From the NCBI GenBank assembly GCA_964392975.1, contig CAYMRU010000001.1:1-62424 (forward strand): a DNA stretch of 62,424 bases. The letters are read 5' to 3'. How positions within the stretch are numbered: the first letter of the stretch is position 1; every line of letters begins with the position of its first letter. This DNA comes from an uncultured Candidatus Poseidoniales archaeon (lineage in GTDB: Archaea > Thermoplasmatota > Poseidoniia > Poseidoniales > Thalassarchaeaceae). The translations under genes were made by a program, and so were the position numbers. Below, piece after piece: positions 1 to 62,424 of this stretch. A model generated the notes under the pieces. The model searched no databases and had not been told where the DNA came from. It saw only the letters and a list, made by a program, of their open reading frames with translations.

Positions 1-72
1 TTTAGCTGGTGGTTTAGCTGGTGGTTTAGCTGGTGGTTTAGCAGGTGGCTTGGTAGGTAGCGGAGGTGTTTG
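1..72 (-). repeat. 12-nt tandem repeat (unit tttagctggtgg). Three perfect copies at 1-36, one copy with a single mismatch at 37-48, and two degenerate copies up to 72. Encodes (PPAK)n on the minus strand.
   Basis: Direct reading of positions 1-72. The reverse complement of the unit is CCA CCA GCT AAA, which is P-P-A-K. Confidence 0.9.
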
Positions 73-189
73 AGGTACAGACTTACTAGTTGATTTCTGT
101 GACCCCGGTGGGGTTGTAGGGTTTCCAAAAATGTCCCTTGGGACAGCCTTTGAACGTCTCCTTCTCTGCACTAGGTAACCAGTCTCCAT
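1..189 (-). CDS. Pro/Lys-rich repeat protein, 3'-truncated by the window edge
   Basis: Minus-strand ATG at 189-187. The frame is open for 63 codons to position 1: METGYLVQRRRRSKAVPRDIFGNPTTPPGSQKSTSKSVPQTPPLPTKPPAKPPAKPPAKPPAK. It is absent from the ORF track because it runs off the window. It lies 42 nt downstream of kae1 on the same strand. Confidence 0.45.
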   Translation of the reverse strand, partial: METGYLVQRRRRSKAVPRDIFGNPTTPPGSQKSTSKSVPQTPPLPTKPPAKPPAKPPAKPPAK

Positions 190-231
190 GTGATACGCGA
201 CATCCGTTTCTCATAAGCCTCACGGAAGTCA

Positions 232-1239
232 TCAATCCCATGAGACAATGGTTTGGTCAGTCCTCAATCCAGGTGATACCGCACTATCTATGAGTGTAGT
301 GCGTTCTGAAACACTAAGCATTCTACGACCTAGTTCCGCAATCATCGTTCCATTGTCGACGCAGAACGATTTAGGTGGACAGTATGCTGTAGCTCCTCGT
401 TCCTGGCACATAACCGAAGCCATTTCGTTAATTCTGGTATTGCACGCAACCCCACCGCCGAGTAACAATTCGTCCTTACCTGCGTGAGCCATTGCTCTCT
501 CAGCAACTTCGATACAGGCAGCGAACGCATGCTCCTGCAGGGCCCAGCACACTTCTTCCAAAGCATGACCATCTGCAATCTTCTGGATTGCAGCCGTCAT
601 CACACCCGAGAAAGATAGATCCATTCCTTGTACAGCATAGGGCAATGAGATATCTTCCATAGAGGTTTGATAGTTCGCAGTAAGCCAATCATTGGCCTTG
701 GCTTCAATCTTGGGACCTCCTGGAAATGCCATCCCTTGAGTTCGGGCGAACTTATCGAGCATATTGCCAATCCCAATGTCTAGAGTCTCTCCTAATACTC
801 GATATCTCCCTCCATTTCTCGCTATAATCTGGGTATTGCCCCCTGAAACATATAGAAGCACGGGGTCATTACAGTCTGTTTGATTCCTACCTATCTCGAT
901 ATGCGCTACACAGTGGTTTACTCCAACTAGAGGAACGCCCCACGAATGTGAGAGGCCACGTGCTATAGATGCCCCAACTCTGAGACAAGGCCCCAGACCT
1001 GGTCCTTGACTGAATGCGATGGCGGATACATCAGAAGGATTTAGACAATTGTCATCCATCAGATTGCTCAGCAGATGTCCTGCTACCTCTGCATGGTGAT
1101 CAGCGGCCTCTCTTGGGTGTATTCCCCCCTCTTCGGGTCTGTACAAATCAGAACTGGAGGGCAGAGCCTCTCCATCCTCACTGACTAGTCCGAAAGAGAG
1201 CGTATGGGCTGTGCTCTCAATGCCCAGTATCATCGTCAT
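232..1239 (-). CDS. kae1: tRNA N6-adenosine threonylcarbamoyltransferase Kae1 (KEOPS catalytic subunit)
   Basis: 335 aa. Carries the ILGIESTAHT N-terminus and the HCVAHIE metal-binding motif of the Kae1/TsaD ASKHA family. No fused Bud32 domain. Confidence 0.9.
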   Translation of the reverse strand: MTMILGIESTAHTLSFGLVSEDGEALPSSSDLYRPEEGGIHPREAADHHAEVAGHLLSNLMDDNCLNPSDVSAIAFSQGPGLGPCLRVGASIARGLSHSWGVPLVGVNHCVAHIEIGRNQTDCNDPVLLYVSGGNTQIIARNGGRYRVLGETLDIGIGNMLDKFARTQGMAFPGGPKIEAKANDWLTANYQTSMEDISLPYAVQGMDLSFSGVMTAAIQKIADGHALEEVCWALQEHAFAACIEVAERAMAHAGKDELLLGGGVACNTRINEMASVMCQERGATAYCPPKSFCVDNGTMIAELGRRMLSVSERTTLIDSAVSPGLRTDQTIVSWD

Positions 1240-1291
1240 TGTAGACCCACGCAGGAGGCATTGCTTTCAAGCATCCCGCTCCTCGAGAGTC

Positions 1292-2563
1292 ATGGGCATG
1301 CTGATACTGAACGCCGGGGAGATTGCACATCTCGGACATTCATCCAATCCCCAGCCACTCGCGGGCACAGAAATGTTGGATAGGGAATCCAATATCTGGG
1401 TTTCAGGTCTCGGGATTCTTATCGAAGATGGCATCATCAAGTCGATTGAGGACTCACAATCGCTTCAATCTGAATATGCACCGGACTGGAAGGGCGAGAG
1501 CAGAGATTCCAAGTTGGATATCATCGATGCACAAGGACGAGCTATAATTCCCGGTTTGGTTGACTCCCATACACACCTAATTTGGGGGGGAGACAGATCT
1601 TCTGAAATGCGAATGCGGCAAGCCGGAATGACTTACCGACAAATTGCTGAAATGGGTGGGGGCATCCGTCGCACAGTCGACTCTACTAGGAGTATGTCCC
1701 TAGATGATATGGTTGCTGTAGGCATCTCAAGAGCCAGAGAAGCAGCTAGGAATGGCACTTGTGCTTTAGAAGCAAAGAGCGGATATGGTTTGGATACCGA
1801 AACAGAGCTTAGGCTTCTAGAAGCGGCGTCAATCGTCTCCAATCAATCATTGATTGACATTTTGCCTACTTGGTTGGGAGCCCATGACTTCCCATTAGGC
1901 ATGGAACGATCGAGTTACATGGATGAATTGCTCAATGAGCAAATCCCCAAGGTAGCAAGCCAAGGTATAGCGAGATGGTGCGATGTGTTCTGCGAGACTG
2001 GATGGTATACTAATGAGGAAACTGAAGACATAGTCAAACACGCTTCTGATTACGGTCTTGGTTCGAGACTTCATGTTGATGAGTTCGAGGATAGTGGTGG
2101 ATTAGCACTTGCAGCAGAACTCGGCTCAGTTAGTGCAGACCATGTTGCACACTCTAGCGCGGAATCGAGACAGGCGGCTTCAGACAGCGGAATCATGCAA
2201 ACATTCCTCCCGGGCACTCCCTATTCTCTCGGCACCCCCCTCAACCTGCCACTAGTTGATTGCATCGAGAATAATTGGGCCTTCTCATTGGCAACAGATT
2301 TCAATCCCAATTGCAGAATCATCTCACAGCCCCTAATTGCAAACCTGTGCTGCACACGCATGGGACTCGACCCTTTCGCCGCGCTCGTGTCTTGCACACG
2401 TAACCCAGCATCCACATTAACCGGGGCCTTAGCTACTGGCACAATCGGCGTCGGTGCATCTGCAAACCTGAACATAGTCTGGTCACAGAGTATTGACGGG
2501 TGGTGTCAGACGCCTGGTGAGAGTCCATTTACTCAGACTATTATTTCCGGCTCTATTGTATAA
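1292..2563 (+). CDS. hutI: imidazolonepropionase
   Basis: ORF 1211-2563 trimmed to ATG 1292, because the upstream part overlaps the kae1 start. Has the DSHTHLIWGGDRS metal-binding motif and amidohydrolase-type C-terminal motifs (SADHV, ATDFNP). Confidence 0.9.
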   Translation: MGMLILNAGEIAHLGHSSNPQPLAGTEMLDRESNIWVSGLGILIEDGIIKSIEDSQSLQSEYAPDWKGESRDSKLDIIDAQGRAIIPGLVDSHTHLIWGGDRSSEMRMRQAGMTYRQIAEMGGGIRRTVDSTRSMSLDDMVAVGISRAREAARNGTCALEAKSGYGLDTETELRLLEAASIVSNQSLIDILPTWLGAHDFPLGMERSSYMDELLNEQIPKVASQGIARWCDVFCETGWYTNEETEDIVKHASDYGLGSRLHVDEFEDSGGLALAAELGSVSADHVAHSSAESRQAASDSGIMQTFLPGTPYSLGTPLNLPLVDCIENNWAFSLATDFNPNCRIISQPLIANLCCTRMGLDPFAALVSCTRNPASTLTGALATGTIGVGASANLNIVWSQSIDGWCQTPGESPFTQTIISGSIV

Positions 2564-2593
2564 TTCTAATACCTGTTTCAAAACTAGAGATAA

Positions 2594-2599
2594 TTTTTT
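2594..2599 (+). terminator. oligo-T tract (T6), a possible archaeal intrinsic terminator for hutI
   Basis: taattttttat lies 31 nt after the hutI stop. Archaeal termination commonly uses T-runs. This is weak evidence based on position alone. Confidence 0.2.
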
Positions 2600-2845
2600 A
2601 TGATTATAATTCATTATATGACGACTTTCAATAATATTTGCATATATTTATTCGCCGATATCAGAGTCATTGCGAATTCGAATGAAATTCCAGTACTCTT
2701 CCTACCGATAATCAGGCTTATCGGAACTTAATTCATTAGGATTAGCTTGGATAGGGGTTCAGTACAGCCTTTTTTGGAATATAACTGATTACTGGCATTT
2801 AGGGCCTACTAGATGGGTTGAATAGCAAAACCACAATCAAGGTTC

Positions 2846-2995
2846 ATGAGAGACACTGGTTACTGCATGCGGTGTAAGGATTCCGTTGTAGTAAGTAATG
2901 GCCGAATCATTCGGATGGAGAATGGCCGTAGTAGATTAAGCGGAACATGCTCGAATCATGGTTGTGACTGCAAGATATCCAAGATCGTATCATGA
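2846..2995 (+). CDS. small Cys-rich zinc-ribbon-like protein (DUF5679-like), 49 aa
   Basis: Hand-translated; the ORF is below the ORF-track length cutoff: MRDTGYCMRCKDSVVVSNGRIIRMENGRSRLSGTCSNHGCDCKISKIVS. The CxxC ... CxxxxCxC layout and the NGR..L.G.C core resemble small archaeal 4-Cys proteins. Confidence 0.55.
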   Translation: MRDTGYCMRCKDSVVVSNGRIIRMENGRSRLSGTCSNHGCDCKISKIVS

Positions 2996-3034
2996 TAGAA
3001 TGCTTCATTTGCATTCACCCCTTCCTGTTCTCGC

Positions 3035-3110
3035 GGGCTCGTGGTCTAGGGGTTATGACGTCGCCTTGACATGGCGAAGATCGCAGGTTCAATTCCTGCC
3101 GAGCCCACCA
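3035..3110 (+). tRNA. tRNA-Val (anticodon GAC) with encoded 3' CCA
   Basis: Manual cloverleaf. Acceptor stem GGGCTCG/CGAGCCC (7 bp), D-arm GTC...GAC, anticodon stem TCGCC/GGCGA with loop TTGACAT. 5-nt variable loop AGATC, T-arm GCAGG-TTCAATT-CCTGC, discriminator A3107, CCA at 3108-3110. No intron. Confidence 0.93.
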
Positions 3111-3134
3111 ATAGAATTGAATCAATCTTAATGA

Positions 3135-3857
3135 TTATTCAAAGATATATGAGAATCGAATTCTTCCCTTGCCCTTGTTTTTCTTCCCGAGGAACTTGAT
3201 TCGAGGTATTACTGAGGTGTTCGAGACATGAGTGCCAGCGCAGGGGCAGAGATCTATTCCTTCAATTTCTACCACCCTTAGTTGGGTGATTGTTGATGGG
3301 ATTCTGTGCATGAATTTTGTATGCCTCATTTGATCATGATTCAATATGCGCGTCCTATCCCATTCATGCACATTTACTGGTATATTGGAGGAAATTGCTG
3401 AATTTGTAGCATCGACTAAATCATCAGGATTGAAAACATCCTTGTCTTCGAATAGAAGGTCTACACGTGAGTTCTCAACATTTAGTTGGTTACCTACAGT
3501 TTCAGCACCCCAAAGATCCTCGGCTAATGCCGAGACGATATGCTGAGCGGTATGCATCAGTGCATGTCCATTCCTTCGACCCGTATCAATCCGGCATGTT
3601 ATGGAGTCGCCCCTATCAAACAGTTCTGGTTCATCTACAGGGTGCAGAATCATCTCACCTGGTAGAACTTCATTGAATTGGGATTCTGTACCCTTATCTG
3701 AGACGAATATTCCAGTGTCTCCTGGCTGCCCCCCACCACGAGGATAACAATAGGTCGAACCGAGTATGATGTTGTATCCATCTATTGAGTGAATTCTAGT
3801 TGTGAAGGGCGGTGGGTCGGTACCCGGATGCCTAGTCATATGCAATTTCTCTTGCAT
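3135..3857 (-). CDS. alaX: alanyl-tRNA editing protein AlaX (AlaRS second-additional-domain family)
   Basis: HxxxH (MHTAQHIVSA) and CxxxH (CPCAGTHV) zinc motifs of the AlaX/ThrRS editing domain. ORF 3135-3902 trimmed to ATG 3857 to avoid overlap with the hutH stop at 3862; ATG 3839 is also possible. Confidence 0.8.
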   Translation of the reverse strand: MQEKLHMTRHPGTDPPPFTTRIHSIDGYNIILGSTYCYPRGGGQPGDTGIFVSDKGTESQFNEVLPGEMILHPVDEPELFDRGDSITCRIDTGRRNGHALMHTAQHIVSALAEDLWGAETVGNQLNVENSRVDLLFEDKDVFNPDDLVDATNSAISSNIPVNVHEWDRTRILNHDQMRHTKFMHRIPSTITQLRVVEIEGIDLCPCAGTHVSNTSVIPRIKFLGKKNKGKGRIRFSYIFE

Positions 3858-3861
3858 GCTA

Positions 3862-5385
3862 TCACTCGAAAATCCTCTGCAATCCGCCAGACAGCAGATC
3901 ATTGGAGAGAGCTTCGCATTCAGATGTCATCGATCTGTCAACTTCGAATGGCTTTACATTGGTTCTGACCCAATCAACGATACTTGATATTCCATCACCC
4001 GGACTCTCTACTATCCTATCTATTGCTTCGGCAGAGCATATGAGTTCATTTGCAATTACTTGTGAAAGAATCTCACTCGCCTTCAAAGATCTGTAAGCGC
4101 CAGTCGCACCCATTGAAACATGGTCCTCCTTGCCCATACTTACAGGAACATTGCTAGTAGTGGCTGGGTTCGCTAGTAGATGCAATTCTGAGAGAAGAGC
4201 AGCTGCGATATACTGAATAATCATGAATCCGGATTCCAAACCTTCCGTTTTAGCTAGGAAAGCAGACTGGCCACTCCATTTAGGATCAAGCACCTGATTG
4301 ATTCTACGCTCTGAGATACTGGCTAGCTCATGGCATGCTATCGCTATCGAATCGCTCGCCAGGGCAAGGTTCTGTCCATGGAAGTTTCCGCCACTTACAA
4401 CTTCTATAGTGGTGCCATCAACAAAAACCAACGGGTTATCTGTAGCACTATTTATCTCAATCTCTAGCATTCTTCTGGTCTCAGATAGCAAATCAATCAC
4501 CGGACCATGCACTTGTGGTGAACATCTGAAGCAGTAGGCATCCTGAACCCGGTCGCAATCTGCATGTGATAACATAATCTGGGAACCCTTCAACATCTCA
4601 GAAATCCTAGCCGCAGAGATTGATTGACCACGTTGTGGCCTGTTTAGATGAATCCTAGCATCAAATGGGGCATGTGATCCCTTGATAGCCTCAATTGAGC
4701 ATGCTACACTAGCATCCGCAGCCATGGCTAACTTATCCATATTCAACAATGTGATTGTCATATATGCACACATCTGACTGGTACCATTAATCAGTGATAG
4801 ACCCTCTTTGGCGCCTAATACTATAGGACTGAGATCACTTTGGTTGAGAGCATCTTTACTGGATGTCTGCGACCATCCATCTTCGCCGCGTATCATACAG
4901 TCTCCTTCACCAATCATTGCCAATGACATGTGAGATAGTGGGGCCAAGTCTCCCGAAGCACCTAAAGATCCGATTCTGGGCACTACTGGGGCAATGCCCG
5001 AATTCACCATCGATAGTAACAAATCTACTATCTCAGGGCGGATTCCAGATACACCTTTTGCAAGCGAATTCGCTCTGAAAACCATCATCAGAAGCACGTG
5101 TTCAGGTTCCATGGTGTCACCAACACCACAAGCATGACTCCTGATTAGATTCGTCTGTAAATCTTCCAAATCCGCACCATCGATGCGCACGGACGACATG
5201 GCTCCAAATCCGGTATTGATGCCGTAAACCACCTGATCGGAAAGAAGGATTTGTTCGATTGCGTTTCTTGAGATTAACATCGCAACTCTAGCATCTTCAG
5301 AAAGTATAGCTCGGGCCGAGCCGTTAGATATCGCCACGGCTTCCTCAAGGGTGAGTGATTGACCATCAATCACAACCTCGCGCAT
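3862..5385 (-). CDS. hutH: histidine ammonia-lyase
   Basis: GASGDLAPLSH (MIO-forming Ala-Ser-Gly) and overall aromatic ammonia-lyase collinearity. The track start at 5409 is TTG. ATG at 5385 (MREVVIDGQSLTLEE) matches typical HAL N-termini. Confidence 0.93.
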   Translation of the reverse strand: MREVVIDGQSLTLEEAVAISNGSARAILSEDARVAMLISRNAIEQILLSDQVVYGINTGFGAMSSVRIDGADLEDLQTNLIRSHACGVGDTMEPEHVLLMMVFRANSLAKGVSGIRPEIVDLLLSMVNSGIAPVVPRIGSLGASGDLAPLSHMSLAMIGEGDCMIRGEDGWSQTSSKDALNQSDLSPIVLGAKEGLSLINGTSQMCAYMTITLLNMDKLAMAADASVACSIEAIKGSHAPFDARIHLNRPQRGQSISAARISEMLKGSQIMLSHADCDRVQDAYCFRCSPQVHGPVIDLLSETRRMLEIEINSATDNPLVFVDGTTIEVVSGGNFHGQNLALASDSIAIACHELASISERRINQVLDPKWSGQSAFLAKTEGLESGFMIIQYIAAALLSELHLLANPATTSNVPVSMGKEDHVSMGATGAYRSLKASEILSQVIANELICSAEAIDRIVESPGDGISSIVDWVRTNVKPFEVDRSMTSECEALSNDLLSGGLQRIFE

Positions 5386-5424
5386 GGGGCAGCGACACGT
5401 GATGGACAAATAGAGTCATCGAGG

Positions 5425-7464
5425 CTATTCGAAGATACTATCTAGCAACTTATCATCAACGATGTTTGGCATAGTAACAACAAGTAAATCATCAGATTTG
5501 ACTGCATCATTAACGGTACTGATAGCAGCATCATTTCGGGCCCAAGATCTCCTTGCTAGGCCGTTGATAACATCCCACGAAATCATAGAATTGATTCGAT
5601 TACTGGAATCTTCACTTCCATCGATTACTAGCCCGAAACCGCCGTTGACAACTTCCCCCCATCCCACACCCCCTCCATTATGGAGGCTGGTCCAAGTAGC
5701 TCCCCTGAAGGAGTCCCCTACGAAATTATGCACTGCCATATCTGCTGTGAACATCGAACCATCGCGAATATTTGCAGTCTCACGATACGGACTATCTGTC
5801 CCACCCACATCGTGATGATCCCTACCCAGAACTATTGGTGCGGATATCCTGCCTTCACAGATAGCCCGATTGAATTCTAGGGCGATTCTAGTACGCCCAA
5901 CCTCGTCGGCATAGAGTATCCTCGCTTTACTTCCGACAACCAAGCCATGCTTGCCTGCCTCCTTTATCCATCGGATATTATCGTGATACTGAGTTCGCAC
6001 ACGTTGATGACAATTCTCAGCAAGATCACTTAGTACTTTGACTGCGATATCATCGGTTACTCCAAGATCTTCATCAGTACCAGAGGTGCAAACCCACCTG
6101 AATGGACCAAATCCATAATCGAAGCACATAGGGCCCATGATATTCTCAACATATGATGGATATCTGAACGAGCCGTCATCAGTTAGCACATCAGCTCCAG
6201 CTCTGCTAGATTCGAGCAGGAAGGCGTTACCGTAGTCCCAGAACACAGTTCCTCTGTCACATAATTGATTGATACTGTCGACATGCCTCCTGAGCGTATT
6301 CTGAACTGCTTGTTTGAAGGTTGTTGGGTCATCTTGTAACAATTTACGACCTTCATCGAAACTTATTCCCACTGGCATGTAGCCACCAAGCCAAGGATTG
6401 TGAAGACTGGTCTGGTCACTTGTCAAATCTGGGGTGATATCAGAATCCACTAGATATTCCAACAAATCGACAATGTTGCCAAGATATCCAAGAGAAACTG
6501 CTTCTTTGGATTCTATTGCGGTTTGAGCCCGTTGTGCCAATATATCCAATTCATCGTACAATTCTGTCAACCAACCTTGCGAGTGACGTTTCTTCGCAGC
6601 AATTGGATCAATTTCAGCGATTATACAGACAGCACCTGCTATAACAGCCGCCTTTGCTTGCGCTCCTGACATTCCACCCAAACCAGAAGTGACATACAGC
6701 ACACCACCTAAATCAGAATCACTGGGTAAATCGAGGTACTTCCTAGCAGCATTGAGTATTGTGATAGTGGTACCATGAACTATTCCTTGAGGCCCTATGT
6801 ACATGTAAGAACCAGCAGTCATCTGCCCATACTGAGATACACCGAGAGCATTCATGCGCTCATAATCCACCTGAGTGGAGTAGTTAGGAACCACCATCCC
6901 ATTCGTCACTATTGCTAGTGGAGCGTCTTTGGAAGAGGGAAATACACCTAGAGGGTGGCCTGAATACATCACTAGCGTCTGTTCTTCAGTAATCTGAGAG
7001 AGGTATTTCATAGTCAATAGATACTGAGCCCAATTCTGGAATACCGAGCCATTTGCTCCATAGGTAACCAGCTCATGCGGGTATTGAGCGACCCTAGGAT
7101 CTAGATTGTTCTGAATCATTAGCATCATTGCAGCAGCCGACTCATTCTTCGCATCATATTCAGAAATAGGCCTGGCATACATTTCGTATTCTGGACGGAA
7201 ACGATGCATGTAGATATGGCCAAAAACATCCAACTCATGTAAGAATTCTATGCACAACTCCTCGTGCCACTCAGATGGAAAGTACCTCAATGCATTTTGG
7301 ATTGCCAACCTCCTTTCATTCACATTCAGCACCTGTGGTCGGTTGGGGGCGTGAGGAACTGAATCATCCAGATCCTTAGGTTTGGGCAGTCGTAGGGGGA
7401 TGCCCGCCGAATAATCAATCAAGATTTCACCAACCGAGCCTTTCAATACACGTGGCACGAACAT
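5425..7464 (-). CDS. hutU: urocanate hydratase (long, about 680-aa form)
   Basis: GLGGMSGAQ NAD-binding motif and collinear urocanase motifs (GRDHHD, WDYGNAF). The ATG start at 7464 overlaps the upstream cyclodeaminase gene by 38 nt. Confidence 0.93.
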   Translation of the reverse strand: MFVPRVLKGSVGEILIDYSAGIPLRLPKPKDLDDSVPHAPNRPQVLNVNERRLAIQNALRYFPSEWHEELCIEFLHELDVFGHIYMHRFRPEYEMYARPISEYDAKNESAAAMMLMIQNNLDPRVAQYPHELVTYGANGSVFQNWAQYLLTMKYLSQITEEQTLVMYSGHPLGVFPSSKDAPLAIVTNGMVVPNYSTQVDYERMNALGVSQYGQMTAGSYMYIGPQGIVHGTTITILNAARKYLDLPSDSDLGGVLYVTSGLGGMSGAQAKAAVIAGAVCIIAEIDPIAAKKRHSQGWLTELYDELDILAQRAQTAIESKEAVSLGYLGNIVDLLEYLVDSDITPDLTSDQTSLHNPWLGGYMPVGISFDEGRKLLQDDPTTFKQAVQNTLRRHVDSINQLCDRGTVFWDYGNAFLLESSRAGADVLTDDGSFRYPSYVENIMGPMCFDYGFGPFRWVCTSGTDEDLGVTDDIAVKVLSDLAENCHQRVRTQYHDNIRWIKEAGKHGLVVGSKARILYADEVGRTRIALEFNRAICEGRISAPIVLGRDHHDVGGTDSPYRETANIRDGSMFTADMAVHNFVGDSFRGATWTSLHNGGGVGWGEVVNGGFGLVIDGSEDSSNRINSMISWDVINGLARRSWARNDAAISTVNDAVKSDDLLVVTMPNIVDDKLLDSIFE

Positions 7465-8044
7465 TCGACACTAATCGATTACATTCAATGATGGATAAAC
7501 GTGCATCCTCGTCTATCTGTTCAACATCATTACCAGAAATGTAATGTGTATTGATCTTGACATTCATCTCGGCAATCTTAGCCGCTGAATGTGCTAATTC
7601 TCCCGAAGCAGCCAAATCAGTCAGTGCATTGGCATTACACACTTTAGACAAAACAAGCAACTTCTCTAAGAGATCTCGTGAAGCATGTACAGTTTGCAAA
7701 GGCACTATTGCGGCACCGATTGTTGCTTCCCTGATAGCCTCAGTACGCATTGTCGAGTCAGCCTGATCCTTTGGTAATCGATAAGCATCCATGACTGCGT
7801 CGAAGGCCGCGGCATCACTCTCAGCCAAAGAAATTGATGCTGCTATGTGATTCTCAGACTCATCTATTATGGAATTGGCTATTGAGTGTCCTTGAGACCA
7901 CTTCTCACTTTTCAAAGTCAATCTCGAAACCATGGCTGCTAGAGAGTGTGCATGAGCAAGGCTGAGTGCAGCCACTGATCCACCTCCAGGGGTTGGTTCG
8001 GACGATGCTATAGAGTTCAGAATATGCAAATATCCATCATTCAT
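7427..8044 (-). CDS. formimidoyl-tetrahydrofolate cyclodeaminase (stand-alone FTCD C-terminal domain)
   Basis: 205 aa, all-helical. Has the PTPGGGSVAALSLAHAHSLAAMV motif typical of the cyclodeaminase / methenyl-THF cyclohydrolase family. Confidence 0.8.
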   Translation of the reverse strand: MNDGYLHILNSIASSEPTPGGGSVAALSLAHAHSLAAMVSRLTLKSEKWSQGHSIANSIIDESENHIAASISLAESDAAAFDAVMDAYRLPKDQADSTMRTEAIREATIGAAIVPLQTVHASRDLLEKLLVLSKVCNANALTDLAASGELAHSAAKIAEMNVKINTHYISGNDVEQIDEDARLSIIECNRLVSNVRATCIERLGW

Positions 8045-9071
8045 TACTATCCTCCTGAATCGCCCATTCGATTATGTTTGAGTGGGGATCGAATTCATTC
8101 AATTCATCAAGCATTAGCCCATTTATCGCATAATTCACCAGAGTTTCTCTATCGGCATCGCCACTGTTGTAATATCGTCCGGCATCGAGCATAGCTTCCA
8201 AAGGCACCAAACCCACTAATTCTCCAGCCACTGCTTGCAATTCAATTTGGGCAGCCTCTTTACGTATTGCTTCAGTCACATGGTGCAAACCGGTCACTGA
8301 ATAATCGAGTAGATTCATAGAAACTTGCGCAGTGTCATCATCATACATCCAACCAGCAGCTTGTAGATGTTTGAACAGGCCAGGTATTCTAACGGCCTTA
8401 CCGTCTTCATCGCGAACTGTATTCCCATCATCATCTTTGACTATTGATCCACTGGTTCTGATTCTGGATGCGATATAGTTGGCCTTAGACTTGTCATCCG
8501 TATCCAGATTGACGTTGTATGCAATCAGAAGATTTCTCGCACCAGTCGCAGTAACACCCATCGTGGGCATGAACTGACTGGGGCCGTAATCAGGAACCCA
8601 TTCATCTGAGGTGAGTTTGTCTTTCAGGCCCTCGTATTCCCCCTTGCGGATATCTGGCAATCTTACACGTTGCTCAGTGGCTGCAGAATTTGCATATAGG
8701 TATACAGGAAGAGAATGGGTCTGTGAGACGGCATTAGCGAATCTGTGAGATAACTCGACACATTCGGACATGGTCACTCCGGCTATTGGGATAAAGGGGA
8801 CAACGTCGACTGCACCCATCCTTGCATGCTCACCACTATGATCCCTCATGTCGATGAGACTTAGTGCGATAGATGTACATTCGATTGCAGCTTGAAGAAC
8901 AGACTCTGGCTCGCCCACCATAGTTACCACAGTGCGATTGAAGTCGGCTCCCATATCAATGTCCAGCAATGTGACCCCATCCATCTCAATGATGGGTCTA
9001 ACGATGGAATCAATGAGATCTTTTTTTCTGCCTTCACTGAAGTTGGGAACGCACTCGACCAAGCGAGTCAT
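8037..9071 (-). CDS. glutamate formimidoyltransferase (stand-alone FTCD N-terminal domain)
   Basis: The N-terminal VECVPNFSEGR motif is diagnostic of the formiminotransferase family. 344 aa. Overlaps the cyclodeaminase start by 8 nt. Confidence 0.88.
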   Translation of the reverse strand: MTRLVECVPNFSEGRKKDLIDSIVRPIIEMDGVTLLDIDMGADFNRTVVTMVGEPESVLQAAIECTSIALSLIDMRDHSGEHARMGAVDVVPFIPIAGVTMSECVELSHRFANAVSQTHSLPVYLYANSAATEQRVRLPDIRKGEYEGLKDKLTSDEWVPDYGPSQFMPTMGVTATGARNLLIAYNVNLDTDDKSKANYIASRIRTSGSIVKDDDGNTVRDEDGKAVRIPGLFKHLQAAGWMYDDDTAQVSMNLLDYSVTGLHHVTEAIRKEAAQIELQAVAGELVGLVPLEAMLDAGRYYNSGDADRETLVNYAINGLMLDELNEFDPHSNIIEWAIQEDSNE

Positions 9072-9109
9072 GTGTGATGCTCGGAGATGTAACTGATGAG
9101 GATTGCTGA

Positions 9110-10321
9110 TTAGCCGTATAGTTCATCAGGGGAATCAGTTGTAGAATCTCTCTTGATTCTAATCTTAGTCATGGCTCTAGAAAAATCATCTTCCTGACAT
9201 GAGTCCCTACCTTCTGAGATAGCAATTATTGCAGCTTCTGTTACCACAGACTTGATTTCAGCTCCACTAAATCCTTCAGATAATATTGCGAGTTTTCGGA
9301 CATCAATCGATGATTTACTAGGTAATCTGCTGCTATATACATCGTAGATCTTCTCTCGAGCCTGTAAATTTGGTAAATCGATATTGATGATTCTGTCGAA
9401 TCTCCCCGGTCTGAGTAATGCTGGATCCAATAATTCCGGCCTATTGGTTGCTGCGATAATCTTGACATTATCCAGTGCATCGAATCCATCGAGCTCAGCA
9501 AGTAACTGCATCAAGGTTCTCTGGACCTCGCGGTCTCCAGATGTTGCCACGTCAAGGCGTTTGGATCCAATAGAGTCGATTTCGTCGATGAAAATGATAG
9601 AGGGAGCCCTTTCTCTTGCTAGATCGAATAATTCGCGTACTATACGACCACCTTCTCCAATATACTTCTGTGCTAACTCTGATCCAACTAGGCCTAGAAA
9701 AGCTACATCAGTAGAGTTGGCAACAGCCTTAGCCATGGCAGTCTTTCCAGTTCCTGGTGGACCTGTTATCAGGACTCCCTTTGGTGGGGTAATGCCGAAT
9801 TCTCTGAATGAATCGGAATGAGTCAGAGGGAGTTCTATTGATTCACGCAATTCTTTGATCTGCTCATCAATACCACCCAAGTGTTCGAAAGTTATGTCAG
9901 GCCTTTCGATGATTTCTGCTCCAGTGACAATGGGGTCCCAGGTATCGCCCAGTACATCGATGATAGATAATGAATCCTGATTCAAAGCGACTCTAGCACC
10001 AGGCTTAATCTTGGCATCTTCTATTCTACTGTTCATGGTCACAAGGAATACGGTGCCATTGGAACTACGAACAACTACGTTGTCACCAATCCTGTCTTGC
10101 ACATGACCAACAACGAAAGGTGGCTTTCTGAGTGAACGTACTTCCTCGTCAAGAACATTAAGGCGCTTTTTTAGACGAGCACACTCGTTTTCCAGATAGA
10201 GTTTCTCGGTGAGTAGTTGTTGCGCGTTACTTGACAGTTCTTTGTACTCCTTACGGAGCATATTCAATGGATTTGAATCTGAGGAGTCACTGCTGCGTGT
10301 AGCATCCTCTGCTTCAGCCAT
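9110..10321 (-). CDS. pan: proteasome-activating nucleotidase (AAA+ ATPase)
   Basis: N-terminal coiled coil, OB region, Walker A GPPGTGKT, Walker B IIFIDEID, second region of homology. Length of 403 aa is typical of PAN. Confidence 0.93.
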   Translation of the reverse strand: MAEAEDATRSSDSSDSNPLNMLRKEYKELSSNAQQLLTEKLYLENECARLKKRLNVLDEEVRSLRKPPFVVGHVQDRIGDNVVVRSSNGTVFLVTMNSRIEDAKIKPGARVALNQDSLSIIDVLGDTWDPIVTGAEIIERPDITFEHLGGIDEQIKELRESIELPLTHSDSFREFGITPPKGVLITGPPGTGKTAMAKAVANSTDVAFLGLVGSELAQKYIGEGGRIVRELFDLARERAPSIIFIDEIDSIGSKRLDVATSGDREVQRTLMQLLAELDGFDALDNVKIIAATNRPELLDPALLRPGRFDRIINIDLPNLQAREKIYDVYSSRLPSKSSIDVRKLAILSEGFSGAEIKSVVTEAAIIAISEGRDSCQEDDFSRAMTKIRIKRDSTTDSPDELYG

Positions 10322-10395
10322 GATTGTGATTCTAGCATCTGCTTTTTGACGCTTCCTTAGCGAAGTGTAATCCGATAACAGCCCTTGAGCGTACT

Positions 10396-10875
10396 ATGGC
10401 GGGGTGTGAGTTGTGTGGTGCTGAGGGTGTTTCAACGATAAGAGGAATCGTTTCTAACGTCACACTCGATGTATGTGCCAAATGCGCCGAATCTATGAGT
10501 ATTGAATCACATAGTTCTCCCTTTGAGAGGCCAATAATTAAGCCGCGTAAGGATATCGTTGCAAGACCACAAGAGGTTGAACTAGAACTATCTGGTGATT
10601 TCCATATCAGACTAAGAAATGCTCGAGATACGAAGGGCTGGTCACAAAAGGAACTGGCTAGGAGAATGAATGTACGAGTAAATTCAATTCAGAAGGCCGA
10701 ATCAGGCACCAGGCCCACAGATAACATGATAACTAAGCTAGAGAAGGTTCTAGATGTTCAATTGAAGGAAGACCCTCATGCAGGGCGTGAGTCGATTATC
10801 TCACGAACATCATCCAGAGGAATGACTATTGCCGATGCTCTCGATGAGTTCCTTCAAGGTGACTCAGATGGATGA
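10396..10875 (+). CDS. mbf1: archaeal multiprotein-bridging factor 1 (Zn-ribbon plus XRE-type HTH)
   Basis: N-terminal CELCG...CAKC zinc ribbon, followed by an HTH (IRLRNARDTKGWSQKELARRMNV...IQKAESG). Confidence 0.85.
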   Translation: MAGCELCGAEGVSTIRGIVSNVTLDVCAKCAESMSIESHSSPFERPIIKPRKDIVARPQEVELELSGDFHIRLRNARDTKGWSQKELARRMNVRVNSIQKAESGTRPTDNMITKLEKVLDVQLKEDPHAGRESIISRTSSRGMTIADALDEFLQGDSDG

Positions 10876-11413
10876 AGTACCGATACATGTACTTCATCTG
10901 AATCAGGATGATCCACGCAAATGCACAGCTAGGATGATATCCAATGCAGGTTTGGCCATATTGCACGCTAGTACCATTTCTATTCCTAGTAGAGGACTGC
11001 TTCTAGACCCTACATGCGGAATCATTCAGGGGCCTGAAGACAAGAGGATAATGGAAATGGGAGGTTCGTTGGTTGCACTCGATTGCTCATGGAAGCAATT
11101 AGGTCCGTCTATAGATGACATAACCTTGTCGACCAATTTACAACACAGGACTCTCCCTGTGCTTTTGGCTGCCAATCCCGTCTCTTGGGGGCAGCCTGGC
11201 AGGTTGTCAACAGCAGAAGCTATTTCGGCATCTCTGATATTATTGGGAAGGGATATTCATGCAGCCAAAATACTGTCTAGATTGCCTTTTGGTGATGAGT
11301 TTCTCAAACTGAATAATCAACCACTTAGCGCATACAGTAAAGCCAAATCAACAGATGAACTTGTCAATATGCAATGGGAATTCTTCGATGAACCCCAATC
11401 ATCTGACCAATGA
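10868..11413 (+). CDS. tsr3: 16S rRNA aminocarboxypropyltransferase Tsr3
   Basis: HLNQDDPRKCTA motif of the Tsr3/DUF367 family. Trimmed to ATG 10868, which overlaps the mbf1 stop by 8 nt. Confidence 0.8.
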   Translation: MDEVPIHVLHLNQDDPRKCTARMISNAGLAILHASTISIPSRGLLLDPTCGIIQGPEDKRIMEMGGSLVALDCSWKQLGPSIDDITLSTNLQHRTLPVLLAANPVSWGQPGRLSTAEAISASLILLGRDIHAAKILSRLPFGDEFLKLNNQPLSAYSKAKSTDELVNMQWEFFDEPQSSDQ

Positions 11414-13633
11414 TCCTGGAGGCATACCGGACTCAGGAGTTAGGACGCGGACGTTACCATCATCATCATCTGCAGCTAGCAACATTCCCTCGGATAACAC
11501 GCCTCTCAACTTACGAGGTTTCAAGTTGGCAACAAATACTACGTCAAGACCTTCCAAATCTGATGCCTCATAGTGACCTTTTAGGCCAGCACAAACAGTC
11601 CTAGTTGAATTTGGACCATCTTTGATTGTAACTACATACAATTTATCGGCGTCGGGATGGTCCTCGACAGAAAGAATTCTACCAGTCCTCATCTCCACCT
11701 TAACGAAATCTTCGAACTCGATTAGACCAACTCCTGATTTAGTCTGGTCGGGTTCAGATTCATTGTCCTTGCTATCAATATCATCAACGAGTGATTTTTC
11801 ATGATTGAGAATAGATTCAAGGTCGAGACGTTGGAACAATGGTGATGGTTCTTCTGAATTCCATGAAAATTCCTCTGAACTAAATGCGTCGATCCATGAC
11901 ACACCATCGAGATCTTCACTGTATCCAAGCATACTCCATAGCCTATCAGATTGGAATGGGATGAATGGTCTGAGGGTGACAGCAAGACCTCTGCACAATA
12001 GCCAGCAATAGGCAAGAGAGGACAATGAATCTCTAGATTCAGGCGATTCTGGATTTTTGATATGACTCCAGGGTGCGGCTTCCTGTAGAATTGAATTACC
12101 CAGTTGAGCTATTGACATTATACTACGAAGTGCTTCTTTGAAACGCTGCTTTTCTAAAGAATCTGTAGCAGATTGAAGGTGATTTGAGACTAATTTATCA
12201 TGTTTTGAGTGTAGAGAAGAATCATAAAATGTTTCCAATGGATTAGTGGATTCGCTGGGTATCCTATGTGCCAAAGTAAGTACCCGGTGGACGAAATTTG
12301 CGTACGTTCCGATTAATTCGTTATTGACACGGTCAACGTACTCATCCCATCTGAAATCTGAATCATGACCCTCTGGCATGTTTATTGTCAGATAATACCT
12401 CAGTGTGTCAGGATCGTATCGCTCAAGAAATGAAGGTAGCCAGACACCGTGACGCCTACTCTTACTGAACTGACCGCCTTGCAGCATCAGATATTCGTTA
12501 GCCGCAACATTTGATTCAAGCACAAGATCCCCTGGAGCAAGTTGAGATGAGGGTGGATTTCCTGAGGCCGCTGAATTCATTCCCATAATAATGGATGGCC
12601 AGATAATGGTATGGAAGGGAATGTTATCCTTGCCCATGAAATAGATATGCTTCGGTGGATTTCCGTGATTATCGACTTTCCACCAATCCTCCCAAGCCAG
12701 CGAACCCTTGCTATGGCCTGCTTGTTCAGCGTATCTTTGGGCCCATATTCGAGCGCATGTGTAGTATCCTTGGACGGCTTCGAACCAGACATATACACGC
12801 TTACTAGTCCAATCTTCACCCTCTAATGGAAGAGAGATTCCCCAGTCGATATCCCTAGTAACAGCACGAGGGCGCAAGCCCATATCGAGCCAATTCTTGG
12901 TCATGGCCCGAACATTAGGTTTCCATATCTTGGTTCTTTGATTATAACGTTCAAGCAGTACTTCTTGGAACAAATCGAGTCGGAAGAACATATGGTCGGT
13001 ATCGCGGATTTCGACACTAGCATCAGGATTCAACTTGGAAACGGGATTTCGTAATTGATGTGCTTCATAGGTAGAGCCGCAGTCATCGCATTGATCCCCC
13101 CTTGCTCCGTCAGCGCTACATACAGGGCATGTCCCTTCGACATATCTGTCTGGCAGGAATCTAACTTGGCCTTCTGAAACGGAACAATACTGCTGCATGG
13201 TTGTTTGTTCTAGAAATCCGGCACGATGAAGATCTTTGAAAACAGAACGAACAATGTCTTTATGCATCTGATCAGAAGTTCTGTTGTATAGTGCTCCTCC
13301 GTATTCAATTCCCCTCGGATCGATAGTATTCTCCCAAGAACACCCGAGATCTGCTAGTGATTTACTGATAATCTCATGGAATTTGTCTACTACTTGTTGA
13401 GGGTTTACTCCATCTTGTTCGGCAGTCAGAGTAATTGGAGTACCGTGTTCATCTGAGCCGCTACACATCAGAACTCTACGCCCACGAGCACGCTCATACT
13501 TGTACTGAATATCTGCTGGCAAACAATTGCCCGCAACGTGTCCAAGATGGAGTGGGCCGTTAGCATATGGCCATGCCATGAATATGGCAACGCGCTCAGA
13601 ATTGGCTTCCATCTGTCGGATTGGGGAAGCCAC
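11399..13633 (-). CDS. metG: methionyl-tRNA synthetase with a C-terminal tRNA-binding (Trbp111/EMAP-like) domain
   Basis: HIGH motif (ANGPLHLGHVAG), KMSKS motif (KFSKSRRHG), CxxC knuckles, and a C-terminal OB domain (VEDHPDADKLYVVTIKDG). Confidence 0.95.
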   Translation of the reverse strand: MASPIRQMEANSERVAIFMAWPYANGPLHLGHVAGNCLPADIQYKYERARGRRVLMCSGSDEHGTPITLTAEQDGVNPQQVVDKFHEIISKSLADLGCSWENTIDPRGIEYGGALYNRTSDQMHKDIVRSVFKDLHRAGFLEQTTMQQYCSVSEGQVRFLPDRYVEGTCPVCSADGARGDQCDDCGSTYEAHQLRNPVSKLNPDASVEIRDTDHMFFRLDLFQEVLLERYNQRTKIWKPNVRAMTKNWLDMGLRPRAVTRDIDWGISLPLEGEDWTSKRVYVWFEAVQGYYTCARIWAQRYAEQAGHSKGSLAWEDWWKVDNHGNPPKHIYFMGKDNIPFHTIIWPSIIMGMNSAASGNPPSSQLAPGDLVLESNVAANEYLMLQGGQFSKSRRHGVWLPSFLERYDPDTLRYYLTINMPEGHDSDFRWDEYVDRVNNELIGTYANFVHRVLTLAHRIPSESTNPLETFYDSSLHSKHDKLVSNHLQSATDSLEKQRFKEALRSIMSIAQLGNSILQEAAPWSHIKNPESPESRDSLSSLAYCWLLCRGLAVTLRPFIPFQSDRLWSMLGYSEDLDGVSWIDAFSSEEFSWNSEEPSPLFQRLDLESILNHEKSLVDDIDSKDNESEPDQTKSGVGLIEFEDFVKVEMRTGRILSVEDHPDADKLYVVTIKDGPNSTRTVCAGLKGHYEASDLEGLDVVFVANLKPRKLRGVLSEGMLLAADDDDGNVRVLTPESGMPPGSLVR

Positions 13634-13719
13634 ATGTTTATGTCATAATCGCCCACCGCAGGGGTGGGGATGTACAAATTCCGTTGTTCCATATACTGGA
13701 AATCTGAGAGGCACCGAAT

Positions 13720-14775
13720 TTGAGTGACTATACATTGATTGTTACCTACGCGTTAATCGCGCTGGGAGCGTCGTTCCTATGCAGTATACTTGAAGCCGTG
13801 CTCCTATCGACATCTCATGGGCATATCAAATCATTATCCGATACTCATGAGAAAATCAGCGCAGTATGGTCAAATTGGAAAGATGATCCTGAAAGACCAC
13901 TCACTGCAATATTGACTCTCAACACAATCGCACATACCGTTGGAGCTTTGGGTGTTGGTTCAGAAGTTGAAAAGGCGTTTGAAGGAGAGTATGTCGTAGC
14001 CGCTTCAGCAGCAATACTGACTATTGCGATACTGTTACTCAGCGAAATTCTACCCAAGACTATAGGTGCCCTATACTGGAGACGCTTGACAGTTCCTTCA
14101 TATTACATTCTACATTATTTGATGATACTCTTATGGGTAATCGTCAAACCAATCGAGATTACTCGTTCTCTACTTCCAGCAGTTGAAACTGAGACAGTTA
14201 CTCGTACCGAGCTGTCGGTATTAGCTGATATTGCAGAAGAATCAGACCAAATCGAAGAGGATGAGGAAGCAGTAATCCAGAATGTTCTGAGATTGAAAGA
14301 GATTTCAGTTAACGAAGTCATGACTCCTAGAGTAGTAATAACCACTGTCCAGGCAGTTGAAACTGTCAGCGATGTGCTAGAGCGAATACCAATCATGATT
14401 TATGGTAGAATGCCAGTTACTGGTGAGAGTATTGACGACATCAGGGGCATGGTATTGAGGAGTGAGATACTACGCAGGGCCGCTGTGGATGATTATTCTA
14501 GTAATATGTCCGAAATATCCAGAGATATCGTCTCATGCAAGGAGGACGATTCTGTGGACAAGGCACTCGATGTTCTATTGGAGAACAAGATTCAGATGCT
14601 CATGGTCAAAGATGACTTCGGTGGTACTGTAGGACTAATCACCATGGAGGACATTATCGAGACGCTATTGGGCGTTGAGATAGTTGACGAATCGGATCAA
14701 GAGGGTATAGACGACGGAGTTCATCACGAAGATATGAGAGAACTTGCTAAACAGAGATATGAGGAATTAGAATAG
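13720..14775 (+). CDS. CNNM/DUF21 transmembrane domain plus CBS-pair protein (putative Mg2+/Co2+ efflux, hemolysin-C-like)
   Basis: TTG start. Four predicted TM helices with the LPKT motif, then a CBS pair (VMTPR...). No CorC C-terminal domain. Confidence 0.85.
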   Translation: MSDYTLIVTYALIALGASFLCSILEAVLLSTSHGHIKSLSDTHEKISAVWSNWKDDPERPLTAILTLNTIAHTVGALGVGSEVEKAFEGEYVVAASAAILTIAILLLSEILPKTIGALYWRRLTVPSYYILHYLMILLWVIVKPIEITRSLLPAVETETVTRTELSVLADIAEESDQIEEDEEAVIQNVLRLKEISVNEVMTPRVVITTVQAVETVSDVLERIPIMIYGRMPVTGESIDDIRGMVLRSEILRRAAVDDYSSNMSEISRDIVSCKEDDSVDKALDVLLENKIQMLMVKDDFGGTVGLITMEDIIETLLGVEIVDESDQEGIDDGVHHEDMRELAKQRYEELE

Positions 14776-14779
14776 TCGA

Positions 14780-15562
14780 TTACTTATCTTTTTCATCCAA
14801 CATTCCACGCTGTTCAGCGTAGTCCCCAATAGACTGTAGCCTCTGAATAAATCCAGAGCTGGATTTGGTCTTTTCAGCAGTTACTAGCCAAACACCACCA
14901 AATAGCCTGTCCCAAAAGCCCAATTTTTCTTGTCCTCGACGCAAGAATCGGTCGATAATAGGTATTAGTAACAATGACAATGATATGCCAACGAAAACCT
15001 TGTTCCCAGTAGTCCATTCAGTACCTTCTGAGATCAATAGCAACATACCAAATAGGCCAGCTAAAATTATTGGAATATTGACGCTCTTAGCGAGATGGTA
15101 GAGAAACATTGGGTTATCCCCCCTCGTGTTAATGAATTGCGTCCCCGTGATTATGTTCCCAGAAGATTTTGAGAATTTAGATGGTAAGTAGAACATGTTA
15201 CCCAAGGCCAAAGCAAATGCAACTACAATTGGTACTGTGGGGTCTGCATCAGCCTGACTCATAATGACCGCAGTGAGAATCAAAATTCCCCAATTAGCAA
15301 TGGTGTCTACTAGGTATCTGCCAGATGATCTGACTTGACCTGCCGCTTCAAAACCATCAGGAATGACTCTTGGTGCCCGTTCCTTTTTCGGTTTCTTCGT
15401 CTTCTTAGTTTTTCCACGCCTACGGGACTTCTTCTCCTTCTTTGGCTCAGGTTCTGGTTCGGTGTTTGCTATAGGCTCGGGATCAGGCAAAGTTTCAATT
15501 TTTGCCGGAGCGGGGTCGGGTGTATCGGTCTGAATCTTCTCTGCTTTCTCAAGTAATCCCAT
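14780..15562 (-). CDS. RDD-like membrane protein with a Pro/Glu-rich then poly-Lys/Arg N-terminal tail
   Basis: 260 aa with tail KKEKKSRRRGKTKKTKKPKKERAPR. The membrane core has R...D...D spacing (GRYLVDTIANW ... IIDRFL ... FWDRLFGGVWLV) reminiscent of the RDD family. The start lies 3 nt after the upstream gene's stop. Confidence 0.5.
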   Translation of the reverse strand: MGLLEKAEKIQTDTPDPAPAKIETLPDPEPIANTEPEPEPKKEKKSRRRGKTKKTKKPKKERAPRVIPDGFEAAGQVRSSGRYLVDTIANWGILILTAVIMSQADADPTVPIVVAFALALGNMFYLPSKFSKSSGNIITGTQFINTRGDNPMFLYHLAKSVNIPIILAGLFGMLLLISEGTEWTTGNKVFVGISLSLLLIPIIDRFLRRGQEKLGFWDRLFGGVWLVTAEKTKSSSGFIQRLQSIGDYAEQRGMLDEKDK

Positions 15563-15565
15563 ACA

Positions 15566-16282
15566 TCAACCTCCGTAAATTTCACCCATCTTTGTGAATA
15601 ACTCAAATCCGGGCGACTCAACGAACTCGTTTATCTTATCCTCAGGTAAATCACCTAGTTCGCCGTTAATCATGGAGAAGAACTCTATGCGGGTCTCATC
15701 GTCCACAGATGCTGGATCGATTCCGACTTTCTCAAACAACTTGAATGAGTCCGAAGCTAGGAAACGTTGGATGAAATCTTCTGGCATGTCCCCTAGTAGA
15801 TTGTTGACTACGTCGAAGAATACCGCAAACTCGTCTTCAGAATCGTCTTCGATATGTTCCATATCTTCGTCGATTTCAGGGGATTCAGGTGCACTAATTA
15901 GCTCAACAGTGGGCTTGACGGCTCTGATTTCCTGTTGCTGTTTCTTCCTTAGAACGATAATTTCTCTATCCAACTCTGATCCGAATCTGTCGGAGAATCG
16001 ATCCAATAGAGTTCCAACTTCGCCTGTGGCAATCCTGTCGATATGACCATACATGCTATCTTTGGAATCAGGGGATAAATCTGGGTCACTGGCCTTTCTG
16101 CTTTCCCACTGTGATTTGAAATCGGTCGTAGATGCATCTTCATCCATATCGCCATCAATTTCATCATCAATGTTTTCCTCGATTGAAACATCTAATGGAG
16201 GGGGAGGAGGGGGAGGAGGTAGAGAAATACCCGGTGGTAACGGCGGGGGTGGCAAATCATCCATTTCATCAGCATCGCTCAT
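15566..16282 (-). CDS. hyper-acidic protein with an N-terminal poly-proline tract and two C-terminal repeats of about 38 aa; unknown function
   Basis: 238 aa. Has LPPPPLPPGISLPPPPPPPPL at aa 10-30. Internal repeats are DEFAVFFDVVNNLLGDMPEDFIQRFLASDSFKLFEKVG and DETRIEFFSMINGELGDLPEDKINEFVESPGFELFTKMG. I do not recognise a family. Confidence 0.6.
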   Translation of the reverse strand: MSDADEMDDLPPPPLPPGISLPPPPPPPPLDVSIEENIDDEIDGDMDEDASTTDFKSQWESRKASDPDLSPDSKDSMYGHIDRIATGEVGTLLDRFSDRFGSELDREIIVLRKKQQQEIRAVKPTVELISAPESPEIDEDMEHIEDDSEDEFAVFFDVVNNLLGDMPEDFIQRFLASDSFKLFEKVGIDPASVDDETRIEFFSMINGELGDLPEDKINEFVESPGFELFTKMGEIYGG

Positions 16283-16351
16283 AGGCCAACGTGCATGTTA
16301 GCACACCGACATTATTCAAAGTTCTCTGAAAGAGAGTCGTGATTTTCACGG

Positions 16352-17560
16352 TTAGGTAGGCAATATTCTAGCCCAGCCTTTCAGTATTAGGAATGTTGCT
16401 AGGCTCTCGGTAACCGTGAAAACTTCACCACTAGAACCTTCAAGTTCAGAATCTTGAATCCTGGCACGTATGTCATCTTGTAATAATTCGACTTCAAAGC
16501 TGCGTGTTGACCCTAGAGCAACGGATTCATTCAGTGGATCGAAAGAATCACTGCTATCGGGGTCCAGTCTATGTAGAGGGAATTGAGTGACTCTGAGTCC
16601 ACATTTACCGTGTAGGCTACCTATCCACCTGATAACACGCTTTACATCTACTGTAACATTCTCATCAGTCTCTCCTGCCGATCCTAGAATGACAGAAGAG
16701 TCACCTCTAACTAGCTCCCAGAATGCAGTTGTGTTTTCTCCAAAGACCATGAGAGAAGGATCTTGCTTCAGTCGAGTAATTCTTGATTCATCCAATGTGG
16801 ATTCTGCTAGTGTTCGCAATTTACTCTTACTGAATGATTTGATAGAGACATCTGGACTACGAATCCTCTGTTTCATCACTGCATCAAGTTCATTGAGAGT
16901 CTGCTTCGAACTTTCGTCGTCACGGGCTATTCTCTGCAGTTTCTCAATTACTCCATCAGTACCTGTGAGTACCCTGTCCCTCCATCCCCCTGAATCGTTA
17001 CCAATTACTGCGCTGATATTCACTCCCTCTCCACGAATATAATTGACAAGCTGCCTGCGAGCATTGGAGTCGAGATGGAGGTAAGCTGGATCTCTCAAAT
17101 GAATGTGAAAGCCACGATGGCCAGAGAATGCTACTTGCAGGTGTTTCTCATCGAATCCGAACTCTGGTGATAGGAAATCTGACCATAGACTCCACGCTTG
17201 TTCCTGTATCAATTCCAACATACTAGGGAAATCACCGTCCGAAACCCCTGGAAGATGGTCTCCATCTAGATCGAATATCAAATCCGCTCCCTTCCAACCT
17301 TTATCCACCATCTTACGCTGTGAAGGATCTACATAGTATGCAGTGCTATGGAAACAGGAATGTGGAGTCTTAGTTCGCAAGTAACTGTGTAGTGCGTTTC
17401 TGTCAGAAAAACCACGGTGCCGATCAGGTGGCTTATCACCCCAAGGAATGAACATCCATTCTCTAGATCTAAACCGTGGAGGAGTCCATAGTGCATCAGG
17501 CGAAAGTGAGTTGTAGTACTCAGAGAACTTGACAGCGAAACGGCTCCAGCCCTCTGCCAT
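16352..17560 (-). CDS. priS: DNA primase small (catalytic) subunit PriS
   Basis: AEP catalytic motifs DLIFDLDGDH and SGHRGFHIH. The track start at 17584 is TTG; ATG at 17560 (MAEGWSRF) is preferred. Confidence 0.9.
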   Translation of the reverse strand: MAEGWSRFAVKFSEYYNSLSPDALWTPPRFRSREWMFIPWGDKPPDRHRGFSDRNALHSYLRTKTPHSCFHSTAYYVDPSQRKMVDKGWKGADLIFDLDGDHLPGVSDGDFPSMLELIQEQAWSLWSDFLSPEFGFDEKHLQVAFSGHRGFHIHLRDPAYLHLDSNARRQLVNYIRGEGVNISAVIGNDSGGWRDRVLTGTDGVIEKLQRIARDDESSKQTLNELDAVMKQRIRSPDVSIKSFSKSKLRTLAESTLDESRITRLKQDPSLMVFGENTTAFWELVRGDSSVILGSAGETDENVTVDVKRVIRWIGSLHGKCGLRVTQFPLHRLDPDSSDSFDPLNESVALGSTRSFEVELLQDDIRARIQDSELEGSSGEVFTVTESLATFLILKGWARILPT

Positions 17561-17594
17561 GCATTGATTAGGAAGTTGCGGCAAATGAACTTGG

Positions 17595-17789
17595 CTAATC
17601 CAGATCTAAATCAATAATCTCTCTGCCCTCTGTGGAAGGTTCGGCCCCGGTAAGTTCGATGTATGCCTCCCAACACACAAACTTGTCATCGAGCACAATT
17701 GCCTCAGCGAATGTCATGGCCTTGCCAGTGTGGGAGCAAACAGGACCGAGTTGTCCGGTAGCCGTAGATAGTTTAGATGAGTCTGGCAT
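17595..17789 (-). CDS. hypothetical 64-aa acidic protein
   Basis: ORF only. It ends 10 nt upstream of the priS ORF on the same strand. No recognisable motif. Confidence 0.35.
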   Translation of the reverse strand: MPDSSKLSTATGQLGPVCSHTGKAMTFAEAIVLDDKFVCWEAYIELTGAEPSTEGREIIDLDLD

Positions 17790-17884
17790 GACATGTCGAG
17801 AGTATCATGGCTATTGACTGTTACTTCATTGAAGTATCATCCCAGTAGGCGTTTAGTAGTAGCAGTTACTCGAAGAATTTACCT

Positions 17885-18727
17885 ATGATGATTCGAATTG
17901 GTCACTCGCCTGATCCCGATGATGCATTCATGTTTCATGCATTGACTAATTCACTGATTGACACTGGTGACAGGAGATATGAGCATCGCCTTCTAGACAT
18001 AGAGACGCTTAATCAGAAATCCATGCAAGGCGAATTCGAAGTTTCTGCAGTTAGCATCCATTCATTTCCCAAAATCGCACATCACTACTCTTTGATGAAT
18101 TGCGGGGCTTCGATGGGTGAGGGTTATGGCCCTATCTTAATATCAAACAAATATACTACTTTAGACGAGGCCAAGAATTCAGTTATTGCCATACCCGGTA
18201 AGGGTACCAGTGCTTACCTTGCCTTGCGCCTTGCATTGGGTGATTTCGAAACAGCAGTAGTGCCATTCGACGAGATTATTCCCTCTCTGCAGAGGGGCGA
18301 ATATGAGTTCGGACTAATTATTCACGAGGGTCAGTTGACGTGGCCTGATTATGGTATGCATTGTGTACTTGACCTAGGAGAGTGGTGGCAAGGCATTACG
18401 AAGGGGCTTCCATTGCCACTAGGAGGGAATATAGTGCGTAAGGATCTCGGAGACAGTTTATGCAGAATTATTGCTGATGACATCAGGCGCAGTATTGTCT
18501 ATGCTCTGGAGAATCCTAGCGATGCTCTTGAATTTGCCAAGCAATGGGGTCGAGGAATCAATGAAGACACTAATCGACAGTTCGTAGGGATGTATGTTAA
18601 TGATAGAACAATTGATTATGGCCCTGATGGCAGGGAGGCAGTTCGAAGATTCTTAAATCAGGGCCAGCAAATTGGATTAGTCGATGAATCGTTTGATGTT
18701 GGTAGTATAAATTTCATTGGAGTATGA
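17885..18727 (+). CDS. mqnD: MqnA/MqnD-family protein, most like 1,4-dihydroxy-6-naphthoate synthase (futalosine pathway)
   Basis: N-terminal IRIGHSPDPDDAFMFHAL, IETLN, PGKGTSAYLALRL and GLIIHEGQLTW are collinear with MqnD-type periplasmic-binding-protein-fold enzymes. Confidence 0.75.
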   Translation: MMIRIGHSPDPDDAFMFHALTNSLIDTGDRRYEHRLLDIETLNQKSMQGEFEVSAVSIHSFPKIAHHYSLMNCGASMGEGYGPILISNKYTTLDEAKNSVIAIPGKGTSAYLALRLALGDFETAVVPFDEIIPSLQRGEYEFGLIIHEGQLTWPDYGMHCVLDLGEWWQGITKGLPLPLGGNIVRKDLGDSLCRIIADDIRRSIVYALENPSDALEFAKQWGRGINEDTNRQFVGMYVNDRTIDYGPDGREAVRRFLNQGQQIGLVDESFDVGSINFIGV

Positions 18728-18731
18728 TTGT

Positions 18732-19208
18732 ATGTCAGATAAGCCGGAAGTAAGTGAATTCGACTCAGTAGATCCAGCACCTGCAACTGAAGGTGGAATA
18801 GTCTCAGAATGGAGAAGTGTGATATGCAACGAAGACGAAAGGATGTTCTTGCGTATGCGTGCCTTGTTCGCGCTTAGGAATCAAGGTGGTCCAGAGGCTC
18901 TCGATGCACTTGCTGCAGCATTCTCTTCTGAGTCGGCACTGCTTAAGCACGAAATAGCATATGTCATGGGACAGATGCAGGATTCTTACGCGGTGCCATG
19001 CCTGATTGAACGTCTTAATGACCACGACGAAGATTTGATGGTCAGGCACGAAGCAGCCGAAGCTCTTGGCGCTATAGGTGATAGAGACGCTATGCACACT
19101 CTGAGGAGATATGTGGATGACCCGGAGCCAGTAATTTCCGAGTCCTGCGAAGTAGCGATTGATCTCCTTGAGTGGGTGGAGAGTAAGAGGCTAAACTACG
19201 AGGATTAA
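18732..19208 (+). CDS. half-size deoxyhypusine hydroxylase-like HEAT-repeat protein (two His-Glu motifs)
   Basis: RMRALFALRNQGG, SALLKHEIAYVMGQMQ, LMVRHEAAEALGAIG and DDPEPVISESCEVAIDLLEW match the signature strings of one half of eukaryotic DOHH as I recall them. ATG 18732 is preferred over TTG 18717. Confidence 0.7.
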   Translation: MSDKPEVSEFDSVDPAPATEGGIVSEWRSVICNEDERMFLRMRALFALRNQGGPEALDALAAAFSSESALLKHEIAYVMGQMQDSYAVPCLIERLNDHDEDLMVRHEAAEALGAIGDRDAMHTLRRYVDDPEPVISESCEVAIDLLEWVESKRLNYED

Positions 19209-20002
19209 TCGAGATTGGCCCATTCTGCACCTTCACTGCAACCGCAAACTTGTGTTAGATACATATCCAGTCCGCGTAATGCATCCGCATCTAGGCGATT
19301 CGATACCTCAGATTTGAAATAATTATCAAGTCGAGTCTCTGAAAGTCCAGTAGATACAGAGGCATTAGTGATAACTTGTAATCTCCATGGCAGGTCATTA
19401 TCGAATTTGTCTAGTTGGTTTAGCATATCAGAGTGAGCTCTTGTTAGTACAGATGTGTTGGTATCTTTCCTAGCGGCGAATACACCGAAAACCATTGGTA
19501 GCCCTGTCATTGAAGTCCATTCAGAGCCGAGATCCATTACAACCAGTTTTGGATTGGAAATGGACTCAAGAAGAGCCCTGTCACCAATGATCAAGGCACC
19601 ATCGCACTCGGACAACATCTGTTCAAGGTCGGGGGCCATCTCTACACGTCTTGGATCCAATCCCCTCTCATCGAGTATCCAATCCAGGAGCTGTTTCGAT
19701 GATGAAGAATCTGTAGGAACGGCTATGTCACGCATAGATTCCAAAGGTCTGTTCCCGAACACCAATACCGAACCAGTATTGCCTCTGCTAATAATTGCGA
19801 GATCAGGAAGCAGGAATAATTCATCCTTGAATCTAGCGTAGTCTGCAGTTGGGATTGGTGCGGTGACACAATCACGCCTCATTACGTGCCCACAAAGCCA
19901 TGACGGAGGGGCTGAGAAGATCTTCCAGTTGTCAGATATTCCATTATACACCGGATCACAGTTGCAAAATGAAACTCTGCCCAGTACCTCAGTCCAACCC
20001 AT
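19205..20002 (-). CDS. mqnA: MqnA-like chorismate dehydratase (futalosine pathway)
   Basis: VSFCNCDPVY (compare ISYLNxxP), ALIIGDRAL and DLGSEWTSMTGLPMVFGVFAARKD are collinear with MqnA. Confidence 0.75.
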   Translation of the reverse strand: MGWTEVLGRVSFCNCDPVYNGISDNWKIFSAPPSWLCGHVMRRDCVTAPIPTADYARFKDELFLLPDLAIISRGNTGSVLVFGNRPLESMRDIAVPTDSSSSKQLLDWILDERGLDPRRVEMAPDLEQMLSECDGALIIGDRALLESISNPKLVVMDLGSEWTSMTGLPMVFGVFAARKDTNTSVLTRAHSDMLNQLDKFDNDLPWRLQVITNASVSTGLSETRLDNYFKSEVSNRLDADALRGLDMYLTQVCGCSEGAEWANLD

Positions 20003-20006
20003 ATTT

Positions 20007-21191
20007 TCACCTATTTGAAATCGGTAGAAGAATGCGCGTATCTTCTAAGGATTGAATTTCTGTGAATTCGTTGTAGGTGGAGTTACGTCTGACTGGAGTG
20101 GATCCGGTATTAACAATCAATCTGATTAATCCAGTCTCAGAAGTATCAAGATTTGTCGTACTACCGGCCTCATGCATTATCTCTTCGTGACCCACAGTGC
20201 CATCAATGTCATCAGCTCCAGCAGTTAAGCATAGAGAAGAAAGTTTGTCGTCCAAATTCATCCTGTAAGCCTTGATGTGTGGGATGTTATCTAGCATCAG
20301 CCGGGATACTGCAATAATCCGAATGACTTCAGTCGATGTAGCTAGTTGCGCTTCGGGTAATCTGGATCTGTCAGGCAGGAATGGATACGGTACGAAGCAC
20401 TGGAATCCTCCAGTTTGATCCTGTTGGCGGCGTAAACGAATCAGATGTTCAATACGATCGGAATTTGATTCAACGGTTCCAAACAACATAGTGCAATTTG
20501 TTGGTATACCAAGTTGATGAGCTGTTGCATGGACCTGTAGATATTCATCCGATGTTTCCTTACCACGACATATTCTGTCTCGGATAGAGTCTACTAGAAT
20601 CTCAGCACCACCCCCAGGAATCGAGTCGAGTCCAGCGTCGCTGAGAATCTTGAGAGTATCACGTATAGAAATAGCAGACCTTTTTGAAATATGAATAATT
20701 TCAATGGCAGTCAAGGACTTGATGTGAATGTGAGGAAACTCACGCTTGATGAGCGAGAACAACTCGGTGTAGTGATCAATCTTCCATTCGGGATGTAAAC
20801 CCCCGACTGAATGAACCTCATCAATATGTGTGGATAATGGCGCTATTCTATCTATGAACTTCTCAGGAGGCAGTTCGTATGCATCAGAATGGTTTGGACC
20901 TTTACGGAAGGCACAGAAACGGCATGCTAGAACGCAAATGTTTGTGGTGTTTACATGCAGATTTCTATTGTAGAAGACCTTGTTATCAAAACGGGATTGT
21001 TTGACCATATTAGCCAAAGAAGTTAGACCATTTAACGATGGTTCTGCCATCAACTTAAGACCATCTTCGGGCGTCAATCTACCGACGTCAATCAACCTGC
21101 TAAGACAATTTGAAAGTATACTATTGGTTGACACAGAAATTGGAATTTCCATATTCGAAAGTCGTTGTCGCCAGTCAACCACATCTGACAT
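20007..21191 (-). CDS. radical-SAM enzyme of the MqnC/MqnE (CofH-like) family
   Basis: CxxxCxxC cluster motif CVLACRFCAF, followed by a TIM-barrel core (GGLHP, GGGAEI). MqnC and MqnE cannot be distinguished by eye. Confidence 0.8.
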   Translation of the reverse strand: MSDVVDWRQRLSNMEIPISVSTNSILSNCLSRLIDVGRLTPEDGLKLMAEPSLNGLTSLANMVKQSRFDNKVFYNRNLHVNTTNICVLACRFCAFRKGPNHSDAYELPPEKFIDRIAPLSTHIDEVHSVGGLHPEWKIDHYTELFSLIKREFPHIHIKSLTAIEIIHISKRSAISIRDTLKILSDAGLDSIPGGGAEILVDSIRDRICRGKETSDEYLQVHATAHQLGIPTNCTMLFGTVESNSDRIEHLIRLRRQQDQTGGFQCFVPYPFLPDRSRLPEAQLATSTEVIRIIAVSRLMLDNIPHIKAYRMNLDDKLSSLCLTAGADDIDGTVGHEEIMHEAGSTTNLDTSETGLIRLIVNTGSTPVRRNSTYNEFTEIQSLEDTRILLPISNR

Positions 21192-21301
21192 AGTTACACC
21201 TGACCTATGCTACGAGTCATGCGATTTGAACCCGACTATCACAACATTTCAATGAGCATGTTGTCCGGAAACCATCAATAGCCAAACTCCTAGTTTAGTG
21301 T

Positions 21302-22138
21302 ATGAGCATGCGTACTGGGGGGATGGGGCTTGATGTGCCTGAACTAGAGGAGATGGCCAGGAGATGCAGAGTCAATATCGTCAAGATGACTCACGCAGCT
21401 AATTCTGGCCATCCAGGTGGTTCACTTTCTGCAATAGACTTACTCTCCGGATTATACGGGACAAAAATGAGGATTAATCCGCATGATCCTAATTGGTCGG
21501 ATAGAGACAGATTCATCATGAGTAAAGGACATGCTAGTCCAGCCGTATATTCAATTCTAAATGAAGTAGGATACATCGATGAAAATGATATGATGTCTTT
21601 TCGAGAATTGGGTTCTGTTTGTCAAGGTCATGTAGACATGAAATGGACTGATGGAGTAGACTTCTCTGCTGGTAGTCTTGGTATGGGTCTATCATTTGGA
21701 ATTGGTTGTGCTTTGGCGGCTAGGATGGACGGTAGTGAGAGAACTATTTGGGTGATGTTAGGTGATGGTGAGATTCAGGAAGGTGAGGTATGGGAGGCAT
21801 TCATGGCCGCTGACTTCCATTCAATTGGTAATCTCAAAGTCATAGTCGATAGGAATGGGATTCAGAATGATGATTTCGTTAACATACAAATGGAGGTGGG
21901 TGATGTTGCAAACAAGATCAAATCCTTCGGTTGGGAAGTTAAGCAAATCGACGGCCACTCTATGTCTGAAGTGATTGAAGCTCTCGATTGGGCAAGCTCT
22001 CATGATTCTGGGCCTGCTGCTATTGTCGCAAATACGATCAAAGGCAAAGGAGTGTCCTTCATGGAGAATAATCCTGCCTTCCATGGAAAGGCTCCTGATG
22101 ATAATGAATTGCTTATTGCTTTGGAGGAATTATCGTGA
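21302..22138 (+). CDS. transketolase, N-terminal (TPP-PP) subunit
   Basis: ANSGHPGGSLS, GDGEIQEGEVWEA and split-gene organisation typical of archaea. Confidence 0.93.
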   Translation: MSMRTGGMGLDVPELEEMARRCRVNIVKMTHAANSGHPGGSLSAIDLLSGLYGTKMRINPHDPNWSDRDRFIMSKGHASPAVYSILNEVGYIDENDMMSFRELGSVCQGHVDMKWTDGVDFSAGSLGMGLSFGIGCALAARMDGSERTIWVMLGDGEIQEGEVWEAFMAADFHSIGNLKVIVDRNGIQNDDFVNIQMEVGDVANKIKSFGWEVKQIDGHSMSEVIEALDWASSHDSGPAAIVANTIKGKGVSFMENNPAFHGKAPDDNELLIALEELS

Positions 22139-23082
22139 GTGCACCTTCAACAGGGGGAGCATCGCGTGATGGCTATGGCGAGGGTCTACTGAGATTGGCT
22201 TCTGACCCGAGGGTAGTAGTACTAGAAGCAGATTTGGGCAAATCCACTAAGTCATGCCACTTCAGGTCTCAATACCCATCTAGGTCATTCTCTATGGGCA
22301 TCGCAGAACAGAATATGATGCTCGTTGCTGCTGGAATGGCATCGTCGGGCAAGATTCCATTTGCTAGTACTTTTGCCATCTTCACTGAACGGGCTTTTGA
22401 ACAAGTTAGGAATGGCATTGCAAGGCCAGAACTTACTGTACACATTTGCGGAAGTCATGGAGGCATCCACACTGGGACTGATGGTAGCAGTGCCCAATCC
22501 ATAGAGGATTTAGCCATCTACAGAACTATTCCAGGAATGACTGTAATTACACCCTCTGATGATTTGTCTGCACAGGAGTTGACAGTTCAATTACTAGATC
22601 ACAAAGGGCCCACTTACATGAGAACTGCGCGAAACAAGACTCCAAGAATCTATGATGAGAATTCGGTCACCGATTTGAGTATAGGTAAGGGTTCTGTCAT
22701 CACTGAGGGTTCAGATGTCTGTATCATCGCTTGCGGTGTTATGGTGAATGAGGCATTATTGGCTGCACGAATGCTATCTGAAGAGGAGGTCTCTGCATGT
22801 GTAGTCGATATGCATACTCTGAAACCACTGGATACAAAACTGATTGACAAATACATCGCAAATTGTGGGTGCTTGGTGACTGCTGAGGACCATTCTATCA
22901 TCGGAGGTCTTGGGGGCGCTGTTGCTGAGCATCTATCTACCACGCTTTCTGTGCCACTTGAGATGGTCGGCGTTGCTGACAAGTTTGGGCAAAGCGGCTC
23001 ATCTGGAGATTTAATGAAAGTAATGGGATTAACTCACGAAGATATTGTCGCGGCCGCACATAGAGCAATATCGAGGAAATAG
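22135..23082 (+). CDS. transketolase, C-terminal (Pyr plus C-terminal domain) subunit
   Basis: GIAEQNMMLVAAGMA motif. GTG start overlaps the upstream stop by 4 nt. Confidence 0.93.
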   Translation: MSAPSTGGASRDGYGEGLLRLASDPRVVVLEADLGKSTKSCHFRSQYPSRSFSMGIAEQNMMLVAAGMASSGKIPFASTFAIFTERAFEQVRNGIARPELTVHICGSHGGIHTGTDGSSAQSIEDLAIYRTIPGMTVITPSDDLSAQELTVQLLDHKGPTYMRTARNKTPRIYDENSVTDLSIGKGSVITEGSDVCIIACGVMVNEALLAARMLSEEEVSACVVDMHTLKPLDTKLIDKYIANCGCLVTAEDHSIIGGLGGAVAEHLSTTLSVPLEMVGVADKFGQSGSSGDLMKVMGLTHEDIVAAAHRAISRK

Positions 23083-23112
23083 CACCATATTCTCATTCAC
23101 AGCGTTTGATTC

Positions 23113-23988
23113 ATGAATGATTGGCATCGGCACACAGTCGTGAGCGACGCTGAGAAGGTCAAGGGGTTACTCGACGGAACGGTCGACCCTAGTGAGCTTG
23201 AAGAGGATTCCGAGCTGTATGCTCTGGCAGAACGAATCTATGGCAGAGAGGTCCTCGATGAGATGGGCATTACGGCTCCAGTAGTTCTCACCACCGTCTT
23301 TGAAGAGCCTGAATATTTCAATGGCAATAATATCGAGATTGAATTGCCTGATGTTCCCATTCAATTATCTGCGAAACCGATAAAAAAACCTAGAACCAGA
23401 AAGATGGTTTTGATTACCGGACTACTAGGTCTAATGGTCCTCGGCATGAATATCGTGGTAGGTATTGGCGCATTCATTGATCTGTGTGAAGACCCCCCTA
23501 GTGATCTTGCTCTAGAATTCAACTCAAAAGGTAACTTGCAAACCGACACTCTTCACGTTACTTGGACAATTACAAACATGAACCCATCATTGAGCTATTC
23601 TGTAAATTGGGTCATTACTGAAAATGGATCTCATACTCTAGTGGACACAGATTGGTTCAACTGGTCATCCCAGAGCACGCTTATACATCTTGAAAGCAGA
23701 TCTATCGATATATCTCCTTGGTGTTATATTTCAACCCTTTACGAGAATAATACTGAGATTGCATCATCAAATGATTGTGAAGGACAGGTTTCCATTATGG
23801 CATCTACAAGTACCATTGCGGATGGGGACTGCGATGACAACCCAAGATTGGTTTGGAGTCGGGTGAACGAATACACTGATCTCAATTCGTGGGCACCAGC
23901 AGGTTCTGGTGGCGTTCTTGACGGAGCTTTACTGATGTTATTCGCCATGATAGCAGTTTCAGGCCTCAGAGGAAAGTCGCGTAGATGA
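23113..23988 (+). CDS. hypothetical type-II-like membrane/surface protein with a C-terminal TM helix and basic tail
   Basis: Acidic N-terminus, then a TM helix (MVLITGLLGLMVLGMNIVVGIGAFI). An ectodomain of about 150 aa has several N-x-S/T sequons and paired Cys. The C-terminus is GSGGVLDGALLMLFAMIAVSGLRGKSRR. Confidence 0.6.
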   Translation: MNDWHRHTVVSDAEKVKGLLDGTVDPSELEEDSELYALAERIYGREVLDEMGITAPVVLTTVFEEPEYFNGNNIEIELPDVPIQLSAKPIKKPRTRKMVLITGLLGLMVLGMNIVVGIGAFIDLCEDPPSDLALEFNSKGNLQTDTLHVTWTITNMNPSLSYSVNWVITENGSHTLVDTDWFNWSSQSTLIHLESRSIDISPWCYISTLYENNTEIASSNDCEGQVSIMASTSTIADGDCDDNPRLVWSRVNEYTDLNSWAPAGSGGVLDGALLMLFAMIAVSGLRGKSRR

Positions 23989-23989
23989 A

Positions 23990-25540
23990 TTAGTACATTC
24001 TAGCGATATGCTGCCTGCGAGTAGTAAGATTACCTGTGACAACGCAAGGAACTGGTTCAGGATATGGTGAGTCTGACTCTCCTAGTAGAGTGAGTCCGGT
24101 TGACTTCTCGAGTACCTCGGCATCTGAATCGGAACCATCGAAAGCTAATTCGTAAATCAGGTCATCTTCAATAGGGCCCCTCAGATTGAGAACATCGCCT
24201 TCGGAAATGAATCCGGGGAATGGATGCACTAAGCCTTCAGCGACTGAATGTGCTTTGGAACGCAATAGAGTAGCTATGTCGTCTAGTAAATTTTGGGCCA
24301 CATCACAAAATCCTTCCAACTTGATGTCCTGTTTGCCACCAGTGCGCGAAGAAACCACACAGGTTCCAGAATCAAGATCACGTGGTCCAATCTCGACTCT
24401 TAGTGGAACGCCCTTAATCTCCCAATCGAAGTGCTTCGTACCCGGCCTCAAATCACGATTGTCCGTATGAACTCGAAATCCAGAATTCGCAAGATTCTGT
24501 TCTAACTCGTTTACGGCAATCATTACATTGGAATCTACATGTTGGGCTATAGGCATAATCACAATTTGGATTGGAGCCACTGCTGGTGGCATGACTAGTC
24601 CATTGTCATCACCATGCATCCCAACTACGGCACCCAACAGTCTTTCTGACATGCCGAAAGTGGTTTGGTGGCATGACTTGGTCATTCCATCTGCATCCTC
24701 ATAATTCAGATCGAACGCGCTAGCCCACTGATCCTTGTAATGATGATATGTCGCTACTTGTAAGGTGCGGCCATTAGGCATGACAACATCTGCTGCCTTA
24801 GTGTACCATGCACCTGGGAAAGTGTCCCACACAGGTCTCTTTGAGACCAAACTGGGAAGACAAAGGTCATGCAGGATTGATTGGACCATCTCTGCATCTT
24901 CCTCTATCTGAGCATCAGCGCCCTCTTTGTCTGCATGTACTGTATGCGCCTCAAAGAAGTGAATTTCCCTAACTCGAATGAATGAACGGGTCTGCTTGGT
25001 CTCGTAGCGGAATGTATTGACAATCTGAAATGTCTTCAATGGCAGGTCAGCGTGACTTCTTACCCACAAAGCGAACATTGTATACATTGGAGTCTCTGAT
25101 GTAGGCCTGAGGAACATGGGCACCTCGAGAATGTTCTCACCGCCCTTTGTCACCCAGTAGACCTCCTTCTTGAAACCGGAATCTTCCTCTTCGTCTCGCA
25201 GTTCGGAAGGATCGACGCCAGCAGCCCTTGCTGCCTTAAGTCTCGAAACAAGACGATTCTCCTTTTCAAGTAAATCCTCGGGTACGAGCAGGGGGAATCT
25301 GTACTCATGATGCCCTGTTCGTGCCATCTCTCTACGAGCTAATCCATCGATCAGGCTCATTGAATGCAAACCATATGGCTTCCAAACATCCATTCCCTTG
25401 ATTGGATACCTCTTGTCCACTAGGTCTGCAATCTCAACAATAGCAGGATACCAAGCATTGAAATCCGACTTGCTAGGAATTCCCCGCTTAGCCTTCTTAG
25501 GAGCACTCACGACTAATGGCGATGGTGAGGTGTGCTTCAA
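23990..25540 (-). CDS. proS: prolyl-tRNA synthetase (archaeal/eukaryotic type)
   Basis: Class II motifs (FLRPTSETPMY, FRYETKQTRSFIRVREIHFFEAHT), anticodon-binding domain and a C-terminal Zn-domain-like region. Confidence 0.93.
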   Translation of the reverse strand: MKHTSPSPLVVSAPKKAKRGIPSKSDFNAWYPAIVEIADLVDKRYPIKGMDVWKPYGLHSMSLIDGLARREMARTGHHEYRFPLLVPEDLLEKENRLVSRLKAARAAGVDPSELRDEEEDSGFKKEVYWVTKGGENILEVPMFLRPTSETPMYTMFALWVRSHADLPLKTFQIVNTFRYETKQTRSFIRVREIHFFEAHTVHADKEGADAQIEEDAEMVQSILHDLCLPSLVSKRPVWDTFPGAWYTKAADVVMPNGRTLQVATYHHYKDQWASAFDLNYEDADGMTKSCHQTTFGMSERLLGAVVGMHGDDNGLVMPPAVAPIQIVIMPIAQHVDSNVMIAVNELEQNLANSGFRVHTDNRDLRPGTKHFDWEIKGVPLRVEIGPRDLDSGTCVVSSRTGGKQDIKLEGFCDVAQNLLDDIATLLRSKAHSVAEGLVHPFPGFISEGDVLNLRGPIEDDLIYELAFDGSDSDAEVLEKSTGLTLLGESDSPYPEPVPCVVTGNLTTRRQHIARMY

Positions 25541-25554
25541 TGTAATGTCAATGA

Positions 25555-26790
25555 TTAGTCGTGAATGTGCAATAGAGACTCGATAGTACGACTCAGCTCG
25601 ACGTCATCTTCCATCTCGAGGATGCGTCCATCTGGCATTACGATCCTGCCTCTGGGGGTATTAGGGTCGTGGACTTCGTCCTTAAGATTGGCAACTACAG
25701 CATCGGTACCCAATTTGTCAATCTGCGCCTTAGCTCTACTCAACAACTCATCGACAGATACATCTACTTCGAGTTTAAATCCAATTCTGACACTACCCTC
25801 TGTAAGGTGAGCGATTTCCTCTATGTGTTTGGGGCCAGGTGCCAGTTGTAGATTCCAATCGGATTCGCCGCTGGGCTTCTTCCCAGATATCGGTTCGGTA
25901 TAGTAATCAAGAACTGCAGCAGCGTGAATCCAAGCATCTGGTTTGCTTTCTGAGGACGCTACCTCTAAACAAGCAGATAACATACTCGAAGGTGCGCCTG
26001 CACGTATGACTGTAGGTAAAGTGAATTGGGGATCTGAAGATGTAACACCTGCAATACAAACAATCTCATGGCCCATACGATAGAGGTGTTCAGCCAATCG
26101 CCATCCCGTTGCACCCGAAGAGGCATTCTGTATTGCTCTAACCGAATCTATAGGGGCTCTATTGGCACCGAGTGTGATAGCCACCTTCTTCCTGTTCGGA
26201 AGATGCTTGTTAATGCAGTGGCATAAACTAGCAGCTATCAGCACATGCTCAGGTTGCTTCCTACGGCCTTCTGAAATCTCATCTACAATATATTCTGAGC
26301 CTTCACTATCTAATGCATCTAGTAGTTCTGCAGTCACAGGATCATCGAACAAGTCCGAATGCATAGAAGGGACAAATAGCATTGGAGTTCCGTTTCCTCT
26401 GGCAGCCGAAAGCGCCATCATAGCTGGAGAGTCTATTACGCCGTGAATGTGCTTGGAGATGGTGTTTCTAGTAGCAGGGGCAACTAGTATGGCATCAAAT
26501 TTCGATAATTGTTGCATTTCAGAGTCCCAATTGGTGATTATTGGAGAGTCTGAGGCCCAAGATAGGGCCAGAGGGGTGATGATTTTTGTAGCCTCATTGG
26601 TAATGATTATGCTAAGTTCGGCACCATGACGTCTAATTTCCCTAGATAGTTTGACAGATTCGACTGCCGCAATGCCGCCTGAGACAACCAGAAGCACATG
26701 TCGTCCGGACAGGGATTCCCCCCTTGGCTCAACGTCTAAGTCGCTAGTCACATCATTGCGACTACTGCCACATTCAAGAGGCCGTCGCAA
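25555..26790 (-). CDS. coaBC: bifunctional phosphopantothenoylcysteine decarboxylase / phosphopantothenate-cysteine ligase
   Basis: N-terminal flavoprotein domain (HVLLVVSGGIAAVESVKL, VAPATRNTISK) plus a C-terminal CoaB domain (ITLGANRAPIDSVRAIQNASSG). The start codon is uncertain: TTG at 26790, with in-frame GTGs downstream. Confidence 0.88.
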   Translation of the reverse strand: MRRPLECGSSRNDVTSDLDVEPRGESLSGRHVLLVVSGGIAAVESVKLSREIRRHGAELSIIITNEATKIITPLALSWASDSPIITNWDSEMQQLSKFDAILVAPATRNTISKHIHGVIDSPAMMALSAARGNGTPMLFVPSMHSDLFDDPVTAELLDALDSEGSEYIVDEISEGRRKQPEHVLIAASLCHCINKHLPNRKKVAITLGANRAPIDSVRAIQNASSGATGWRLAEHLYRMGHEIVCIAGVTSSDPQFTLPTVIRAGAPSSMLSACLEVASSESKPDAWIHAAAVLDYYTEPISGKKPSGESDWNLQLAPGPKHIEEIAHLTEGSVRIGFKLEVDVSVDELLSRAKAQIDKLGTDAVVANLKDEVHDPNTPRGRIVMPDGRILEMEDDVELSRTIESLLHIHD

Positions 26791-26825
26791 GATGAAGTTC
26801 TTCTGCTTGCGCCCAATCCGGGTCC

Positions 26826-27380
26826 ATGAATACCGATGCGATGAGCAGGTTACACGGACATATCGTGCGATTCTGTGTCATCAACGGCATATTTCTTCTG
26901 ATACTTCTTCTGACAGGATTCGGGGCGCCAGTAAGCTCTTTGTCTCTTTTAGCATTACTCGCCACCGCCCTGATTATACCTATTGGGGTGGTCTCAATCA
27001 TTATGCTTTATCGAAAGTCCGAAGGTGGCTTGAATGTCGCAATTGCTAATCTAGCACTTACTGGATCTCTTCTCTTACTAATCGGAATTCTTGGATTGTA
27101 TTCCTATATTACAGGCTCTAAAGGAAGCATTCTACTGCCCATAGCCCTGACGCTACTGGGTGTTTCGACACTCAGGAGGATACCCACACTAAGGAATGAT
27201 GCATATGTGGCCTGGTATCAATCATTCTCGAGTTCTACTACTATCTCATCTGGAGATACAGAGGTCCTCACTATGTGCCCGGATTGTAGCAGTATACTAG
27301 CAGTAATTCCATCAAAATTATCACCAACTGATTTATGTCCTAACTGCGGAAACAAATTGGTATCGATTGAAGAGGAGTAA
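26826..27380 (+). CDS. hypothetical polytopic membrane protein with a C-terminal zinc ribbon
   Basis: About 4 TM helices, then CPDC...x18...CPNCG. Confidence 0.55.
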   Translation: MNTDAMSRLHGHIVRFCVINGIFLLILLLTGFGAPVSSLSLLALLATALIIPIGVVSIIMLYRKSEGGLNVAIANLALTGSLLLLIGILGLYSYITGSKGSILLPIALTLLGVSTLRRIPTLRNDAYVAWYQSFSSSTTISSGDTEVLTMCPDCSSILAVIPSKLSPTDLCPNCGNKLVSIEEE

Positions 27381-28514
27381 TTAGAATCTCTCAAGAGCTA
27401 CTGCCATGCCCATTCCTCCACCTATGCACATAGTAGCTATGGCTCTGGAAGAAGAGGTCCTATTGAGTAGTGAAGCGGCCTTTCCGACGATTCTGACTCC
27501 AGAAGCTCCGAGTGGGTGCCCAATTGAGATTGCACCACCATCTATGTTGACTATATTTTTATCAAAATCCAATTCTGAGATTACAGCGAGACTCTGAGAT
27601 GAAAATGCCTCATTCAGCTCTATCACATCGATAGAATCGGAATCCCATCCTGTGTTGGAAAATAGTTTCTTTGTCGCAGACACGGGGCCGATACCCATGA
27701 GTGCGGGATCACAGCCAGTGACTGTTCCGGATACTATGCGTGCAAGGGGTTTCAAGCCATGGGAAGTGGCATAGTCCTCACTACAAACTATCATTGCCGC
27801 AGCACCATCAGTGAGTGGAGATGATGTAGCCGCGGTGACTGTTCCTGATTCGGAGAATACTGGTCTGAGACCTGACATCAATTCGAGATTTGTATCAGGG
27901 CGTATGCAGCCATCACGAACTACCTTGGCTAAATCAGATTGAATCTCAATCAACTCATCATCGAAATGTCCTTTCTCAGCAGCCTTTGATGACTTCTGAT
28001 GTGACTGTAGGGCAAACTCTTCTTGATTTTCCCTGCTAATCGACCATTTATCGGCGACATTTTCTGCAGTGACACCCATTTCCACATATGATTCAGGCCA
28101 ATCAATGCTCAACATGGGATTTGGACTCCAGTTGTACCCTCTGCGTTTGACTCTAGACATCGACTCTACACCAGCGCACATGTAGCAATCACCCCAACCT
28201 GACTCTATGCTTGATGCTGCAGAAAGAACGGTATGCATTGAAGAGCCGCATAAGCGATTAATGGTCATCCCAGGAACAGACACGGGGAAACCGGAAAGAG
28301 AAGACACCAATCGCCCTAGATTGTAACCCTGTTCGGCTTCAGGATATGCACAGCCGAGAATTAGGTCGTTGAAATCGCTAGATTTGATTTCGTTCCTCTC
28401 TAACAGTTTAGATATCACTTGACTGGCTAAATCATCGGGTCTGACGGTTCTCAGTTCGCCCTTGTGTGCTCGCTGGAAGGGCGATCTTGCCCAGTCAACT
28501 ATTACAGCGCCCAT
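27381..28514 (-). CDS. 3-ketoacyl-CoA thiolase / acetyl-CoA acetyltransferase (bacterial FadA-like)
   Basis: INRLCGSSMH active-site Cys region, NEAFSSQ, and C-terminal CIGGGMGMA. Confidence 0.9.
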   Translation of the reverse strand: MGAVIVDWARSPFQRAHKGELRTVRPDDLASQVISKLLERNEIKSSDFNDLILGCAYPEAEQGYNLGRLVSSLSGFPVSVPGMTINRLCGSSMHTVLSAASSIESGWGDCYMCAGVESMSRVKRRGYNWSPNPMLSIDWPESYVEMGVTAENVADKWSISRENQEEFALQSHQKSSKAAEKGHFDDELIEIQSDLAKVVRDGCIRPDTNLELMSGLRPVFSESGTVTAATSSPLTDGAAAMIVCSEDYATSHGLKPLARIVSGTVTGCDPALMGIGPVSATKKLFSNTGWDSDSIDVIELNEAFSSQSLAVISELDFDKNIVNIDGGAISIGHPLGASGVRIVGKAASLLNRTSSSRAIATMCIGGGMGMAVALERF

Positions 28515-28571
28515 ACCTTACACCAACAAGTCGTCTCACATAACCATTGACTATGTGCAGATTGATGAATA

Positions 28572-29312
28572 ATGCCGGACCGAGGGGTTCTTGAGAGGCT
28601 TGCCACTCGAAGGGATGATACGATGATTAGGGAATGTACCAACCATGGATACTACGCAGACGACGACCTGTGTCCAGCTTGTAACTCGGAAGGCCGTTTC
28701 ATCATGCGCACCGGTGAGAGAGACGGACTGGCGAGACGTTTAGCACTAGTTCTCAGGCACGCCCCAGAGAAGTTTGATCTCGAGATGGACATTAATGGCT
28801 GGATCGACCTAAAAGATATCATCAGACAATTCAAGAATTCCAACAAGAGGAGGTATCACTGGCTGCGCCCCCATCACTTCAGAGCGATATCTGAAACTGA
28901 TCCAAAAGGCAGGTACGAAGTTCGTGGCAATATGATTAGGGCTACTTATGGCCATACTGTGGAAATAGAGCTCGACCTACCCACCGACAACATCCCTGAG
29001 TCACTATTCTTCCCCTGCGATCCAAAAGAGTCGGAAAATCTCCTAGAGTTCGGATTAAGTCCTAGTGGTAGATCGCACGTTCATCTTTCTGCAACGATCA
29101 GGTCCGCTGCTGAGGCGGGCCATGTTCATCATAGTCTACCGTCATTATTGGAAGTAGATACTGCTCGAATGGTAGCTTCTGGAGACACAATTTGGCACGC
29201 TGGAGTCACAGTTTACCTCGCTGATAATGTGCCTGCTGAATACCTAACTCTACTACCTAACGACCACCCAGAATACGAGTTGGCCAGAGTGCACTGGGAC
29301 GAAGAGGAATGA
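28572..29312 (+). CDS. kptA: RNA 2'-phosphotransferase Tpt1/KptA with an N-terminal Zn-ribbon
   Basis: LARRLALVLRHAPEKFDLEMDINGWIDL, KGRYEVRGNMIRATYGHT and HLSAT are collinear with Tpt1. The N-terminal CTNHGYYADDDLCPAC knuckle is an addition. ATG 28623 is an alternative start. Confidence 0.85.
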   Translation: MPDRGVLERLATRRDDTMIRECTNHGYYADDDLCPACNSEGRFIMRTGERDGLARRLALVLRHAPEKFDLEMDINGWIDLKDIIRQFKNSNKRRYHWLRPHHFRAISETDPKGRYEVRGNMIRATYGHTVEIELDLPTDNIPESLFFPCDPKESENLLEFGLSPSGRSHVHLSATIRSAAEAGHVHHSLPSLLEVDTARMVASGDTIWHAGVTVYLADNVPAEYLTLLPNDHPEYELARVHWDEEE

Positions 29313-29642
29313 TCATCGGTACTCGCCGCATGCAGGGCAGAAATCAAGATCTGAATTGACAGGCTCGTGACAGCCTGAACAAACTGTATTGTCAGAAGGC
29401 TCAGACTTCTCAAGATCGGTATTCTCTACGACCCTAACTGGAGAGGGTGCTTCAGAGAATGGAGAAGGTACCGATTCTGATTGCTCGGTGATGATTTGAC
29501 GGTATTGAATTGCTAATTGAATTGCTGATTCAATCTGAATGTTCACCCGATCTCTTTCAGAAGGGTCCTCGATATTCTCAGATATTGCTAAACGAGCCTG
29601 TAGCCATCTTTGGAACTGCTCTATCTCAGGTGACTCGCCCAT
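29313..29642 (-). CDS. hypothetical acidic protein with a C-terminal zinc ribbon
   Basis: CSGC...x11...CPACG at the C-terminus. Trimmed to ATG 29642. Its stop abuts the kptA stop with zero spacing, in convergent orientation. Confidence 0.5.
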   Translation of the reverse strand: MGESPEIEQFQRWLQARLAISENIEDPSERDRVNIQIESAIQLAIQYRQIITEQSESVPSPFSEAPSPVRVVENTDLEKSEPSDNTVCSGCHEPVNSDLDFCPACGEYR

Positions 29643-29711
29643 AGTAGCCTCATGCATCCATCTGTCATGAATCTACGGTATATGCTAAGTCGTATAGCCC
29701 GTGGCCAATTC

Positions 29712-30503
29712 ATGGGACGTGTAATCATCAAGTTGGGTGGTGGACTGATTACAGACAAGTCTCGATATAAGACAGTGATTCGAGATCGGATAGATGCTGT
29801 ATCACATGAAATATCTAGAATCATCGATTTAGGACACTCAGTAATTGTAATACATGGAGCAGGTTCATTTGGCCACATTGAAGCAAAGAAATGGCGAATC
29901 AGCGATGGATTTGACTTGGATATCTCGGATCATCAGCACTCGGCAATTCAATTGATACGCAATGATATGGATGAATTGAACTCAATCGTCGCAGACTCAT
30001 TATTGAAATTCGGAGTACGTTGTGATTCACTACCTCCAAGAGATTGGGTAAATGGAGTTGGGACTGGTTTCACCGGTGATGTGGGCATATTCAATCGCGT
30101 TCCAGATTCTCCTGTTCCGATTAGTTTCGGTGATATCGTAGAAATCGATGATGAGCGACAGTTCGGCATACTATCGGGAGATCATCTGATGGTCAGAATT
30201 GCAACCGAATTGCCGGATGTGATTCTATGTGCGTTCCTGCTGGGCGATACTGACGGACTACTATCAGGCCCCCCGGGAAGTAAAGATGCTCGGTTAATCG
30301 AAACTTGGTCTAAATCCCAGAGTTTCACCGGTGAACATAATGAGAAGATAGATGTGACAGGTGGAATTCTCTTGAAGGTTCGTTGTGCCTCACATATCTC
30401 TCACTATGCCGAACAGGTTTGGTTCATTGATGGAAGGCAGCCTGGGAGATTAATCGATATACTGTCTGGTCAAGACGTCATAGGTACCAGAATTGTTCCA
30501 TGA
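29712..30503 (+). CDS. isopentenyl phosphate kinase (amino-acid-kinase fold)
   Basis: IIKLGGGLITDK and VIVIHGAGSFGH motifs. Trimmed from 29652 to ATG 29712 (MGRVIIKLGG). Confidence 0.85.
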   Translation: MGRVIIKLGGGLITDKSRYKTVIRDRIDAVSHEISRIIDLGHSVIVIHGAGSFGHIEAKKWRISDGFDLDISDHQHSAIQLIRNDMDELNSIVADSLLKFGVRCDSLPPRDWVNGVGTGFTGDVGIFNRVPDSPVPISFGDIVEIDDERQFGILSGDHLMVRIATELPDVILCAFLLGDTDGLLSGPPGSKDARLIETWSKSQSFTGEHNEKIDVTGGILLKVRCASHISHYAEQVWFIDGRQPGRLIDILSGQDVIGTRIVP

Positions 30504-32251
30504 TGATGCCATCGAAACCCGAATTGGGTTATATGCAACCGTATTGTCGCATCAACATGGCAGGAGATACTGAGTTGTCTGCTCTAGAGGGGCACGATGG
30601 CTCACAAGCGGATATGATGACTGAGTGTTGTATCTTGGTTGACACATCGGGTAACAGCATCGGCTCAGAAACAAAACTCAACTGCCATTATGGTAAAGGG
30701 CTACTCCATCGAGCATTCAGTGTCCTAATTTTCGACAATGAAAGTAGATTGCTCGTTCAACAGCGTTCAGGAGACAAGATTACGTTCCCCTCTGTATGGG
30801 CCAATACTTGTTGCAGTCATCCCCTCGATATCCCTGGAGAGAATGGTGAAATTGTCTCAGGAGTAATGAAGGCTGCCAAGCGGAAACTGCACCAAGAGCT
30901 GGGTATTCAACAAGAGGATCTTTCGTTAATTGAGTTTAGACATCTCGGTTCATTCCACTACGAATGCAGATGGAATGCAGAATGGATTGAGAGGGAAATC
31001 GATCATGTTCTTGTAGCAGTGGTTAATCACCTTAATATCAATCCCAATCCCAATGAAATCTCCTCGATTAAATGGGTAGAGGGTTCGGAAATCAAGGACA
31101 TGATGTCGGGAGTGGGGTTCTGGCAGGACCAGATTGTTGCCCCTTGGTTCAGACTACTCTGGAACGAATTCATAGATGAGCACTATCCAGATGTAAGCGA
31201 TGCTCCATATAAGGATGGAGTAGTCCAATTCGGAGAAGTGAATATGGGTGGTGAAGCAGTGGCTCCTGGACAGAATCTGATGGATGCTATAGCACTGCAT
31301 CGAGAACACGTCGAGACAGTAATCATGCGAAGTCTAGATAAGATGAAGCAAGAAAGACTTCATGGAGCCATGACACATCTGTTCAGAGGGGGTGGAAAGA
31401 GATTGAGAGCCACACTTCCACGAATAGTTGGAGAAGCCGTAGGAGATGCTCATGAAGGACACTACACACTAGGGGCTTCAATCGAAATAATCCATAATTT
31501 CACCTTAGTCCATGACGATCTGATGGATCAGGATCCTATCAGGCGAGGTCTCGATGCGGTACACGTGGCGTATGATGACTCGACTGCCATAAACGCAGGT
31601 GATGCAATGCTGGCAGTCGCTTTCGAGATTCTAGCAGAATCTCCTGATATTGACTCAGACAAATTAGCTCTTCTAGTCAGATCTATCGGAGAGATGGTAA
31701 GGAATGTGGCAGATGGTCAGCAGGAGGATATTTCTTTTGAGACGCGAGATCGAGTGACAGAAGAAGAATACATTGCGATGATTACGGGCAAGACTAGTGT
31801 GATGTTTGAGACATGCGCAGGTACTGGAGCCATTCTCGCTGGTGCGTCTCCTGATATCGTGAAGAACATGGAGAACTGGGGACTCAATCTAGGACTGTGT
31901 TTCCAATTGATGGATGACCTGATTGATATTACTGGCGATACTAAGACTCTAGGGAAGCCTGCAGGCTCTGATATCGTACAAGGCAAGAAGACTCTAATTG
32001 CTATACATGCACTACAGTGTGGGGTTGATTTGCCAGCATTTTCCAAAGCATATGGATCTGGAGAATGTTCAGAGCAAGAGTTGTCGGATGCTGTCGAAGA
32101 ACTTCATGACAGTGGCTCTATTCAATACGCAAAGGATAGGGCCATGCATCACCATTCTCTCGCACACGAGTGCCTTGACATATTGCCCGATAGTCCAGCC
32201 CTATCAGTGCTAAGGGAACTAACTGACTTCCAATTGATACGGATAAATTAG
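30500..32251 (+). CDS. fusion protein: type-1 isopentenyl-diphosphate isomerase (Nudix fold) plus (geranyl)geranyl diphosphate synthase
   Basis: The N-terminal half has LLHRAFSVLIFDNESRLLVQQRS, WANTCCSHP (catalytic Cys) and EREIDHV (catalytic Glu). The C-terminal half has FARM LVHDDLMDQD and SARM FQLMDDLID. The start overlaps the IPK stop (ATGA). Confidence 0.88.
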   Translation: MMMPSKPELGYMQPYCRINMAGDTELSALEGHDGSQADMMTECCILVDTSGNSIGSETKLNCHYGKGLLHRAFSVLIFDNESRLLVQQRSGDKITFPSVWANTCCSHPLDIPGENGEIVSGVMKAAKRKLHQELGIQQEDLSLIEFRHLGSFHYECRWNAEWIEREIDHVLVAVVNHLNINPNPNEISSIKWVEGSEIKDMMSGVGFWQDQIVAPWFRLLWNEFIDEHYPDVSDAPYKDGVVQFGEVNMGGEAVAPGQNLMDAIALHREHVETVIMRSLDKMKQERLHGAMTHLFRGGGKRLRATLPRIVGEAVGDAHEGHYTLGASIEIIHNFTLVHDDLMDQDPIRRGLDAVHVAYDDSTAINAGDAMLAVAFEILAESPDIDSDKLALLVRSIGEMVRNVADGQQEDISFETRDRVTEEEYIAMITGKTSVMFETCAGTGAILAGASPDIVKNMENWGLNLGLCFQLMDDLIDITGDTKTLGKPAGSDIVQGKKTLIAIHALQCGVDLPAFSKAYGSGECSEQELSDAVEELHDSGSIQYAKDRAMHHHSLAHECLDILPDSPALSVLRELTDFQLIRIN

Positions 32252-32253
32252 TA

Positions 32254-34461
32254 TCAATCCATGTAATGAGCTTCTCCAGGTATCTCGGGTTTGAGACCCT
32301 TTCTCTCCCTGATTTCGCCTGTTACATCACCGAACAAATTCTGAGGCAGGTGAACGTAACCTGCATTCTCAGTGTTCCAAATGGCCCTGCCTTGGCTGGC
32401 AGCTCTAATGTCATTTGAGAATCCAAATGTCTCTGCCACAGGCATCGTACCAATGATGCTGGCAGTGCTACCATCGACTGGCATATCTTCGATAATACCG
32501 CGTCGTGTGGTCACTTCCCTGGTCACACCACCGATGACGTCGTTAGGAGCATCGATGCGTATCTTCTGTATCGGCTCAAATATGACTGATTTGGACCTTA
32601 TTAGCGCACCCTTGATTGCGTTCCTGACGGCAGGAATGGTCTGAGCAGGCCCTCTATGAATAGCGTCCTCGTGCAACTTTGCATCGACAAGTCGTACCAG
32701 TACTCCCATCAATGGCTCATCCGCAACTGGTCCCTTCTTACAGACGTCGTTGAAACCCTCAATTATCAGTTCCCTAGTCTCGTGTAGGTTCTGAATACCC
32801 TTGGTGTCATTGACAAATAGATTGGTACCATGTATTGCGTAAATCTTTCGCATCAAATCTTTGTTCATGCCAAACTCGGCGAATCTATCTCCAACCTCCT
32901 TAGCATCCTTGTTTCGGACAGCACCATCCCCAAAGGCACCCTCTCTTAGGGCCGTGACGACATCTTCTGGTAGTGGCTCGGTCTCGATGTAGAAGCGATT
33001 GTGTCGATTGGGTGATTTACCCTCGAAGGAACGGCCTTTGTTGTCTGAGGAGATAGACTCTCTGTAGACCACTATAGGCTCACTGACTGTGACCTTGATG
33101 CCCTCTTCCTCTTCTAATCTATAGACTGTAATCTCCAAATGTAACTCGCCCATCCCAGCTAAGAGAGCTTCCCCGGTCTCTTGATTGGTGGACACTTGAA
33201 GCGAAGCATCGGCCTTGCCCAGCCTTCTCAGTGCATCAATGAACTTAGGCAGATCCTTCATCGACTTAGGCTCAACAGCAACTGTGACTACAGGCTCAGA
33301 GTAATGCCTGATAGCTTCGAAAGGCGTTGCATCTTCCTCTCTCGTGATTGTGACACCGGCGGCCGCGCTGCGAACGCCAGTGAGGGCAACGATATTTCCG
33401 GATGACACTTCAGGAACTTGGATCCTGTCGCTTCCAACCATCATACTCACCTGTTGGACCCTCTCGGGCTTTGCAGCACCAAGGGCCCAAACTGTCTCAC
33501 CTTGAGATATCGTTCCTGAGTAAATCCGTCCTACTGCGACTTCTCCGGCATGGGAATCCATCCAAATCTTGGTAATCATCAGTGAAAGCGGTCCAGCCGC
33601 ATCACAACCAATCATGGCGCTGCCTGTTGACGATTCGAGGTCACCCTGCCAAATGTTTGGAATCCTGTACTGCTGAGCGACCATAGGAGATGGAAGCTCC
33701 TGTACTGCCATGTCGAGAAGCACTTCGTGAACGGGCGATTTCTTGGCCAATTCCTTTTGTTGCTCATTATGACAGTGCTCGAAGATGTCCTTGAACGAAA
33801 TGCCAGACTTAGCCATGTAAGGTCCAGTAATGCCCCAGTTGTGATATGCCGAGCCGAATGCTACTGTTCCACCCTGAACGCTGACTTGCCAATCCTTGCG
33901 GTGCTCTTCGGGAGCAAATTGTCGAATTAGGGTGTTAACTCTGGTTATTTGCTCTTCGAATCTTTTTATCATGTCTTCTGGAGTGACTTGCAACTCATTG
34001 ATTAGTCGGTCCACCTTATTGATGAACAGAACTGGTTTCACCTTCTCCTTGAGAGCCTGTCTAACTACAGTCTCTGTTTGAGGCATTGCTCCTTCGACGG
34101 CACATGTTAGAATGATACATCCATCTACAGCACGCATTGCTCTAGTGACGTCACCACCGAAGTCAACGTGACCCGGTGTGTCGATGAGATTGATTAGGTA
34201 GTCGTTTCCACTTACACTGTGCACCATCGAAGCGCTTGCTGCATTGATAGTAATCCCACGGGCACTCTCTTGGTCATCGAAGTCAAGGACACGAGACTTA
34301 CCTGCCAAGTCTTCAGACATCATCCCAGCGCCTGCAATCAGGTTATCGGAGAGTGTCGTCTTACCGTGATCGATGTGGGCTGCAATGGCAAGGTTTCGAA
34401 TCCTTTCTCTCTGATGCATCACCTCGGTGGCACGCTTGATGTTGTCTTCCTTTCTACCCAT
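32254..34461 (-). CDS. fusA: translation elongation factor aEF-2
   Basis: AHIDHGKTTLSD G1 motif, DTPGHVDF, and a diphthamide-loop region near the C-terminus (DAIHRGPAQ). ATG 34461 (MGRKEDNIK) is preferred over GTG 34470. Confidence 0.96.
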   Translation of the reverse strand: MGRKEDNIKRATEVMHQRERIRNLAIAAHIDHGKTTLSDNLIAGAGMMSEDLAGKSRVLDFDDQESARGITINAASASMVHSVSGNDYLINLIDTPGHVDFGGDVTRAMRAVDGCIILTCAVEGAMPQTETVVRQALKEKVKPVLFINKVDRLINELQVTPEDMIKRFEEQITRVNTLIRQFAPEEHRKDWQVSVQGGTVAFGSAYHNWGITGPYMAKSGISFKDIFEHCHNEQQKELAKKSPVHEVLLDMAVQELPSPMVAQQYRIPNIWQGDLESSTGSAMIGCDAAGPLSLMITKIWMDSHAGEVAVGRIYSGTISQGETVWALGAAKPERVQQVSMMVGSDRIQVPEVSSGNIVALTGVRSAAAGVTITREEDATPFEAIRHYSEPVVTVAVEPKSMKDLPKFIDALRRLGKADASLQVSTNQETGEALLAGMGELHLEITVYRLEEEEGIKVTVSEPIVVYRESISSDNKGRSFEGKSPNRHNRFYIETEPLPEDVVTALREGAFGDGAVRNKDAKEVGDRFAEFGMNKDLMRKIYAIHGTNLFVNDTKGIQNLHETRELIIEGFNDVCKKGPVADEPLMGVLVRLVDAKLHEDAIHRGPAQTIPAVRNAIKGALIRSKSVIFEPIQKIRIDAPNDVIGGVTREVTTRRGIIEDMPVDGSTASIIGTMPVAETFGFSNDIRAASQGRAIWNTENAGYVHLPQNLFGDVTGEIRERKGLKPEIPGEAHYMD

Positions 34462-34560
34462 TACATCCACCTGTTGACGCGGCGACCTGACTGCGGTTCA
34501 TAAATCCGATTGTGGGACAACTGAATAGACTCTCAGTAGTCCTGTTGAGGGCGTAAGCCA

Positions 34561-35169
34561 TCACCTAGCAGAGGCAGCAATTCTCTCAATCTCCTCTCGC
34601 TTACCTACAGAAAAGGATGAGATGTCTCCATCAGCAGCTTTGGATAGCTCTGCTAGGATTCCCTCAGTGAGTGTCCTGCGACTCTTGGCAGTGGCTGAAG
34701 TAGATCCTATTGCGATGTTTCTCAACGCGATGTCGAGTCTTCGATTAGGAGATGAATCAACTGCCTTGGGTTGGCTAACTGCCCCTACCTTAATTCTGGT
34801 AATTTCCTCGCATGGGGCTGCTTCAATTATCGCGTCGATGAACTTCTGGAGTGGATTCTCTCCTGTCCTATTACCGATGCTTTCTAGAGCATTCTCGAAG
34901 GCTCCGACACAGTGCTGTTTCTTTCCAGTGAACTTGCCGGTTCGCATCAAATTGTTGATAAATCTCTCGACCACGGAAAGTTTTGACTTACCGAACCATG
35001 CATTTGCGTGCCTGCCTCCTGAGTGAGGAGTTCCTATGGTTGTGAGGTTGATGTAAGGAGCGAGGCCAGGGTCAGAGCAAGTGACCTCTGAGGCATCCCA
35101 CTTTCCGAACACCATAGTGCCGATGCCCGCGATAGGTTGCTCTGTCTCGACTGCTGCTTCCTCGGACAT
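34561..35169 (-). CDS. rps7: 30S ribosomal protein S7 (uS7)
   Basis: Collinear uS7 sequence (RFINNLMRTGKFTGKK...). Trimmed to ATG 35169, immediately after the S12 stop. Confidence 0.95.
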   Translation of the reverse strand: MSEEAAVETEQPIAGIGTMVFGKWDASEVTCSDPGLAPYINLTTIGTPHSGGRHANAWFGKSKLSVVERFINNLMRTGKFTGKKQHCVGAFENALESIGNRTGENPLQKFIDAIIEAAPCEEITRIKVGAVSQPKAVDSSPNRRLDIALRNIAIGSTSATAKSRRTLTEGILAELSKAADGDISSFSVGKREEIERIAASAR

Positions 35170-35173
35170 GAAA

Positions 35174-35614
35174 TCACCTGATTGGTTTCTCCTTGCGTCC
35201 ACGGACCATCTCATCTAGAGATACGCCATTGACCTTGATTACCTTGTATCGCACACCTGGTAAGTCTCCGTACGACCTACCCATCCTACCGCCGATACCT
35301 TCGACGAGAACCTCGTCATGCTCGTCGATAAATGAAATCGCACCGTCTCCGGGTGCAAATGCCGTGAGTTTGTTCCCCGTCCTGATTAGACTAATCTTGA
35401 CAGCCTTCCTGATGCCCGAGTTAGGTTGCTTGGCCTCGAAACCGACCTTCTCGATGACGATCCCCTTAGCTTGTGTGCTGCCTTTCAAGGGATCGTGCTT
35501 CAGCACACCTCCTTGTCGGCGCTTGATTTCGCGGTCTCGGAACTTACGCTCCTTCCAACGATACTTCTTACGGTCATTCTTCATCTTCGATCCGGAGAAT
35601 AATCCACGACCCAA
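35174..35614 (-). CDS. rps12: 30S ribosomal protein S12 (uS12)
   Basis: [30 protein letters not shown] and typical archaeal uS12 length (146 aa). Conserved S12-S7-EF2 order. Confidence 0.96.
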
Positions 35615-35652
35615 GTGTACACCTCAAATGACGCCCCGCCGACCTACCCTCC

Positions 35653-35658
35653 ATATAA
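35653..35658. promoter_or_regulatory. TATA-like element (ccATATAAga) in the S12 / UbiD divergent intergenic region
   Basis: This is the only A/T hexamer in a GC-rich 128-nt spacer. It lies about 40 nt upstream of the rps12 ATG (minus strand) and about 85 nt upstream of the ubiD-like ATG (plus strand). Based on position only. Confidence 0.2.
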
Positions 35659-35742
35659 GAGCGTGACGGACTCACCGTAGGTGAGGGCTTCGGGCCCCCA
35701 ACCTCGCCAACATTGAAACCGAAGACGCGTCGGGTCCTAATT

Positions 35743-37014
35743 ATGGCCTTCAGGGACCTGTTAGCAGGAGTTGATGAGGTCAACGAGGAGATTAGTATCA
35801 ACCACGATATGTTGGACCGCTCTACATCCATCGGGCACAATGCATTGATATTCAACCGAATCAAGGAGTCGAATGGTTTCCGCTCTGCTCTGAATGTACT
35901 CGTAAGAGATAGGCTATGCTCTCTATTCGAAATCACTCCCGGGGAGTTGATTGACATTTTGGCCTGGGCGATGGAGAACCCAGCCGAACCAGTGATTGTT
36001 GGGAAAGAAGATGCACCAGTTTTTGAAAATACTCAGGATTCAGTGGATTTGTCTGTGCTGCCAATACCTTGGCACTACCCAGAGGATCGTGGCCGTTACC
36101 AATCGGCCTCTGTGATTATCGCGCAGTATGATGGAATCAGAAACATGTCGTTCCATCGTCAATTCCTGCGCGACTCAAGTCACTCTGTATCCCGATTCGT
36201 TCCCAGACACCTCAGGACGATGACTGACAAAGCCAGAGCCAATGGAGATGAGGTCGAAATCGCAGTAGTTAACGGTCCTGATGCAACTGTTCTACTCGCT
36301 GCTGCGATGTCATTCATACATGACTTAGATGAATTGACCGTGGCGGCAGCACTCCACCAGAGATTACATGGAAAACCTCTCGAACTAGTCACGCTTTCTA
36401 ACGGAATACAAGTTCCTGCTGATTCTGAGTATGCAATGGAAGCCAGAATCACCCTCGAAGATGACGATGAGGGTCCTTATGTAGATATCACCGGAACAGT
36501 AGATGATGTCAGGCAAGAACCTGTGATAGCATACGATGCAGTACATCACAGGGATGCAGCTGTTTTCCACGCATTGATACCAGCTGAAGCCGAACATAGA
36601 ACCCTCATGGGATTGCCAAGAGCCCCCACTATCAAAGCCGCAGTTAACGAAGTCGTTCCATGCACTGATGTATACATGACTGATGGAGGTAGTGGTTGGC
36701 TGTCGGCTGTCGTTTCGATTGAACCCCAAAACGAAGGAGACGGAATCAAGGCTATTCATGCAGCCTTGGACGGTCACAGATCTATGAAGCAGGTCACCAT
36801 TGTAGATACGGACATCGATTGCTCTAACCCCGTTCGTGTTGAGTGGGCTTTGATGACACGTTGGCAACCAGACAAGGATACCGTGATTCTATCGGGGCAA
36901 AAGGGTTCCAGTCTAGACCCATCCAGAGGAGAGGATGGCCTGACCAGCAAGATTGGCATAGATGCCACCTTACCACCTGGAATTAATCGCTCCCCGTACG
37001 AGAGTGTCTTGTGA
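35743..37014 (+). CDS. ubiD: UbiD-family (prFMN-dependent) decarboxylase
   Basis: N-terminal FRDLL...EISINHD, the EGPYVDITG (compare EGPFGxxTG) segment, and C-terminal WALMTRWQPDKD are typical of UbiD. Trimmed to ATG 35743. Confidence 0.82.
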   Translation: MAFRDLLAGVDEVNEEISINHDMLDRSTSIGHNALIFNRIKESNGFRSALNVLVRDRLCSLFEITPGELIDILAWAMENPAEPVIVGKEDAPVFENTQDSVDLSVLPIPWHYPEDRGRYQSASVIIAQYDGIRNMSFHRQFLRDSSHSVSRFVPRHLRTMTDKARANGDEVEIAVVNGPDATVLLAAAMSFIHDLDELTVAAALHQRLHGKPLELVTLSNGIQVPADSEYAMEARITLEDDDEGPYVDITGTVDDVRQEPVIAYDAVHHRDAAVFHALIPAEAEHRTLMGLPRAPTIKAAVNEVVPCTDVYMTDGGSGWLSAVVSIEPQNEGDGIKAIHAALDGHRSMKQVTIVDTDIDCSNPVRVEWALMTRWQPDKDTVILSGQKGSSLDPSRGEDGLTSKIGIDATLPPGINRSPYESVL

Positions 37015-37988
37015 GGTGTCAGATGGCAACCGACATGGGGGCTACTCTACAGCATCCTCGACGCAGCCTCGGCAATCGCCATCGCAGTCAGGCCCTCAAG
37101 TTCCTCGAGATGTCGAAGAACCAATCTGAATACCTCGGATGGGCAGAGCAAAGTGCTAGACAAGCAGTATTGCACGATTTTACGCACCCAGATAACTGGA
37201 GAGTACTAGTTGAAGTCAAATTGATCACCGGAGACGATGCCGGAATACGTGCCGTACTAGTCGAGTTGTTCTCCGTGCTCGGCAGGGATCCTGAATCCCT
37301 GAAACAACTCGATGGAGTCGACATGTCACAGAAGGGTTCTCAGATTCTCGAAGCTAGCCTTAGTGCAGACCCTCTAGATTCTGATTCATGGTGGCAGACG
37401 GTTGATGTTGACCAAAATGGAGTGAATGAATTCTGTCAAAGAGTTCAGACACTCGACCTACAGGACATTAGAGCTAGCGTACTGTTCTCACGGAGGCTTG
37501 AGAGACTCAGGGACTCTGGATATGAAGATGAGTTTCTAGAGTTGTCAAAGTTGGTACTAGCTCACAGACCTAACAATCACGAGACTTGGTCAGAGTTAGG
37601 GCGAATGCACGAGAGGAGAGGAGAATTCGATAACGCTTGGATGTGCTACGACCAAGCCCAATTACACTTCCCAGATATTGCAGTAAGGGATCGATTCATT
37701 GAGAGAATGGAATCCAAGATGGATTCCGGTGACACGTCCCCGTGGAATGGGCCTGGTCTGGATTCGAAAGTGCAATTCCTTCGTCGCATGCAAAATCTCG
37801 CTGGACAATCCTCATCTCCTGCTGAGGACGATGAAACAGATGAAGAGGAACACAATCCATTGGATGAAATAGATTCATTGTTACAGACTAACCGAGTGAC
37901 AGAGGCATTCTTCCTCGCTAGGAGAATGTCTGCTGAAGGTGTCGAAGGAGCAATTGATAGAGTCGATGAGATTAGGGGTATGCTATGA
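37011..37988 (+). CDS. hypothetical helical-repeat (TPR-like) protein
   Basis: There is one clear TPR-like unit (ETWSELGRMHERRGEFDNAWMCYDQAQ). GTG 37011 overlaps the ubiD stop (GTGA); ATG 37023 is an alternative. Confidence 0.55.
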   Translation: MRCQMATDMGATLQHPRRSLGNRHRSQALKFLEMSKNQSEYLGWAEQSARQAVLHDFTHPDNWRVLVEVKLITGDDAGIRAVLVELFSVLGRDPESLKQLDGVDMSQKGSQILEASLSADPLDSDSWWQTVDVDQNGVNEFCQRVQTLDLQDIRASVLFSRRLERLRDSGYEDEFLELSKLVLAHRPNNHETWSELGRMHERRGEFDNAWMCYDQAQLHFPDIAVRDRFIERMESKMDSGDTSPWNGPGLDSKVQFLRRMQNLAGQSSSPAEDDETDEEEHNPLDEIDSLLQTNRVTEAFFLARRMSAEGVEGAIDRVDEIRGML

Positions 37989-38380
37989 CTGATGAATTCG
38001 CATTGGCATGGACCACCTCCAAGTTCTCTGCCGAAAATTGTTGGATAATGGTACTGCATTCTCAAAGAGGATGGGAATTACCAGGCGGGTTAATCGCCGA
38101 GGGTGAAGAGATCGAGCAAGCAGCCCTCAGAGAGTTATTTGAGGAAACTGGATTGTTAGGTATCGCTGTGGCAGTGGATTCATCGATTGTGAAGGGCGGA
38201 CATGTTGTTTGGGTACAAGTCGATGAGGTGCCTAATCCACTTCCTTGGAACTCAATCGATAGTAGCATTGAGGAAGTTGGTTGGTGCGTCGATATTCCTG
38301 ATAACCTAGGTTGGGGAGTGGATGAGATTGAGGTCATCCTTGCTCATGATTGGAGTAACTCGAGAAGTCTTGGATCTTGA
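37985..38380 (+). CDS. Nudix hydrolase
   Basis: Complete Nudix box GLIAEGEEIEQAALRELFEETGL (Gx5Ex7REUxEExGU). The start overlaps the upstream stop (ATGA). Confidence 0.85.
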   Translation: MTDEFALAWTTSKFSAENCWIMVLHSQRGWELPGGLIAEGEEIEQAALRELFEETGLLGIAVAVDSSIVKGGHVVWVQVDEVPNPLPWNSIDSSIEEVGWCVDIPDNLGWGVDEIEVILAHDWSNSRSLGS

Positions 38381-39168
38381 ATGTCAGCTATCTTCTCCTC
38401 TAGGCTCGTTATCCATCCTTCTTCCTCAAGCATCTCTGCAGCATCAATCACGAGTCCGAGATCTGCCCTATCAGGCCCACTCACGTCAACTAGAAGAACT
38501 GGTAGCAGCATCTCTACAACCTCTCTGACATCCTGTGAATTCGCAGGAATCCATGTAGTCCCAGCATCATTCCTTGGCTTGGCATTCTCTACTCGGTATT
38601 GCATCCGAGGCGCTACATCATTTACTTCATCGAGAGCGATGTCTAACCATTCTAACGAGGCAGCCAAGGCTTCGGGAGTCATCCCACAATCGTTCAGGTA
38701 ATCTCTTGCTGCCCAGAGGTGCCTCATAGCTGTGGAAAGGTCATCCAATGATGCGAGCATCCTCCCCACCTCTAATCGAGATAGGCCCAATACTTGCTTA
38801 GAGTGCCCATTTGAAGGAGAGATGCCGGAATGAGTCGCCAATGCCATCATGGTCTCACTGTTATTACGATGCCATGCTGCCATATTGAGAATTGAAATGC
38901 CGTGATTCAGTGATCCGGGAGAAATTGCGTTGAGGCGTTCCATGCACCACTTCAATTCAGCTCCGGTTTTCTTTTCATCACCAATTCCAAACAGTGCCCT
39001 CTGCATCCTAGTTAATGCTTCTACCTCAGGATTTCTCTCTTCGCTAGATCTTGAACGAATCAGTATATCGTTAGATTTCACAGCGAAATCGGTTGTGTTT
39101 CCCTGCCTGACTTTATTCATCAAGGCCTGAAACTCTGACAATAGCGGCGAGATTTGTGATTTGCTCAT
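38344..39168 (-). CDS. hypothetical helical protein, last gene of the exosome superoperon
   Basis: The ORF at 38344-39300 was trimmed to ATG 39168, 4 nt after the prefoldin stop. No recognisable motif. Its 3' end overlaps the convergent Nudix gene by 37 nt. Confidence 0.55.
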   Translation of the reverse strand: MSKSQISPLLSEFQALMNKVRQGNTTDFAVKSNDILIRSRSSEERNPEVEALTRMQRALFGIGDEKKTGAELKWCMERLNAISPGSLNHGISILNMAAWHRNNSETMMALATHSGISPSNGHSKQVLGLSRLEVGRMLASLDDLSTAMRHLWAARDYLNDCGMTPEALAASLEWLDIALDEVNDVAPRMQYRVENAKPRNDAGTTWIPANSQDVREVVEMLLPVLLVDVSGPDRADLGLVIDAAEMLEEEGWITSLEEKIADIQDPRLLELLQS

Positions 39169-39172
39169 ACGC

Positions 39173-39496
39173 TCACCGGTTCTCGAATGACTTGACCAGT
39201 GCCTCATATTGGCTAACGAGACTTGTCTCCCTATCTTCCAACTTCGCAGAGTGTTCAACGAAGGCATTTCTTGAATCCTCCAACTCATTCCTAAGGGCAT
39301 CCCTGTCTTCTACTTCCAGTAGTAGATTTCCAACTGCCCTGTACACTGGTCTGTTCAAATCTTGAGTATCAAGAGCTTCAACGGTGATAGAAATCTCCGA
39401 TATCTGGGACGATAATGCCTGTATCTGGGATCGTACCAATTGTAGCTCTTGGGCTAGGGCCTGTAACTCTTGGGCTGTAGCCTCAGATTCACTCAT
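39173..39496 (-). CDS. pfdB: prefoldin beta subunit
   Basis: About 107 aa. Two heptad coiled-coil arms flank a beta-hairpin region (VYRAVGNLLLEV). This is the conserved position in the superoperon. Confidence 0.8.
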   Translation of the reverse strand: MSESEATAQELQALAQELQLVRSQIQALSSQISEISITVEALDTQDLNRPVYRAVGNLLLEVEDRDALRNELEDSRNAFVEHSAKLEDRETSLVSQYEALVKSFENR

Positions 39497-39729
39497 CACT
39501 CATCATCTCCGAGTCCTAGGACATGCTCGGAGGCAATTAACCCACGCATCAGCGTGTTCCAACGGGCCCTGAGATCTACTAACGAATCAGCCGACTCTTC
39601 GACTGCCAAAGTTGTGTCGTTTATTAGACTGAATGAGGCTTCTGTGGTGAGTGAAGCAGCTAGTGCTGGCGCTTTGGCGTGATTCAAGTGCAAAATCAGT
39701 TGTGAAGATTTACTCTTCCTCTGAGTCAT
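39496..39729 (-). CDS. pcc1: KEOPS subunit Pcc1-like protein
   Basis: About 77 aa. The C-terminal helix DLVDLRARWNTLMRGLIASEHVL resembles the Pcc1 D..LRA..NS.LR helix. It sits between L37Ae and prefoldin beta, which is typical for COG2892. The sequence is shorter and more divergent than typical Pcc1. Confidence 0.5.
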   Translation of the reverse strand: MTQRKSKSSQLILHLNHAKAPALAASLTTEASFSLINDTTLAVEESADSLVDLRARWNTLMRGLIASEHVLGLGDDE

Positions 39730-40075
39730 TGGGCTCACTCTCGGTCAGACTTCTTTCGTAATCCAAGGCAGCCTGCTGAGCAATTACAGCCATATCGGTT
39801 GCCGTAGCACCTTCCATGGACCTGCGGATTATCCTGTTGTTGGAATCTGTCGCTCTAGTGAAAGGCTCCCAGACCCCTCCGGTGAATGTATGGTCACACT
39901 TGCGGCACTCCCAGATTCCCGCAGCCTTCCTGCGGACCTTCTGGTAATTACACGAAGGACAAGTGTAGTGACGAGATTTCTTCTTCAGTGCTGCCCCGGC
40001 TCTGCGTCGGACACTAACTCCATAGCGAGATCCGAAACGAGCAGTGGTCCCGGACTTCTGGGTTCTCTTTGCCAT
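39710..40075 (-). CDS. rpl37ae: 50S ribosomal protein L37Ae (eL43) with an acidic C-terminal extension
   Basis: MAKRTQKSGTTARFGSRYG and the CPSC...CRKC zinc ribbon. The extra acidic tail is about 25-30 aa (…SLTESEPNDSEEE). Confidence 0.93.
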   Translation of the reverse strand: MAKRTQKSGTTARFGSRYGVSVRRRAGAALKKKSRHYTCPSCNYQKVRRKAAGIWECRKCDHTFTGGVWEPFTRATDSNNRIIRRSMEGATATDMAVIAQQAALDYERSLTESEPNDSEEE

Positions 40076-40861
40076 CTACTCGCCTCCGTGTACCATATCT
40101 CTGAGTTCACTACACCTTGACTTCGCATGCTCCATGATTTCAGAGAATTCACTGGCCGTGAAGATTCCCTTTAGACCCTTCTGAAGAGAATGTACATTGT
40201 CATCATCACCTAATGTGATGTGTATTCTCTCATCCCCTCCGAGTTCCTCCTTTCCGTCCGCGTCGTAGACGAACCTGCCTCCGACCTTGTGGTAAGAGCA
40301 CATGATTGGAGTTTTCGAAACAGGTAGAGGCCTGTCTGCATCACTGACTTCGAACTTGACTTCAGGGATTACAGCGGTTCTAAGAGCAGCGATTCCGGCC
40401 AAGGCGAAGGCGTCGAACAGATTACCATCATCAGAAACAGCAAACAAGTCTAGTATGACTTGCCAAGCCTTCTCACCTGGGATGATACAAAGGTCATCCA
40501 CGTCAATGCACCCCGACTCTCTGATTCCCCTATCTACTACTCTGCTGAGTTCAATTGACTCGGGACTAGGTGGGCCTGCCTCCCAGTGACGGCCTGCTAC
40601 GGGCCTTACTTCTGCACTACACATCAGGCCGCCTTGGTTAGGTCGATCTGGGTAAGGTGTCATAATCTGGAACTTGACTCCAGCATATACTATGGTATCA
40701 CCCATCGTGACCATTGCAGAACCCTCTGCATTAGGCAAGACGTTTGTCTGAAGCACGATGTCTCTAGACTCCCATTGGTCTCGGCTATCCATCCTCTGGC
40801 CTTGCTGAGCCAATTCTGCCAAGTGAACGCGGAGCAACTGTGGAACTAGTGGAATCGCCAT
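40076..40861 (-). CDS. rrp42: exosome complex component Rrp42 (RNase PH-like, non-catalytic)
   Basis: RMDSRDQWESRDIVLQTNVLPNAEGSAMV and operon position. Confidence 0.9.
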   Translation of the reverse strand: MAIPLVPQLLRVHLAELAQQGQRMDSRDQWESRDIVLQTNVLPNAEGSAMVTMGDTIVYAGVKFQIMTPYPDRPNQGGLMCSAEVRPVAGRHWEAGPPSPESIELSRVVDRGIRESGCIDVDDLCIIPGEKAWQVILDLFAVSDDGNLFDAFALAGIAALRTAVIPEVKFEVSDADRPLPVSKTPIMCSYHKVGGRFVYDADGKEELGGDERIHITLGDDDNVHSLQKGLKGIFTASEFSEIMEHAKSRCSELRDMVHGGE

Positions 40862-41577
40862 CAGGATTCACCTCCCTTGAGAGCATCGACCATTATCTTG
40901 TGAATGTCCTGTGCTGCCTCCATATTGTAGTCCCAAGCCTTCTGGAACTCATCTTGGGACAAATCTCCATCCATCTGTAAGAAGACCAGTTCTCCTGAAT
41001 TCGGCAGTATCCCCATAGGTAGGTCGGCCTCGCCGTAGTTATCTTCCTCCTTATTGAGGTCGCAGACCACTACGTCGTTAATCTTGCCAGAAGCAACAGA
41101 GACGACCATGTCTGTCATCGGGATTCCTGCATGTGCCAAAGCTACCGATGCAGCTGTAATACCAACGCATCTGGTTCCAGCTTCGGCTGCTAAAATCTCG
41201 ATTTCAACTCGAATCTTAGAGCGAGGATACATCTCCACCAACACAACGCTCTCAAGTGCCTCAGCAGTTACCTTACTGATTTCTCGGCTGCGTCGGTTGA
41301 AGCCGGGTCGAATCCTATCACTGGTTGAGAATGGTGCCATGTTGTATCTCACATCTAATACTGCTCGATCTTGGCGCTGAATTTTCCTTGGATGCGCCTC
41401 CATTGGGCCGTAAATTGCTGCTACTGCGTGATTATTGCCCCAGATTATTCTCGCAGAGCCATCTGCTACTGGAATAACTCCGGTCTCAATCTCAATGGGC
41501 CTGAGATCTCCGGCCTTGCGGCCGTCCATCCTGATTCCGTTCTCGTCAATCATCTGAACATCGCCATAACCTCCCAT
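40861..41577 (-). CDS. rrp41: exosome complex exonuclease Rrp41 (RNase PH-like, catalytic)
   Basis: RMDGRKAGDLRPIEIETGVIPVADGSA and the GTRCVGITAASVALAHAGIPM motif. Confidence 0.93.
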   Translation of the reverse strand: MGGYGDVQMIDENGIRMDGRKAGDLRPIEIETGVIPVADGSARIIWGNNHAVAAIYGPMEAHPRKIQRQDRAVLDVRYNMAPFSTSDRIRPGFNRRSREISKVTAEALESVVLVEMYPRSKIRVEIEILAAEAGTRCVGITAASVALAHAGIPMTDMVVSVASGKINDVVVCDLNKEEDNYGEADLPMGILPNSGELVFLQMDGDLSQDEFQKAWDYNMEAAQDIHKIMVDALKGGES

Positions 41578-42299
41578 CAGGCAACACCTCCAACAGCTTT
41601 GGATTCTACAGTCATCGTTCTAAGACGATCACGCACAGTGACTACTCCCTCGAATTCTCCATCTACCCAAATTCGGCCGTTATCGCAAACTACTATTCTG
41701 CAGTCAGTCTCGTCCTTTAGATTCCTCAATGAATTGCCCTTTTTGCCGATTAGTTGACCTAATAGATGTGGTTCTACGTCCTCGATTGTACCGGATCTGA
41801 TTTTTCTAAGGCCCAGTCCCTTCATCGTGACTACGCTAGAATGTGTCTCTTCGACTTCTTGAACACGGCAAAGAACCGCTTCACCGATATCCATTACCTG
41901 TCTGGTTCCACCAAATGAGGCGTTTCCAGGTCCTAAGCTCATCGGCAGTATAGCGTTGAACGGAGCTCCAATATCGATGAACCATATGTTGTTGGTACAT
42001 CCCTCTACATATCCGATTACCAAATCTCCAGGTCTCGGGATATATGCCGTTCTAAGAGGCTGAACCGATATTTCGTTTCCTTTCTTATTCACTTTGCCGT
42101 GCTTGGTCGCTCGTAGACGGCCATCCGTCTCAATGACGCCATGGCCGGCTTCTCTACCCTCAATCTGCCCGAGGTCCTCCCCAGGGGCGACGAGAAGGGG
42201 TGCTCGTCCACCTTTATGCGGTCCGTCCGCAGTATCGCTAACACTCATGTTATCGGGCCGCGCGACCCGACCCCCCTTCATAACCATTGATGTATGCAC
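41577..42299 (-). CDS. rrp4: exosome RNA-binding cap subunit Rrp4 (N-terminal domain, S1 and KH)
   Basis: S1 domain (PGDLVIGYVEG...WFIDIG) and KH domain (LIGKKGNSLRNLKDETDCRIVV). Confidence 0.9.
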   Translation of the reverse strand: MHTSMVMKGGRVARPDNMSVSDTADGPHKGGRAPLLVAPGEDLGQIEGREAGHGVIETDGRLRATKHGKVNKKGNEISVQPLRTAYIPRPGDLVIGYVEGCTNNIWFIDIGAPFNAILPMSLGPGNASFGGTRQVMDIGEAVLCRVQEVEETHSSVVTMKGLGLRKIRSGTIEDVEPHLLGQLIGKKGNSLRNLKDETDCRIVVCDNGRIWVDGEFEGVVTVRDRLRTMTVESKAVGGVA

Positions 42300-42311
42300 C
42301 TACGGTGCAAT

Positions 42312-43001
42312 TCAATCGAGTTCCTTCACTTCCAGACCCGAAGAACGGTTTGCAACCCGACTGATGATCTCGTTTCTCATCCCTCCAGGAACTTCGACTA
42401 CGCACGCCCAAGAGCCGTCTTCAAGCCACTGCTCCCTCTGAATAGAGTCCCTGAGCAGTTGTGAGACTCCTCCGTAATCCTTGCCGGGAATCTTGAAAGC
42501 AAGTTTGACAGTAATGAATTGAAGGGGAATGACTGGCTTCAGGATGTCTACCGCGTCCTGCACCTGCCGCTCAATGGAAAGGAATGGATCGGGTTTGAAT
42601 CTGGTCTCAGCCAGTGCATTCTCTATTCGGGTCTGAGGATGTGGTAGACGTGTCTTGGGATCGGTTGCAGTCTGTGCAATCTCAGTCACGATCTGCTTCA
42701 TCTTATCCTCGACCATCTGTTTTCTCTGTGCCGTAGTCAACTGAATGGAGCCTTGAGTCAGAATGCGCTCGACACAAACAGCAAGGTCGGTGCTCCCGAA
42801 GGCTCCTTCAAGGGCCTCCGTAGTGGGACGATCTCCTGTCTTGGAGTCAGACCATACCTCTTCGGCGGCAAGCAAATCACTCAACTGGACCGACTCCGGG
42901 TCGTTCTTCCAGGCCTCAACTAAGTCGGGGTCGACGAGAATCTCATACCTTGAACCTCCTCTCTCGAGACGTGCCGTAACCGCTTCGTCCAGACTCACCA
43001 T
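42312..43001 (-). CDS. SBDS-family ribosome maturation protein (Sdo1)
   Basis: N-terminal FYSH-domain pattern ARLERGGSRYEILVDPDLVEAWK and conserved superoperon position. Confidence 0.88.
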   Translation of the reverse strand: MVSLDEAVTARLERGGSRYEILVDPDLVEAWKNDPESVQLSDLLAAEEVWSDSKTGDRPTTEALEGAFGSTDLAVCVERILTQGSIQLTTAQRKQMVEDKMKQIVTEIAQTATDPKTRLPHPQTRIENALAETRFKPDPFLSIERQVQDAVDILKPVIPLQFITVKLAFKIPGKDYGGVSQLLRDSIQREQWLEDGSWACVVEVPGGMRNEIISRVANRSSGLEVKELD

Positions 43002-43041
43002 GACAGCAGCAGGCGGAAGGTCCGACTTAGAGGCATGGATG

Positions 43042-43752
43042 CTAGGAGATTTTCTCTAGGTGCTTGAGAGCGCTCTCATGTGCCATCTTGTGGTATCCGT
43101 CCGAGTCGACGACAGAAATTTCCACAGTATCCGGGTTGAGATCGTCTTCCAACGACTCTCGCAGGGCCTCGAGGCCCAGTTTGATGGCAGCGTTTTGTGT
43201 CATGTTGGGCTTCCACTTGGCCTCGAAATGATCCATGACTGTTGACTTCCCTCTCCCAATAGCACCAGCTTGGTATGACTGGTAGGCTCCTGAAGGATCG
43301 GTCTCAAACAGGTGGATGCCCTCATTGTCAATGCCTGCAATCAGTAGTGCAGTTCCGAAAGGCCTAGCACCTCCGTACTGGGTGAATGACTGGAGGTGAT
43401 CACACATCTTTTTGACCAGTGAAGTGACTCCGATAGCGTCGCCGTAGGTCATCTTGTTGATCTGGCACTGGACTCTAGCCCTATCTACTAGTTGTCTCGC
43501 ATCCGCGACGAGGCCGGAAGTAGTTATTCCGATGTGGTCATCAATCTGATACATCTTCTCAATCGAGTCTGATATGACCAACTTGCTGGAGATTCTCTTG
43601 TCGACAATCAGTACGACTCCATCCTTGAATTTGAGCCCGACAGTAGTAGTGCCTCGCTTGACTGATTCACGTGCATACTCAACCTGATACAGTCTGCCGT
43701 CGGGTGAGAAGGTCGAAACTCCATGGTCATATCCTCGTCCGCTTGGCTGCAT
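43042..43752 (-). CDS. psmA: proteasome alpha subunit
   Basis: GYDHGVSTFSPDGRLYQVEYA. Trimmed to ATG 43752 (MQPSGRGYD), as in characterised alpha subunits. Confidence 0.95.
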   Translation of the reverse strand: MQPSGRGYDHGVSTFSPDGRLYQVEYARESVKRGTTTVGLKFKDGVVLIVDKRISSKLVISDSIEKMYQIDDHIGITTSGLVADARQLVDRARVQCQINKMTYGDAIGVTSLVKKMCDHLQSFTQYGGARPFGTALLIAGIDNEGIHLFETDPSGAYQSYQAGAIGRGKSTVMDHFEAKWKPNMTQNAAIKLGLEALRESLEDDLNPDTVEISVVDSDGYHKMAHESALKHLEKIS

Positions 43753-43849
43753 GCTAACATGCCGTTGCCTATACGGACTCTTATCAATCTTGGTCGTGAC
43801 TCGTCTTGTGAATCGCGTCATTCATTGATGAAGTCCCACTCGGACGAGC

Positions 43850-44605
43850 GTGAAAGTGGCAGTTCTAGCATCGTCGGGCAAAGACTCGTCATATTGCGCG
43901 TGGTGGGCAACAATGCGTGGTTGGGATGTCGAGTGCATCGTATCTGTAGGAATACAATCCGAAGATTCAATGATGTTTCAGACTAATGGGGTGAGTCTTG
44001 CGGCCTTACAGAGCACTGCCATGAAAGTCCCATGGCTGCCCGTCGTAAGCGACGGCGAGGAGGAGTTAGAAATCAGCGATCTCGAGCAAGCTCTCTCTGG
44101 TAATACCGATTCCGAGCGATGCTTCAAAGAAATGTGGCAAGAAGATTGGTTACGCCCTGAAGAACTAGTTCTGCATGAAGGAACATTAGTTGTCGATGCA
44201 TTGGTAGTGGGGGCCTTACGTTCTGACTACCAGAAAACCAGAATTGATAGGATGTGTGAAAGGCTTGGTATAATCTCTTTTTGTCCGCTTTGGCACCACG
44301 ATTCATACTTACATATGCAGTCACTAATTGAGCATGGATTTGAGGTGATGTTCGTATCAGTTTCTGCTGATGGTCTCAACGAGGAGTGGTTAGGCAGAAT
44401 GCTCGATGAGGGATCACTGCGGGAATTGAAGCGCCTTTCCGAGGAGCATAGATTCAACATCGATGGTGAGGGAGGTGAATTTGAGACGATAGTACTCTCT
44501 TCACCATGTATGGATAGGCAAATAGAATGCGTCACTGAGAGCCTATGGGAAGGCACCAGAGGCTCGATATCGATACGCGAGGCTCGTTTAGCGAGCATGC
44601 GCTAG
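43850..44605 (+). CDS. dph6: diphthine-ammonia ligase-like N-type ATP pyrophosphatase (Dph6 / MJ0570 family)
   Basis: GTG start. PP-loop VLASSGKDS and EGGEFETIVL near the C-terminus. Confidence 0.8.
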   Translation: MKVAVLASSGKDSSYCAWWATMRGWDVECIVSVGIQSEDSMMFQTNGVSLAALQSTAMKVPWLPVVSDGEEELEISDLEQALSGNTDSERCFKEMWQEDWLRPEELVLHEGTLVVDALVVGALRSDYQKTRIDRMCERLGIISFCPLWHHDSYLHMQSLIEHGFEVMFVSVSADGLNEEWLGRMLDEGSLRELKRLSEEHRFNIDGEGGEFETIVLSSPCMDRQIECVTESLWEGTRGSISIREARLASMR

Positions 44606-44646
44606 GCTCAAACAGGAGTCTAGGTCCGCAGACCACGGGGAAGGCC

Positions 44647-45996
44647 GTGACGATATCGCCTCTGGATTACAGATACGGACGAAACGAGGCTAAGCACATT
44701 TGGTCCAGAGAGGGCCGGCACAGCCGTCAATTGGAGGTCGAAAGGGCTCTGGTCTGGGCTCATTGCCAACTCGGTAAAGTCAGTGCTGAGGATTATGATG
44801 TGATTGCCGATATCGCAGACCCTGGGATTGTTACTGCAGACAGAGTTGATGAAATTGAGAAAGAAACCAAGCATGACATCATGGCTCTCACTAAGGCAAT
44901 GGCTGAGGCTGCCGGTGAGGCTGGATGGTGCATTCACCTAGGTGCGACAAGCAACGATATCGTCGATTCGGCTGTAGCGCTGCAGATCAAGGACAGTATC
45001 AAGTTGCAGAGGGAGGTTTTGAACCTACTAATTTCAACTCTATGTGATATCGCAATCAGAGAGCGCGACACTGTAATGCTTGGTAGAACTCACGGTCAAG
45101 CGGCAGTTCCAATCACTTTTGGCTTGAAAGTGGCTGTATGGGTGGATGAGTTCGCCCGCCATTATGAGAGGCTAGCAGAACTCGAAACTCGCGCCACTAC
45201 TGGTAAGTTCATGGGAGCTGTAGGAACTGGAGCTGCTCAAGGCGATGATGCATTTGAGTTGCAGCGCCTGATTATGCAAGAGCTTGGACTTGGAATACCT
45301 GTAGCAACAACTCAAGTCGTCGGACGAGACCGATATATCGAATGGGTCGGTTGGATGGCAAATGTGGCAACCACTGTAGAGAAGGTGTTGCAAGAGGTTC
45401 GAAATCTTCAGAGAAGTGAGATTGCGGAAGTGGCAGAGGCTTTCGACACCAAGAAACAGGTCGGATCTTCTACTATGGCTCACAAGCGCAATCCAATTAC
45501 TGCTGAGAATGCATCCGGATTGGCAAGAATTGTACGGTCAATGATTGTCCCATCATATGAGAATGCACTTCTATGGCACGAGAGGGACCTTGCTAACTCA
45601 TCTGCTGAGCGATTCACCCTATCTCACTCAATGGTTCTCTTAGATGACATCATGATGAAGACGAATCGTGTTATGGGCAATCTTTCAGTTGATGCTGATA
45701 GAATGCGCGAGAACATCGAGTCCCAGAATGGAATGGTCATGGCAGAGAAAGTCATGCTCGCACTCGTAGAAAAGGGAGTTTCGAGAGAAGAATCGCATGA
45801 GATACTACGTGCAGCATCTATGCAGGCAATCACAGATGGGCACGGATTGCATGAGACATGCTCGCAAAATGAGATTGTAAGTTCACTGTTCGATGATTCA
45901 GAACTCGCTGATTTGTTCGTCCCTGAAAGTCACATCGGACACAGTGGTAAAATCGTCGATGAGGCAGTAGCGAGAGCCCATTCAGTGATTGGTTAG
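44647..45996 (+). CDS. purB: adenylosuccinate lyase
   Basis: ISPLDYRYGR N-terminus and GSSTMAHKRNP signature loop. GTG 44647 was chosen because the track start at 44545 overlaps dph6. Confidence 0.93.
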   Translation: MTISPLDYRYGRNEAKHIWSREGRHSRQLEVERALVWAHCQLGKVSAEDYDVIADIADPGIVTADRVDEIEKETKHDIMALTKAMAEAAGEAGWCIHLGATSNDIVDSAVALQIKDSIKLQREVLNLLISTLCDIAIRERDTVMLGRTHGQAAVPITFGLKVAVWVDEFARHYERLAELETRATTGKFMGAVGTGAAQGDDAFELQRLIMQELGLGIPVATTQVVGRDRYIEWVGWMANVATTVEKVLQEVRNLQRSEIAEVAEAFDTKKQVGSSTMAHKRNPITAENASGLARIVRSMIVPSYENALLWHERDLANSSAERFTLSHSMVLLDDIMMKTNRVMGNLSVDADRMRENIESQNGMVMAEKVMLALVEKGVSREESHEILRAASMQAITDGHGLHETCSQNEIVSSLFDDSELADLFVPESHIGHSGKIVDEAVARAHSVIG

Positions 45997-46223
45997 AATA
46001 TAGCCATCAAGACTAGAAGGATTATCCCTGTCACAGATGCGAACACCCCTAAAAGCATAATCATTGCATGAGGACCATACTGATTAGAGTCTTTCAATGC
46101 GACGTTGAGAAAGCCATCTTCAGAGATACTTCCTATCATTCCGGACTCAGATTCCTCGAAATCGGGTGCATCCCTACGTGGTATTCTCTCTACAGAGTTC
46201 ACGGTGTTGCGAGGTGGGATCAT
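45993..46223 (-). CDS. hypothetical small tail-anchored membrane protein (76 aa)
   Basis: Acidic N-terminal part and a single C-terminal TM helix (MIMLLGVFASVTGIILLVLMAIF). Overlaps the convergent purB stop by 4 nt. Confidence 0.4.
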   Translation of the reverse strand: MIPPRNTVNSVERIPRRDAPDFEESESGMIGSISEDGFLNVALKDSNQYGPHAMIMLLGVFASVTGIILLVLMAIF

Positions 46224-46256
46224 TGTATAGCATTCTCCGTCTTATTAAGGTGCAAT

Positions 46257-46472
46257 CTACTCATTTTCTGAAAATCTGCTCGTAATGAGTCTGTCTAATT
46301 CGCGTAATGAATCTTCATCAGCTCGAGACAGGGCGTCAGGATTCAGTGCCCTGCCGGTGTAATCATCCTCATCCGTAACTGTAGAATTTCCCCCAGACAA
46401 CTGCATTAGTCGTAGGAATAGTAGCAGGGCTGTGATAATCAGTACCGTTGCAATTAGATCTGCATTCTGCAT
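46257..46472 (-). CDS. hypothetical small membrane protein (71 aa): N-terminal TM helix, acidic C-terminal tail
   Basis: Trimmed to ATG 46472, 4 nt after the tiaS stop. TM helix LIATVLIITALLLFLRLM. Confidence 0.4.
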   Translation of the reverse strand: MQNADLIATVLIITALLLFLRLMQLSGGNSTVTDEDDYTGRALNPDALSRADEDSLRELDRLITSRFSENE

Positions 46473-46476
46473 CGAA

Positions 46477-47736
46477 TCATCTTCCTGGCACGCCCAACTC
46501 AAGAGGTCTGGCTAAGTGCCTTCTGTTGGAGGGTGATGGCTCAACCCAATCCTCAATGGTCTCGAAGGAGTCTATGTCATGCGGCGTACTGACCCAATAT
46601 CTGTCTAAGGTACGTCCGCAATTGAGGCATCTGATTGGCATCCTTGAGCCAGAACTACGCATCGTGTTTCCACAACACAATGGGCGTGAAGTTACTCTGG
46701 GAACTGTGTCTGAAACAGATAGTCGTTCGAGATGGACTGATCCATCGGGCGCTTTGAGACCCACCCATGATATTCTGTCTCCGGGACGTAGAGACCTCAG
46801 TAACTTGTTGACTTGCCCGCCCTCATTGAACGCGACCAACTTAATCGCAGTACCACTGATGGTGACCATGATGTTCGAGTGGGCTCCTTTGGTGTGCTTG
46901 GGTGTCGATAACACAGTCCCTGATTGAGTTCCGTTGACATGGTCGTCCGAAAGTTGATTGGTCACATGGATGGCGTATCTGCTTGATAATTCTACATCGC
47001 TTCTTGACTGGAGCCATGAGTGAGCATGCTCAACAGATTGTGCAGAGTCGCCCCGGATGCCATAGAGGACGGGGCAAGGAGTCCTAGGTGCAATCAGGCC
47101 CTTGCCTTTGGTGGGGTCTCGATTGACAAAAGTCCGAGGGTGGTACTTCTCCAATTCGTGAACTGCTTGTGAAGTAATCTTTCGATCAGTTCCAATTCTC
47201 TCCGGTTCCCTCCAGGCAATCAATTCCCACGTCGAGTCTTTCTGAGGTGACCAAGACGCTGCTGCACTGGCTCCGATGGCACCCCACTTGCGATTACCGG
47301 ATAACATAGTCAGCCCCATATTCTCAATCTCTGCAAGACGGGGTTCAAGATCAACAAGGCCCTTGACAGCTTCCTTATACCAATGAAGAGGGGGATCTGA
47401 GGTGCAAATCAGTAGCACAGGAGAAGCGTGCTCCGACCCTTTCGCTGCTAATGAATGTTCAATGAGGAGGTTTTCAAACCACGTCTCACACTCCCGGGCC
47501 AATGTTTCGTAAGATTCTGAATCAAATTCTATAACAGCCGAAAGAGCTCCGTTGCCACGAGTTCTCCTCGGTGCGAATGGCCACAATCGGACCAGTCTTC
47601 TGCTGGTAACAGTCAATCCATCAATTCTTTCGCAAAGGTGCATCAACAGATTGTCGAAGCATTCAGTAGTACAGCCTGCAGAAGGATTGTCTGTGTCGTC
47701 TAGGCCGATGACGACTGAGTCTCTAGACGTCAGAAT
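46477..47736 (-). CDS. tiaS: tRNA(Ile2) 2-agmatinylcytidine synthetase TiaS (5' end uncertain, no canonical start)
   Basis: LVRLWPFAPRRTRGNGA (compare RLNPNIPxKTRGNGA), PCPVLYGIRG, a C-terminal Zn ribbon (CCGN...CLNCG) and SNRRHLARPL. The same open frame upstream of the track start (TTG 47646) encodes VVIGLDDTDNPSAGCTTE, which is the conserved TiaS N-terminal motif. The 5' end is set provisionally at ATT 47736. Confidence 0.8.
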   Translation of the reverse strand: MLTSRDSVVIGLDDTDNPSAGCTTECFDNLLMHLCERIDGLTVTSRRLVRLWPFAPRRTRGNGALSAVIEFDSESYETLARECETWFENLLIEHSLAAKGSEHASPVLLICTSDPPLHWYKEAVKGLVDLEPRLAEIENMGLTMLSGNRKWGAIGASAAASWSPQKDSTWELIAWREPERIGTDRKITSQAVHELEKYHPRTFVNRDPTKGKGLIAPRTPCPVLYGIRGDSAQSVEHAHSWLQSRSDVELSSRYAIHVTNQLSDDHVNGTQSGTVLSTPKHTKGAHSNIMVTISGTAIKLVAFNEGGQVNKLLRSLRPGDRISWVGLKAPDGSVHLERLSVSDTVPRVTSRPLCCGNTMRSSGSRMPIRCLNCGRTLDRYWVSTPHDIDSFETIEDWVEPSPSNRRHLARPLELGVPGR

Positions 47737-48302
47737 ATCTCCTCCATCACTCCGCTCAGCCCAACCTCAGGATTACATAGATAACCCTTGATTCCATATC
47801 TCGAAGCAGCGATCATATCCACCTGTCTATCACCCACCATGAATGAAGATGTGTCATCCGGCCTGTCTGCCCAATCATCTCCATACAGAATATCGAGGCC
47901 TTCCAGACTAGGGTCCGTTGATGCCTTATCGATTAACTGCCTGCCTGCTTCCAGCATGCCTGGGAATGGCTTGCGCGCCCAAGCTCCTTCCCATGGTGCA
48001 TACGGACTATGAAGAATCAAATCGAAGTGAGCATCTTGGTCTAAATCGAGTACCATATCCTGCAGTCGCTTGTGAATAGAAGCCAGATTCTCACTACTCC
48101 ACATTCCCCTTCCAATTGGTGATTGGTTGGTTACTACGCAGACCCTATAGCCGAATCTGCGCAGACTACCTATTGACTCGGCTGAGCCGGGTAGAAGTAC
48201 GACCTCTTCGGGGTTGTTAACGTAATTATGCGAACCAATGTTGATGACACCATCGCGGTCGAGGAATGCAATACTGCCATTCCAGGATACTCCTTCGGGC
48301 AT
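47730..48302 (-). CDS. gmhB: HAD-IIIA phosphatase, GmhB-like (D,D-heptose 1,7-bisphosphate phosphatase / histidinol-phosphatase family)
   Basis: FLDRDGVIN (DxDx nucleophile motif), VVTNQSPIGRG, ARKPFPGM and VGDRQVDMIAA. It lacks the Cys cluster seen in many GmhB proteins. Confidence 0.72.
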   Translation of the reverse strand: MPEGVSWNGSIAFLDRDGVINIGSHNYVNNPEEVVLLPGSAESIGSLRRFGYRVCVVTNQSPIGRGMWSSENLASIHKRLQDMVLDLDQDAHFDLILHSPYAPWEGAWARKPFPGMLEAGRQLIDKASTDPSLEGLDILYGDDWADRPDDTSSFMVGDRQVDMIAASRYGIKGYLCNPEVGLSGVMEEIF

Positions 48303-48363
48303 CTGAGGCAGTGAGAGAGGAGACTTGAGGTCGACATCGTCTCTACAGGGTGCAAGCAGGGTA

Positions 48364-48942
48364 TCACAACCCTTTGTGAGCCTTGATGGCCTCCTTCACA
48401 ATGTGGTTAATGACTAGTTGAATGTCCTCAATCCTCTCCATGGAGCCAGTAGGCGCTACGATAGCAACATCAGCGATTTGAGCGATTAAGCCGCCTTTAG
48501 AGCCATCAATATCACCTGTTACTGCGACTGTGGTGCAACCGTTTTCACTCGCAAATTGCAATCCATTGACTACATTAGATGAGTTTCCTGAGCCACTATA
48601 TGCTACTACTAGGTCACCGGGAGTGAGGAATGTGGAGAGTTGTCCAACGAAAACGTTGCTGTAGTCGGTGTCATTAGCCCATGCAGTCATTGATGCGACA
48701 TTGTCGGTGTGTGAGATGGTCTTGATTGAGAGTTCTTTGGACCAGTCACCAGCACTGTGTGAAGGTGTTGCAGCACTTCCCCCATTGCCGATGAAATGTA
48801 CGCATGCACCCGAATCTCTAGCCTCGCCCACGAGTTGCCAAAATCCCTCCAATGGCCCTCTGGGCAGCGAATCAAGGGCACTCTTGAGATCGGAGATATA
48901 CGAATCTGCGAATCCACCGAAGTCGAACCCCATATCGCTCAT
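48364..48942 (-). CDS. gmhA: SIS-domain sugar isomerase, GmhA-like (sedoheptulose-7-phosphate isomerase)
   Basis: HFIGNGGSAATPSHSAGDW, YSGSGNSSNV and TVAVTG. Trimmed to ATG 48942, because the track start at 48996 would share a CATG with the divergent neighbour. Confidence 0.78.
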   Translation of the reverse strand: MSDMGFDFGGFADSYISDLKSALDSLPRGPLEGFWQLVGEARDSGACVHFIGNGGSAATPSHSAGDWSKELSIKTISHTDNVASMTAWANDTDYSNVFVGQLSTFLTPGDLVVAYSGSGNSSNVVNGLQFASENGCTTVAVTGDIDGSKGGLIAQIADVAIVAPTGSMERIEDIQLVINHIVKEAIKAHKGL

Positions 48943-48994
48943 ATGAGCCCGGGGGAGGGCATCGTATTTACGGGTTAATGGCCCGAAACAGGTC

Positions 48995-49963
48995 ATGGAG
49001 GAGCCATTGGGGGCATTGGTCGGTCACTTAGCTGATACTCTAGGTGTTACTGACTCGGCACTCAAACTCATCATATGTGGGATAGGTGCGATATCACTCG
49101 CCGTAGGATTTCATCGCAAGGAGTTTCCTCAGGCACCATACTTTTCGGCCTTCGGATGGATCTCCATCGGGCTATTCCTTTACCTGCACTCGTACTACTA
49201 CATCGAGATAGAGGATCCGGTGCTGTTTTTGATGACTGTCTCAGCCTTGCCTTTGGGAATTGCTCTGGGTATCTGGGAAGTCAGGAACTGGGATCTCTCC
49301 CCTGAGGCTCTAATCTGGTTTCGAGGATGTGTTGTCTGGGCAGTTATTCCTTACTTCGTGGCGTACAGTGTTCCCAGTCTGAATATTGCGATAGTTTACG
49401 CCACCGCTTGGAATACCGAAGTCATGCTCGAATTCGCAGGCCTCGGAAGCTATCAGATGGGGCCAATGATGGTAGATCTGCACGGAGGGGGTGAGATACC
49501 GCTCTCAGAATGGGATGGTAATCGCTGGATTCTGACTGAGCCTCTTGGAGAGAATGGCTTCTTCGTTCCGTTGGAGCATTCAGATGGCACTCTCGTCAGT
49601 GTCAGTTTCATCTTGGCTTGCTCGGGATTGCAATCTATGATTGTGTTCGTCGGAGCAATCGTAGCCCTGAGAACTGTTGATTGGAAGCGTCGGGCGCGAG
49701 CGCTTCTAATTGCAGTTCCCACAATACACGTACTGAACACATTCCGCAATGCAGGAATAGTCTGGCTTACCGATTCATATCCTGATTGGAGGTTCCTAGG
49801 TACTGAAATGTTTGACTTCGCCCATAGTTACGCTGCCAAGGCTGCCAGCCTGTTCGCCATGTTCCTGATGGCATTGGCTCTGTTCGACCTTTTACCCGAA
49901 CTGCATCGTCATATCATGCGTTTATTGCCTGCCAGAATCAAGCCTGCGAGACCTACAACCTGA
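48995..49963 (+). CDS. archaeosortase (exosortase/archaeosortase family transpeptidase)
   Basis: Polytopic membrane protein. Has the catalytic-Cys motif ILACSGLQSMIVFVG, the Arg motif VLNTFRNAGIVW, and the His region FDFAHSYAAKAASLFAMF. Confidence 0.8.
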   Translation: MEEPLGALVGHLADTLGVTDSALKLIICGIGAISLAVGFHRKEFPQAPYFSAFGWISIGLFLYLHSYYYIEIEDPVLFLMTVSALPLGIALGIWEVRNWDLSPEALIWFRGCVVWAVIPYFVAYSVPSLNIAIVYATAWNTEVMLEFAGLGSYQMGPMMVDLHGGGEIPLSEWDGNRWILTEPLGENGFFVPLEHSDGTLVSVSFILACSGLQSMIVFVGAIVALRTVDWKRRARALLIAVPTIHVLNTFRNAGIVWLTDSYPDWRFLGTEMFDFAHSYAAKAASLFAMFLMALALFDLLPELHRHIMRLLPARIKPARPTT

Positions 49964-52900
49964 CTACCTAGTTCGTAACTTCTCGTACAACTTGCCAGTC
50001 AATCGTGTATCGTGTTCCCAAGCGAATTCCTTCATCACTCTGAGGGCTTCCTTCTCCAAATCGGAATCGCCAACGAAGTCGGTGATTTCTATAGTGCCGT
50101 CTCTGGTATTGGCCTTGAAGGCGGCAATCGGCTCTTCATTGTGGAACACCATGTATGCTGAGCCGAAAGCGAATCTCTCCCTCAGAATGCCCCCGAAGTA
50201 GTGAATTAGATTATCTGAGGGCGGGACTACTAAATCTCGTGTCTTGCGTAGAGAAGAAGAGTCCTCAAGCATCTCCTGCCTGCCCCAGCAGATATCCTGC
50301 AAGTCATCTACAAGGAATCCTTTGATTAGAGTTCCATCCTCTTCGAATTCATGCATCACATCACTAATCTCCTCGGCTGAGAACGGTGACCCTGCAAGTC
50401 TCTCAACTTGCTTGAGTGATACCACAGGGTATTGGCTCACTAACTCCCTGAGATAATCTCGTTTGACTTCCCATAGGTCAGCGTCTTGCAGAGGTGTAAC
50501 GGTCTTGAACCCGCCACGATAGTCCTGAACCAAATGGCCACTGCGAACGAGGGGTGAAATCAGTTTCCTGAATTCAGCCCTCTTCATGGCGTGCCTGTCC
50601 ATGTACACAGTCGGGTCGTTGTGTTCACTGAAGAATTGCAGAATCTCCTCGTCCTCCTCGGATGCGATAATGTTGCGAATAGTGAGCAGTCTTTGGAAAT
50701 GGGCAAATTTTGCCCAGACCTGATGTCCCCTTAGACTGGTTCCCTGATGTAATTGATGGGCTGCGGCCATTGAATGTAAGTCAACTCGGAACATTTCGCA
50801 GCGACCCCTTAGAGCAAAGTCGTCTCTGACTTCTCTCAAATGCTCCAGTGCCATAGTTTCGTTTTCGAATCTGCTGTCTTGATGCATTCTATGCTGATTG
50901 AACAGCATCCTGTATACCTCTCTGCGTGAACGAGGTTCTACCACACCTCCTCTGATGTAGCGTTCTCCATCTCCCATCGAGGAGAATCCCAAATCGTTCA
51001 GGATGTTCTGTATGTTCTCGTCGCAGTCATGCACTGGAACTCCATTGAAGGCATGCAAAACAGATACGTCTACCAGGCGATCCCTGTAATTCTCAAGTAG
51101 CTCGGAGAATGCATCCTTGAACTCATCCAAGTAAGAATGGGGGATATTGATATCTTTAATCTCCAAGTAATCATTGACCACGAACATCAGAATTCGCCCG
51201 ATTGGGTCCACTCCCTTGAAGACCGGATGATACCAACCCTGCTTGAGTATCAGACGAATCTCGTTGATGAATCGGCTGCAAAAAGGATCTGACTGAGAAA
51301 GGATCCTCATCTTCCGATCTTCGGGAATTGGAGAAATTAGAGCCTCAGAGTCATGCTTGGAAGAGTAGTAATCGGTCGGGTCAGGCTGCAGTGCGACTAC
51401 TCTGTGTATTCTTCCATTTTCTTCAAGCTCACGCAGGGTATCAGCCAATTCCTCCACCGGTCGGCTTACGAAGAATCTGAGAGTATGCAGCCTGATAGGA
51501 CCAATTCTACCGATTAGCTCCACAAGAGCGTCTTCAAAGGGCAGCGGCTCGATTACCCCGTGGACTTTGTGGAATATCGCAAGGGAGCGTTTCCGATTAG
51601 GGACCTCTTGATATTGCTTGTAGACAGTCAACTGCCTCTCAAGGTTGTTCATCGCTCCTTTCAGGGTGCGCTGCAGGTGGGCGAATTCTTTGCCCTTGGG
51701 ATACTCTGCAAGCAATTCGGCTCTAGTGATGCCCTGTTCGGGTATCTTATCCAACAGCTTCTGCTCCAATTCGCCCAACCAAGGATCGCTGCGAAGTCCA
51801 GTGAGTATCGGAATCATGCTCTTGAGAGTATACCCTACTCTATTGTGTAAAAGCCTCCCATTCACCACATCAGAGTCATGTTTGATATCCTTCCAGTCTC
51901 TGAATCTGTAGTTTTTGACTCTGTGGAACAACTCGTCCCGCCTCTGAATCAGGATTGAAGAGCGGATGGCTTCGGATGGCTCATCGTGACTCTTGAATGA
52001 CTTGTTGAGCAATAGCGTCTGCAGGGTCCTGTAGTCAACAACATCGATACTTCCGCCAGTGATTCTGTACTCATCCATTCTTAGGATGTATTCCCCTTCG
52101 TCAGTTTGCTTGAAGAAGCCGATTGAGACGAGATTACGCATCTCGAGCTCTTGCAGAACGGATTCCACTTGGGATTGTGGGAAAGGCAGACGGGCACAGA
52201 TGGTATCTGAGGTCTGTGGCCCCTCAGAGCCGAGCATATCTAGCAACTTCAGTCGCAGGCAATCCAACGGATCTGAAAGATTGGTCTGTTTCCATTTGGC
52301 TGGTGTTCCATCAGTGAAATCTACACCTTTTTCAAAATTCAGGCCACCAGTGTACAAGTCCTTGAGGTCATCCATCTCAGCTGCACCTGCTACAGCTAGA
52401 CAACCCAGAGTTCCGTGGACGTCTGCCATTCTGATAGAGAACCACTTGCCGTCTATCTGCTCGTGGCCAGTCTTACGTATCTTGGTAATCAGACCACGCT
52501 CTGCCAGTTCATAGACCCAAGAACGGACTTTCTTCATGTCTATTCCTCTCAATTTGTCATTGTACAAGGGGTTAGTTAGTCCGGGCTCCAAGCCACCGCC
52601 CATATCCATCAGTCTGAGCAGACCATTGGCGTTAGTCGGTACTGAGACCTTTGACTGGTAATACTCTGCCAGTTTGTCCTCGTCCAACTCAGTAGCGAGT
52701 GACCTCGCACCTAGCAGTCGTCGTAGAATCTCGGGATCGACGTCCTTGATTAGATACGCACGGGTCCTTAGAGAGAGTAGGTCCTCAAATGAGGACATGA
52801 ACAGAGTCATGCCCAGAGGAGAGGGCATCTTTACCCTGCGATGCACAATTCTAACATCCTCACTGTCCATCCTAGAGATGAAATCATCTAACTGCCTCAT

Positions 52901-55255
52901 ATCCAAGTCGTTGTGAAGAATCTCATTAACTACCTCTCGCACTATGACAGAATCGTCCATCTTGCGATGCTTCTGCATTATTCGCTCAGCTTTCTGCTGG
53001 AACTGTTTGGGACTGACTTCGTCGCCTCCGACACGTCTGGGATTCAGCATGCTTCTTGAGGAGACTTCTCTGAATCTCTTTGCGAATAACTGGGAGTCGA
53101 GCAGGTACCTCTTCAGCGTCTCGATGCTGTCACCTGCACGGAATACTTGTGGAATTCTCGAGATTTCGACCTCGTGACTGAGCTTAATCATGAATCCATT
53201 CTCATCAAATGAGATTTCGTGCACATGCACATTGTCTTCGGAGGCGATTCCGGCGAACAAATAACCCAAGGCCATGTTGAATGCTCTTCCTCTACAGGTA
53301 GTGATGATGTAAGTTGGAAGAGGTCCCTCAATCTGCTCTACGAGGATTCTGTCTAGTGAAGGGACCTGGAAAGTCATCGCGCCTTGTTCCTCGAAGAACT
53401 CCGATAGTGCGCTAGCTACAGGCGCGTTCAGACCGATTGCATTGATGAGTAATTTCCTAGAGTCAGTCTCCAGCCGTTGTCTCACTGAAATGTGTCCGAG
53501 GAGAGACAGGACCTCTTGGCTAAGTTCGAAGGTCCTGCTGTTGGCCTCACCGGTCCACGAAGGAATCGTAGGACGATACCCAGTAGCGGAAGAGACGTTT
53601 ACTCTGGTTCCGATGATGCTAGATACCCGATATGTGGAGCCACCGAGTAGGAAAACGTCACCGTTCCTCAGGCTAGAGACGAAGGAGGACGATAATTGTC
53701 CGACGAGAGTGCCGTCAGAAGTGAATACGAGGTAGTTATTGTCGGGAGCTATGGTTCCAATGTTGGTATAGTAGATCATCTGGGCGAAACCGCGCTTGCC
53801 GAAACGGTTCTCCTCCCAGTCTACCCATATCCTGCGTTCCTCATCCAATAAATCGAGTACCTCGATGTAATCATCGTAAGGAAGTGACCTATACGGCCAA
53901 GAAGAAGTGACTAATTCGTATCCCTCATCGATATCCCACTCCCTGATAATGGAAAGTCCGATTGTGAACTGAGCCAAAACGTCCAAGCAATTCTCGGGAA
54001 ACTTCAGCAAATCCATCGAGCCTTGCAGAATGGCATTCTGTAGAGAGACGATTTCTAACAAGTCGTGAGGAGCGGTGGGAAGGAAGCGTGCTCTCGGAAC
54101 GCCGCCAACATGGTGACCAGCCCTTCCAATACGTTGTAGGGCTGTCGATATGGACCCAGGAGATCCAACTTGTATCACAAGGTCTACAGATCCAATGTCT
54201 ATTCCCAACTCAAGGCTAGACGAGGAGACTACGGCTCTGAGTAAGCCATTCTTAAGTCGGTTCTCGACATCTAGCCTGATTGATTTATCCATCGAACCGT
54301 GATGTCCTTCGACGCCCTCCAAGCCGGCGATTTTTAATCTCTGTACCACAGTCTCGGTCATGTTTCTGGTGTTGACGAATACCAGTGTTGTGGTATGCGC
54401 CTCGACGAGTTCCTTGATACGGTCAATGTTGTGATCTAGAACTTCTTTCACGGGTGTAGATGAGAACCTAGCTGTTGGCAAGATGATGTCCATATCCAAC
54501 TCACGAGACCCCGATATCTTCGCAATCGAGACCTGTTGTGGACTCAAGTCACTCTCCCGAGAATCACTGGCGACAAGATATTCAGCGACTGATTCCAGTG
54601 GCTCCATTGTAGCGCTAATACCGATGCGCTGTACATTGGTAGGTACTACGGTATCCAACAGAGCCATCGACAAAGACAGATGAGTTCCTCTCTTCGTGGG
54701 GACAAGTGAATGCATCTCATCGATAATAATCCATCGCAACTCGTGTAGCAGTGGTCTAAACCGCTTGGAAGCAAGTGCCAGACCGAGCGATTCCGGAGTA
54801 GTGATGAGGATGTGAGGTGGTTTTTTTAGCATCCTTTCGCGCTCTTTTTGAGGGGTGTCTCCAGTTCGGAGTCCAACCTTGATATCCTTGGCCCTACTAG
54901 GCAGGAATCTATCCTTTATCTCGGTAAGTGGACCGATGAGATTCTTCTGGATGTCGTTGGCAAGGGCTTTGATGGGAGAGATATAGATGCATTGGACTGA
55001 ATCGCTGAGAGTTCCATCTAGTGATTTCCTCACGAGATCGTCGATAATCGAAAGGAATGCTGTCAAGGTCTTACCAGAACCCGTAGGGGAGCAAAGCAGA
55101 AGGTGTTCACCGTTCATGATTCTAGGAATGGCAATCTTCTGAGGGTCGGTGAAATCAGGGAATTTATCCTCGAACCAGTTTCTCACTGGCGCAGATAGAG
55201 TATCGAGGAGTTCCTCGGTATCCATACTGTCATCTATGTACTGAATTTCTGGCAT
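49964..55255 (-). CDS. lhr: Lhr-family large ATP-dependent helicase (1763 aa)
   Basis: Motif I CSPTGSGKT, motif II IIDEMHSL, motif III SATM, motif VI LQRIGRAGH, and a DEAD-associated domain. A long C-terminal region contains several winged-helix-like modules. Trimmed to ATG 55255. Confidence 0.9.
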   Translation of the reverse strand: MPEIQYIDDSMDTEELLDTLSAPVRNWFEDKFPDFTDPQKIAIPRIMNGEHLLLCSPTGSGKTLTAFLSIIDDLVRKSLDGTLSDSVQCIYISPIKALANDIQKNLIGPLTEIKDRFLPSRAKDIKVGLRTGDTPQKERERMLKKPPHILITTPESLGLALASKRFRPLLHELRWIIIDEMHSLVPTKRGTHLSLSMALLDTVVPTNVQRIGISATMEPLESVAEYLVASDSRESDLSPQQVSIAKISGSRELDMDIILPTARFSSTPVKEVLDHNIDRIKELVEAHTTTLVFVNTRNMTETVVQRLKIAGLEGVEGHHGSMDKSIRLDVENRLKNGLLRAVVSSSSLELGIDIGSVDLVIQVGSPGSISTALQRIGRAGHHVGGVPRARFLPTAPHDLLEIVSLQNAILQGSMDLLKFPENCLDVLAQFTIGLSIIREWDIDEGYELVTSSWPYRSLPYDDYIEVLDLLDEERRIWVDWEENRFGKRGFAQMIYYTNIGTIAPDNNYLVFTSDGTLVGQLSSSFVSSLRNGDVFLLGGSTYRVSSIIGTRVNVSSATGYRPTIPSWTGEANSRTFELSQEVLSLLGHISVRQRLETDSRKLLINAIGLNAPVASALSEFFEEQGAMTFQVPSLDRILVEQIEGPLPTYIITTCRGRAFNMALGYLFAGIASEDNVHVHEISFDENGFMIKLSHEVEISRIPQVFRAGDSIETLKRYLLDSQLFAKRFREVSSRSMLNPRRVGGDEVSPKQFQQKAERIMQKHRKMDDSVIVREVVNEILHNDLDMRQLDDFISRMDSEDVRIVHRRVKMPSPLGMTLFMSSFEDLLSLRTRAYLIKDVDPEILRRLLGARSLATELDEDKLAEYYQSKVSVPTNANGLLRLMDMGGGLEPGLTNPLYNDKLRGIDMKKVRSWVYELAERGLITKIRKTGHEQIDGKWFSIRMADVHGTLGCLAVAGAAEMDDLKDLYTGGLNFEKGVDFTDGTPAKWKQTNLSDPLDCLRLKLLDMLGSEGPQTSDTICARLPFPQSQVESVLQELEMRNLVSIGFFKQTDEGEYILRMDEYRITGGSIDVVDYRTLQTLLLNKSFKSHDEPSEAIRSSILIQRRDELFHRVKNYRFRDWKDIKHDSDVVNGRLLHNRVGYTLKSMIPILTGLRSDPWLGELEQKLLDKIPEQGITRAELLAEYPKGKEFAHLQRTLKGAMNNLERQLTVYKQYQEVPNRKRSLAIFHKVHGVIEPLPFEDALVELIGRIGPIRLHTLRFFVSRPVEELADTLRELEENGRIHRVVALQPDPTDYYSSKHDSEALISPIPEDRKMRILSQSDPFCSRFINEIRLILKQGWYHPVFKGVDPIGRILMFVVNDYLEIKDINIPHSYLDEFKDAFSELLENYRDRLVDVSVLHAFNGVPVHDCDENIQNILNDLGFSSMGDGERYIRGGVVEPRSRREVYRMLFNQHRMHQDSRFENETMALEHLREVRDDFALRGRCEMFRVDLHSMAAAHQLHQGTSLRGHQVWAKFAHFQRLLTIRNIIASEEDEEILQFFSEHNDPTVYMDRHAMKRAEFRKLISPLVRSGHLVQDYRGGFKTVTPLQDADLWEVKRDYLRELVSQYPVVSLKQVERLAGSPFSAEEISDVMHEFEEDGTLIKGFLVDDLQDICWGRQEMLEDSSSLRKTRDLVVPPSDNLIHYFGGILRERFAFGSAYMVFHNEEPIAAFKANTRDGTIEITDFVGDSDLEKEALRVMKEFAWEHDTRLTGKLYEKLRTR

Positions 55256-55440
55256 TTTCACTACCGTACAGCAGTCAGGGCTTCGATTGCATAAATGAAT
55301 GCTTCTGACCAGAGTATGCACTCGGAATCCGAACCAATGCAATTCCTACAACACTCGCATTCCGAACGATATGGGACAATCCACATGGTTGACTACTCAC
55401 TTAGGATGGCTTGAAAGTCTCCACTCGGACTCGATGCCTC

Positions 55441-57153
55441 ATGAGCGAGAGGAGGATCGATAGGCTGACCTCTCTGCTGAGGAGGAGAGGAGTGGTGCTT
55501 CCTTCCTTCGAGATTTACGGAGGTGTGTCTGGTCTAGTCGACTACGGTCCAGTAGGAGCTAGAGTCAAGCGCAAGCTCGTTGATTCTTGGATAGACCATT
55601 GGACCAGTCAGGGAGATATTGTGGAAGTCGACTCTCCAACACTCACTCCAGAGGTGGTTTTGGTTGCCAGTGGGCATGTTGGCGAGTTCAATGACCTGAT
55701 GGTTTCATGCGCTAGCTGTGATTCGGCATTCCGGGCCGACCATCTACTCGAAGGAGTGCACGAAAATCCTGATTCACTTGGCCCCGATGAGGTCTCTGCT
55801 TTGTTATCTCAAGGAATTGTCTGTCCTGCCTGTTCAGAACCCAAATGGTCAGAAGTAAGGTCGATGAATCTGATGTTCTCCACGAGAATTGGCGCTATGA
55901 ACAGAGGTCGTGCAGCCTATATGAGGCCTGAAACAGCTCAGGGCATGTTCATGCTTTACCCCTCTCTTTTCCGGCATTTCAAGCAAAAACTACCCTTCGG
56001 AGCCGTGCAAACTGGGAAGGGATACCGCAACGAAATCAGTCCACGACAGGGTATGATTAGGCTGAGAGAGTTCGACATGGCTGAATTAGAGTATTTCATC
56101 GACCCCGAAGAGCCTCCTTGCCCCAATCTTTCCACTTGGGCTGACCCCGTGTCTATGGTCCCTGACCCGGAAGGAGAGTATGCAGGAGAGATTCAAATGA
56201 CTTATGCAGATGCACTATCGAAGGGGATAATCAGACACCCCACCGTGGCTTGGTTCCTCGCTAGGACCATGGATTTCTTGATTGGCGTCGGTATTGATTC
56301 CTCAAAGGTCCGGTTCCGTCAGCACTCGGGAACCGAGATGGCACATTATGCAGAGGATTGTTGGGATTGTGAGTTACTAGGAGAGCATGGTTGGGTAGAA
56401 TGTGTAGGAATAGCAAATCGGACCTGTCATGATTTACAGTCACATGAGGAAGCTAGTGGTAGCAAACTTCTGCGCGCTTGGAGGCAGTTCGATAAGCCTC
56501 GAAACGAAATCAGAGATGTTCTCTCCCCTGTATCTGCCATAATCGGTCCTGTATTCAAGGGCCGAGCAGGAGAGGTCGTCGAGGCTCTTTCACAACTCAC
56601 GGACCTGCCCGATGCGTTGCCTTTTGATCTGCAACTGTCGAACGGCTCATCTGTCGAAATCACACCAGATATGGTAGAAAGAAGGACAGAAGAAGTGACC
56701 TTGCATGGAGAGTGGTTCACTCCTCATGTCATAGAGCCGGCCTTCGGTATCGACAGGATTCTCTGGCATGTTCTCGATCACGCCTTTACAGAGACTGAGA
56801 AGGAAGGGGCACCTTACTCTATCATGAGGTTAAACTCCAAGGTAGCACCGTACGATGTGGCTGTACTTCCTCTTTTCGACAAACCCGGGATGATGGCGAT
56901 GGCAAGGGATGTTATTTCTCTGGTGAATTCCGTTCCCGGCCGCAAGGGAGAGATGGATTCCTCCAAGTCGATAGGTAGGCGATATGCTCGAGTGGATGAA
57001 ATTGGTGTCCCATGGGCAGTCACCATCGATCACGACTCTATTGAAGACGGGACGGTTACAATCAGACGAAGAGACGATCAGAAGCAGGTCAGATGCACTG
57101 TCGACAATCTTGTAGCAACCCTTTCTAAGGGTGATTTGAGTATACTGTTCTGA
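55441..57153 (+). CDS. glyS: glycyl-tRNA synthetase (archaeal/eukaryotic alpha2 type)
   Basis: RPETAQGMF, GKGYRNEISPRQGMIRLREFDMAELEYF (motif 2), EPAFGIDR (motif 3), and a C-terminal anticodon-binding domain. Trimmed to ATG 55441. Confidence 0.93.
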   Translation: MSERRIDRLTSLLRRRGVVLPSFEIYGGVSGLVDYGPVGARVKRKLVDSWIDHWTSQGDIVEVDSPTLTPEVVLVASGHVGEFNDLMVSCASCDSAFRADHLLEGVHENPDSLGPDEVSALLSQGIVCPACSEPKWSEVRSMNLMFSTRIGAMNRGRAAYMRPETAQGMFMLYPSLFRHFKQKLPFGAVQTGKGYRNEISPRQGMIRLREFDMAELEYFIDPEEPPCPNLSTWADPVSMVPDPEGEYAGEIQMTYADALSKGIIRHPTVAWFLARTMDFLIGVGIDSSKVRFRQHSGTEMAHYAEDCWDCELLGEHGWVECVGIANRTCHDLQSHEEASGSKLLRAWRQFDKPRNEIRDVLSPVSAIIGPVFKGRAGEVVEALSQLTDLPDALPFDLQLSNGSSVEITPDMVERRTEEVTLHGEWFTPHVIEPAFGIDRILWHVLDHAFTETEKEGAPYSIMRLNSKVAPYDVAVLPLFDKPGMMAMARDVISLVNSVPGRKGEMDSSKSIGRRYARVDEIGVPWAVTIDHDSIEDGTVTIRRRDDQKQVRCTVDNLVATLSKGDLSILF

Positions 57154-57189
57154 CGCGATTCTTATGGAGTCTCGCTGCCACAATATAAC

Positions 57190-58698
57190 ATGGTCCCGCG
57201 GACTGTCGATGATTGGACCGAGAGATACCGCCCTGACTCGCTGGACCTAATGGAAGGCAACGAGACTCAAATGAGGAAAATCAGACAATGGTTAGACCGC
57301 TGGACTGACGGTTCCCCTCCCAAGCGTGGTCTGTTGCTCTCTGGCCCACCTGGTGTGGGTAAGACCTCTTTGGCTCGAGCTGTAGCCAATGAGAGAGGTT
57401 GGACGATCATCGAACTCAACGCATCTGTTGACCGTAATGCGGCTTCTATCAGAAGTGCAGCCACACAAAGCTCCCAGCACATTTCTCTGGACAATTTCGC
57501 TAGCGGTGCAGGACTGGAGTCGAAGACTCTGATACTGCTTGATGAAGTAGACCACCTGAGTGGTGGCTTTGCCAGAGTTTCTGATGACAGAATAGAGTCC
57601 TCATTGCAACTTTCTGAGGAAGCATTAGTGCTTAGAGGAGATACCGGTGGTAAGGCCGAGTTGCTCAACCTACTGGATAACACACAGCAGCCAGTAATCA
57701 TGACCTGTAACGACCCCATGCGACTTTGGGGTAAGAACCGAGGCTGGAAGAGGAATAAGGACAGGGTGTTGTCTAAGGCGGAATTAGTCGGTTTCAACCG
57801 AGTCGGCAAGGTCCACCTAAGGAGGGTAGCGCATAGAATTCTCGACTCCGAAGACATAAGCATCGACCCGGGCGCACTCGAAGCACTGATTGAGGATAAT
57901 CCTGGAGATTTGAGGGCACTGGTTAGAGACCTGCAGTCAATCTGCACTCTCGAGGATGTTCATATCGGCCTTGAAACAGTTTCTTCGTTGTCTGAAGTCT
58001 CAATCAGGGATTCGCAGATTGATGTATTCAAGGCGATGCGAGAAGTATACAAATCGGGCTCTGGTAAACAAGCAGGGTTAGTTCTGATGTCTTCTGACAA
58101 AGACCCTGACGATATGCTAGCATGGTTCGCTTGGAACAATCAGACGGTTTTCGACTCTGATACTCTCGCAAGAATCAGCGATGCAATGTGTATGGCGGAC
58201 AGAGCGTTGGCGACCAAATTCGTCAACCGAGCGTTCCGCTCATGGTATTGGGGCTCTGCCCTCACTTCCCAAGCAGCCGTCTCATTTCGTGCTAGAGATC
58301 CTGATTCAGATCCTTATATCGGCTATCCAGACTTCCTGCGGAGAGGGTCTGAGTCTTGGCGTACTGGTACCGTTGTAGGTCATCTCTCAGAGGATTTAGG
58401 TACCAGCAAGGCTTCTGTACGCGAGGATCTATGGCCGGGTCTTTTAGCGATCCATGAGCAGTCATTGGGAGCCGACCCGGAGGACTTCACAGTTGCCAAG
58501 CACCTCGGATTCGAGGTATCCGGACATCTGGCTCTTCATGGGATACCTCGCAATAGAAAGTTAGCAAGCAGACTGATTGAGATGTATGAATCTGACCAAG
58601 AGGAAGAGTTGGATGAGGAAATTCAAACCTTTGAAGAATCACAATCTCCATCAGATGGTGGTGATGAGGGGACTCAGTTCTCTCTGGATTCTTTCTAA
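57190..58698 (+). CDS. rfcL: replication factor C large subunit
   Basis: WTERYRP clamp-loader box II, Walker A LLLSGPPGVGKTS, LILLDEVD, and an acidic C-terminal tail ending in a PIP-like QFSLDSF. Confidence 0.88.
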   Translation: MVPRTVDDWTERYRPDSLDLMEGNETQMRKIRQWLDRWTDGSPPKRGLLLSGPPGVGKTSLARAVANERGWTIIELNASVDRNAASIRSAATQSSQHISLDNFASGAGLESKTLILLDEVDHLSGGFARVSDDRIESSLQLSEEALVLRGDTGGKAELLNLLDNTQQPVIMTCNDPMRLWGKNRGWKRNKDRVLSKAELVGFNRVGKVHLRRVAHRILDSEDISIDPGALEALIEDNPGDLRALVRDLQSICTLEDVHIGLETVSSLSEVSIRDSQIDVFKAMREVYKSGSGKQAGLVLMSSDKDPDDMLAWFAWNNQTVFDSDTLARISDAMCMADRALATKFVNRAFRSWYWGSALTSQAAVSFRARDPDSDPYIGYPDFLRRGSESWRTGTVVGHLSEDLGTSKASVREDLWPGLLAIHEQSLGADPEDFTVAKHLGFEVSGHLALHGIPRNRKLASRLIEMYESDQEEELDEEIQTFEESQSPSDGGDEGTQFSLDSF

Positions 58699-60276
58699 TC
58701 AGTCGGTACCCGACCAAGTCCTCGGATGAAGCAGGACTAGGACTGTTAGCAACTCTAGCCTACCTAGCCACATCAGCAATGTAGCTATTAGCATCGATGG
58801 CTCGCTCAGAGCTGCCCATGTCGCAGTAGGTCCGAATGCTCCCAATGCAGGTCCGGTGTTACCGAGCAGTGATACGGAAATTGAGAGAACGTCGGTCATT
58901 GTCAGCGAAGGTTCCAGCAACGAAATAGCCAGCATGGACGCGGTCACAAGGACCATCCAAGAGCTAATCATTCCAAGTACTATCCACACCTTCCTCTCTT
59001 CAATCACCTGATCATTGAATCTGATTGCCACCACTTGTCGAGGTTGGATTATCTTGACAATCTCTCTCTTCGCCAATTCGAAGGCTATTCTGATTCTGAG
59101 TACCTTCAGGCCACCCCCAGTCGAACCAGCCGAGGCTCCAACGACCATCAGTAAAAGCAGAACGAACTGGCTGAATACCGGCCATGTAGCGAAATCGGCT
59201 GAAGAGTAACCAGTGCTGGAGATTGATATGGCTTGGAACAATGAGTGCCTCAGTGACTCAAGTGCCCCCAAATCACCCGGACTAGAGCGATAGAGATTGA
59301 TGGCCATCGCCAACCATGCGACCACAAGGATAAGCAGATAGGTTCGCAGTTCTTCGTCCTTCCACGCCTCGCCTGAGCGTCCTGCGAGCATGAGATGAAG
59401 CAGGCTGAAGTTGATACAAGTGAGAAGCATGAATACCATGATGATGCTCTCGACTCTGGCAGATTCAAAAGCCATTATTCCGCTGTCTGAGGTACCGAAA
59501 CCACCTGATGGAAGTGTTGTCAAAGCGTAATTGGCGGCATCGAACATTCCGATTTCACCCACAAAGTATAGCAGTCCGAACTCAAGGAAAGTAAGTAACA
59601 CATAGATGAGCCAGAGACGTCGGGCTGTCCACTGCAGAGTAGGGCCTAATCGGGACATGGTGGGACCGGTGAGTTCAGCTCGTGCCAGAGACATGCCACC
59701 ACCTAGCACTCTTGAAAGAATAAGCAGGCCAAGCATGATTACTCCCATGCCGCCAAGCCACTGTGAAACAGAACGCCATACGAGGATACTTCTGTTCTGG
59801 CTCCCGATACAGTCGTCTGCAAGCACCATTTCTGCGCATACCGGGCTCGTCGAGATGTCAATCACAGTGGCCCCGGTGGTAGTGAAACCCGACATGGACT
59901 CAAACCAAGAGTGCAGCAGCCCACCTAGCATGCCCCAAACATCCGTATCGCCTGCGATAAATTCGTTAGGGCCATAGAATGCTCCCCCTAGCCAGAATGG
60001 TAGTGAGCCTACAGCAACCACAGGAATCCAACCGAGTGCGACAGAAGCGAATGCCTCCCTATCTCTGACTCTTGATGAAGCGTCAGAATTCTCAGCCAGA
60101 GAAACAAGAGACTGACCTACTACCAGTGAGATAATGAATGCTGGCAAGTATGTCATTGCAGCATATTCGTAGCCCTCGCTCTCGATGAAGGCGCTGTAGC
60201 AGAATACCAACAGCAATGGAATCGAAATCAGTCGAATCGTCCAACCCAGTACGAGCCCAACGACGTCCCAGCGCAT
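58699..60276 (-). CDS. trkH: Trk-type K+ uptake protein, membrane subunit TrkH
   Basis: Repeated MPM selectivity-filter-like motifs (GFTTTGATV, LPSGGFGTS, ISSTGYS, LGNTGPALG). 525 aa. Confidence 0.92.
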   Translation of the reverse strand: MRWDVVGLVLGWTIRLISIPLLLVFCYSAFIESEGYEYAAMTYLPAFIISLVVGQSLVSLAENSDASSRVRDREAFASVALGWIPVVAVGSLPFWLGGAFYGPNEFIAGDTDVWGMLGGLLHSWFESMSGFTTTGATVIDISTSPVCAEMVLADDCIGSQNRSILVWRSVSQWLGGMGVIMLGLLILSRVLGGGMSLARAELTGPTMSRLGPTLQWTARRLWLIYVLLTFLEFGLLYFVGEIGMFDAANYALTTLPSGGFGTSDSGIMAFESARVESIIMVFMLLTCINFSLLHLMLAGRSGEAWKDEELRTYLLILVVAWLAMAINLYRSSPGDLGALESLRHSLFQAISISSTGYSSADFATWPVFSQFVLLLLMVVGASAGSTGGGLKVLRIRIAFELAKREIVKIIQPRQVVAIRFNDQVIEERKVWIVLGMISSWMVLVTASMLAISLLEPSLTMTDVLSISVSLLGNTGPALGAFGPTATWAALSEPSMLIATLLMWLGRLELLTVLVLLHPRTWSGTD

Positions 60277-60278
60277 CT

Positions 60279-61697
60279 TCAGTTCTCCAATGCCCTCTCA
60301 ACCTTCTTTAGGTCGCTCTTCGAGAGGAACAGGTAGATTCTGTCATTGACGTCAATCGTCTCGACCGTATGGGGCTTTAGGACTTCGACTTCGCCTTGCT
60401 CGTCATGCCTGTCGACCAGTACTATCCTCGCTCCTATCGCTTTCTCAACCTCCTTGACGGATTTTCCGGCGAAGGAGTGGTCCGGATTGACTTCGGCTGA
60501 GATTGAAATAATCGAAGGCATCGGAGGAATGACCTGATATGCCCCGGGCACATTCATGTGGATTGATTTCAACAGTGAAGTCACTGTCACCAGTCTTCGG
60601 CTGACTGGACGAGTCAGACCTATTCTATGGACTGCTTCGACCAATGCCCTATCTTTGAGCAGCAGGCCGGTTCTAGGAACTCCCTTGTCCTTTGCACGCA
60701 TTGAGATTGCGATGTTCAGATTGTCGTCATCTAACGCTGCGACCGCAATATCGTGGCTGTCTATTCCCAACTCGCTGAGCAGTTCCTCATCCTGCGGGTC
60801 TCCGTGAATCACGTCCAGTCTCTTGCTGTTGCCTACCGGTGACCCGACCAATTCGTTAGCCAGATCCAAGTCCGGTTCGATTACAATGACGCTCGAACCC
60901 TTAGACAAGTAGTGATCGGAGAGTCTTGATCCAAAGTTACTGGCTCCAAATATCGCTACCTGTGCATTCTCAGGAAAGTCCTCATCCTTCCTACCAACAG
61001 CTCGGGTAATCTGTGGGAACTGGTCTGTGGAGCGTGAGACGAAAGCGAGAATTTGTCCTTCTTGGATAATCTCGTCACCGGTTGAGATATTACCCTTCTC
61101 TCCGGGGTTCCTGATGGCGTAGATTGATGGAATTCCGACGAAAATCTCTCCGACTTGGCCCGTTTTTGTACCTATCAGAGGTGAGTTGGCCATTACCTCG
61201 GAGACAGCAATCCAAGAGGTTCCTCCCATAGGGAGAATCTCATCGATTGAGGGGGCCAGAAGGCCTGCAGCGAGCTGTTCCACAATCTCGTCCGAAGCAC
61301 AGACAACATGGTCGGCTCGAGACCAGTTCTCAAGTGGACCTGCTCCTTTTGAGGGGTCGAGCAAGGTGGGGTCGCGAATCTTCGCAATAGTAGTCAGTCC
61401 ACTGCTTCTGCGGTCTCCGACCTGCTCTCCGAAGACCTTCTTTGCAAATGCGCAACCTAGCAAATTTGTCTCATCATCGTTGGTTGCAAGCACTACTATC
61501 TCGGCATCGCTGATTCCCGCTCGAAGCAGCGATTCACGAGACAGTGCACTACCTGTAATCAGTAAACAGTCTAAGCTCTGAGATTCAATGATTGCAGTCG
61601 GATTAGGATCTATGAGAGCCACGCTCCTACTCTCCTGTCTGAGAGCTGCAGCGACCCCTCGGCCAATCTCCCCGGCCCCTGCAATAATTACTCGCAT
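60279..61697 (-). CDS. trkA: Trk-type K+ uptake protein, NAD-binding subunit TrkA (tandem RCK)
   Basis: MRVIIAGAGEIGRGVA and a second Rossmann motif VAIFGASNFGSRL, each followed by an RCK-C domain. Confidence 0.92.
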   Translation of the reverse strand: MRVIIAGAGEIGRGVAAALRQESRSVALIDPNPTAIIESQSLDCLLITGSALSRESLLRAGISDAEIVVLATNDDETNLLGCAFAKKVFGEQVGDRRSSGLTTIAKIRDPTLLDPSKGAGPLENWSRADHVVCASDEIVEQLAAGLLAPSIDEILPMGGTSWIAVSEVMANSPLIGTKTGQVGEIFVGIPSIYAIRNPGEKGNISTGDEIIQEGQILAFVSRSTDQFPQITRAVGRKDEDFPENAQVAIFGASNFGSRLSDHYLSKGSSVIVIEPDLDLANELVGSPVGNSKRLDVIHGDPQDEELLSELGIDSHDIAVAALDDDNLNIAISMRAKDKGVPRTGLLLKDRALVEAVHRIGLTRPVSRRLVTVTSLLKSIHMNVPGAYQVIPPMPSIISISAEVNPDHSFAGKSVKEVEKAIGARIVLVDRHDEQGEVEVLKPHTVETIDVNDRIYLFLSKSDLKKVERALEN

Positions 61698-61777
61698 GCG
61701 GTGAAACCCTCGGCGGGGCGGATATAATACTGCGCCATTGGCATGCGTGAATCCGACTTAAAGCCCACATTGAGAGT

Positions 61778-62416
61778 TTACTCGTCGGAATCGACGGACT
61801 CTCCTCTGATTCTGCTGTCTGAGGCTTCTCTGTGCCTGTCTGATTGCCTAGTTGTACGCCTGTAGGCCTGTTTTGCAGCTGGAGTCATGCCCGAAGGTAG
61901 CCATTTCGACTGGGCTTTGTTCCAAGCAAGAGCTAGCCCGGGCAAGACGGCTATGAGAGTGAATGGAGTGAATAGTGACAGAACTAGACACACGGTCAAT
62001 GCCGCGCGATAAACCGTGGACATTACATATGGGCGCAATCTGTTTGATTCGAGTAGTTCTGCGCCCTGCCAGCAAGCCGGTAGAGCGTGTCCCAGACACG
62101 AGCACAGAGCGATAACTAAGGCGAGTACCAGACTCATTGCATTGACGCCAGAATAGTCCGAATACGCCAATTCCTCATTGAAAAGGCGGAATATCAGCAC
62201 ACATGCCTGCATTGAGCCAATACCCAGTCCCAATGCCCATCCGAATGGGGGAGAGGCTCGCAATGAGGCGGTTCTTGAGCGAGATAGGAGAAACAAAACG
62301 AATGCTGATTCAGCCGCAGTGATCAGAATAGCGACGGTGAAGGCCCCGATGATATTGAGGTATGACAAAATGACTGAAGATAGGATCATTCTGTCTACGA
62401 ATACTGCTAGTAACAT
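61778..62416 (-). CDS. hypothetical polytopic membrane protein (possibly 5'-incomplete at the window edge)
   Basis: About 6 TM helices and a basic C-terminal tail. There is no in-frame stop between ATG 62416 and the window end, so the true start may lie outside. Confidence 0.5.
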   Translation of the reverse strand: MLLAVFVDRMILSSVILSYLNIIGAFTVAILITAAESAFVLFLLSRSRTASLRASPPFGWALGLGIGSMQACVLIFRLFNEELAYSDYSGVNAMSLVLALVIALCSCLGHALPACWQGAELLESNRLRPYVMSTVYRAALTVCLVLSLFTPFTLIAVLPGLALAWNKAQSKWLPSGMTPAAKQAYRRTTRQSDRHREASDSRIRGESVDSDE

Positions 62417-62424
62417 ACCTACTA

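What the first reader, a model, noticed from the sequence alone, without database searches (positions are those of the whole stretch)
18717..19208. Half-size deoxyhypusine-hydroxylase-like protein in an archaeon, embedded in the menaquinone (mqn) cluster
The 158-aa ORF (ATG 18732) is built of HEAT-like hairpins and carries exactly two His-Glu motifs, in the contexts SALLKHEIAYVMGQMQ and LMVRHEAAEALGAIG. These are flanked by RMRALFALRNQGG and DDPEPVISESCEVAIDLLEW. As I recall eukaryotic DOHH, these are its signature strings. DOHH is about 300 aa and consists of two symmetric halves, each donating two HE motifs to one di-iron centre. This ORF is collinear with a single half, and its N-terminal SVDPAP resembles the inter-half linker of animal DOHH. 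A stand-alone half would have to homodimerise to assemble the 4xHE di-iron site, so it looks like a pre-duplication form of the enzyme. To my knowledge no hydroxylase has been assigned for hypusine formation on archaeal aIF5A. The context is unexpected. The ATG lies 4 nt after the mqnD-like stop, an alternative TTG at 18717 overlaps that stop, and its own stop shares a TTAA with the convergent mqnA-like stop. An O2-dependent hydroxylase role linked to quinone chemistry is therefore an alternative. The same window encodes extreme poly-Pro tracts (16196-16252 and 1-72), which are the class of sequence whose translation depends on modified IF5A.
Basis: partly seen in the sequence, partly recalled or inferred. 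Interest (0 to 1): 0.8.

Follow-up and report, generated by a model that had tools for sequence, protein, structure and literature searches.

The report
Half-size deoxyhypusine hydroxylase in marine archaea
A 158-residue gene of a Marine Group II archaeon is a specific, strongly conserved relative of one half of the eukaryotic enzyme that completes the hypusine modification of translation factor 5A, an enzyme the hypusine literature says archaea lack.

Summary
ORF 18732-19208(+) is real and under strong purifying selection. It matches both halves of human deoxyhypusine hydroxylase (DOHH, PDB 4d4z; 116-118 bits and about 49% identity per half). Generic HEAT proteins reach at most 49 bits per stretch. 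All 197 unique orthologues keep both His-Glu motifs, the substrate-site Gly and an N-terminal SVDPAP motif. In eukaryotic DOHH that motif sits once, in the inter-half linker.

The gene is single-copy and collinear in 80 Poseidoniales (MGIIb) genomes. A published pangenome table auto-annotates it as a core function of both MGII clades, alongside deoxyhypusine synthase. No paper in the searchable library discusses it, and four papers from 2016-2021 state that archaea have no DOHH homologue.

Best reading (confidence 0.7): a homodimeric di-iron, O2-dependent hydroxylase acting on deoxyhypusinated aIF5A. A head-to-tail tandem model superposes on human DOHH at 1.2 Å, but that model is homology-driven.

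The "pre-duplication relic" idea is not resolved. The archaeal half, the eukaryotic N halves and the C halves form a three-way star, and the archaeal half is nested in neither. The mqn neighbourhood is conserved, but so is the whole block, and two genomes keep the gene without mqnD. The poly-Pro argument is weak.

The parts
18732..19208 (+). Coding sequence of the half-size DOHH homologue (158 aa plus stop): four HEAT hairpins preceded by an N-terminal arm.
   Evidence: ORF. Best PDB match is human DOHH 4d4z, E = 2.8e-68. Pfam HEAT_2 and HEAT_PBS. 197 unique orthologues. dN/dS about 0.05-0.07 where it can be estimated.
18753..18782 (+). N-terminal arm motif S-E-F-D-S-V-D-P-A-P (residues 8-17).
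   Evidence: Nearly invariant in the 197 MGII sequences. S[VI]DP[AT]P occurs once in 84 of 116 eukaryotic DOHHs, in every one of the 25 printed entries that has it lying between HE motifs 2 and 3, that is in the inter-half linker. It is absent from the 29 generic HEAT arrays checked.
18933..18980 (+). First His-Glu motif in context, SALLKHEIAYVMGQMQ (H73-E74 at 18948-18953; G80).
   Evidence: Aligns with human H56-E57/G63 and H207-E208/G214. KHE[IVL]AY is present in 196 of 197 sequences and the HE in all 197. H73, G80 and Q81 are invariant against 84 eukaryotic DOHHs.
19035..19079 (+). Second His-Glu motif in context, LMVRHEAAEALGAIG (H106-E107 at 19047-19052).
   Evidence: Aligns with human H89-E90 and H240-E241. 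RHEAAEALG is present in 197 of 197 sequences. R105, H106, E107 and E110 are invariant against eukaryotic DOHHs.
19140..19175 (+). Last HEAT hairpin signature ESCEVAIDLLEW.
   Evidence: Conserved at 99% or more in MGII. It matches the eukaryotic C-half consensus ESCxVALD and the N-half ending xEW.
18719..18722 (+). GGAG, 9 nt upstream of the ATG and inside the 3' end of mqnD: a possible ribosome-binding site, suggesting co-transcription with mqnD.
   Evidence: Read directly from the sequence. This is inference only.
17885..18727 (+). Context only: upstream MqnD-like gene (VitK2_biosynth), same strand, 4 nt from the ATG.
   Evidence: Pfam PF02621, E = 1.1e-66. Adjacent in 78 of 80 related loci, absent in L010 and L026.
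19205..20002 (-). Context only: convergent MqnA-like gene (VitK2_biosynth) whose stop shares the TTAA.
   Evidence: Pfam PF02621, E = 6.8e-42. In 12 loci it is separated from the gene by an inserted sequence of about 2.6-3.4 kb.

Best explanation
The gene encodes a functional single-half deoxyhypusine hydroxylase.

Proposed mechanism. Each 158-aa chain is a four-hairpin HEAT module that carries two His-Glu motifs. Two chains would pair concave face to concave face, as the N and C halves of eukaryotic DOHH do. H73, H106 and E107 of each chain would then each hold one iron of a di-iron centre. E74, E107 and G80 would line the pocket that receives the deoxyhypusine side chain of aIF5A. The enzyme would use O2 to convert deoxyhypusine to hypusine in these obligately aerobic archaea. 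The conserved N-terminal SxFxSVDPAP arm corresponds to the eukaryotic inter-half linker and would be present twice in the dimer.

What is shown: DOHH-specific homology, conservation of the catalytic and substrate-site residues, single copy, purifying selection, order-wide presence together with deoxyhypusine synthase, and compatibility of a tandem model with the DOHH fold.

What is inferred: dimerisation, iron binding, the identity of the substrate and the reaction.
For: 1. Specific homology. Both halves of human DOHH match at 115.5 and 117.9 bits, with 48.7% and 48.8% identity. The best single stretch against designed HEAT proteins is 48.7 bits. NblB and CpcE score 38.8 and 26.6 bits against cut-offs of 300 and 330.
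2. Functional residues. H56, H89, E90, H207, H240 and E241 anchor the di-iron centre in human DOHH. E57, E90, E208, E241 and the Gly of GQ[ML]Q bind the substrate (PMC9117371). Their equivalents H73, E74, G80, H106 and E107 are conserved in 197 of 197 MGII sequences and are invariant against 84 eukaryotic DOHHs.
3. The linker motif SVDPAP is shared. It and the HE-type motifs are absent from 29 generic HEAT arrays.
4. Selection. pN is about 0.09-0.11 while synonymous sites are saturated, and dN/dS is 0.045-0.069 where it can be estimated. At 67-86% identity it is the best-conserved gene of its block; mqnA and PriS are mostly about 50-60% identical, higher only in the five closest genomes.
5. 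Distribution. Relatives are found in 132 GTDB species-representative genomes. The best 80 loci come from 79 assemblies, one per assembly except UBA105 with two, and all are MGII. In a 250-genome pangenome the 'MGII Core' sheet lists one DOHH gene cluster in 119/158 and 72/92 genomes and DHPS in 153/158 and 91/92. [quoted passage not shown]
6. All MGII are described as obligate aerobes, which fits an O2-dependent enzyme.
7. A head-to-tail tandem of the protein modelled with pLDDT 92.5 and pTM 0.90. It superposes on 4d4z at TM 0.94 and rmsd 1.2 Å over 286 columns. The next hits have TM of about 0.4.
Against: - There is no biochemical evidence for iron binding, dimerisation or activity.
- The good structural model used an alignment of eukaryotic DOHHs and a network trained on 4d4z, so it is close to homology modelling. 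The alignment-free tandem run was poor (pLDDT 56.6).
- The modification state of aIF5A in MGII is unknown.
- aIF5A and DHS are not in this 62-kb window, so co-occurrence rests on a published table for the order and not on this genome.
- The genomic neighbours are quinone-biosynthesis genes, not translation genes.
- Hypusine-containing archaea such as Sulfolobus lack any such gene. This enzyme therefore cannot be the general archaeal answer.
Confidence: 0.7

Rival explanations
1. It is a DOHH-fold di-iron oxygenase recruited to another substrate connected with menaquinone (futalosine-pathway) biosynthesis or modification, and it is co-transcribed with mqnD.
For: The gene lies 4 nt after mqnD on the same strand, with a GGAG inside the mqnD 3' end. 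It sits between two MqnA/MqnD-family genes, next to an MqnE/MqnC-type radical SAM gene. mqnD is adjacent in 78 of 80 related loci.
Against: The whole block from the poly-Pro protein through PriS to transketolase is collinear in the same genomes, so adjacency is not specific to the mqn genes. L010 and L026 keep the gene without mqnD, and L010 also lacks the radical SAM gene. Twelve loci have an unrelated 888-aa beta-propeller/EF-hand gene inserted between it and mqnA. To my knowledge the established futalosine pathway has no O2-dependent hydroxylation step. The residues that bind deoxyhypusine in human DOHH are all retained.
Confidence: 0.1
2. Evolutionary rival; it does not change the predicted function. 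The gene is not a pre-duplication relic but a secondary reduction. A two-half DOHH, or one half of it, was transferred from a stem or early eukaryote into the Poseidoniales ancestor, and only one half was retained.
For: In the sources examined here, half-size relatives were seen only in Poseidoniales. The top 80 GTDB loci are all MGII. Only 2 half-size clusters appear among the best 150 representatives, both labelled Thalassarchaeaceae. The N-terminal arm equals the eukaryotic linker that precedes the C half. The last hairpin is C-half-like.
Against: The archaeal half is not nested in either eukaryotic clade. The observed NJ tree puts it exactly between 95 N halves and 95 C halves. It scores equally on the N and C profiles, 167 versus 168 bits. 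At positions that discriminate N from C it is a mosaic, with 21 N-like and 10 C-like columns. Consensus comparison gives three branches of similar length, with 12, 20 and 22 unique states. Any transfer from crown eukaryotes is therefore disfavoured.
Confidence: 0.3
3. It is a non-catalytic HEAT-repeat scaffold or a PBS-lyase-like protein whose resemblance to DOHH is only repeat-level similarity.
For: Pfam recognises only HEAT_2 and HEAT_PBS. NCBI names the orthologues 'HEAT repeat domain-containing protein'. Designed alphaRep proteins reach summed scores up to 158 bits.
Against: The per-stretch score to DOHH is more than twice that to any HEAT protein. The NblB and CpcE models score far below their cut-offs. 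Generic HEAT arrays contain no HE-type motif and no SVDPAP. Both motifs are invariant in the family.
Confidence: 0.03

Closest known systems
Eukaryotic deoxyhypusine hydroxylase (DOHH; human DOHH, PDB 4d4z; yeast Lia1; EC 1.14.99.29)
   Same: HEAT-hairpin fold. HE motifs in the same sequence contexts (LLKHExAYxxGQxQ and MVRHEAAEALG). The same substrate-site Glu and Gly residues. The same SVDPAP motif. About 49% identity to each human half. The tandem model superposes at 1.2 Å.
   Different: It has one four-hairpin half (158 aa) where the eukaryotic enzyme has an eight-hairpin dyad (about 300 aa). It has two HE motifs per chain, not four, so it must oligomerise to form a di-iron site. SVDPAP is an N-terminal arm here, not an internal linker, and would be present twice per dimer. 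The gene is archaeal. Its activity is untested.
PBS-lyase HEAT-like repeat proteins (CpcE/CpcF, NblB; Pfam HEAT_PBS) and the MTH187/alphaRep HEAT scaffold
   Same: The same repeat type, with the VRxxAAxALGxIGD framework.
   Different: These proteins have no His-Glu pairs at the equivalent helix positions and no SVDPAP. Single-stretch scores are 49 bits or less, against 116-118 bits for DOHH. NCBIfam scores are roughly a tenth of the family cut-offs.
EpmC/YfcM, the hydroxylase of beta-lysyl-Lys34 of bacterial EF-P
   Same: A functional analogue: the last, hydroxylating step in the modification of the IF5A/EF-P family lysine (described in PMC6105217).
   Different: It is an unrelated protein family. 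No sequence similarity was found or expected, and it was not tested here beyond its absence from the hits.

Membership tests
DOHH (deoxyhypusine hydroxylase) | HEAT-repeat hairpin fold, four hairpins per half. | tested here: met
   Pfam HEAT_2 at 2.4e-16 and HEAT_PBS at 1.6e-14. The model has eight helices per copy. TM 0.94 to 4d4z.
DOHH (deoxyhypusine hydroxylase) | Eight HEAT repeats forming a symmetrical dyad within one polypeptide of about 300 aa. | tested here: not met
   The ORF is 158 aa and aligns with a single half. 197 orthologues are 151-173 aa long. It is single-copy per assembly in the top 80 loci, apart from one MAG with two contigs.
DOHH (deoxyhypusine hydroxylase) | [quoted passage not shown] | tested here: inconclusive
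   There are two per chain (H73-E74 and H106-E107), in the DOHH contexts and invariant. Four would be reached only in a dimer, which has been modelled but not demonstrated.
DOHH (deoxyhypusine hydroxylase) | Substrate-binding residues (human E57, E90, E208, E241 and G63/G214). | tested here: met
   The equivalents E74, E107 and G80 are conserved in the MGII family. H73, G80, H106 and E107 are invariant and E74 is conserved in at least 90% across MGII plus 84 eukaryotic DOHHs. The residue list comes from PMC9117371.
DOHH (deoxyhypusine hydroxylase) | Conserved S[VI]DP[AT]P motif preceding the C half. | tested here: met
   Present in 84 of 116 eukaryotic DOHHs, once each, in the linker. Present at residues 12-17 here and nearly invariant in MGII.
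DOHH (deoxyhypusine hydroxylase) | Sequence similarity to DOHH greater than to other HEAT families. | tested here: met
   116-118 bits per half against 49 bits or less per stretch for other HEAT proteins. MGII halves score 167 and 168 bits on eukaryotic N-half and C-half profiles.
DOHH (deoxyhypusine hydroxylase) | Binds two Fe and hydroxylates deoxyhypusine on IF5A with O2. | not testable with these tools
   Requires biochemistry.
DOHH (deoxyhypusine hydroxylase) | Co-occurs with deoxyhypusine synthase and IF5A. | tested here: inconclusive
   Neither is in this window. At order level, DHPS is in 153/158 and 91/92 MGII genomes and the DOHH cluster in 119/158 and 72/92 (PMC6336850 Supplementary Data 10). 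No aIF5A entry was found in that table.
PBS-lyase / NblB HEAT-like proteins | Reaches the family-specific model cut-off. | tested here: not met
   NblB 38.8 bits against 300. CpcE 26.6 bits against 330. CpeY 18.7 bits against 600.
Futalosine-pathway (Mqn) enzymes | Homology to a known Mqn enzyme, or strict co-occurrence with mqn genes. | tested here: not met
   No Mqn family hit. L010 and L026 retain the gene without mqnD.

The most novel reading that the evidence does not exclude
The Poseidoniales protein is a living representative of the single-half, homodimeric ancestor of DOHH. On this reading the eukaryotic eight-HEAT enzyme arose by tandem duplication of such a gene: the C-terminal tail plus the N-terminal SVDPAP arm became the inter-half linker. 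The hydroxylation step of hypusine synthesis would therefore have originated in, or passed through, aerobic prokaryotes and would not be a purely eukaryotic invention.
Probability: 0.3. Interest if true: 0.85.

Novelty: new variant of a known kind. Interest (0 to 1): 0.68.

Why it matters
Papers on archaeal hypusination from 2016 to 2021 state that no DOHH homologue exists in archaea and that the archaeal hydroxylation route is unsolved (PMC5178350, PMC6105217, PMC7432094, PMC8153317).

Here an entire order of very abundant, aerobic planktonic archaea carries a strongly conserved DOHH homologue next to a universal DHS. This gives a directly testable first candidate for an archaeal deoxyhypusine hydroxylase.

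Its half-size architecture is also a natural experiment on how the pseudo-symmetric di-iron site of DOHH was built from a HEAT module. It offers a minimal, symmetric scaffold for mechanistic and structural work.

It does not explain hypusine in Crenarchaeota or in anaerobes, which lack the gene.

Automated pipelines (KEGG GhostKOALA, IMG) already label it DOHH, but nobody appears to have discussed it or noticed that it is only half an enzyme.

Tried and rejected
1. AlphaFold2 on the tandem without an alignment gave pLDDT 56.6 and pTM 0.39, which is unusable.
The accepted run had only eukaryotic DOHH rows.
3. Strict-monophyly bootstraps for the 95-taxon N and C clades were only about 10% because of rogue sequences. 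Placement of the archaeal clade among 200 replicates was split: 56 between N and C, 48 beside a subset of C halves (2-5 in the replicates printed), 28 beside a subset of N halves, 13 mixed and 55 not scored. The tree therefore cannot polarise the duplication.
4. With strict 60% thresholds only 3 columns discriminate N from C, so a log-odds profile was used.
5. Searches for aIF5A and DHS in the window were negative. These were size-matched ORFs against Pfam and a six-frame scan for the GKHG motif.
6. No compositional sign of recent transfer was seen. The gene has GC 0.491 against 0.477 for the window.
Two-half eukaryotic proteins outrank any distant half-size relative, so half-size homologues outside Poseidoniales could not be excluded.
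8. The cluster names that carried taxonomy gave nothing finer than Thalassarchaeaceae, Poseidoniales or Euryarchaeota. Every MAG name checked was MGIIb. Presence in MGIIa therefore rests only on the published table.
9. Park 2006, Wolff 2007 and Kim 2006 are not held in the library.
10. Pseudogene or eukaryotic contamination was considered and rejected. The gene is syntenic in 80 archaeal contigs and under purifying selection.
Full report
**Observation.** The ORF runs from ATG 18732 to TAA 19206-19208 and encodes 158 aa. The mqnD-like ORF stops at 18725-18727, four bases before the ATG. A TTG at 18717 is an alternative in-frame start. Bases 19205-19208 read TTAA and carry the stops of both convergent genes. 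A GGAG lies 9 nt upstream of the ATG. Homologues start M-x-DKPEVSEF and are mostly 157-159 aa, so ATG 18732 is the likely start. The window is archaeal. The next gene upstream of the small 64-aa ORF is the primase subunit PriS. The closest public contigs are Poseidoniales (Marine Group II) MAGs.

**Specific homology, not repeat-level similarity.** Pfam sees only HEAT_2 and HEAT_PBS. Against all PDB sequences, human DOHH (4d4z) is first at E = 2.8e-68. The protein aligns separately to the N half (residues 23-138, 115.5 bits) and to the linker plus C half (residues 143-287, 117.9 bits). The best single stretch against any designed or natural HEAT protein is 48.7 bits. Identity is 48.7% to the human N half and 48.8% to the C half; the two human halves are 42% identical to each other. 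The NCBIfam models for NblB, CpcE and CpeY score 38.8, 26.6 and 18.7 bits against cut-offs of 300-600. Among the best 150 representatives in a library of 1.84 billion proteins, 116 are roughly 240-480-aa proteins, nearly all matched in two stretches. The few that carry source names are eukaryotic DOHHs from Cucumis, Trichinella and EukProt. Twenty-nine giant HEAT arrays in that list contain no HE-type motif and no SVDPAP.

**Conservation of the functional residues.** According to the Park laboratory review, H56, H89, E90, H207, H240 and E241 anchor the di-iron centre. E57, E90, E208, E241 and the Gly of GQxQ bind the deoxyhypusine substrate (PMC9117371). The equivalents here are H73, E74, G80, H106 and E107. 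In 197 unique MGII sequences, KHE[IVL]AY occurs in 196 and the HE pair in all 197. RHEAAEALG occurs in all 197. Against 84 eukaryotic DOHHs, H73, G80, Q81, R105, H106, E107 and E110 are invariant. The N-terminal SxFxSVDPAP is almost invariant in MGII. S[VI]DP[AT]P occurs exactly once in 84 of 116 eukaryotic DOHHs, lying between HE motifs 2 and 3 in every printed entry that has it, that is in the inter-half linker.

**Distribution, copy number and selection.** A scan of one genome per GTDB species found 132 genomes with a relative. The best 80 loci (67-86% identity) all come from MGII MAGs. Fourteen MAG names that I looked up, plus 13 more that appear in the MGIIb AAI sheet, are MGIIb in Tully 2019. 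That paper's Supplementary Data 10 has a 'MGII Core' sheet. It lists one gene cluster annotated by GhostKOALA as 'DOHH; deoxyhypusine monooxygenase' in 119/158 and 72/92 genomes. It lists DHPS in 153/158 and 91/92 and agmatinase in 146/158 and 87/92. [quoted passage not shown] The main text of that paper never mentions hypusine, and it describes all MGII as obligate aerobes. Non-synonymous divergence from the nearest relatives is 0.09-0.11 while synonymous sites are saturated. dN/dS is 0.045-0.069 where it can be estimated. The gene's GC content (0.491) matches the window (0.477).

**Genomic context.** The order poly-Pro protein, PriS, 64-aa ORF, mqnD, half-DOHH, mqnA (convergent), MqnE/C radical SAM, transketolase N and C is kept in nearly all 80 loci. 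The adjacency to mqn genes is therefore real, but it is part of a much longer collinear block. L010 and L026 lack mqnD, and L010 also lacks the radical SAM gene, yet both keep the half-DOHH. Twelve loci carry an inserted 888-aa beta-propeller/EF-hand gene between it and mqnA. The half-DOHH is the best-conserved gene of the block. To my knowledge the futalosine pathway needs no O2-dependent hydroxylase. I therefore rate a quinone-related role as unlikely, although co-transcription with mqnD is plausible.

**Relation to the two eukaryotic halves.** I split 95 eukaryotic DOHHs into N and C halves and aligned them with 24 diverse MGII sequences over 130 well-occupied columns.
- Mean identities are MGII-N 42.2%, MGII-C 44.2% and N-C 37.2%.
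- MGII halves score 167 bits on the N-half profile and 168 bits on the C-half profile. N halves score 124 bits on the C profile, and C halves 138 bits on the N profile.
- In the neighbour-joining tree the MGII, N and C groups are each monophyletic, and MGII joins exactly between N and C. MGII monophyly has 96.5% bootstrap support, but its attachment point is weakly resolved.
- At columns that discriminate N from C, MGII is a mosaic. Twenty-one columns are N-like, mostly around the two HE motifs. Ten are C-like, mostly in the last hairpin. The linker-like arm is a further C-side feature.
- Comparing majority consensuses gives 12 N-unique, 20 C-unique and 22 MGII-unique states, which is a three-way star.

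The archaeal gene is therefore not a recent capture of one half of a crown-eukaryote DOHH. Whether it predates the duplication cannot be decided with these data.

**Structure.** A direct head-to-tail tandem of the protein is collinear with eukaryotic DOHH, with the C-tail plus the N-arm taking the place of the linker. Without an alignment, AlphaFold2 gave a poor model (pLDDT 56.6). With 84 eukaryotic DOHH rows it gave pLDDT 92.5 and pTM 0.90. That model superposes on 4d4z with TM 0.94 (normalised to the target) and rmsd 1.2 Å over 286 columns. The next PDB hits have TM of about 0.4. This shows that two copies are compatible with the DOHH dyad. It is essentially homology modelling and is not independent evidence for a homodimer.

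**Most likely mechanism (confidence 0.7).** Two identical chains assemble into the DOHH clam-shell. Each chain contributes H73, H106 and E107 to one iron. The di-iron centre activates O2 and hydroxylates C2 of the aminobutyl chain of deoxyhypusine on aIF5A, which DHS has made. The precursor may come by the agmatine route known from Haloferax, since agmatinase is core and no spermidine synthase entry was found; this last point is speculative. Homology, residue conservation, distribution and selection are shown. Dimerisation, metal binding, substrate and reaction are inferred.

**Comparison with the literature, and novelty.** Prunetti 2016, Bassani 2018, Chen 2020 and a 2021 review all state that no DOHH homologue has been found in archaea. 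Searches for DOHH together with Poseidoniales or MGII, for 'archaeal DOHH' and for K06072 found nothing. The only traces are automatic labels: IMG's 'deoxyhypusine monooxygenase' and the KO entry in Tully's supplementary table. NCBI calls the protein 'HEAT repeat domain-containing protein' or 'hypothetical'. The protein fails the architectural definition of DOHH, which is eight repeats and four HE motifs in one chain. It meets every residue-level criterion that could be tested. I file it as a new variant of a known kind.

**Limits.**
- The presence of aIF5A and DHS in this particular genome was not shown.
- MGIIa sequences were not seen directly.
- Half-size relatives outside Poseidoniales could not be excluded, because capped outputs are dominated by MGII sequences and two-half eukaryotic proteins.
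- The poly-Pro argument is weak. Only two ORFs of at least 150 aa in the window contain PPP, and the tract at 1-72 is a KPPA repeat.

Noticed in passing
window 1-72, minus strand: The segment encodes a (KPPA)n repeat, 'PPLPTKPPAKPPAKPPAKPPAK', at the C-terminal end of a protein that runs off the window start. It is not a pure poly-proline tract.
   Followed up: partly
window 15566-16282, minus strand: A very acidic 238-aa protein with PPPP and PPPPPPPP near its N-terminus and no Pfam hit. Syntenic homologues (35-81% identity) lie beside PriS in most of the 80 MGII loci.
   Followed up: partly
window 17595-17789, minus strand: A conserved 64-aa ORF between PriS and mqnD with no Pfam hit. It is present at the same position in nearly all of the related loci (39-92% identity).
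   Followed up: no
L022 6416-9082 (+); also L016, L021, L025, L028, L038, L041, L061, L065, L071, L073, L074: In twelve MGIIb genomes a gene of about 2.6-3.4 kb is inserted between the half-DOHH and mqnA. In L022 it is an 888-aa ORF with beta-propeller-like and EF-hand Pfam hits.
   Followed up: partly
L010 3223-4895 and L026 3567-4319: These two MGII contigs lack mqnD between the 64-aa ORF and the half-DOHH. L010 also lacks the MqnE/C radical SAM gene and keeps only a diverged (44% identity) mqnA-like gene.
   Followed up: partly
PMC6336850 Supplementary Data 10 (published table, not the window): Agmatinase (speB) is listed as core in MGII (146/158 and 87/92 genomes), but no spermidine synthase entry was found. 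This hints at the agmatine route to deoxyhypusine described for Haloferax.
   Followed up: no
L017 and L052 (both from MAG UBA105): Two contigs of one MAG each carry the complete syntenic block including the half-DOHH. This is probably strain heterogeneity in the bin, not paralogy.
   Followed up: no
window 49964-55342, minus strand: A very large ORF (1792 aa) that was not examined.
   Followed up: no
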